A stretch of DNA of 21,676 bases from assembly GCA_051117555.1 (NCBI GenBank), contig JBNPEG010000124.1:1-21676 (forward strand), read 5' to 3'. Every line of letters begins with the position of its first letter. Positions within the stretch are counted from its first letter, which is position 1. This DNA comes from Elainellaceae cyanobacterium. GTDB lineage: Bacteria; Cyanobacteriota; Cyanobacteriia; CAZCXK01. The translations under genes and the position numbers were made by a program. Below the pieces are notes generated by a model, which worked only from the letters and a program-made list of their open reading frames with translations, was not told the DNA's origin and did no database searches. This document shows positions 1-21,676 of this stretch, one piece after another.

Positions 1-86
1 CCACAGTGGACGCAGATGTGATTTTGCTTACCTTTTTTCTTGCCGTTCTTACGGATATGAGTACCACCACACTCGGGACATTGCAT
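1..86 (-). CDS. IS1-family transposase, InsA-like N-terminus (partial)
   Basis: Manual translation from ATG 86 gives MQCPECGGTHIRKNGKKKGKQNHICVHC, a CxxC...KNG...Q...CxxC zinc ribbon typical of IS1 transposases. It runs off the window and is not in the ORF track. Confidence 0.88.
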   Translation of the reverse strand, partial: MQCPECGGTHIRKNGKKKGKQNHICVHC

Positions 87-126
87 TGTAGATCACCCCT
101 AATTCATACCTTGATTATGCAACGCC
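1..126 (-). mobile_element. IS1-family insertion sequence, left end (truncated by window edge)
   Basis: The minus strand from 126 reads GGCGTTGCATAATCAAGGTATGAATT, resembling cyanobacterial IS1-type terminal repeats as I recall them. It is followed by SD-like AGGGGTGAT and the ATG (86) of an InsA-like zinc-ribbon ORF. Confidence 0.85.
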
Positions 127-149
127 GTTAGATCAGGTTCTGGTTTAGT

Positions 150-178
150 AACGGGGTATGGTTGCCATATCCCGTTTT
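150..178 (+). terminator. Putative intrinsic terminator
   Basis: AACGGGGTATGG-TTG-CCATATCCCGTT forms a 12-bp stem with one G:U pair and ends in a short T run (TTTTGT). Pairing is complete only on the + strand. Confidence 0.5.
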
Positions 179-656
179 GTCATGAAATGTGCATCCATTT
201 CGCTATATTTTGCTTAGATTCAAAAGTCTTAACGACATCTTTCCTTCTTTTGGTGGAATTAAGGGCGTGTTATCCGGTATAAATTAGGTATAGGTGTAAT
301 AGAGATACCTTACAACTCGTGATTGGGGTGTCCGGTGGGGTCTTTGAGGTAGATTCAGGAATTGCATCAGGCTATCTTTAGCTACTCGATATGCAAAGAT
401 TGCTGAGAGATTATCAAGCAGAAGATGTCTCAAGTCTCATCAGGAATCGGTGGCTGAGTGGGTGTAGGAACACGTAGTTGCTAAGCCATAGCTTGAAACA
501 GCTAAGGCATTGAATCACTCGATTTAGATGAATGTTTGCTTAGACCTTGCGAGTTGAATAGGGGGTCTAGCGATCGCATCCTCTCAGTTCAGAGGGGGGA
601 TGGGGTTATTATTTACAGCTTTTACAGTTCAGCATTGAATTTGGGAGGAGGTAAGG

Positions 657-1229
657 GTGTTAAATCCGGCGACCAATTTTTGCCCACCGAGGCTTTCAAT
701 CATCGATCGATTTAATAAATCGTCATTGACTGGCTTGCTCCTCACATTGGGTTTAATCATAGGTGGGATTTCTGCGTTGCCAGCTCAGGGGATTGAGTCT
801 TCACCCGCGATGCAATCACCTGCGAATCGGGAATCATTTCAAGCGGTTGATTCTGAATCTGCAATATCGATGCCAAATGGCGTGTATCTCTACGGTCAAT
901 CGGCCCAACCCGATGAAATTGGGGCTGCGTATATGGTGTTTGAGGTGAATGGCGATCGCATCGTGGGGGCATTTTATATGCCATATTCATCATTTGACTG
1001 CTTTCATGGCGAGCTTCAGGCAAATCAGCTCGCATTGAATATCACCGACAGCTATGAGCGGGATACCTACCCTTACTCGGTTGCCCTAACGACCCCATCT
1101 GCTGTTGCAGCAGACAATCCAGCGATCGCGCCCGTTGAGCTAGAGGGCTATCATCAGATTGATGCCGTGAGCGATAACGACCATCGCATCTTAGACACGT
1201 GTCGAGCTAATTATCAGCAGTCGCTGTAA
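657..1229 (+). CDS. Conserved cyanobacterial hypothetical protein, probably secreted
   Basis: 190-aa ORF with strong SD GGAGGAGG at 644-651 before the GTG. It has a hydrophobic signal-like segment (LTGLLLTLGLIIGGISALPAQG), a globular core GVYLYGQS..PDEIGAAYMVFEV and two Cys in the mature part (FDCF, DTCR). Confidence 0.8.
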   Translation: MLNPATNFCPPRLSIIDRFNKSSLTGLLLTLGLIIGGISALPAQGIESSPAMQSPANRESFQAVDSESAISMPNGVYLYGQSAQPDEIGAAYMVFEVNGDRIVGAFYMPYSSFDCFHGELQANQLALNITDSYERDTYPYSVALTTPSAVAADNPAIAPVELEGYHQIDAVSDNDHRILDTCRANYQQSL

Positions 1230-1255
1230 CGCCCTGACAGCTATTTGATAGCCAG

Positions 1256-3403
1256 TTAATAGCCATAATAGTCATCGTAATATCGAGAATCATAATATCC
1301 CTCGTAGGGATTCTCTGGAGAGGAGTCTGCCGGAGCACTCGGCTGGGCAGACTCTCCATATGATGGCTCACTATAAGACGGTGCGGCTGGGCGAGACTCT
1401 TCGGCTTCCCACGCGTTCCAGATTTCTGCACGACGGGCACTCCACTGAGCGATCGATGCCTGAGCTTCGTCATAAAGCGCCCGCCCCGGACTAATCTGAC
1501 TAGCCAAATTGATGGCATTGGTCAATCGATTCCGGGCGGCCAAAGCGGATGCTTCATCGAGCAAGGAGCGATCGCGCGCTAATTGGATTTGGTCTTGCCA
1601 ATCTTGAATGGCTGCCTGTGCGTCATCATAGAGCGCACGGTTATCGGCGATTTTTCGTGCTTGAGCGATTGCTTTTGCCAAATCGCCGGCTTCAGCAAGC
1701 TGACGAGCTTCATCTAAGATAGGTTGGTCTTCAATGGTTTGAATTTGAGCCGTCCACTGGGCGATCGCCGTTTTAGCATCAGAATGGAGGGCACGACCTG
1801 GATCAATCTGCTGTGCCTGTTGAATGGCTGCCTGCAAATCCTCAATCGTGCCGGGCTCTGCCAGTCGACGAGCGTACGCTAACAGAGGGCGATCTTGAAT
1901 CCGCTGAATCTCTTGTCCCCAATGGGCTGCTAGAGTTTGTGCCTGTAATCGACGGGGACGATCAGCGTCGACCATTTCAGCTTGTTGGATGGCAGCATGG
2001 AGCGCAAATTCCTGATTGAAGCCTGCGATCCAGGTGGCAAACTGAAGCTGAATCAAATCCTGAAGATGGGCTTGCCAGGTTTGAGACTGAGTTTGCGCTT
2101 GGCTATAAAACTGACTGGTGGGCTCAATGTGGTGGGCGATCGTAAGCGCTTGAAATAAATTCCAGACGTGTTGGAAGGTCGGCTCCCAAGCAGACTCCGT
2201 CGATGATGCTAATGTTTGAGCGTGGCTGAATTGGATTAAGTCAAACGCATTAGGTGCAAAGGTCGGATCAGGAGGGACATGCTGAGCTAACGTCATTGCT
2301 GCCTGAGTATTTCCCTGCTGCAGTGCCTCTAGACTGGCATTGGTGACACGGGTACTCCAGTCTTTGAGACGAGGCTCAGCCTGTTTCCACGCATCGGTTT
2401 GAGGGTTGATCTGACGGACGAGCGCGATCGCCTCGACTAGTTGATCTGGATTCTTGTCCTGGGCAAGCGTGTCGGCTCGATCTAAGTCTTGCCACGCCTG
2501 CTTTTCATTCAAGATCTGCCAGGTTAGGGTCTCAGATCTCTCCTGACTCCAATAGTCAAATTGGATCTGCCCCAATGCCATAATTTGTTCAGATGCCTGC
2601 TGCCAATCTTTAGAATGAATTGCGGCGATCGCCTTATCGTAAATGGCTTTCCCTGTTTGCCACTCTTGCTTCCATTGCGCCACTTCTGCCTGCGCCTCTG
2701 AATAGAGCGGGCTAGATTCAGGAATTTGATTCACGATAGAAATCGCCTCGGCCAAGCTTTCCTGATCCGTTTTAGAGCGGGCGACCCTAAGCAGCGTGGC
2801 TGACCAATCATTCATCAACTCCTGAGCCTCGTCATACAGGGGATGTTGATTTGACCACTCTTTGATGAGATTTATTCCGTCAGCCAGCGAGTCCTCATCT
2901 CCGACTTCAGCCGCTTGCTGAGCACAGTAAAGCCGTTCTGAATCTGACGCCAACGGCGAAATTTGCTCGCAGTCAGGAGCCGGAGGAAGCTGAGTAAGCC
3001 ACTGAAAGGCGATCGCTCCCGTTGCGCCAAAAAAACTAATTAAGGCAATCCAAATAATTGACCAATCCCACGATGACTGACGCGGACGAGGCTTAGGCTG
3101 ACGAGTTGGTTGAGTCGGAGACGACGACTGTGGGCGAGTCAAGGGCTCCAAGGCTGGAGTTGAACGGGAAGAAGATTTAACGACCTCGTGTCGAAGCTTT
3201 CTAACGGTTGGATTTTGGCGTCCAGGCTTAGGCTGCATGCCAACCGTTTGATGCGGATGAGGCTTAGACGGTTGCGATAGATCGATCGACTCCCCTGGTA
3301 GACGAATGCCAGAATGCGCCGTAGACTGAATCGCTTGCTTTGAAACTGGGTTAAGCTTTTTTCTGACCATAATCCCCGACACCTTTCGCGGAGCGTCTGC
3401 CAT
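1256..3403 (-). CDS. Membrane-anchored alpha-helical repeat (TPR-like) protein of a conserved cyanobacterial family (often labelled 'chromosome segregation ATPase')
   Basis: 715 aa with a basic Pro-rich N-terminus and one TM helix (WSIIWIALISFFGATGAIAFQW). It carries repeated ~52-55-aa units D.P.L..A..LA..G.L..AI..A..I..GRALY..AQ..I..W. I see no Walker A motif. Confidence 0.8.
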   Translation of the reverse strand: MADAPRKVSGIMVRKKLNPVSKQAIQSTAHSGIRLPGESIDLSQPSKPHPHQTVGMQPKPGRQNPTVRKLRHEVVKSSSRSTPALEPLTRPQSSSPTQPTRQPKPRPRQSSWDWSIIWIALISFFGATGAIAFQWLTQLPPAPDCEQISPLASDSERLYCAQQAAEVGDEDSLADGINLIKEWSNQHPLYDEAQELMNDWSATLLRVARSKTDQESLAEAISIVNQIPESSPLYSEAQAEVAQWKQEWQTGKAIYDKAIAAIHSKDWQQASEQIMALGQIQFDYWSQERSETLTWQILNEKQAWQDLDRADTLAQDKNPDQLVEAIALVRQINPQTDAWKQAEPRLKDWSTRVTNASLEALQQGNTQAAMTLAQHVPPDPTFAPNAFDLIQFSHAQTLASSTESAWEPTFQHVWNLFQALTIAHHIEPTSQFYSQAQTQSQTWQAHLQDLIQLQFATWIAGFNQEFALHAAIQQAEMVDADRPRRLQAQTLAAHWGQEIQRIQDRPLLAYARRLAEPGTIEDLQAAIQQAQQIDPGRALHSDAKTAIAQWTAQIQTIEDQPILDEARQLAEAGDLAKAIAQARKIADNRALYDDAQAAIQDWQDQIQLARDRSLLDEASALAARNRLTNAINLASQISPGRALYDEAQASIAQWSARRAEIWNAWEAEESRPAAPSYSEPSYGESAQPSAPADSSPENPYEGYYDSRYYDDYYGY

Positions 3404-3597
3404 CCTGCACCAGAGAGCAGAGCACTACCCGTTGATTGTAATAGGCTGATAGTGGATAATCTAGCCCAAAAGCACTATATTAAGCCTAAGTGTATGACAG
3501 GGATCGGAACAACGTCGTCAAAATCTTACAATTAGCTATAAAAATTGGCGAATTTCCTTAGCCAAGCTAAGTGAGCAATTCAAAGATTTTCAGATGA

Positions 3598-3855
3598 TTA
3601 TAGGGGTGCATTTCCCTTGAGGCGACGCCACTGAAGCTCTTGAGTGAATTCATGCTCGAGTGAATCAAATTCTCGACTGAACGTAGCTGGAGCGAAAGTT
3701 GGCTGGCGCTTGGCAACGTGTGCGATCGCCACCGATAGTGCCCAAATGGGTGAATACATGATCCCAGTTGGCACCATCACAAACCAGATAAATACTGGAC
3801 TCAATTCTCTCCCCTGGGGAGAAAGAGAACGCTGCACCTGTTGAAAAATCCTCAT
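3598..3855 (-). CDS. Small hypothetical membrane protein (85 aa)
   Basis: ATG 3855 is preceded by GGAGGGAGAA, and there is a central hydrophobic stretch VFIWFVMVPTGIMYSPIWALSVAIAHVA. The ORF track starts 4 codons earlier (3867). Confidence 0.55.
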   Translation of the reverse strand: MRIFQQVQRSLSPQGRELSPVFIWFVMVPTGIMYSPIWALSVAIAHVAKRQPTFAPATFSREFDSLEHEFTQELQWRRLKGNAPL

Positions 3856-4171
3856 TTCTCCCTCCATTGACGGCTATTAATGTCCTGACTGAATAAGCGC
3901 ACCGAATCAGCTCCATGAGAAATCGTCCGCCTTGAAAGGCGGTCAAATTAGTCGATGAGGAACAGAATCCAAAAATGCCTGTCTATAGCGAGCCAGCACA
4001 AGATGGCACAACACTCACACGTGCGGTCGATCCCATCCGCTGGTATCGCACCTCTTAGACAATCAACGGCAATAAACCTGCGGTTTTACCTACCGTCGTA
4101 GCAAAACAGTAGATTGACGGTATCGAGTTGACACTTCTAATCTAGCTAGACCTGACCCGGATCATCAAAAA

Positions 4172-4221
4172 GCTATGTGCATCGTGGTATGAATTTTGTT
4201 CATACAGCCTTGCGCGATAGC
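4172..4221. repeat. Long imperfect palindrome with GTATGAA-N5-TTCATAC core
   Basis: GCTAT/ATAGC, GTGCA/TGCGC and GTATGAA(4187-4193)/TTCATAC(4199-4205) pair around a 5-nt loop. Confidence 0.55.
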
Positions 4222-4460
4222 GTGAGGACATCAAACTAGATGCACTAAAGATTTGTGAGCACCCCTAGCGCCTACTACACCATCCGCCCGTGGAGTGAGA
4301 CGAAAGAATTAAAAGGGAGGCTCTGCGGTGTCTTCCCCGCCGTTTAGCGGTGCAGAATGATGAAGCTCGTTGACGACGACACTATAGAGATAGTCATCTG
4401 GACCAAAGCTGAATGCATCAATCCAATTCATCTAAGGGGCAGATGCAAGCGGCTCATAAG

Positions 4461-4508
4461 TATTGGCGTGGCACAGCTAACTTGGTGGATTAAAGTAGTG
4501 GCGTGTCA
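4461..4508 (+). repeat. Two fragments resembling the left end of the 17839-17961 MITE-like element
   Basis: TATTGGCGTGGCACAGCTAA (4461-4480) matches TAGTGGCGTGGCACAGCCAA (17839-17858) at 18/20. TAGTGGCGTGTCA (4496-4508) matches at 12/13. Confidence 0.6.
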
Positions 4509-4538
4509 TGACGGTATGATGTGCATGTCCCTAAAGCC

Positions 4539-4568
4539 AAAAAAAAAGTGGGCGAGATGCCCACTTTT
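4539..4568 (-). terminator. Intrinsic terminator (possibly bidirectional) downstream of the 4632-4862 gene
   Basis: AAAAGTGGGC-GAGAT-GCCCACTTTT is a perfect inverted repeat. The A9 run at 4539-4547 gives a U9 tail on the minus strand. Confidence 0.85.
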
Positions 4569-4631
4569 CCCAATCATCGAGTCGCTCCTTTGATTTGTAG
4601 ATGAGTTAATGCCTATTGTCCCTATACCGGC

Positions 4632-4862
4632 TTATTTGCGAAAGCCTCGTCCTTCTTGAGGTTCATTCAGCATTTCAGGCGTAACTGCCGGGTTTTCAAT
4701 TACTTCTCGCGCATTTTCAAGCGTGCCCTCTTTATAGACCAAATCTCGGGGGTCGACGGGCTCCTTTTTGCCATGTTCAGCATTTTGCGCAGCTTGAGTA
4801 TCGGGAGAAGCTTGCGATTGATTTTGCTGCTCGTCGGCAGGTTGGGGTGCGTTCTGACTCAT
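4632..4862 (-). CDS. Small acidic, probably disordered hypothetical protein (76 aa)
   Basis: ATG 4862 follows GAGGA; the protein MSQNAPQPADEQQNQ...EGRGFRK is Q/E/P-rich and has its own terminator. The ORF track's longer start (4931) lacks an SD. Confidence 0.7.
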   Translation of the reverse strand: MSQNAPQPADEQQNQSQASPDTQAAQNAEHGKKEPVDPRDLVYKEGTLENAREVIENPAVTPEMLNEPQEGRGFRK

Positions 4863-5010
4863 ATGTCCTCGTGCTATAGCATGGGTTCCAAATTGTGCAG
4901 TACTAATGCCTGCTAATCTCATAGACATCAATGCTACAGTTCCAGGATAAAAAACTCATCGCCCGCGCGCTTCGATCAAAAGTAAGACATTCAAGCATAA
5001 GACATTGCTA

Positions 5011-5694
5011 ATGGTTAATCTCACACTGACGAAACATAGCCCGCTTTCAGGCATCTATCGAGCCTATTCGGCGACGCTAATCGATCAGCAGGGCTGGCAG
5101 ATTGCCAAAGTGTTCGGCAATCTGTCAGCCGAAGAAAAATCTCTGCAAACGGGATCGGGTTTAGCAGACTGGTCGCATATCGGCAAAATTTCGCTGTCGG
5201 GTCAACAGGCCGCTCATGCCGCTGAAATGCTTTGTGCTGGAGCTTTATCTATTTCACCCCTAACCAGCGTCAGCACGACAGACGTAGCAGCCTTGCGACT
5301 GACGGCCAATGATTATCTGATCCTGTGCCAAGTTGGACGCGAGCTGTCGCTGCTGGGTCAACTTGATGGCGATCGCACTAGGAATCGCATCACGATAGTC
5401 AATCAAACAGGCGCAATGGGGTGCTTAGCGCTAGCAGGGCAGCGTCGAGATGAGGTGCTAGAGCGCTCGACTGCGATGGATCTACGGCGCGATCGCCTGA
5501 TTGCTGGATCGGTGATTCAAACAACCATCCATACGATTCGCTGCACTCTCTACCGCACCTCACAGCTTGACGTCATCGTGCACCCGCGCAGCCTATCTGA
5601 ATCTCTATTTGACGCGCTTCTTGATGTGGGCATCGGAGTAGGCTTAGTTCCAACGGGGCTTGCCATCGTGCCAGTAGAATTTCAAGCAGGATAA
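5011..5694 (+). CDS. soxG: Sarcosine oxidase gamma-subunit-like protein (stand-alone GcvT/aminomethyltransferase N-terminal fold)
   Basis: GcvT-N pattern SPL....A....GW.....E.......G..D.S..GKI...G, then SoxG-like RLT..DYL, LAG....VL......DL......G...QT and RSLSE.L...L.D.G. There is no GcvT C-terminal barrel, and a soxB-like gene lies 1 kb away. Confidence 0.7.
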   Translation: MVNLTLTKHSPLSGIYRAYSATLIDQQGWQIAKVFGNLSAEEKSLQTGSGLADWSHIGKISLSGQQAAHAAEMLCAGALSISPLTSVSTTDVAALRLTANDYLILCQVGRELSLLGQLDGDRTRNRITIVNQTGAMGCLALAGQRRDEVLERSTAMDLRRDRLIAGSVIQTTIHTIRCTLYRTSQLDVIVHPRSLSESLFDALLDVGIGVGLVPTGLAIVPVEFQAG

Positions 5695-5703
5695 AATCCC
5701 TCA

Positions 5704-6483
5704 CTAAACCTGCTCTTGCTCTGACGAAGATGGCGAGTCAGATTGCATCGGTTGAGAGCCTAAATAGGCATCCTCATCCTCATCCGAGGGCTGATCGCTA
5801 AATAACCCAAACACTGGACCTAGCGCCGCTCCAAACACAAAGCCACCGGCATGAGCCCAGTAGGCAACGCCGCCGCTCTCCATTCCGACATTGGCAGGTG
5901 CGCCCAGACTGGCAAGCCCATAAAGTGCCTGCTGGACAAACCAAAATCCGAGGAACAGCAAGGCGGGAATGCGAACCGTGTAGAAGAAAATACCGAGCGG
6001 AATAAACGTTAGGATTCGCACGTTGGGGTAGCGGAAAATGTAAGCGCCCATCACTCCGGCGATCGCCCCACTCGCGCCCAGCGATGGAATCGTTGAATCG
6101 GGTGCAAAAAACCATTGCGCTAGCGATGCCAACACACCGCAGAGCAAGTAGAATACGACAAAATTTATCCGTCCAAGCTGTTCTTCTAGGTTGTTGCCAA
6201 ACACCCACAAGTACAGCATGTTGCCTGCTACGTGCAAAAAACCTGCATGGAGAAACTGCGCTGTAATCAGGGTGCTCCATTCAAATGCATTGGCATAGGA
6301 AAAGCCGCCTTGAAAGCTTTGAGTTAATTGCTTGGGCACGACGGCCCAGCTATAGAAGAACTCTGTCAGCCCCTGAGGAGATAGCGAAGACTCAAAAAAG
6401 AAGATGAGTATGTTGAGCGCAATCAAACCATAGGTCACGTACGGCGTAATTTTGACGGGATTTTCATCGCGAAGAGGAACCAC
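5704..6483 (-). CDS. Rhomboid-family intramembrane serine protease
   Basis: Motifs FLHAGFLHVAGNMLYLWVFG..LE, catalytic GASGA (Ser) and AYWAHAGG (His). Likely start is GTG 6483 (MVPLRDENP) after AAGGATAGG. Confidence 0.95.
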   Translation of the reverse strand: MVPLRDENPVKITPYVTYGLIALNILIFFFESSLSPQGLTEFFYSWAVVPKQLTQSFQGGFSYANAFEWSTLITAQFLHAGFLHVAGNMLYLWVFGNNLEEQLGRINFVVFYLLCGVLASLAQWFFAPDSTIPSLGASGAIAGVMGAYIFRYPNVRILTFIPLGIFFYTVRIPALLFLGFWFVQQALYGLASLGAPANVGMESGGVAYWAHAGGFVFGAALGPVFGLFSDQPSDEDEDAYLGSQPMQSDSPSSSEQEQV

Positions 6484-6678
6484 AAGCCTATCCTTAATAC
6501 AATTTTCTATATTGAAATTCAAACGTTACAATACCTGATTTTGAGACACAATGAATCTCTCTTGCGTAGGGTTTTACATCAGTCTTGCGTCGAGAAATTG
6601 ATGCCGTTGAGTCAGTCAGGGATTGACTATTGGCGCTATGCTAATGAGTCAGCAGTATAGGGAGCACTAAGAAACCGA

Positions 6679-7878
6679 ATGCCAACCCCTATGTGGACAA
6701 CTCACGATGTCAAGCCTTTCTACGATGTGGTCATCATCGGCGGTGGCGCCCATGGATTAGCGATCGCCTATTATTTGGCAACCCGTCACGGAATCACCAA
6801 CGTCGCTGTTCTTGAGCAAAAATATATTGGATATGGTGCATCCGGGCGAAACACTGCCATTCTTCGCTCAAATTATCGTACCGAGGCAGGCATTCAGTTT
6901 TACAACCAAAGCCTTCAACTCTACGAAACCCTGTCACAAGAACTAGACTTCAATCTGATGTTTAGCCAACAGGGGCACTTTACCCTTGGGCATAGCACTG
7001 CATCTATGGCAGCGCTAACGACTCGCGCCGAGCAGAATAAAGCACTCGGCGTTGACAGCTATATGGTGACGCCTCAAGAGATTAAGGCGATGATTCCTGA
7101 CATTGATGTATCAGATGCGCCCCGTTATCCAATCATGGGAGCGCTATACCATCCGCCCGGTGGAATTATTCGCCACGACGCCGTCGTATGGGGGTTTGCG
7201 CGAGGCGCTGATCGCAATGGCGTGCATATTCACCAACTAACTCAGGTTGAGAATATTCTGACTGAGAATGGCTCTGTAACAGGCGTTCAGACGAATCGAG
7301 GAACAATTCACTGCGATAAGGTCGTCGCAGCAACCGCAGGATGGACGTCTGAGGTCTGCCGAACCGTTGGCGTCAGACTGCCGCTTGTGACACATCCATT
7401 GCAGGCATTTGTCACTCAGGGACTAAAACCCTGGCTTCATCATGTCGTGGTGAGTTCGACACTCCACATCTACATCAGCCAGAGCGATCGCGGTGAGCTG
7501 GTCTGCGGGGGCGCGGTCGATAGCGTTCCTCAATATGCGATGCGGTCGACCTTGGATGTTTTAGAGAGCTACGCGGCTCATATTTTAGAACTCTTTCCCA
7601 TTCTACATAATGTCAAAGTGCAACGACAGTGGGCAGGCATGTGTGATATGACCCCTGACTACGCGCCGATTATGTCGCCCGTCAGTGCGCTAAAGAATTT
7701 CTATATCACCTGTGGCTGGGGAACCTGGGGGTTTAAGGCATCACCGGCAAGCGGATACAACATGGCAGAGATGGTTGCGACAGAGCGCGTGCCCGATCGA
7801 ATTAACGCCTTTAGCTGCGATCGCTTCCTTGAGAATCGGCTGATCGGAGAAAAGGCGGCTGCCTCGGTTGGCAGTTAG
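6679..7878 (+). CDS. soxB: Heterotetrameric sarcosine oxidase beta-subunit family FAD oxidoreductase (SoxB/MgdA-like)
   Basis: Motifs YDVVIIGGGAHGLA.AYYLA..HGITNVAVLE (Rossmann), GRNTAI.RSNY, GGI.RHDAVVWGFAR (His aligning with the covalent-FMN His of SoxB), HPLQA.V, and GWGTWGFKA.P. Confidence 0.88.
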   Translation: MPTPMWTTHDVKPFYDVVIIGGGAHGLAIAYYLATRHGITNVAVLEQKYIGYGASGRNTAILRSNYRTEAGIQFYNQSLQLYETLSQELDFNLMFSQQGHFTLGHSTASMAALTTRAEQNKALGVDSYMVTPQEIKAMIPDIDVSDAPRYPIMGALYHPPGGIIRHDAVVWGFARGADRNGVHIHQLTQVENILTENGSVTGVQTNRGTIHCDKVVAATAGWTSEVCRTVGVRLPLVTHPLQAFVTQGLKPWLHHVVVSSTLHIYISQSDRGELVCGGAVDSVPQYAMRSTLDVLESYAAHILELFPILHNVKVQRQWAGMCDMTPDYAPIMSPVSALKNFYITCGWGTWGFKASPASGYNMAEMVATERVPDRINAFSCDRFLENRLIGEKAAASVGS

Positions 7879-7966
7879 GTATGGCTTGTCAATAAGATTC
7901 AAGGTTAATCTATGACTAGATTTGCTTGCGTGTGTTCATCCTTGTTCTATTTGTGTGTCCTGACCT

Positions 7967-9022
7967 ATGGCTTTTTCGTCTCTGTATCCCGTTGTCTGGC
8001 ATGACGACCACGTGCTGCTCATTGATCAAAGTCGGCTACCCAGTGAGTTTGCTTTAGTTGATGTGAAGCGCTGCGATGACATGATTCGCGCTATTGAGTC
8101 AACCATTGTCCGCGGAGCCCCTGCCATTGGAGTGGCTGCCGCCTATGGGATGTATTTGGGAGCGCGAGATATCAAAACGAGTAATCGGGAAGAATTTTTT
8201 CAAACCTTAGAGGCGATCGCCACGCAGTTTCAACTGGCATGCCCATCGACGGTGAATCTCGTCTGGGCAACCGAGAGAATGCTCAAATCGGCTCGTCAAA
8301 CCATCGGACCCACCGAGCATCTTAAGCAAACTCTTCTCAGAACGGCTCTAGACATTAATGCAGAAGGGCTCAAAATCTGCCAAAACATCGGGGATCATGG
8401 GCTCAGCGCGTTGCCCACCTCTCCACAGAAATTAAGGATTTTGACTCACTATAATGCGGGTGCTCTAGCAACCGCAGGGTATGGAACTGCCCTTGGCGTC
8501 ATTCGTTCGGCATGGCGAGAACAGAGACTTGAGCAAGTATACGTGGATGAAACTCGACCCCGTTTTCAAGGCTCGAAGCTAACGGCATGGGAATGTGTGC
8601 AAGAAGGAATTCCGGTGACGGTGATTGCCGATAGCATGGTGGCTCACTGCATGAAACGGGAGATGATTGATGCAGTCGTCGTCGGAGCCGACCGGATCGC
8701 GATTAATGGTGATCTTGTCAACCGAATTGGCACTTACAGCATCGCGGTCATTGCAAACGCTCACAATATTCCGTTTTTTGTTGCAGCTCCCTTATCGACG
8801 ATTGATTTTGAGCTGTCAGAGGGCAGTCACATCCCTATCGAAGAACATGATGCATCTGAGATTTTTCAGGTCGGAGAGAAGCGAATGTGCCCCCCTGAGG
8901 CTCGATGCTACAATCCGGTGTTTGATGTCACACCTGCCAACTTGATTACGGCAATCGTCACAGAGAGAGGCGCAGTTTCACCCGCCGAGTTGCAAGATTT
9001 ACGAGAAAAGCAAGTCGTCTAG
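7967..9022 (+). CDS. mtnA: Methylthioribose-1-phosphate isomerase homologue (eIF2B-like fold) with substituted active site
   Basis: Motifs [51 protein letters not shown] and NP.FDVTP. Activity is uncertain because of THYNAG, CPSTVN and NRIGT substitutions. Confidence 0.9.
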
Positions 9023-9032
9023 TACCAATACT

Positions 9033-9779
9033 TTAGGCGTCTTCGAGCTGAGAGCGGAGCTTTTCTAATTCGACATCGACTTCTTTATCCTGGCTGCTAG
9101 CTGGTAAGCTCGCAGAGTCTTGCCCTGTCATTTGCGATCGCATCGCTGCTAGCTCGTCGTCAATATCTCCCCCACTCTCCAACGCCTGAAATTGCTTTTC
9201 TAGATCGTTGCTGCCGAGTTCGGCGATCGCCTCCGAGCGGGCTTCTAGTTCATTGACTTTCTCTTCCATGCGCTCAAACGCTGCCAGCGCGTTTCCGGTT
9301 CCTAAGCCCCCCATCATTTCGTTGAGCTGCTGCGAAGCTTTAGCTGAACGGGCGCGGGCGATGTACATATCTTTCTTGGTTTTCGCCTCAGAGAGCTTAC
9401 TCTCTAAGGCCACCATGTTTTGCTTGAGCTGCTCAACGATGCCGCGCTGCTGATCAATTTGCCCTTGCAGGGCGTTAGCAGTTTCCTGATACGATTTGCG
9501 TCGAGATAGCGCTTCTCGGGCTAGAGTTTCTTCACCCTTTTGCAGAGCGAGTTGCGCCCGCCGATACCATTCCTCTGAGGTTGATTGTGCCTGACTGCAC
9601 TGCCGCTCTGTGCGCTTTTGGGTAGCGATCGCCTGAGCGACTGACTGGCGCAGCCGAATCAGGTCTTCCTCCATATCAATGACGGCCTGTTCTAAAATCT
9701 TTTCTGGATCTTCCGCTCGACCCACGAGGCTATTTAAATTTGCACGAATGACCCGCATGAGCCGATCAAAAAATCCCAT
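9033..9779 (-). CDS. PspA/IM30 (Vipp1) family protein
   Basis: MGFFDRLMRVIRANLN..AEDPEKILEQ, AFERMEEKV, DDELAA and C-terminal VDVELEKLRSQL. ATG 9779 follows AGGAG. Confidence 0.95.
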   Translation of the reverse strand: MGFFDRLMRVIRANLNSLVGRAEDPEKILEQAVIDMEEDLIRLRQSVAQAIATQKRTERQCSQAQSTSEEWYRRAQLALQKGEETLAREALSRRKSYQETANALQGQIDQQRGIVEQLKQNMVALESKLSEAKTKKDMYIARARSAKASQQLNEMMGGLGTGNALAAFERMEEKVNELEARSEAIAELGSNDLEKQFQALESGGDIDDELAAMRSQMTGQDSASLPASSQDKEVDVELEKLRSQLEDA

Positions 9780-9938
9780 GATGTCACTCCTAACGACACG
9801 ACGCGACATGATAACGATACAGAAGACGCTTCGACGAAGCCCCGATCATTGATTTAACCCAAAGCCACCCAACATTTGTGACGTCATCCATTTCATTATT
9901 CTCATGGTATCGCACCTTTGTTTTGCGACTCAGGAAAA

Positions 9939-11321
9939 TCAGCGTTCTAAGACTTGAGCAGAAACACCCTGCTGCCTAAGACTTTCAACCAGGTTTTGTG
10001 CCCGTCCTCGGTCGTTAAATGCTCCCAGTTGAACACGTGCCCCATCTGAGAAATTACGAACATAGGCTCCTGAAACATGCTCACGAGCTTGTTCTAAGCT
10101 GCGATCGCCTGTATAGCCGGTGACAACATAGTAGTAGCGTGATGATGATGAGGCAGCCGGAGCACTTGCTACGGATGGCGCACTGGATGGAGCAGGGGAA
10201 GCAGACGATGGGGCCGCAGGCTGCGGAGGCGGAGACGGCGAGGGGCTTGGTGAAGGAGAAGACGACTGTGCCGCAGACGGCGCCGGAGCAGGTCGAGGCG
10301 GCGGGGCTTGACGATTCGTCGTAGAGCGTCCTGACTGAGTTGCGCGAACCGTTGGTGCAGCGATTGATGGAGGCGCAACGGGAGACGGGGTGACTGGCAC
10401 TACTGCACGGCTCGGCACCGGAGCGCCCTGTCCTGTATTCTGTGTTCCCTGCCCGGAATTCGATACATTTGGCATTTGCGACGGCGTTCTAGGTGTTGAC
10501 TCGTCGGGTAGCGTTGTGAGCGTATCTAAATTGAGGTCTTGAAATTCTCCCGCCGACAAATCAGGAGTGCTCATCATGCCAGATTCCCCATCCTGACTCG
10601 CACCGTTTGAATTTCGAGGGCGATCGCCCCATGTCCGTAAGCCAAAGCTATCGGGGTTGGTGATTAAATACCCAAGCGTGGTACTTGAAACCAAGAGCAG
10701 TAGCATCGACCCCATTCCCAGCGGGGTCAACAAACTCGCTAAAATACCGGATTCTTGAGGCTCATCTAGATGATCCGGGTCCATAGGGTGAACCACAGAT
10801 TCATCCAGACTGCGCAACAGTTCTTCCGACGATTCTAAATAATCGTCTGGATCGACCGATCCAACGTTAGCAAGACTTGACGAAGTGGAGTTGTCAGTAG
10901 AAAGTTGGGCACTTGTCAGACGAGGCGGATTAACGTGAGCCATATCCGATGAGTCATCAGACGGGCGTCGTGCTAACGCTGCAGACGCAGGTTCACCGTG
11001 TTTGGCGATCGCCAAATCTGTCGCTAAAGCATCGGTTTGAGCGGCACGCAGATACTGAGACTCTGCTGGGTCACGATCAGGACTTGGATTGAGCTGTAAC
11101 ACTGGTTCTGACTGGTCAGATGATGACAGCCTCGGTCGAGATGAACGCTGATGCGAGTTCACTGACTTTTGCTGAATGCCACGCACCTGCCGATAACGAG
11201 CGAGTTCTTCCTCAATACGAACATCTAGACTGCCCAACGCAGCCTGTAGAGTAGGATGCAGAGACTCTGAATCTGAATTCACGGATGCGGTAGGATGCTG
11301 TGCTGAAGAACGACGGCGCAT
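9939..11321 (-). CDS. Membrane-anchored SPOR-domain protein (peptidoglycan-binding, cell-division associated)
   Basis: N-terminal LQAALGSLDV.IEEELARYR block, a TM helix (LTPLGMGSMLLLLVSSTTLGYLI), a long Pro/Ser linker and a C-terminal SPOR pattern YYVV...AYVR....GARVQLGAF....RAQ.LV..LRQQG. Confidence 0.85.
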   Translation of the reverse strand: MRRRSSAQHPTASVNSDSESLHPTLQAALGSLDVRIEEELARYRQVRGIQQKSVNSHQRSSRPRLSSSDQSEPVLQLNPSPDRDPAESQYLRAAQTDALATDLAIAKHGEPASAALARRPSDDSSDMAHVNPPRLTSAQLSTDNSTSSSLANVGSVDPDDYLESSEELLRSLDESVVHPMDPDHLDEPQESGILASLLTPLGMGSMLLLLVSSTTLGYLITNPDSFGLRTWGDRPRNSNGASQDGESGMMSTPDLSAGEFQDLNLDTLTTLPDESTPRTPSQMPNVSNSGQGTQNTGQGAPVPSRAVVPVTPSPVAPPSIAAPTVRATQSGRSTTNRQAPPPRPAPAPSAAQSSSPSPSPSPSPPPQPAAPSSASPAPSSAPSVASAPAASSSSRYYYVVTGYTGDRSLEQAREHVSGAYVRNFSDGARVQLGAFNDRGRAQNLVESLRQQGVSAQVLER

Positions 11322-11744
11322 GTCTAACTCCTGCCAAATTTATGCCAACTCATAGGTTTAGGATAGGCAACACGAGCTAATCCAAGTCAAGATCAATATC
11401 TGTTAATATGCATCGTCCTGGTGCTTACGAAATGTCTGGCGCTTCGAGCCGCCCCTACTATCGCAGCACACCTAAAACGTTGGATATGGGTAGGCACAGA
11501 TTAGGCTAGGCACACACTACAGACATGAAGTCTGCCTACACAGACTCTCTTAACGGTGGAGACTCATAACAGTTGAAACTCAAAACCCCTGATTGACCCA
11601 TATGACATCGTAATTGAAACTGCGATGCACAGATGAGTCGCTAGATTATACGCACCCTAATGTTCGCTAGAAATCGATTTAATTCCCTGTCCGACTTAAT
11701 ATTAACCAAGTCGCGCATCATTAATAAATAAATATGCTTGATTT

Positions 11745-11777
11745 TCAACACCTTCTAGGCAATTGTTAAGGTGTTGA
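11745..11777. promoter_or_regulatory. Perfect 10-bp inverted repeat upstream of dciA (candidate operator or leader hairpin)
   Basis: TCAACACCTT-N13-AAGGTGTTGA in the divergent SPOR/dciA intergenic region. Confidence 0.35.
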
Positions 11778-11816
11778 GGATGATGCTCCACAACGACCCC
11801 AACCATCCCAAGGTCA

Positions 11817-12389
11817 ATGGCAATGGCGTTTACATCTCTCCAAACAGCGTTGGGATTTCTTCAACAAGAGCCGGGTTGGCAAACCCATCACCAGCTACAG
11901 CATATTTTGACTCATTGGAGCGAAATCGTAGGGTTGGCAGTTGCGGCCCAAACTCGCCCGGTGGCAATTCAGCGGCAGGTACTATATGTCGCAACGTCTA
12001 GCCCCGTATGGGCCCAGAATTTAGCATTTGAACGACGGCATATTTTGGATAAGCTCAATACGTATCTAGCCGATCAGCCAATTGCTGAGATTCGGTTTTC
12101 CACCAACCAATGGCATCGAAGTGCTCAAGCACCGGGCGATCGCCCCAAATCTGATCCTCTCTGGACTCAACATCCTAGCCGAGTGCAGCCGTTCTCCTCG
12201 CGGCGATCGCCCCAGTCTTCCAGTGACACCAAAGATCCCAAGGCGGCATTTAACGAGTGGGCAACTGCAATCAAAATTCGCACTCAATCATTACCCCGAT
12301 GCTCATCATGCCAGTGCCCAACCCCTACCGGTGAGCTTGAGCGATGGTCGGTCTGTGCGCTGTGTGCGGCGCAAACCTGGTCAAAGTAA
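11817..12389 (+). CDS. dciA: DUF721/DciA family protein with C-terminal Zn ribbon
   Basis: W.EIVG.AVAAQTRP.....VLYVATSS.VWAQNL......IL.KLN......I.EIRF is the DUF721 pattern, followed by CxxC...CxxC. Alternative start at ATG 11823. Confidence 0.88.
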   Translation: MAMAFTSLQTALGFLQQEPGWQTHHQLQHILTHWSEIVGLAVAAQTRPVAIQRQVLYVATSSPVWAQNLAFERRHILDKLNTYLADQPIAEIRFSTNQWHRSAQAPGDRPKSDPLWTQHPSRVQPFSSRRSPQSSSDTKDPKAAFNEWATAIKIRTQSLPRCSSCQCPTPTGELERWSVCALCAAQTWSK

Positions 12390-12409
12390 ACCTGAGGCGT
12401 CTAACAAGG

Positions 12410-13393
12410 CTAGACTTTGAGCGCAGTCATCTCTTTAACGGCTTCCACAATTTGCTGGGGTTGTACGATGGTTAAGCTCTCCATCAGGCCGTTGTAGGGG
12501 GTTGGAATATCTTGGGATGCCAGTCGAATCACAGGAGCATCTAATTCATCAAATAGGCGATCATTAATAGATGCTGTCAGTTCAGCGCCGATCCCTCCCG
12601 ACTTCATACATTCTTCGACGATGATCACACGGTGAGTTTTAGAAATTGATGCGCCAATCGTCTCGAAGTCAAATGGCTTCAATGAAATGAGGTCGATTAC
12701 TTCAGGATCATATCCGTCTTTTTCGAGGGTTTTGACGGCTTGCATCGCATGATGCCGCATCCGAGAATAGGTCAAAATCGTGACATCGGTTCCTTCTCGA
12801 ACAATCTCCGCTTTATCGAGAGGAACTACGTATTCGTCTTCGGGCAAATTCTCCTTTAGGTTGTAAAGAAGAACATGCTCGAAGAACAAAATCGGATTGT
12901 CATCTCGAATTGCTGCTTTTAATAACCCTTTTGCGTTGTAAGGTGTCGAGCAGGCAACCAGCTTCAGCCCTGGCACTCCCTGAAAATATGCCTCTAGCCG
13001 CTGGGAATGTTCTGCTCCGAGTTGGCGACCCACGCCGCCGGGGCCTCGAATCACCATCGGAATTTTAAAGTTTCCGCCTGAGGTGTAGCGGAGCATGCCA
13101 GCATTATTGGCAATCTGGTTAAATGCAAGTAATAAGAAGCCCATATTCATGCCTTCGATAATGGGACGAAGCCCTGTCATCGCAGCCCCAACGGCTAGGC
13201 CGGTAAAGCTATTCTCGGCAATGGGAGTATCTAAGACTCGTAATTCTCCGTATTTTTTATAGAGCCCTTTCGTGACCTTATAGGATCCTCCGTAATGTCC
13301 TACGTCTTCACCCAATACAAAGACGGTAGAATCTCGTCCCATTTCTTCATCTATGGCTTCACGTAATGCGTTAAATAAGAAGGTTTCTGCCAT
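12410..13393 (-). CDS. pdhB: Pyruvate dehydrogenase E1 beta subunit
   Basis: [47 protein letters not shown] and QDIPTPY: cyanobacterial/plastid-type PdhB, 327 aa. Confidence 0.98.
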
Positions 13394-13518
13394 GGGTAAG
13401 CTCTATATGAATAAGTTTGAGTTTTGTCGCTCAATCTAACATCATATCTGCTCGATGTCATAGTCTACTATTTGGATCAAAGAGTTCTGCCACGTTGCAT
13501 TCGATAGAGGAATTTAAG

Positions 13519-14385
13519 GTGATGAGGATCAAAATTAGACTCCGCAAACGAGGATTGCTCTTGGGCGTAATAACCCTGGCGATCGCCCTCTTAGTAGTTC
13601 ATTCTCAATCGATTGCCAGCCTAAAACCAGATCATCCACACCCCATGGACGCCCCAACCTCATCGCCCATGCGGTTGTCTCAGTCAGACTCCTTGACCGA
13701 TGGACTAACCCAAATTCAGGGAGACTCACTCGATGCCAGCGCGGATGTACGCCTAGCAAACCTGCCGAACTACACCCCGCGAGAAGATGTGATTCCGGCT
13801 GATCCGACGAATTATGGTCCGCGATATCTAACTGACGTGTATGGCAATCCGGCTACTAATGCCCTACTGGTCGTCATTCACGAAACAGTCGGGTCAGCCG
13901 ATAGCGCTATTCGGCTATTTCAAACGCACCACGAAAACGATAGCGATCAGGTCAGCTATCACAGCTTGATTCGGCGAGATGGCACGATTGTTCATCTAGT
14001 GCATCCGCAGATGCGAGCCTTTGGGGCTGGCAATTCTGTCTTCAATGGGCCCAACGGACCTGAAACCGTTCGCACGAATCCTAACTTTTCACCCTCGGTG
14101 AATAATTTTGCCTATCACACCTCTCTAGAAACACCGAGCGACGGACGGGGCAACCAAAGCAGTCATAGTGGCTACACGGATGCCCAGTATCAGTCTCTAG
14201 CGTGGCTCGTGGCTCGCTTGCCCGTCCCAGACGAGCGCATTACCACCCATCGCGCCGTGGATCAATCTGGCAGAAAACGCGATCCCCGCAGTTTTAATAC
14301 TCAACGATTTATAGATTTGCTCCACGCATACCCCCGCGTGCAAGCCAATTCGCCGGTGGGTTCGTCATTGGCAGAAACGCGCTAG
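13519..14385 (+). CDS. N-acetylmuramoyl-L-alanine amidase (Amidase_2/PGRP-like, Zn-dependent), membrane-anchored or secreted
   Basis: Motifs VIHET, SYH, RAFGAG, SVN, LET, TTHR and RDP, with an N-terminal basic plus hydrophobic segment. GAGGA at 13507-13511 favours GTG 13519 or ATG 13522 over TTG 13417. Confidence 0.9.
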   Translation: MMRIKIRLRKRGLLLGVITLAIALLVVHSQSIASLKPDHPHPMDAPTSSPMRLSQSDSLTDGLTQIQGDSLDASADVRLANLPNYTPREDVIPADPTNYGPRYLTDVYGNPATNALLVVIHETVGSADSAIRLFQTHHENDSDQVSYHSLIRRDGTIVHLVHPQMRAFGAGNSVFNGPNGPETVRTNPNFSPSVNNFAYHTSLETPSDGRGNQSSHSGYTDAQYQSLAWLVARLPVPDERITTHRAVDQSGRKRDPRSFNTQRFIDLLHAYPRVQANSPVGSSLAETR

Positions 14386-14387
14386 GC

Positions 14388-14417
14388 TGAGATCAATCCA
14401 TATGAGATCAATCCATA
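14388..14417 (+). repeat. Perfect 15-bp tandem duplication
   Basis: TGAGATCAATCCATA at 14388-14402 and 14403-14417. Confidence 0.95.
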
Positions 14418-14421
14418 ACGG

Positions 14422-15033
14422 ATGGGCGATCGCACAATGGCACGATTTCCAATACCTTCCCATCGCTTAATTAGCTGGCTCGTTGCTGTAAGTACCGGAT
14501 GTTTAGGATTTTGGGTGGGCAATCCGGTTCGCTACGTCGAGGCTGATCAGAATTGTCAATCCCCAGGCGTTTTAACAGTTTGTAACGATCGATTTAGAGA
14601 GCTTGGCTGGGCAGAACGCTGCCTGAGTAGTTTAATCTTTGCATTGGCTGGAGGTAGCATGACACGGCTGCTTAGCTATGCTCGAAAGAGGTCTGCTCAA
14701 ACAGATTCACCCGCCGCTGGTCAGATTCCATGTAGCTTGACCGATCGCCTCAGCAGCCTGACATCATCCCCTCAACCCCTAACAAATCGCCAGCGAGAGG
14801 TGTTACAGTGCTTGTTAGTTTTGGCGGCGATCGCCCCCAAGGCCGATGATGAGGAATTTGTTCTCTCGGTGTCTAAACAGTCAAGCCCTGCTGACGCACG
14901 GCAGATCATTCAGATATTTGAACAGGGTTCGTTTCAATACTTAACCCTCATTGAAGTGCGCCAGATTCTTTCAACCTTCGGGTTTTCTGACTGGGCAATT
15001 CAGCAGGCGTGGCGAATCATCTGCGAGAGATGA
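14422..15033 (+). CDS. Hypothetical membrane protein (two TM segments, soluble helical C-terminal domain)
   Basis: 203-aa ORF filling the gap between two co-oriented genes, with hydrophobic segments LISWLVAVSTGCLGFWVG and CLSSLIFALAGGSM. Alternative start at ATG 14437. Confidence 0.7.
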   Translation: MGDRTMARFPIPSHRLISWLVAVSTGCLGFWVGNPVRYVEADQNCQSPGVLTVCNDRFRELGWAERCLSSLIFALAGGSMTRLLSYARKRSAQTDSPAAGQIPCSLTDRLSSLTSSPQPLTNRQREVLQCLLVLAAIAPKADDEEFVLSVSKQSSPADARQIIQIFEQGSFQYLTLIEVRQILSTFGFSDWAIQQAWRIICER

Positions 15034-15159
15034 ATTGAAATTGGAATTTAAGTATAGGTTAGAGATAAGAGGCACGAGTAGAATCAGTATTCAACCTCGA
15101 TTTAATTCAGTTCGCTAAGCCTAATTTTTGCCTACATTCATCTATTGAAAAGAAATGAC

Positions 15160-17829
15160 GTGGTGGAATCTCAGTCTGAACGCCCTCTGATTAGCCCCAA
15201 TACGCTCAATCTGACGGCACTCTTTCCATTCGAACTTGACGATTTTCAGAAGCAGGCGATCGCCGCATTAGATGCGGATCGCTCTGTTGTCGTTTGCGCT
15301 CCAACAGGCTCAGGAAAAACACTAATTGGGGAATATGCGATCTACCGCGCCCTCGCAAGGGGCAAACGCGTATTCTACACAACGCCGCTCAAAGCGTTAT
15401 CCAATCAAAAACTCCGAGATTTCCGTCATCAGTTTGGCGATGATCAGGTCGGGCTGCTCACCGGAGACTTATCGATTAGTCGAGACGCCCCCATTCTGGT
15501 GATGACCACTGAGATCTTCCGCAACATGCTCTATGGCACGCCCATCGGTGAGGTCGGCGCCTCACTGACCCATGTCGAAGCCGTCGTGCTCGATGAGTGT
15601 CACTATATGAACGACCGCCAGAGAGGCACTGTCTGGGAAGAATCGATCATCTATGCGCCCCCTGAGATTCAGCTCGTCGCACTATCGGCCACGATCGCCA
15701 ACAGTGAACAGCTCACCGACTGGATTGACCTTGTGCATGGTCCGACTAGCCTCATTTATTCAGACCATCGTCCGGTTCCGTTACGCTTTTATTTTTCCAA
15801 TCCTAAAGGGTTGTTTCCTCTGCTTGATCGCAACGAACGCGCCATCAACCCGCGGTTACGGTCGAAGGGGCGTCAACGCAAACGGCAGGAAACGCCCAGC
15901 TTACCTTTGGTTGTCAGCCAGCTTCAGCAGCGAGACATGCTTCCGGCGATTTACTTTATCTTTAGCCGACGAGGTTGCGATCAGGCAGTAACTGAATTTA
16001 ATAAATTCTCGCTCGTCAATGATCACGAAGCCGCCGCTCTAAAAAGTCACATCGACCAGTTCTTAGAACGCAATCCCGATGCAGCTCGAAGTGGTCAAGT
16101 TGAACCGCTCTATCGAGGCATTGCAGCTCATCATGCCGGAATTTTGCCCGCTTGGAAGGGACTGGTTGAAGAATTATTTCAGAAGGGGCTGATTAAAGTC
16201 GTATTTGCGACCGAAACACTCGCCGCAGGGATCAATATGCCTGCTCGGACTACCGTGATCTCTAGCCTTTCAAAGCGTACCGATCGGGGGCATCGCCTCC
16301 TCAATGCGTCTGAGTTTTTACAGATGGCCGGACGGGCTGGGCGACGCGGCATGGATGAACAGGGACACGTTGTGACCGTGCAAACTCGGTTTGAAGGCTC
16401 ATCTGAAGCCGCCTATCTAGCAACATCGGGTGCAGATCCGCTGATTAGCCAATTTACGCCCAGCTATGGAATGGTGCTCAATCTCCTCCAAATTCACACG
16501 CTAAAGGAGGCCAAAGAACTCATTGAGCGAAGTTTTGGACAGTATTTAGCTACGCTGCATTTATCCCCTCAAAAACAGGCGATCGCCGACCTAGAAGCCG
16601 AGCTTGAACATCAACATGCTCAACTTGACCCAATCGATCCAGAGGAATTGGATAGCTATGAAAAGCTTTCAGGGCGGCTCAAAGAAGAGCGTCGATTACT
16701 CAAAATCTTACAAAAGCAAGCACAAGAAACGTGCACCCGTGAATTGACGATGGCACTTACGTTTGCGATCGCGGGTACTGTTCTTAGTATCAAGGGCAAA
16801 CACGTGCCGGTGTCGTCTCCCTTGCCCGCAGTGTTAGCGATCAAAGCAGCGGGATCGGGGCAATCTCCCTATCTAGTCGCTTTAGGGCAAGACAATCGGT
16901 GGTACGTAATCACGATCGCCGATGTGGTTAGCCTGCACAGTGAACTTCCTCGACTTGAAGGGGTCGATGCCCTAGTTCCTCCTCCTGATTTGCCAATAAA
17001 GCCGGGTCAAATCCGAGGCGGCAATGAAGAAACGCTGGCGATCGCTCAACAGATTCCTGAGATTGATACCCAGGCTGCAATTGCGCCCGAAGTCCAGACC
17101 CAATTTCATCAAGTTGAGGCGATCGCCGCTGAGATCAATGCCCATCCGCTCCGTCAGCATGGCAACCCCAAAAATATCCTGAAACGGCGCAACCGCATTG
17201 AACGACTGCAAGATGAAATCCTAGATCGCCGCGAAAAATTGAGCGATCGCACCCAACGATACTGGCATGAGTTTTTGAACCTCATGAGAATCCTGCAAGA
17301 CTTCAAATATCTAGACGGGGTGACCCCCACTGAGTTTGGGCAAATTGCGGCTGCCATTCGCGGCGACAACGAGCTTTGGTTAGGATTAGCGTTGGCATCG
17401 GGAGAACTGGATGATCTCGATCCCCACCAGCTTGCAGCTGCATGTTCTGCGCTGGTGACCGAAGTGTCCCGCCCAGACAATTGGACAGACTACGACCATT
17501 CCAGTGAAGTCGAACAGGCCCTAGCAGGACTTCGAGGCACCCGACGCCGATTATTTCAACTTCAGCGCCGCTACCACATTATCTTTCCGGTGTGGTTGGA
17601 ATATGATTGGCTAGGGCTAATCGAGCAGTGGGCACTGGGCACAGAATGGACTGAGCTCTGTAACAACACCAGCCTTGATGAGGGAGATATCGTTCGCGTT
17701 CTCCGCCGTACCCTCGATTTTCTTTCTCAAATTCCTCATGTTCCTCACTTACCAGAAAGTTTGCGGCGAAACGCATATCGCGCCATGCAGTTAATTGATC
17801 GCTTCCCGGTTAATGAAACGATCGCCTAA
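15160..17829 (+). CDS. helY: Ski2-like DEAD/DEAH-box RNA helicase (HelY type, DSHCT domain)
   Basis: Motifs APTGSGKT, PLKALSNQK, DECH, SAT, FSRRGCD, ATETLA.GINMPA, QMAGRAGRRG and C-terminal EGDIVR..RRTLD.LSQ. The start is uncertain (TTG 15145, GTG 15160 or GTG 15163). Confidence 0.93.
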   Translation: MVESQSERPLISPNTLNLTALFPFELDDFQKQAIAALDADRSVVVCAPTGSGKTLIGEYAIYRALARGKRVFYTTPLKALSNQKLRDFRHQFGDDQVGLLTGDLSISRDAPILVMTTEIFRNMLYGTPIGEVGASLTHVEAVVLDECHYMNDRQRGTVWEESIIYAPPEIQLVALSATIANSEQLTDWIDLVHGPTSLIYSDHRPVPLRFYFSNPKGLFPLLDRNERAINPRLRSKGRQRKRQETPSLPLVVSQLQQRDMLPAIYFIFSRRGCDQAVTEFNKFSLVNDHEAAALKSHIDQFLERNPDAARSGQVEPLYRGIAAHHAGILPAWKGLVEELFQKGLIKVVFATETLAAGINMPARTTVISSLSKRTDRGHRLLNASEFLQMAGRAGRRGMDEQGHVVTVQTRFEGSSEAAYLATSGADPLISQFTPSYGMVLNLLQIHTLKEAKELIERSFGQYLATLHLSPQKQAIADLEAELEHQHAQLDPIDPEELDSYEKLSGRLKEERRLLKILQKQAQETCTRELTMALTFAIAGTVLSIKGKHVPVSSPLPAVLAIKAAGSGQSPYLVALGQDNRWYVITIADVVSLHSELPRLEGVDALVPPPDLPIKPGQIRGGNEETLAIAQQIPEIDTQAAIAPEVQTQFHQVEAIAAEINAHPLRQHGNPKNILKRRNRIERLQDEILDRREKLSDRTQRYWHEFLNLMRILQDFKYLDGVTPTEFGQIAAAIRGDNELWLGLALASGELDDLDPHQLAAACSALVTEVSRPDNWTDYDHSSEVEQALAGLRGTRRRLFQLQRRYHIIFPVWLEYDWLGLIEQWALGTEWTELCNNTSLDEGDIVRVLRRTLDFLSQIPHVPHLPESLRRNAYRAMQLIDRFPVNETIA

Positions 17830-17838
17830 ATCACATCC

Positions 17839-17961
17839 TAGTGGCGTGGCACAGCCAAAATAGTGCATCAGGTAGGGTGCCGTTAGCGCAGCGTAACGCA
17901 CCGATTTCAAGAGTTTCAGCCTTTTAATGATTTGCACTATTTTAGGCATGTCAAACCACTA
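17839..17961. mobile_element. 123-bp MITE-like element with 29-bp imperfect terminal inverted repeats
   Basis: Left arm TAGTGGCGTGGCACAGCCAAAATAGTGCA versus reverse-complemented right arm TAGTGGTTTGACATGCCTAAAATAGTGCA: 22/29 identical. TA at both ends; non-coding. Confidence 0.6.
17872..17902 (+). repeat. GTAG-type REP sequence
   Basis: GTAG tetranucleotide followed by the palindrome GGTGC(C)GTTA-GCGCAGCG-TAACGCACC, the architecture of RAYT-associated REPs. Confidence 0.7.
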
Positions 17962-18398
17962 CGGTGAACTATCGGAGCGTGGCTCAGCGAGGCATTACTA
18001 ATCCAAGGAATAATTTTGGAATAGCCCTCTCCCTCAAAGGCCTTGGAGATTGATGGAAATCAGACGCGCATCGCTATATTGATGACATTATCAAGATGCA
18101 TTGAAGTTTTTCAGAGGGCTTCTCATGTGCCTTTCAGAAAAAGATAGGACGGTATAGGATAAGACTCGGAATTCAGGTATCATAGCCCACTCTCTGGCAG
18201 CTTGGTTTGACCTGGGGAAAAGGGTTTAATGTGTCATTTTGGCTCATGAGAGCTGATATTGATAGCTCATTAGGAGGCTAGGCCAGTTTAACGTGCTGTG
18301 CCTTTCAATATTTCAATCTGATTGAATGTGTCGCATAAAACCCTGAGATAGTTCAGTGCGATCTATGATTGCATTCTTGATGTGAGGAGTCCGTTTCA

Positions 18399-21300
18399 TT
18401 GTCTCAGCGACGTTCTAATCCATCGCGCTCTTGTTCGATACAGGTGGCGCACCCGTTTGATCTTGCAGTAAAGCTCTGTGGAATTTTGGTTGGCACCTTG
18501 GTCGGGATGCTGTCGTATGCTCCTGACACTATGGTACACGCTCAAACCGTGAGTACCGAAGACGACGAACTGCTGAACGCTCAGGCTCAGCGTACCTATC
18601 CAACCCTGTTGGGTCTTGCCAAGGACAGAGAAAATATTTCGCATTGGCAGACGATTACTCAACACCTGCAAACCGCAGATATTCAACATCGCATCATTGA
18701 CTGGCAAGCGGTTCGTGGAGCGTCAGATTTAGCAGATCTGACTGTCCTATTTCTGCCGAATATCGACACAATTTCGCCTCGTCAGATGAATGCTCTCGAA
18801 ACATGGGTCGACGAGGGGGGGCAGCTTATCGTGAGCGGTGCGGTAGGACAAAATTCATCCTCTCGTATCCGGCAGCGCTTGCGATCGCTCGTGGGGGCTT
18901 TCTGGGCAGCGCCGCTTCCTCATCCCACATCACTGCAATCCATCTCTCGTCGCGAACAAAGATGGATCGCCCCAGCAGAGCACTCAACCCCTATTCAAGG
19001 AGGTGTAATTATCCCAACTGGGTTGTCGAGTCATACGGTTGCAACCTGGCAAACCATTTCATCTGACGATCTAGCCGATCTAATTGATATGGATGTTGAT
19101 ATGGATGCAGCCGATCTAAATGAGATGGGTACTCATGGTAGTGCTGCTGTAATCGTCACGGAGCAAACGACATTTTTCGGTTGGCAATGGGGCAATAAAC
19201 CAGAGTCTATTAATTTAGATACCGCATGGTTAACGGCGGCGATCGCCCGTTCTGACGCGGCACCAACCTCGTCTGTGTCACCCAACCCTATCCCCGAATC
19301 TTCACGAGCCGAATGGTCATCCTCCATTTCTCAGGCATCGTTTCCAGAGTCTCAATCGCCCGACCCCCGATCGACTGCGTCTCACCCCGCGGCGATTCCT
19401 CCTGCCGAGACATTGCTCTCAGAGCAACTGCCTCGATTAACTCGACTCACTCCTCAGGACATCAATTCAGCCAGCCACTCTCAGCAGAGGCGCCCCTCTC
19501 CTCAGCGAGCCCGCCCCCCCGTTAATCGTCCTTCAAAATCCAGCATACCGGCAGCTCCCTCGCTTCCATCACCTGCTCCACCGCCACCATCTCAAAGTGG
19601 GTTGAGTGACCCAGCAGAACAGGTCGCCCCTGCTGGGGTAGAGATTGGTCGAGGTGATGCGCCCATTACCATGTTGGAGGCGATCGCCATGCGTGAAGAA
19701 TTGGCAAACATCATTGGTCGCTTTGAGAGTGCCTTGCTGTCAGCCAATTCTGTAAATAGCACAGTCAGCTTACAGGTTTCAGATACTGTTGAACCTGTTT
19801 TGATTGCAAGTGCTCAAGACATAGTCCAGCTTGAACGAGCGTCCAATTCCCAAGAGGCACGTCGCTCAACGGAATCAGCAACTCAGGAAGTCGTCGAATA
19901 CGCGCATCAGGTGCTCGACACCCTCCCAGATTTGATTGCTCAGCGAGAATTTGCTAGGGCACGAGAAGCTTGGATAAGCGCTCGTGAACAACTTTGGAAC
20001 AACTTTCCGACCGATCGCTATCTGGCTCAACCAGAAATCCGCGCCATGTGGCTCGATCGCGGCACGATTGTACGTGCAGGCTCGCGAGACGGATTGATTC
20101 CAATCTTTGATCGATTGGCGGACGCTGGCATTAACACGGTTTTCTTTGAGACAGTCAATGCAGGATACCCGATTTATCCCAGTCAGGTTGCGCCTCAGCA
20201 AAATCCGTTGACTCGCCATTGGGACCCCCTTGAGGTGGCAGTCGAATTAGCCCACGAACGCGGCATCGAGCTTCACGCATGGGTTTGGGTATTTGCAGTC
20301 GGCAATCAGCGTCACAACCCAATCGTTAATTTGCCGGTCGATTATATCGGCCCTATCATCTCAGCTCATCCCGACTGGGCAAACTTTGACCATCGCGGTC
20401 ACATGATTCCACCGGGGCAAACTAAGCCATTTCTGGATCCAGCGAATCCAGAGGTTCGGAGCTATCTGTCACGCCTATTTAACGAAATCGTGACCCAATA
20501 CGATGTCGATGGGTTGCAACTTGATTACATCCGCTACCCCTTCCAAGATGCGGGTGCTGGTAGAACCTATGGGTATGGCATCGCTGCCCGTCAGCAGTTT
20601 CAGGCAATGACAGGGGTTGATCCGGTGACTATTTCTCCGCGCGATCGCCAGCTTTGGCATCGGTGGACAACCTTTCGCACCAATCAGATCAATTCCTTTG
20701 TAGCCGAAACCTCCACCCAACTCCGTCAGCGTCGACCTGATTTAATTCTCTCTGCGGCTGTTTTTGCATTCTCAGAACACGAGAGAGTCCAAAAAATTCA
20801 GCAAAATTGGGAAGTTTGGGCACGCCGAGGCGATGTCGATTTGATCGTACCCATGAGTTATGCACTCGATGCCAATCGACTTCAGCGACTCACGCGCCCT
20901 TGGTTTGATGAAGATGCAGATTTAGGCTCTGTGCTGGTTTTGCCATCCATTCGATTACTAAATTTACCTGAATCAGCCACGCTTGACCAAATTCAGGCAT
21001 TGCGTGATATGCCTGCGGGAGGCTACTCGCTGTTTGCAGTTGAGAATTTAGATGAGAGCCTACATGCCATTTTTAGTCGCACTCAGGCCACCGATACAGA
21101 CGCCCATCCAGATCCCATTCCCTATCGGCAACCGTTCCATACAGCAGCAGCCCGATTTACTGCCCTAGCCCGAGAATGGAGCTTTGCTCTATCCAATCAT
21201 CAGCTTTGGATTCGTGAGCCCCAACTCGAAGAATGGCGAACTCAGACGCAAGAGCTCGTTGAGGCGTTCAATGAACTGGCTGAACATCCTTCAAGAAGAC

Positions 21301-21467
21301 AACTCCGAGAAACTCAGCGATTACTTATATCATTCCGATCGCAATTTGCAGACTGGATGTATCTGCAATCGTTAACCAATGAGTACCGTGTCCAAACGTG
21401 GAATAATCGCCTCGATGTTTTAGATGATTTATTGAGATATGGCAATCAGCACGCCCTCAATCGCTAA
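18399..21467 (+). CDS. Glycosyl hydrolase-like 10 (GHL10/DUF187, YddW-like) protein with large N-terminal extension
   Basis: Motifs EIRAMWLDR, GINTVFFET..AGYPIYPS, AHERGIELHAW, LDPANPEVR and YDVDGLQLDYIRYP. It has an N-terminal signal-like segment, a glutamine-amidotransferase-like alpha/beta segment (VLFLPN...L..WV..GG.LI..G) and a Pro/Ser linker. GAGGAG precedes the TTG. Confidence 0.9.
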   Translation: MSQRRSNPSRSCSIQVAHPFDLAVKLCGILVGTLVGMLSYAPDTMVHAQTVSTEDDELLNAQAQRTYPTLLGLAKDRENISHWQTITQHLQTADIQHRIIDWQAVRGASDLADLTVLFLPNIDTISPRQMNALETWVDEGGQLIVSGAVGQNSSSRIRQRLRSLVGAFWAAPLPHPTSLQSISRREQRWIAPAEHSTPIQGGVIIPTGLSSHTVATWQTISSDDLADLIDMDVDMDAADLNEMGTHGSAAVIVTEQTTFFGWQWGNKPESINLDTAWLTAAIARSDAAPTSSVSPNPIPESSRAEWSSSISQASFPESQSPDPRSTASHPAAIPPAETLLSEQLPRLTRLTPQDINSASHSQQRRPSPQRARPPVNRPSKSSIPAAPSLPSPAPPPPSQSGLSDPAEQVAPAGVEIGRGDAPITMLEAIAMREELANIIGRFESALLSANSVNSTVSLQVSDTVEPVLIASAQDIVQLERASNSQEARRSTESATQEVVEYAHQVLDTLPDLIAQREFARAREAWISAREQLWNNFPTDRYLAQPEIRAMWLDRGTIVRAGSRDGLIPIFDRLADAGINTVFFETVNAGYPIYPSQVAPQQNPLTRHWDPLEVAVELAHERGIELHAWVWVFAVGNQRHNPIVNLPVDYIGPIISAHPDWANFDHRGHMIPPGQTKPFLDPANPEVRSYLSRLFNEIVTQYDVDGLQLDYIRYPFQDAGAGRTYGYGIAARQQFQAMTGVDPVTISPRDRQLWHRWTTFRTNQINSFVAETSTQLRQRRPDLILSAAVFAFSEHERVQKIQQNWEVWARRGDVDLIVPMSYALDANRLQRLTRPWFDEDADLGSVLVLPSIRLLNLPESATLDQIQALRDMPAGGYSLFAVENLDESLHAIFSRTQATDTDAHPDPIPYRQPFHTAAARFTALAREWSFALSNHQLWIREPQLEEWRTQTQELVEAFNELAEHPSRRQLRETQRLLISFRSQFADWMYLQSLTNEYRVQTWNNRLDVLDDLLRYGNQHALNR

Positions 21468-21554
21468 ATTATACCGCTGCAAAGTAAAAGATTATACATA
21501 TTCAATTAAATGTCTGCCGTGATTTAACGGTTTAATACGTGTTGGTGTGTAGAA

Positions 21555-21676
21555 CCCACATTCCGCAGGTTTCAAACCAGAAGGTAGTATTTCTGGCAAG
21601 CGGCCCCCAGGAAGCGGAGAATGTGCTGGCGTTCCTCGGTTAAATTGACTACTTGAGTCAGGTTGCCAATCCACAC
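21555..21676 (-). mobile_element. IS1634-family insertion sequence, right end (truncated by window edge)
   Basis: A transposase-like C-terminus is followed on the minus strand by AACCTGCGGAATGTGGG. This matches the CCCACATTCCGC terminal repeat I associate with cyanobacterial IS1634 elements. Confidence 0.8.
21572..21676 (-). CDS. IS1634-family transposase, C-terminal fragment (partial)
   Basis: Manual translation gives VWIGNLTQVVNLTEERQHILRFLGAACQKYYLLV*, matching the NL...R..IL...G..C.KYY tail of IS1634 transposases. This is a different frame from the 60-aa ORF in the track. Confidence 0.8.
   Translation of the reverse strand: MWIGNLTQVVNLTEERQHILRFLGAACQKYYLLV

Follow-up and report, generated by a model that had tools for sequence, protein, structure and literature searches.

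The window analyzed here, a stretch of 21,676 nucleotides from a soil cyanobacterium, carries an mtnA gene whose product belongs to the MtnA family (S-methyl-5-thioribose-1-phosphate isomerase, a sugar-phosphate isomerase of methionine salvage) and in which, on alignment, four family-invariant residues are replaced, beyond what chance would give. The altered state is inherited and fixed across a whole GTDB family (f1), is neither an error nor a strain-private defect, and is kept under strong purifying selection; this functional shift is placed on the stem of one small family of Elainellaceae-type MAGs. Since the alteration is inherited and conserved across the whole family, the altered mtnA has probably changed its job and is not simply broken. 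The Cys/Asp pair and the phosphate clamp of MtnA were invariant in every representative examined here, and a whole family that keeps mtnA under strong selection after four such replacements amounts to a natural experiment, showing how the MtnA fold leaves its ancestral chemistry, the step that once gave rise to the eIF2B regulatory subunits.

The gene is an uninterrupted open reading frame without stop or frameshift, and its product scored above the cut-offs of both MtnA models, NF004326 (455.6 bits, cut-off 271) and TIGR00512 (418.3 bits, cut-off 279), with a Pfam IF-2B match of 286.9 bits. The protein stayed under the cut-off of TIGR00511, the ribose-1,5-bisphosphate isomerase model (171.4 bits, cut-off 314.1), and under those of the archaeal IF-2B subunit models NF006210 (68.9, cut-off 339) and NF004994 (67.3, cut-off 249), which were the only eIF2B-type models in the family scan. 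The top solved relatives were the MtnA proteins of T. maritima (1t9k, E 1e-85), B. subtilis (2yrf, 3.9e-85), and P. horikoshii (6a34, 3.4e-76). An AlphaFold2 model of the window protein (pLDDT 81.3, pTM 0.82) had as its best Foldseek match the product complex of B. subtilis MtnA (2yvk_A, E 1.6e-32, TM 0.90). The window protein is therefore MtnA by family and by two-domain fold. Low pLDDT at residues 164-172, in the lid, was considered as a possible signal and set aside, because the model of a canonical control matched it in confidence profile, dipping likewise at 166-171. A promoter and terminator scan of positions 7700-9200 gave nothing above shuffled sequence, and Rfam gave no match within the window. 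The features discussed below are collected in Table 1, in which codon n of the reading frame starts at 7967+3(n-1). The initial annotation of this DNA had described the intact frame, the Cys92, Tyr162, and Arg253 codons, and the retention of Arg49, Gln201, and Asp242, and the alignment and codon map agree with it on all of these.

Table 1 Coordinates of the mtnA locus and of key codons in the window
Feature	Position	Strand	Remarks
SoxB-family FAD oxidoreductase	6679..7878	+	88 nt upstream; TIGR01373 474.9 bits, under cut-off 529.45
Variant mtnA orthologue	7967..9022	+	Intact, 351 aa; sole IF-2B/MtnA-family gene of the genome
Arg49	8111..8113	+	Phosphate ligand, retained
Cys92 (TGC)	8240..8242	+	At the RP-motif Arg, a 1-phosphate binder (PMC5789824, Arg65 of PhR15Pi)
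Tyr162 (TAT)	8450..8452	+	At the catalytic Cys position (B. subtilis Cys160, human Cys168)
Gln201	8567..8569	+	Phosphate ligand, retained
Asp242 (GAC)	8690..8692	+	Second catalytic residue (B. subtilis Asp240, human Asp248), retained
Arg253 (CGA)	8723..8725	+	At the NK-motif Lys, a phosphate and sugar binder
His294 (CAT)	8846..8848	+	At the IEER Arg
PspA/IM30 (Vipp1-type)	9033..9809	-	Convergent with mtnA, synteny anchor; Pfam PF04012 205.5 bits

Alignment of the window protein to 1t9k, 2yrf, and 6a34 placed THYNAG against THCNAG (ICNAG in B. subtilis 2yrf), CPSTVNL against RPTA(V/I)NL, and VNRIG against ANKIG, together with IEEH for IEER and NPVFD for NPAFD, two differences that had also been pointed out earlier. 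A profile built from six variant proteins was searched against 1.84 billion representatives, and the best 150 (50%-identity representatives) were aligned. Position 92 was Arg, position 162 Cys, and position 253 Lys in 150/150 of these, and position 294 was Arg in 149/150 with a gap in the remaining one; the window protein has Cys, Tyr, Arg, and His, respectively. R294H merits equal weight with the other three replacements. The residues at 201 and 242 were Gln and Asp in 150/150 and are kept in the window protein. Asp242 was likewise invariant in 6/6 variants and in 115/115 canonical sequences, and Asp242, His161, Gln201, and the lid are all invariant across the variant clade. The Lys-to-Arg change at position 253, previously presented as a two-nucleotide change, stands as a substitution but can be reached by a single non-synonymous step (AAR to AGR) and a synonymous step after it.

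The roles of these positions are known from relatives. In the ribose-1,5-bisphosphate isomerase (R15Pi) of P. horikoshii, Arg22, Arg65, Gln166, and Lys215 hold the 1-phosphate and Cys135/Asp204 form the catalytic pair, the C135S mutant being inactive and C135A losing substrate binding, as reported in excerpts of PMC5789824. Matched by motif, Arg22, Arg65, Gln166, Lys215, Cys135, and Asp204 of that enzyme correspond to window positions 49, 92, 201, 253, 162, and 242. The long-loop Arg254 of the T. kodakarensis enzyme (TkR15Pi) also binds the 1-phosphate (PMC6423476), and it would correspond to window His294, judging only from ungapped spacing from the NK motif rather than from an alignment. In human MRI1, C168S and D248A each leave no isomerase activity and no growth rescue on MTA (PMC2758758). 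Counting the IEER Arg, the 1-phosphate ligand set has five members, of which the window protein keeps two, replaces two with uncharged residues, and changes one conservatively (Lys to Arg). From the residues present, the canonical Cys/Asp isomerization of an Arg-clamped 1-phosphate would appear unable to run as described, which in turn implies that the function has changed.

The variant was found in a single lineage. Among 41 related genomes compared, all four species genomes of f1 had Cys92, Tyr162, Arg253, and Val318, namely the window genome (G000), two others of the same genus g1 (G001 and G002), and one of genus g2 (G003, 74% identity), and the other 25 aligned orthologues lacked these residues, which answers the earlier question of whether Y162, C92, and R253 recur in a clade. 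A DNA pattern for H-Y-N-[AT]-G-A-L-A-T was present in 4 of 401 class genomes, all of them f1, and in none of the other 397. A protein search of 5.8 billion sequences scored 7,999 matches, of which 120 were listed and, with the query, aligned as a set of 121. Among the matches listed, the residue set occurred in 6/121 aligned proteins, the query and five clusters (93, 92, 77, 73, and 73% identity), one of which carries an Elainellaceae MAG name; the other 115 were canonical, with a highest identity of 71%. In a 42-row tree from a quick search, the seven variant rows formed a single clade with an SH-aLRT of 100, and the stem of this clade measured 0.22, compared to ~0.01-0.1 for most other inner branches.

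Synonymous codon differences between genomes were present at three of the four new residues: the Tyr162 codon is TAT in the window and TAC in the three other f1 genomes, the Cys92 codon is TGC in the window and TGT in G003, and the Arg253 codon is CGA in the window and CGC in G003. In Logan contigs from one soil-metagenome study, a contig (X1) spanning 7969-8245 and 8711-9018 had Cys92 and Arg253 codons identical to those of the window, with the Tyr162 codon outside the spans.

The window genome, which is 100% complete, had a single PF01008 match, and mtnA is thus its sole IF-2B-family gene; no second mtnA was found in the genome. The gene order mtnA-Vipp1-SPOR is common to G001, G002, G003, and the nearest locus with a canonical mtnA (L046, an Elainellales MAG, 71%), and another locus (L064) retains the mtnA-Vipp1 pair. 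The adjacency of the SoxB-like gene to mtnA was observed only in genus g1; the 296 nt of sequence available ahead of the G003 gene showed no sign of it. The window gene is the positional mtnA orthologue, changed in place at the ancestral locus.

Nei-Gojobori dN/dS among the three g1 genomes was 0.045, 0.053, and 0.058 at dS 0.37-0.86, compared to a median of 0.070 for canonical mtnA (148 pairs, dN below 0.06); the estimate is limited to genus g1, as comparisons with G003 were saturated. At genus level the ratio is thus far from 1, in agreement with the prior view that the fold remains under selection, and the changes are not private to a strain. Each variant departed from the canonical consensus at 26-30 sites of at least 95% conservation, whereas the 115 canonical sequences did so at a median of 1 site and never at more than 7 (leave-one-out). 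Fourteen of 196 conserved positions were altered in all six variants (I33V, M46T/N/S, T91A/V, R92C, T94S/L, A95T, F99V/I/T, D134G, C162Y, A193V, L200F, A251V/I, K253R, and R294H), so that ten near-invariant sites changed besides the four key residues. With a contact map taken from R15Pi (Arg22, Arg65, Cys135, Gln166, Asp204, Asn214, and Lys215; PMC5789824), the 14 shared changes included 4 at the 14 ligand-contact positions (P=0.011), and within +/-3 residues of a contact there were 10 (P=2e-4), bearing out the claim in the initial annotation that the changes are concentrated at the pocket.

This divergence is confined to one gene. At 142 conserved sites of MtnA, the f1 proteins departed at 14-20 and those of canonical genomes at 0-3 of about 120, while at 148 conserved sites of MtnP the f1 proteins departed at 1-3 and those of six non-f1 comparison genomes at 0-4, indicating that the acceleration is specific to mtnA and that MtnP is ordinary in the same genomes.

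Of the 196 positions that canonical MtnA conserves, 40 were polymorphic within the clade, four times the median of 10 (maximum 22) obtained from 300 random canonical sextets matched to the clade in mean identity. These 40 sites include four of the 14 contacts, A51T, P52L (3/6 variants), A164S, and N252S, positions that are invariant in 115/115 canonical sequences, and ten of the 40 lie at 88-105, round the lost Arg and along the next helix. Such variation at contacts looks like relaxed pocket geometry. The MtnA-to-MtnP distance ratio, 1.91 within f1 (three pairs only) versus 1.21 among canonical genomes, tells on the same side. The four new residues are themselves invariant in 6/6 variants, which is not significant alone because 212/351 positions are invariant clade-wide, and the Cys/His/Tyr chemistry may reflect mutation rather than selection, since each of the four key replacements is one transition from the codons of the nearest relatives.

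MtnP, the maker of 5-methylthio- and 5-deoxy-ribose 1-phosphate, is intact in the f1 genomes; in the window genome it scored 330.4 bits (cut-off 274.85) and is canonical at conserved sites. The same genome gave no MtnB over cut-off, the sole match being a class II aldolase of PRK06208 type encoded on a different contig, no MtnC over cut-off, and no match for ARD/MtnD, MtnK, or MtnN. True MtnB was found in only 9/41 related genomes, and the same incomplete salvage pathway also occurs in relatives with a canonical, highly conserved mtnA. Excerpts of PMC8102628 describe a gene set reduced to mtnP and mtnA in many cyanobacteria and treat the route beyond the isomerase as open, and the variant bears on this fate of the isomerase product. 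Four related genomes (G005, G031, G024, and G033) kept mtnP and gave no match to the window MtnA as query. It seems that an mtnA without use can drop out of a genome, which makes the retention of the f1 gene at an omega of about 0.05 meaningful. Neighboring genes offered no clue to a substrate, mtnP and the class II aldolase gene being flanked by unrelated housekeeping genes.

Other MtnA proteins with a replaced Cys were sought in metagenome contigs using the pattern H-Y-N-[AT]-G-A-L-A-T, which requires the exact flanking motif and would be escaped by divergent Tyr variants. Four loci were returned, two of them chance matches (L132 and L133) and two real MtnA (L130 and L131), both about 45% identical and with an otherwise canonical active site. 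L131 (Acidobacteriaceae-type) is a private singleton, its 119 listed relatives (80-95% identity) having Cys in 119/119. Within the reach of this pattern, and judged by L131, Tyr as a recurrent natural alternative was rejected, f1 being the only clade-level Tyr state found, and lone Tyr variants such as L131 look like errors or rare alleles. Among the literature searched, no paper describes a bacterial MtnA orthologue that has Tyr for the Cys or lacks the Cys in another way, and PMC6079011 has nothing on the isomerase site.

Given this pattern, we favor, tentatively and with somewhat less than even confidence, a re-tooled enzyme that would still handle a 5-substituted pentose downstream of MtnP. 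Tyr162, adjacent to Arg253, would pair with Asp242 as acid/base, and a weaker, re-shaped anion site would either bind the same substrate differently or accept one with less charge, such as a 5-deoxy- or 5-methylthio-pentose without a phosphate. An enzyme is preferred because the gene is a sole copy without a partner, because Asp242, the lid, and MtnP are intact, and because sole-copy metabolic orthologues usually remain enzymes. M. jannaschii MtnA is reported to take unphosphorylated 5-deoxyribose as well (PMC8102628). Evidence against a re-tooled enzyme is that C168S in human MRI1 and C135S in P. horikoshii R15Pi, both replacements of the Cys, abolish activity (PMC2758758, PMC5789824), that four invariant residues changing together is rare in a working enzyme, that the 40 conserved sites varying in the clade include four contacts, and that no downstream pathway gene or operon partner hints at a substrate. 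A bolder proposal, which we consider rather unlikely, is that the MtnA/IF-2B fold gained another catalytic machinery in this clade, a Cys-independent isomerase or related sugar-transforming enzyme using Tyr162 (activated by Arg253) and Asp242, in which Cys92 and His294 would re-shape the phosphate clamp so that it might coordinate a metal or admit an unphosphorylated 5-deoxy- or 5-methylthio-pentose. If true, this would represent a distinct route for SAM by-products in cyanobacteria with mtnP and mtnA only.

It is also possible, though doubtful, that the protein has lost isomerase activity and now serves in binding, regulation, or moonlighting, in the manner of the eIF2B regulatory subunits or of human MRI1/MRDI in its catalysis-independent role. 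This is consistent with the inactivation of relatives by Cys replacement (PMC2758758, PMC5789824), with the relaxation of formerly conserved sites, including contacts and the helix after residue 92, and with a second cyanobacterial genus (g12) that keeps a sole mtnA with Gly for Cys. Moreover, MRDI carrying C168S or D248A still keeps its cell-invasion role (PMC2758758), and the joint loss of the Cys and of 1-phosphate ligands mirrors eIF2B-alpha (PMC5789824), so that this much of the eIF2B parallel drawn in the initial annotation stands, while its sensing part is unsupported. The sugar-phosphate sensor suggested there had no supporting partner, operon, or regulatory context, and the loss of two cationic phosphate ligands argues against a simple sugar-1-phosphate sensor. 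A non-catalytic role is further weakened by the sole copy, with no partner or paralogue evident, by the continued invariance of Asp242, His161, Gln201, and the lid, and by a genus-level dN/dS as low as that of the active enzyme. Bacterial pseudoenzymes are, in addition, usually paralogues of an active copy. The protein is small and expressible in a standard host.

We consider it improbable that the protein is an ordinary MTR-1-P/5-deoxyribose-1-P isomerase whose substitutions are compensated and functionally near-neutral. The score well over the MtnA equivalog cut-off and the retention of MtnP are in keeping with an ordinary isomerase, and orthologous sugar isomerases can swap their catalytic base, which in RpiB is Cys in E. 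coli and Glu in M. tuberculosis. However, the four positions are invariant in the 150 best representatives, the conserved-site departures of each variant lie far outside the canonical range, and the other Tyr case checked, L131, is a singleton whose 119 nearest relatives have Cys. The C-to-S mutants of relatives are also inactive (PMC2758758, PMC5789824).

Early pseudogenization of a dispensable gene now adrift is very unlikely. Some constraint appears relaxed, and the universal methionine-salvage pathway is incomplete in the genome, where no MtnB, MtnC, MtnD, MtnK, or MtnN reached its cut-off, but relatives with a canonical, conserved mtnA share the incomplete pathway (PMC8102628), and the intact frame in four genomes and six clusters, together with a dN/dS of about 0.05 at dS up to 0.86, refutes decay in practice. 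A sequencing or assembly artifact has a negligible chance of explaining the variant: public contigs do not span the Tyr162 codon, but four separately assembled genomes and further metagenome proteins share the same residues with synonymous codon differences, in line with the earlier judgment that error and random decay fit poorly.

Compared to known systems, the window gene lacks the gene setting of DrdI, the 5-deoxyribose-1-phosphate isomerase of the drdK-drdI-drdA cluster: its neighbors are the SoxB-like and Vipp1 genes, with no clustering of a kinase and a class II aldolase, and the genome has no MtnK-type kinase and one class II aldolase, whose gene sits amid unrelated genes on a different contig. 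The R15P isomerases of T. kodakarensis and P. horikoshii have a homologous pocket, but the window protein falls below their family model and is without the 5-phosphate site signature. The alpha, beta, and delta subunits of eIF2B belong to the same superfamily, have neither the catalytic Cys nor the 1-phosphate ligands, and re-use the pocket for a ligand (PMC5789824); the window protein differs in being far closer to MtnA (67-69 bits to the archaeal IF-2B models, under their cut-offs), in having Tyr rather than Ala or Gly in place of Cys, and in having no complex partners in sight. An eIF2B structure, 7kmf, titled 'Sugar phosphate activation of the stress sensor eIF2B', was among the structure matches.

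Human MRI1/MRDI is an MtnA orthologue whose isomerase activity was proven to need Cys and Asp and which has another role that does not depend on catalysis (PMC2758758). Unlike the window protein, it keeps the canonical site, and its non-catalytic role is animal cell invasion. To our knowledge, that role has no bacterial counterpart. The Gly-variant mtnA of cyanobacterial genus g12 (G013 and G039) is, like that of f1, a sole-copy cyanobacterial orthologue that lacks the Cys, and it lies on a long stem (0.53), but its motifs differ (THGNAG, RPTARYLSW, GGDR, and AFKAG), with the RP-motif Arg and the Lys kept, and it arose independently of the f1 variant. The closest system is MtnA/M1Pi itself (B. 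subtilis 2yvk/2yrf, T. maritima 1t9k), which the window protein resembles in family models, fold, length, and positional orthology and in its catalytic Asp, Gln, first Arg, and lid, and from which it differs in having Tyr for Cys, Cys and His for two phosphate-binding Arg, Arg for Lys, and changes at the ten further near-invariant sites.

The catalytic Cys of mtnA is replaced by Gly (THGNAG) in both genomes of genus g12, G039 and G013, and the motifs RPTARYLSW, GGDR and AFKAG are altered alongside it. A search of these genomes with an MtnA query returned one match in each, MtnP was found in both, and the Gly motif was present in 2 of the 401 genomes of the class that were scanned. The g12 lineage has a stem of 0.53 in the MtnA tree and is a second Cys-less lineage, with an origin independent of the Tyr-type variant of family f1. 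Outside the cyanobacteria, Tyr replaces the Cys in two metagenome MtnA proteins, Ga0182024_10000955 (L131) and Ga0180433_10164509 (L130), with the remainder of the site canonical; the Tyr of L131 is a private singleton among the 120 close relatives listed. A divergent mtnA of family f9 (L020 and L023; stem 0.54) keeps the catalytic Cys, with the motifs THCNHGALATS, RPDKANL and NPASD/NPLAD.

A true MtnB with a divergently adjoining MtnA was found in G008, G034 and G037, the copy in the last genome being additional to L020. Because these MtnB-adjacent proteins share merely 40–41% identity with the window's MtnA type (~41% for the G037 copy), the class seems to hold two MtnA types, with the full salvage pathway apparently linked to only one of them. 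With the window MtnA as query, no mtnA was found in G005, G031, G024, G033 or the 73% complete G036, all of which have MtnP over the cut-off, while in G006 and G032 neither MtnP over the cut-off nor mtnA was found.

In the window, an antisense rhomboid gene sits between the SoxG/GcvT-like and SoxB-family genes, and neither soxA nor soxD was seen among the ORFs scanned. The ~1.6 kb at 3404–5004, bounded by the GcvT-like gene and a gene whose 715-aa product matched no Pfam family, contained no ORF of at least 100 aa and no Rfam match.

Features discussed in the text, with their locations
Feature	Location	Strand	Profile score
SoxG/GcvT-like protein	window 5005-5694	+	TIGR01375 37.9, under cut-off
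SoxB-family oxidase	window 6679-7878	+	474.9 bits, under cut-off 529.45
MtnB-adjacent MtnA locus	G008:C1:1071885-1073609		
MtnB-adjacent MtnA locus	G034:C1:2252874-2254615		
MtnB-adjacent MtnA locus	G037:C27:1226-2973		
Gly-type mtnA, L022	G039:C19		
Gly-type mtnA, L025	G013:C291		
Gly-type mtnA, further handles L134, L135			
Divergent f9 mtnA, L020	G037		
Divergent f9 mtnA, L023	G011		
mtnA-like copy, L028	G035:C12:15957-16973		
Split mtnA match, L031	G015:C23:74149-75195		

Two mtnA-like copies are present in G035, one of which (L028) lacks several pocket residues, having YGNCGG, an RP motif without its Arg, GSQG in place of GADR and NW in place of NK. The mtnA match at L031 is split into three pieces with a TAG within the middle one, and looks like a truly broken copy, whereas the mtnA of the f1 variant clade is intact.
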